Positions 1 through 3,885 of a stretch of DNA of 3,885 nucleotides are shown here, piece by piece; position 1 is the first letter of the stretch; every line of letters starts with the position of its first letter. The notes under the pieces are model-generated. The model did no database searches. It was not told the DNA's origin and was given only the letters and a program-made list of their open reading frames with translations. A program made the translations under genes and the position numbers. This stretch comes from a bacterium. Its GTDB lineage: Bacteria; Babelota; Babeliae; Babelales; JABCYS01. The stretch is from positions 1 to 3,885 of the forward strand of contig DAIDHG010000072.1 in assembly GCA_027452085.1 (NCBI GenBank), written 5' to 3'.

Positions 1-97
1 TAAGTCGAATAACGTAGTCGCCAGCCTCCTTAAACTCAAGCACGACTGTTTTTTTCTCACCTGCGCGGGCAGCATAGATTAAATTATTATTATCCAA
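1..97 (-). CDS. Partial CDS (5' end only) coupled to sufB; probably the next suf operon gene, possibly SufD-like
   Basis: A TTG at 97-95 overlaps the last 8 nt of sufB and is preceded by GGAGG (108-104) at 6-nt spacing. The frame is open to the window edge: MDNNNLIYAARAGEKKTVVLEFKEAGDYVIRL. The alternating hydrophobic pattern (TVVLEF, YVIRL) fits beta strands. It does not resemble a SufC ABC-ATPase N-terminus. The product is inferred from context only. Confidence 0.5.
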   Translation of the reverse strand, partial: MDNNNLIYAARAGEKKTVVLEFKEAGDYVIRL

Positions 98-1457
98 GTG
101 ATCCCTCCATCTGCATCGCAATCAACCGGTTAATCTCCACTGCATATTCCATAGGCAGTTCACGCACAAATGGCTCAATAAACCCATTCACCACCATCGC
201 CTGAGCCTGTTGAGCCGTAAATCCACGGGCGGTTAAATAAAAAAGCTGCGCTTCATCAATAGCATTTACCGAGGCTTCATGGCCAATATCCGTATCGGAT
301 TGAGCCACCTGGATGGTCGGATAGGTATCTGAGCGAGAATGCTCATCAAACATTAATGCATCGCATCGCACCCGGGAAATAACATTGTGTGCCCCTTTTA
401 TTACCTTGAGCAGGCCACGATAACTCGTGCGGCCTCCATTCATGCTCATCGATTTTGAAATAATATTTGAGGTGGTGTAGGGTGCCAGATGGATAACCTT
501 TGCGCCAGCGTCTTGATGTTGGCCGGCGTTAGCGCAGGCAATCGATATGATTTCCGCCTTTGCGCCTGGCTCTTTCAAAATAACTGCCGGATATTTCATG
601 GTCACTTTGCTGCCAAAGTTGCCATCAACCCATGCCACTTGTGCGTTGCGAAACGCCAAAGCTCGTTTCGTGACTAAATTGTACACGTTATTGGACCAGT
701 TTTGGATGGTGGTATAGCGGATATAGGATCCGGGTAGTGCCACCAGCTCTACCACCGCGCTGTGTAATGAAGCTGAAGAATGCAGGGGGGCTGAGCAACC
801 CTCGACGTAATGCACTGAAGATCCTTCGTCGGCAATAATAAGAGTGCGTTCAAATTGCCCCATACGCTGGGCATTAATTCTAAAATAGGCCTGTAGCGGC
901 ATATCCACCTGAACACCGGGCGGAATGTACACAAAAGAACCACCAGACCATACGGCACTGTTTAGCGCCGCGAATTTATTATCATCCGGTGGTATAACAG
1001 TGGCAAAATATTTCTTGAAAAGTTCCGGATACTGGGCCAACCCTTGATCAGTATCAACAAATATGACCCCTTTGGCCACCCATTCTTCTTTTAACCGCTT
1101 ATAAATAATCTCAGACTCATATTGCGCCCCCACGCCGGCTAAATAACGCTGTTCAGCCTGTGGAATCCCCAATTGATCAAAGGTAGTTTTTATATCAGTA
1201 GGCACATCGTCCCATGAGCGGGATGATTGCTGTATTGGTTTGAGGTAGTAACAAAGGTCTTGGATATTGAGATCTTTTAAATCGGCGCCCCATGAAGGCA
1301 TGGGGCTATGCTCAAATATTTCCAAGGCACGCAAACGAAATTCCAACATCCATGCTGGCTCATTTTTTTGCCTGCTAATTTCGATAACAATCTCTTGTGT
1401 AAGACCGTTTGGTATCTTGAAATAGGCTGACTCGGCATTATTGTTATGCTCTACCAT
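90..1457 (-). CDS. sufB: Fe-S cluster assembly scaffold protein SufB
   Basis: 455 aa with hallmark SufB motifs: EPAWMLEFRL, LAGVGAQYESE, NKFAALNSAVWSGGSFVY, PLQAYFRIN, GQFERTLII, HYVEGCSAP, LHSAVVE, YTTIQNWS, GSKVTMKYP, QHQDAGAK, CDALM, SDTYP, HEA and ELPMEYAVE..EGSLG. C221, C365 and E394 correspond to the essential E. coli SufB C254, C405 and E434, and the 29-residue C-to-E spacing is the same. Confidence 0.98.
   Translation of the reverse strand: MVEHNNNAESAYFKIPNGLTQEIVIEISRQKNEPAWMLEFRLRALEIFEHSPMPSWGADLKDLNIQDLCYYLKPIQQSSRSWDDVPTDIKTTFDQLGIPQAEQRYLAGVGAQYESEIIYKRLKEEWVAKGVIFVDTDQGLAQYPELFKKYFATVIPPDDNKFAALNSAVWSGGSFVYIPPGVQVDMPLQAYFRINAQRMGQFERTLIIADEGSSVHYVEGCSAPLHSSASLHSAVVELVALPGSYIRYTTIQNWSNNVYNLVTKRALAFRNAQVAWVDGNFGSKVTMKYPAVILKEPGAKAEIISIACANAGQHQDAGAKVIHLAPYTTSNIISKSMSMNGGRTSYRGLLKVIKGAHNVISRVRCDALMFDEHSRSDTYPTIQVAQSDTDIGHEASVNAIDEAQLFYLTARGFTAQQAQAMVVNGFIEPFVRELPMEYAVEINRLIAMQMEGSLG
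104..108 (-). promoter_or_regulatory. Shine-Dalgarno (GGAGG) for the gene downstream of sufB
   Basis: The minus strand reads ATGGAGGGATCACTTGGAT, with GGAGG 6 nt before the TTG at 97. It is embedded in the sufB M-E-G codons. Confidence 0.5.
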
Positions 1458-1463
1458 ATTTTT

Positions 1464-1473
1464 GCACGCGTGC
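1464..1473. repeat. Perfect 10-bp palindrome GCACGCGTGC, 6 nt upstream of the sufB ATG
   Basis: Read directly from the sequence. Function unknown. Confidence 0.3.
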
Positions 1474-1511
1474 CCTGTTATTCAAGCCCATGAAACGGAA
1501 AAGAAGATTTC

Positions 1512-1524
1512 GGTATTGTATACC
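1512..1524 (-). promoter_or_regulatory. Candidate sigma70 -10 box (TACAAT, 1520-1515) for sufB, overlapped by the inverted repeat GGTAT-N3-ATACC
   Basis: TACAAT is a 5/6 match to TATAAT and lies in the 103-bp intergenic region, about 57 nt upstream of the ATG. No convincing -35 was found. Confidence 0.3.
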
Positions 1525-1560
1525 AAGCGCAGACTATTAAAAGGTTAATTACGGTAGCTG

Positions 1561-3726
1561 CTATTGCCGGCAAGAATGTAACCGCTGCAGCGCTTGGTCA
1601 GCACGATCGTTGAACTCTTTTTGTTCTTGCGCTTGTACGAGCGCACTGCTCATCGGCATCTGCTCTGGGCAAAGCAATGCTTTTACCTTATGGTGAGGAG
1701 TTTCTTTATTGAGCCAACAATATAACTTCAATAAAGCTGCCGAACGATGGGCATCGTCAGCGCGATGAGTTTTCAATAATTCCTCTGCCTCTTGTGCCAG
1801 TTCTTGAGCTTGAGCATCATTCAAACGAATAAAGTTTTTTTCACGAGACCTGAGCAGATTTTCATTTTCATACACCTCTGAACGCGAAGCAATATTTACA
1901 ATGCCAATCGCCTGTTGCGCAGGCAAAATCTTGTAGATAATACGGTAATCACCGATACGTTTTTTCCAAAGACCCGCAAAGCCGGCCAGCTCTTGTGCAT
2001 CAGTCTTTGTATAATTCTCGCTCAACTGTTCGATGACCGCCTTTATTCGTGATTGATATGCCTCAGGTGCAGCAGCAATAGTTTGATAAGGATCTATCAC
2101 CATATGGGGAGGCACAATAGATCCCGGGGTTGATCGACCAGTTTCATGTGCTGGCGACATACGATTTTCAGCTTCTGGCGTTCCCTGCCTTTCTTGCTCA
2201 ATCGCCTTAACTTTTTGTTTTGCTGCAAGAATAAATTCTTTAATCGCTGGATTTTTTTGTTCTTCAAGCAAACCAATAATAGCCTGCGCCTCCTGCAATC
2301 GAGCATCGGTTGGCTTCAGCTTAAATGCTTCCATTGCCTGTTCAAAACGAGCCATTAAACCATCTGACACAATCTTGTGATACTGCTCCTGCATCGATGT
2401 GATACGTTTGAGCAGTTCAACATCCGTAATGGTCTTCAATTTTAGGTCATCAAGTAGTGTTTGAACGGTTTTGAGATCATCTTCTCTCAACGCTGAATCA
2501 ATGGATGCAACTATATTTTGCGCTTGAGCATTATGTTGCACCAACAGCTCTTTTCTTTGCATTGAAGCCTCTTCAGCTTCTCTGGTCGCCACGATCTTTT
2601 GTTCAGCGATTTTCTTGGCCATGGCATCTTTTAATAACTTTATTAATCGCTTATTTGATCCAAACTTCTCCTGAGCCATACTTAATGCAGTTTCACCATA
2701 TATGCTGTGCATCAGCGGATTTGCGCCCTTCGTAAGCAAGAGCTCAACGATATCGGCGTAGCCACCAACAGATGCCATCATAAGCGGGGTATAATTTTCC
2801 TTTGAAATGGCATTAATGGTTGCTCCTTGATCAATTAAATAGGCTGCAACATCGTGACAACCGCTTTGTGCTGCCTCCATTAACGTCGTTTTGCCTTCAT
2901 AACTTATGGCATGAATATTCGCGCCTTTTTGCTGCAACTTTTTGATCAAATCAAGATCGCCATGATCAACTGCCGAAAACATCGGGGTAAAGCCTTCGTT
3001 GTCAGTTGTATTAACATCGGCATTTTTTTCTAATAACAAGCGTACTGCGTCTGATTTTTTGAAATCAATCGCTTGATGCAAAGCTGAATTACCCTTCTCG
3101 TCTTTTAGATTAACGTTAGCTTTATTGCGCAATAATAGCTCTACAAACTCTAGTGACCCACGTCTTATTGCACCCATCAATAAACTATTACCCCACTTAT
3201 CTTGAGCGTTTATGCTTGCCCCTTTTTTCATGTATTCAGCTAATTCTTTTGCTGTTAATGATCGATGAAAGGCTGTAAGAATCATCTGAAACTCAAGCTC
3301 AGAGCAAACTTTAAAGGCACTTCGCCTCTTTTGTATCTTTTTCTCTTCATCACGAAGCAATTTTACAATATTAGGGTAGCGACCAATTTTACTGAGAATT
3401 TGGGTAATGGTTTTACCATCATTTCGCTTCATTGTTGGATCAGCATGATGGGCCAGTAATTGTTGAACGAGCTCAAGATGTCCATTCTGGCTGGCTATCA
3501 TAAGCGCTGTTTCGCCAGTTCCATGATCGAGCTCATCAATATATAAACCCTGTTCCAAATACCAATGCAATTTATCGGCTAGTTTGCCCGTCGCGGCATC
3601 TTCCAACATAGGCTTAGCCAGACGAGTCTTTATTTGAATTTGTTCCGCCGATAAGCAGGTAGCATATATATGCGTATTGACGCCAACAAACAGGGGCAGA
3701 AATAAAAATAATAAATAGTAGAACAT
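1561..3726 (-). CDS. Putative exported ankyrin-repeat protein with an internal RelE/ParE-family toxin-like domain (candidate effector)
   Basis: 721-aa ORF from ATG 3726 (weak GGA 6 nt upstream, no in-frame start further upstream before a TGA) to TAG at 1563-1561. Layout: hydrophobic N-terminus, about 10 ankyrin-like repeats in two blocks, helical region aa ~367-512, linker aa 513-540, RelE-like motif LAG..GLWKKRIGDYRIIYKI...IVNIASRSEVY, helical tail. Confidence 0.92.
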   Translation of the reverse strand: MFYYLLFLFLPLFVGVNTHIYATCLSAEQIQIKTRLAKPMLEDAATGKLADKLHWYLEQGLYIDELDHGTGETALMIASQNGHLELVQQLLAHHADPTMKRNDGKTITQILSKIGRYPNIVKLLRDEEKKIQKRRSAFKVCSELEFQMILTAFHRSLTAKELAEYMKKGASINAQDKWGNSLLMGAIRRGSLEFVELLLRNKANVNLKDEKGNSALHQAIDFKKSDAVRLLLEKNADVNTTDNEGFTPMFSAVDHGDLDLIKKLQQKGANIHAISYEGKTTLMEAAQSGCHDVAAYLIDQGATINAISKENYTPLMMASVGGYADIVELLLTKGANPLMHSIYGETALSMAQEKFGSNKRLIKLLKDAMAKKIAEQKIVATREAEEASMQRKELLVQHNAQAQNIVASIDSALREDDLKTVQTLLDDLKLKTITDVELLKRITSMQEQYHKIVSDGLMARFEQAMEAFKLKPTDARLQEAQAIIGLLEEQKNPAIKEFILAAKQKVKAIEQERQGTPEAENRMSPAHETGRSTPGSIVPPHMVIDPYQTIAAAPEAYQSRIKAVIEQLSENYTKTDAQELAGFAGLWKKRIGDYRIIYKILPAQQAIGIVNIASRSEVYENENLLRSREKNFIRLNDAQAQELAQEAEELLKTHRADDAHRSAALLKLYCWLNKETPHHKVKALLCPEQMPMSSALVQAQEQKEFNDRADQALQRLHSCRQ
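1867..2106 (-). other. RelE/ParE-superfamily (RelE-like mRNA interferase) domain, aa ~541-620 of the ankyrin protein
   Basis: ELAGFAGLWKKRIGDYRIIYKILPAQQAIGIVNIASRSEVY matches the RelE/StbE family pattern KLxG..xYRxRVGDYRIIYxI......VxxIGHRxEVY. The preceding helix PEAYQSRIKAVIEQLSEN fits RelE alpha2. RSEVY is identical to E. coli RelE 83-87. Confidence 0.85.
2629..3291 (-). repeat. Ankyrin repeat block 2 (aa ~146-366): N-cap, 5 full repeats and C-cap
   Basis: Exact 33-aa periodicity: G179 NSLLMGA, G212 NSALHQA, G245 FTPMFSA, G278 KTTLMEAA, N311 YTPLMMAS, G344 ETALSMA. The five full repeats are each followed by variants of V.LLL..GA.VN. Confidence 0.95.
3352..3618 (-). repeat. Ankyrin repeat block 1 (aa ~37-125): degenerate N-cap, 1 canonical repeat and C-cap
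   Basis: Canonical repeat GETALMIASQNGHLELVQQLLAHHADP (G71), followed 33 aa later by G104 KTITQI...IVKLL. Confidence 0.85.
3661..3726 (-). other. Putative Sec signal peptide (or signal anchor), aa 1-22
   Basis: MFYYLLFLFLPLFVGVNTHIYA has a strongly hydrophobic core followed by a polar c-region ending I-Y-A, a plausible SPase I site. It lacks a basic n-region. Confidence 0.7.
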
Positions 3727-3867
3727 GTTTTTTCCAATGTTGTCGTTTGTAATTACTGTATCGTCAAAATCTGGCCATTTTTTATGAGCAACTGTGTATC
3801 GGGCCGAATTGCCTCAATAAGTCGCGTATTATGTGTAATTAATAAAGAAGAGAATTCAGGATCATTC

Positions 3868-3879
3868 TTCCTTAAGGAA
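3868..3879. repeat. Perfect 12-bp palindrome TTCCTTAAGGAA upstream of the ankyrin gene
   Basis: Read directly from the sequence. Function unknown. Confidence 0.3.
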
Positions 3880-3885
3880 TTAAGC

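Follow-up and report, generated by a model that had tools for sequence, protein, structure and literature searches.

What does a RelE toxin do at the end of a 721-aa protein that begins with a signal-peptide-like leader? The RelE toxins of type II toxin-antitoxin systems are about 90 aa long, cytoplasmic, basic and encoded next to an antitoxin gene. In contrast, the RelE-type module described here is neutral, lies inside a long leader-bearing protein, carries a DP[FY] motif and R628, and has no neighbouring antitoxin. The window, i.e., the whole stretch of DNA that was analysed, is the entire 3885-bp contig C72 of a Dependentiae genome. The initial annotation described its ORF P0001 as one frame that joins a leader, about ten ankyrin repeats, a helical stalk and a RelE domain. 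This was borne out by Pfam and AlphaFold, and the same arrangement recurs in independent assemblies. The features of the window, all on the minus strand, are:

3753..3884, minus strand: 3′ end of sufC, running off the contig edge (compared with sufC of genomes G217 and G022)
1561..3726, minus strand: P0001, intact ORF of 721 aa, stop codon included (from the sequence)
3661..3726, minus strand: leader, aa 1-22, MFYYLLFLFLPLFVGVNTHIYA (from the sequence)
2602..3648, minus strand: ankyrin-repeat region, aa 27-375, an N-cap and about nine repeats in two blocks (Pfam, AlphaFold)
2185..2601, minus strand: helical stalk, aa 376-514 (AlphaFold; the first long helix starts at aa 359, within the last repeat)
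2107..2184, minus strand: disordered linker, aa 515-540, rich in Pro, Ser, Thr and Gly (pLDDT, composition)
1819..2106, minus strand: RelE-fold module, aa 541-636, strand-helix-helix-strand-strand-strand-helix (PF05016, AlphaFold, Foldseek, VIA-align, profile)
1564..1818, minus strand: helical tail, aa 637-721 (alignment, AlphaFold)
90..1457, minus strand: sufB, 455 aa (TIGR01980, E 7e-204; Pfam SUFBD_core)

P0001 starts at the first possible start codon 3′ of the upstream stop. The end of sufC lies 26 nt upstream of this start, and sufB follows 103 nt downstream of the P0001 stop codon. The GC content of the contig (0.433 versus a genome mean of 0.441, sd 0.011) is that of native DNA. No antitoxin or immunity gene adjoins P0001, and no ORF of at least 40 aa lies wholly inside the 26-nt or the 103-nt flank. 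One ordinary RelBE-like pair is present elsewhere in the same genome, on contig C5. Neither the number of promoter-like sites (8 versus 7.9 expected) nor that of terminator-like sites (5 versus 4.2 expected) was above chance, and no promoter or terminator signal in the minus-strand flanks separates P0001 from the suf genes. Among the antitoxin families searched for in P0001 none was significant; the only match, VapB NF050009 (E 0.077, 13.5 bits versus a cut-off of 60), is noise. A type II toxin-antitoxin module was considered for P0001 and rejected, with neither an adjacent antitoxin gene nor a fused antitoxin domain present.

PF05016 matched aa 551-619 with an E value of 1.1e-7 and 32.7 bits, above the cut-off of 23 (37.8 bits in the genome scan). 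In the AlphaFold model the module is composed of strands 542-544, 586-591, 594-601 and 606-614 and helices 555-570 and 622-636, all at pLDDT 93-97; the overall pLDDT of the fragment model is 85.6. The best seven Foldseek matches to the model were all RelE chains (TMt 0.66-0.77), and the best 24 rows obtained with VIA-align were RelE/ParE-superfamily toxins (Z 7.4-10.7), RelE of T. thermophilus aligning over 81 residues with an rmsd of 1.9 Å (Z 10.4). A match of the model to Txp40 (VIA-align, Z 7.8) is a bare observation on the fold, and a literature search on Txp40 found nothing on its fold. The type II RelE toxins of E. coli (4V7J/4FXE), P. horikoshii (aRelE, 1WMI), M. tuberculosis (RelE1/RelE2, 9G12/3G5O) and T. 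thermophilus (2KHE) have the same fold as the module (TMt 0.75-0.77, Z 9.1-10.4), and PF05016 and the WRxRxGxYR...R-x3-Y core are common to both. When the family profile was compared to the PDB, nine RelE-type chains ranked first (E 5e-5 to 5.7e-3), and no chain named as ParE (gyrase inhibitor) was found at E ≤ 1. The RelE/ParE clan membership and the RelE fold expected in the initial annotation were thus recovered, the former by PF05016, the latter by AlphaFold and Foldseek (TM 0.75-0.77). The modelling supports a RelE fold of the module, with mRNA-cleaving RelE toxins as its structural matches.

The catalytic set of E. coli RelE consists of K52, K54, R61, R81 and Y87. HMMER paired K588 of P0001 with K52, R590 with R56, R595 with R61, R615 with R83, and Y619 with Y87, while K54 and R81 fall in two-residue alignment gaps and have no one-to-one partner in the P0001 module. 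Conserved residues of the module are D545, P546, W587, K588, R590, R595, Y598, R615, Y619 and R628. All 22 family representatives keep W587, a basic residue at 588, R590, R595, Y598, R615 and Y619, and R628 is found in 21 of them. The fused clade has two invariant features of its own that are missing from the stand-alone consensus, D545-P546-[FY] in strand one and R628 in the C-terminal helix. As modelled, the fold and the conserved Arg/Tyr set are established for the module; its RNase activity and its target are predictions. Free RelE binds rRNA through a basic surface. The P0001 module has a net charge of 0 and a pI of 7.2, and the pI of the family modules ranges from 5.1 to 9.6, versus a median of 10.1 for 101 stand-alone matches. 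The view that P0001 is simply a "RelE on a stick" is weakened, because little of the positive charge seen in free RelE is left in the module. This charge loss was not visible to the initial annotation. The signature given for Tox-RelE domains in the available text of Zhang 2012 (PMC3482391) is [KR] and R, corresponding to R61 and R81 of E. coli.

In the leader (MFYYLLFLFLPLFVGVNTHIYA, followed by TC) the hydrophobic core spans 15 residues, positions −3 and −1 are I and A, and the putative cleavage site is after A22, between IYA and TC. Of the parts of a Sec signal peptide, the h-region (15 aa) and the IYA-T site are there and the basic n-region is absent, no Lys or Arg standing ahead of the hydrophobic core. 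A similar leader, also without Lys or Arg, is found on a secretin encoded in the same genome. A hydrophobic N-terminal segment is present in 17 of the 22 family representatives, and most relatives have full n/h/c leaders with Lys or Arg first and a small residue at −1, ending in xxA before TS. Six of the seven G084 paralogs show leaders of the form M-x-R-x-LLFR...A before TS. Five representatives lack a leader, and at least one of these is a complete frame (P0006, 618 aa, from G084). All five other ankyrin ORFs of the genome under study have Sec-like leaders. As judged from the sequences, Sec-signal-like leaders are the rule both among the fused proteins and among the remaining ankyrin ORFs of the genome. 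A search of the genome for secretin, T2SS ATPase and signal peptidase I found a single signal peptidase I, three matches to secretins, and two ATPases of the T2SS/T4P type. A lipobox has the form [LVI][ASTVI][GAS]C at the cleavage site. A lipoprotein signal was considered for P0001 and rejected: in YATC the −1 residue is Thr, and Cys is absent from the corresponding position of the relatives. In Chromulinavorax destructans, a cultured member of the Dependentiae, 98 ankyrin proteins were reported, 78% of them with a signal peptide, and the export route described in the available text is the Sec system (Deeg 2019, PMC6561590).

Between the leader and the RelE module, Pfam detected Ank_2 (E 1.3e-44) and Ank (E 4e-42) over aa 71-371. 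The full-length AlphaFold model has nine helix-pair repeats and an N-terminal cap, hence the count of about ten; the tandem 33-residue helix-turn-helix repeats that characterise ankyrin proteins are seen both by Pfam and in the model. The stalk is modelled as helices 359-414, 418-429, 436-470, 474-489 and 493-514 (pLDDT 75-87). The linker has pLDDT values of 31-50 in the full-length model and block means of 54-67 over aa 511-530 in the fragment model, and similar low-complexity linkers occur in relatives. The P0001 tail aligns with the start of longer TPR-like tails in P0002-P0010; in members of the Sel1/TPR type the tail is nearly absent. RelE must be accommodated in the ribosomal A site. With regard to this fit, it counts against a function as effector that 540 residues precede the module and an 85-residue tail follows it, and that the tails of relatives reach about 300 residues.

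Twenty-one other long proteins carry the module behind ankyrin or Sel1/TPR repeats. Long forms were found in 5 of 261 Dependentiae genomes, so they do not represent a core function of the phylum. A "quick" tree on 90 columns placed the 22 fused modules together in a single clade (SH-aLRT 100), apart from the 105 stand-alone RelE toxins. In a sister species the gene is present as seven tandem copies around sufB. The paralogs of G084 lie end to end, about 10-15 nt apart, and no antitoxin or immunity gene follows any of them. Among seven ankyrin-type members, the module was the most conserved part in 19 of 21 pairs (34-98% identity versus 20-37% for repeats and stalk), and in the remaining two pairs the tail was more conserved than the module. 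Sequence conservation thus indicates that purifying selection acts on the module. Within the family the RelE module stays constant and the repeat domain ahead of it, either ankyrin or Sel1/TPR, varies; together with the tandem expansion in the sister species these are marks of a fast-evolving effector family. When the module alignment was used to scan 185,579 species genomes, 539 relatives were retrieved, and among the best 80 of these, 77 were short stand-alone toxins from many phyla. A metagenome scan gave 443 matches, of which each of the best 80 was a short frame; it did not recover the contig of P0002, the closest relative. Long frames account for 3 of the 160 best loci of both scans, all three from Dependentiae; for long forms beyond this phylum the judgement refers to the best 80 of the 539 relatives and does not imply their absence there. 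A cluster look-up of ten relatives returned singletons or pairs, two of them named "mRNA interferase RelE/StbE" by their source.

RelE as the warhead of an exported toxin has already been published. Tox-RelE polymorphic toxins likewise carry it on a signal-peptide-bearing exported protein, and the one classical RelE case among them in the available text is an RHS/HINT toxin of Paenibacillus elgii with Imm54 (Zhang 2012, PMC3482391). Unlike these toxins, P0001 has neither RHS/HINT parts nor an immunity gene, and the toxin is constant while the repeats vary. A classification of P0001 as polymorphic toxin was rejected, the module being the most conserved part in 19 of 21 pairs and a downstream immunity gene being absent. 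Since the long form was found only in genomes of Dependentiae, which are parasites of protists, the host is the likely target rather than sister bacteria. Signal-peptide ankyrin proteins are the norm in Dependentiae, and those of C. destructans share with P0001 the phylum, the leader-plus-ankyrin layout and the presumed Sec route; however, the available text describes no enzymatic warhead for them and lacks the word "toxin" (Deeg 2019, PMC6561590), whereas a RelE module stands at the end of P0001. RelE proteins with several domains have been described as well: as in P0001, the RelE fold of Cami1 (CARF-RelE, PDB 8PHB) is part of a larger protein, and it matched the model with Z 8.4. Unlike P0001, Cami1 and the fused or transmembrane BECR-fold toxins covered by Gerdes 2025 (PMC11980606) serve in defence, in the cytoplasm or at the membrane, and have antitoxin or sensor domains. 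The main text of that article does not use the terms "ankyrin", "signal peptide" and "TPR", and "ankyrin", "Ank" and "Sel1" are absent from the available part of its supplement. Rickettsia VapC, as presented in the accessible part of PMC12321070, shares with the reading proposed for P0001 the idea of a toxin-antitoxin RNase by which an obligate intracellular bacterium would act on host RNA, but it has a PIN domain, is still paired with an antitoxin, and lacks a leader or targeting repeats. A literature search found no paper joining RelE/ParE with ankyrin repeats and a signal peptide or secretion, and "RelE", "ParE" and "ankyrin" are absent from a paper on Dependentiae (PMC12644861). The novelty, which the initial annotation wished to see checked, therefore lies in the combination of ankyrin repeats, RelE and leader and not in each part, since Tox-RelE, Cami1 and the proteins of Gerdes 2025, and the signal-peptide ankyrin proteins of Dependentiae were known.

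We see about an even chance that P0001 is an effector of modular design which an intracellular Dependentiae parasite exports by the Sec route, and that it derives from a toxin-antitoxin toxin and is directed at the ribosomes of the host. The leader would take the chain through the Sec translocon, and signal peptidase I would cut after A22. Export in an unfolded state would keep the toxin off the bacterium's own ribosomes, which may explain why no antitoxin gene is present. As known for ankyrin repeats, the ankyrin block may bind a host protein or structure, and the stalk and the 26-residue disordered linker would hold the C-terminal module or free it after proteolysis. This module is a putative RelE-type ribosome-dependent mRNA endonuclease, predicted to act on host ribosomes, cytosolic or organellar, by cutting mRNA in their A site. 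Such cleavage would shut off host translation, with delivery from the periplasm into the host as a putative step. The exported, host-directed mRNA interferase suggested in the initial annotation is upheld in its architecture, the RelE fold, the leaders as a family rule, the presence of signal peptidase I and secretins, and the lack of an adjacent antitoxin; its export, RNase activity and target stay at the level of prediction. Judging from sequence, the Dependentiae family to which P0001 belongs probably shuts down host translation. A more far-reaching proposal, to which we give somewhat less than even credence, is that one RelE warhead of single origin is placed behind interchangeable eukaryote-type repeats (ankyrin or Sel1/TPR), exported without antitoxin and re-tuned (less positive charge, DP[FY], R628) for eukaryotic cytosolic or mitochondrial ribosomes, which would make this a family of secreted host-directed translation shut-off effectors.

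Other explanations have to be weighed. P0001 may be exported with a module that is no longer a ribosome-dependent mRNase and instead binds RNA, ribosome or protein, or is an RNase with another substrate. The loss of basic charge (pI 7.2 versus the median of 10.1 of the 101 stand-alone matches), the lack of aligned partners for K54 and R81 of E. coli, the fused clade's own invariants (D545-P546-[FY] and R628) and the embedding in a large protein would all fit this. We nevertheless consider it unlikely, since the basic residue 588, R590, R595, R615 and Y619, which align with K52, R56, R61, R83 and Y87, are retained by all 22 representatives, the available text of Gerdes 2025 (PMC11980606) describes RelE proteins with several domains that are still able to cut on the ribosome, and Cami1 is among the fold matches. 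An exported toxin against other bacteria, i.e., competitors in the same host or environment, would resemble polymorphic toxins with a Tox-RelE tip. This is improbable: no immunity or antitoxin gene follows P0001 or any G084 paralog, a constant tip with varying repeats is the opposite of the arrangement in polymorphic toxins, the searches gave no RHS, HINT or filamentous parts, and the long form was found only in Dependentiae genomes, a phylum of parasites of eukaryotic microbes (Deeg 2019, PMC6561590). It would nonetheless agree with the bacterial ribosome as native RelE target, and the accessible part of Zhang 2012 (PMC3482391) records Tox-RelE for toxins of the signal-peptide/T2SS type and names ankyrin, Sel1 and TPR as repeats that occur in Sec-dependent toxins.

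The N-terminal segment could also be an uncleaved membrane anchor, the protein regulating the bacterium's own translation (e.g., arrest in an extracellular stage) and the tail or stalk acting as built-in antitoxin. Because a basic n-region is missing in P0001, the topology of its leader is not fixed by sequence alone; the tail helices 622-672 are modelled beside the RelE core at pLDDT 93-97, and RelE-fold toxins with transmembrane domains (ToxM) as well as fused toxin-antitoxin genes are described in the available text of Gerdes 2025 (PMC11980606). However, the classic leaders of most relatives orient the remaining protein to the outside, no antitoxin family was found in P0001, and the tail cannot be a general antitoxin, because Sel1/TPR-type members have almost none. 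We hold this to be slightly less probable still than an antibacterial toxin. A very improbable role is that of an anti-phage defence protein with an ankyrin sensor and a RelE abortive-infection effector. PADLOC returned PDC-M72A (6.7e-48), Ankyrin (1.3e-21) and MzaA (6.9e-11), and NCBIfam also returned MzaA, but the best stretch of every PADLOC and MzaA match is the ankyrin repeats, no PADLOC family matched the RelE part, and the NCBIfam MzaA score of 124.6 is far under the cut-off of 800. RelE/ParE toxins are tied to defence in the accessible text of Gerdes 2025 (PMC11980606); an exported protein, however, would be unable to sense phage in the cytoplasm, and the neighbours are sufC and sufB rather than partner genes. 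It is hardly credible that P0001 is an assembly chimera or a decaying pseudogene, as the small contig of just 3885 bp might suggest. The order of leader, repeats, stalk, linker, RelE and tail recurs in independent assemblies with ankyrin repeats (P0002, P0003 and six times in G084) and with Sel1/TPR repeats (G022, G015), and the G217 copy, of which the last 615 aa are present, has a TPR-like region, stalk, linker and RelE module. The 721 codons are open and the composition is native. An artificial fusion, which the initial annotation had named as a possible refutation, can thus be discarded.

If P0001 is indeed a host-directed effector, it would be the first RelE-type effector against a eukaryotic host, as far as our searches reach, and a selfish bacterial toxin would have been recruited as a weapon against such a host. 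P0001 would then offer a concrete and testable candidate explanation of how protist cells are taken over by the little-known Dependentiae, and its family would provide a natural set of RelE modules, possibly adapted to 80S or organellar ribosomes. It would also mean that co-export can stand in for an antitoxin in protecting the producer.

The protein of 721 aa, P0001, is encoded on the minus strand and is composed of the following parts (numbering refers to residues of P0001):

aa 1–22, leader, MFYYLLFLFLPLFVGVNTHIYA, with a hydrophobic core of 15 residues, I at −3 and A at −1, but lacking both Lys and Arg
aa 27–375, ankyrin repeats (Pfam Ank_2, E 1.3e-44), a cap and nine helix pairs in the full-length AlphaFold model
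aa 359–514, helical stalk, five long helices with pLDDT 75–87 in the full-length AlphaFold model
aa 515–540, linker, rich in Pro, Ser, Thr and Gly, pLDDT 31–50
aa 541–636, RelE module (PF05016, E 1.1e-7, score 32.7 bits, cut-off 23)
aa 637–721, helical tail, seen in the AlphaFold fragment and full-length models

The full-length AlphaFold model had a pLDDT of 79.7 and a pTM of 0.43. A fragment model of aa 501–721, built with an alignment of 79 rows, reached a pLDDT of 85.6 overall and of 93–97 in the RelE module. The initial annotation had seen a leader, ankyrin repeats, a stalk and a RelE domain joined in one open reading frame, and every one of these elements was confirmed. The architecture is almost certainly real.

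With aa 501–721 as query, an exhaustive HMMER search among 1.84 billion representatives matched 131 proteins (E ≤ 1e-3). Fused forms make up 22 of these (P0001–P0021 and P0033, 179–1259 aa); the remaining matches are toxins of about 63–127 aa, except for P0069 (220 aa). Pfam detected PF05016 at E ≤ 0.01 in 18 of the 21 fused relatives of P0001, while P0019, P0021 and P0033 did not pass this threshold, yet align with the module. According to Pfam, ankyrin repeats precede the module in six of the 21 fused relatives, Sel1/TPR repeats in 11, and no repeat family in four. A quick maximum-likelihood tree (LG+G4; 127 rows, 90 columns) was calculated from the 22 fused modules, 104 stand-alone matches of 70–130 aa and the ordinary RelE of the source genome; P0069 and four matches shorter than 70 aa were not included. 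A single branch, with an SH-aLRT value of 100, separates all 22 fused modules from the rest of the tree. Among the seven ankyrin-type members, the module was the best-conserved part in 19 of 21 pairs (the tail was ahead in the other two), with identities of 34–98% for the module and 20–37% for repeats and stalk. P0069 combines PF05016 (aa 140–217) with a hydrophobic N-terminus, and may belong with the transmembrane RelE proteins described in Gerdes 2025 (PMC11980606).

In the fragment model the module runs from one strand through two helices and then three strands to a C-terminal helix. The first seven Foldseek matches in the PDB were RelE chains from T. thermophilus, M. tuberculosis (RelE1 and RelE2) and M. 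jannaschii (TMt 0.66–0.77, rmsd 1.9–3.1 Å). VIA-align, run against 48,161 representative chains, returned toxins belonging to the RelE/ParE superfamily in all of the top 24 rows (Z 7.4–10.7, next row 5.9). A profile of ten family modules ranked nine RelE-type mRNases of the PDB first (E 5e-5 to 5.7e-3), and no ParE-named chain was found at E ≤ 1. The module belongs to the RelE/ParE superfamily, and modelling shows its fold to be that of RelE, in agreement with the initial annotation. Residues 39–168 of the fragment model also match Txp40, an insecticidal toxin, in its C-terminal domain (7xbj, Z 7.8), and Cami1, a CARF-RelE protein (8phb, Z 8.4), in VIA-align; no description of the Txp40 fold was found in the literature searched.

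HMMER alignments pair K588, R590, R595, R615 and Y619 of P0001 with K52, R56, R61, R83 and Y87 of E. coli RelE, respectively, while the catalytic residues K54 and R81 of E. coli RelE lie in two-residue gaps of these alignments and have no partner in P0001. The columns of D545, W587, basic residue 588, R590, R595, Y598, R615 and Y619 are kept in all 22 family representatives, that of R628 in 21. The alignments suggest that a RelE-like active site is matched largely, not wholly. The module of P0001 is neutral (pI 7.2), and the fused modules (P0001 aa 541–621, P0002–P0033) have pI values of 5.1–9.6, compared to a median of 10.1 for stand-alone matches (n = 101). This lower basicity could be due to a new ribosome target or to less self-toxicity. 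The module is also embedded, with other protein on both flanks, which counts against a simple RelE reading. We lean towards an active RelE-type RNase, an activity that we infer.

Tox-RelE is found among the tips of polymorphic toxins in Zhang et al. 2012 (PMC3482391), with one classical RelE case only, an RHS/HINT toxin accompanied by an immunity gene. Multidomain RelE/ParE toxins are the subject of a survey (Gerdes 2025, PMC11980606) which, by its own account, left out many of them because no antitoxin was found. The main text of this survey makes no mention of ankyrin, signal peptide or TPR, nor does the examined part of its supplementary text mention ankyrin, Ank or Sel1. The initial annotation knew of no characterised protein with this architecture and left the novelty to be checked; no paper on RelE combined with ankyrin repeats in an exported protein was found in the literature searched. 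Each part of P0001 is already known; that literature contains neither their combination nor the family. The P0001 gene does not qualify as a type II toxin-antitoxin module, nor P0001, strictly speaking, as a polymorphic toxin.

The P0001 gene lies between genes of the suf operon in the window:

3753–3884, minus strand, 3′ end of sufC (last 43 codons)
1561–3726, minus strand, 721-codon open reading frame of P0001
90–1457, minus strand, sufB (TIGR01980, E 7e-204)

The P0001 start is the first ATG, GTG or TTG past an upstream stop, 26 nt beyond the sufC stop, with a weak GGA 7–9 nt upstream. The window spans all 3885 bp of contig C72, whose GC content (0.433), like that of the P0001 frame (0.42), fits the source genome (0.441, sd 0.011; 983 kb in 88 contigs, 92.9% complete). 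In two other Dependentiae genomes, G217 and G022, sufC and sufB overlap (L026 708–2841; L027 1498–3553); in the window 2.3 kb lie between them (1458–3752). Because sufC, sufB and sufD overlap or abut in G217 and G022, the gene order identifies the 2.2-kb P0001 gene as an insertion into a housekeeping operon. SufC in the window seems to end about 19 residues sooner than in these two genomes.

The module was matched at E ≤ 1e-5 in 28 of 261 Dependentiae genomes, and only five of the 261 (the source genome, G084, G022, G015 and G217) have a frame of at least 500 aa that contains it. Long frames occurred in three of the 160 best loci (best 80 each from 185,579 species genomes and from metagenomes), all three from G084 or G022. 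G084, a sister species from the same genus as the source genome, has seven module copies of 618–1259 aa, arranged head to tail on one strand with gaps of about 10–15 nt (contig C7; L023 5323–15482, L024 529–12042). Four copies are located upstream of sufB, and three downstream of sufB and a broken sufD-like frame. The latter has only 168 aa and contains a TAA. Leaders are present on six of the seven copies; the 618-aa copy has neither leader nor repeats. SufB is 90% identical between the source genome and G084, the adjoining modules only 34–39%. The fused relatives P0002 and P0003 are probably in tandem on one contig, since the source contig of each has 7670 bp.

A hydrophobic N-terminal segment was found in 17 of the 22 family members, and in most of these leaders Lys or Arg comes first and position −1 is Ala or Gly (e.g., MKKILLLIFLLSVLSSSA followed by M, MTRHLLFRLIIAQLLFFGAPCLHA followed by TS). 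It is absent from P0006, P0008, P0012, P0014 and P0020 (5 of 22), which counts against a simple reading. In the source genome there is a single signal peptidase I, along with three secretin matches and a pair of T2SS/T4P-type ATPases, and all five of its other ankyrin frames have a hydrophobic leader. A secretin must be exported, and the leader of an 821-aa secretin on contig C54 (MILHIFLILAFACGPVLA followed by AD) has no basic residue ahead of the hydrophobic core, as in P0001. Leaders of this type may be usual in the organism. For C. destructans, a cultured member of the Dependentiae, Deeg et al. (PMC6561590) give 98 ankyrin proteins, 78% of them with signal peptides, and the Sec system as the likely export route. 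Export of P0001 is predicted with good confidence.

No antitoxin gene was found beside the P0001 frame, where the flanks leave no room. The sole ordinary RelBE-like pair of the source genome is on contig C5 (L002 1208–1755), where an 86-aa antitoxin frame overlaps, at its stop, with the start of the downstream PF05016 toxin (95 aa). This pair adjoins a secretin-bearing region of C5, and PADLOC gave no match for either frame.

The initial annotation interpreted P0001 as a toxin repurposed for export and directed against host translation, which the results support in part. The architecture, the RelE fold and the recurrence in a family speak for this view; K54 and R81 without aligned partners and the neutral charge speak against it. 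We also know of no route into the host cytosol for an exported protein, the secretion genes searched for being signal peptidase I, secretin and T2SS ATPase, and this is a further point against a simple reading. Export as an unfolded chain would stand in for an antitoxin, and the module may be aimed at host translation, which we consider close to, if slightly short of, an even call.
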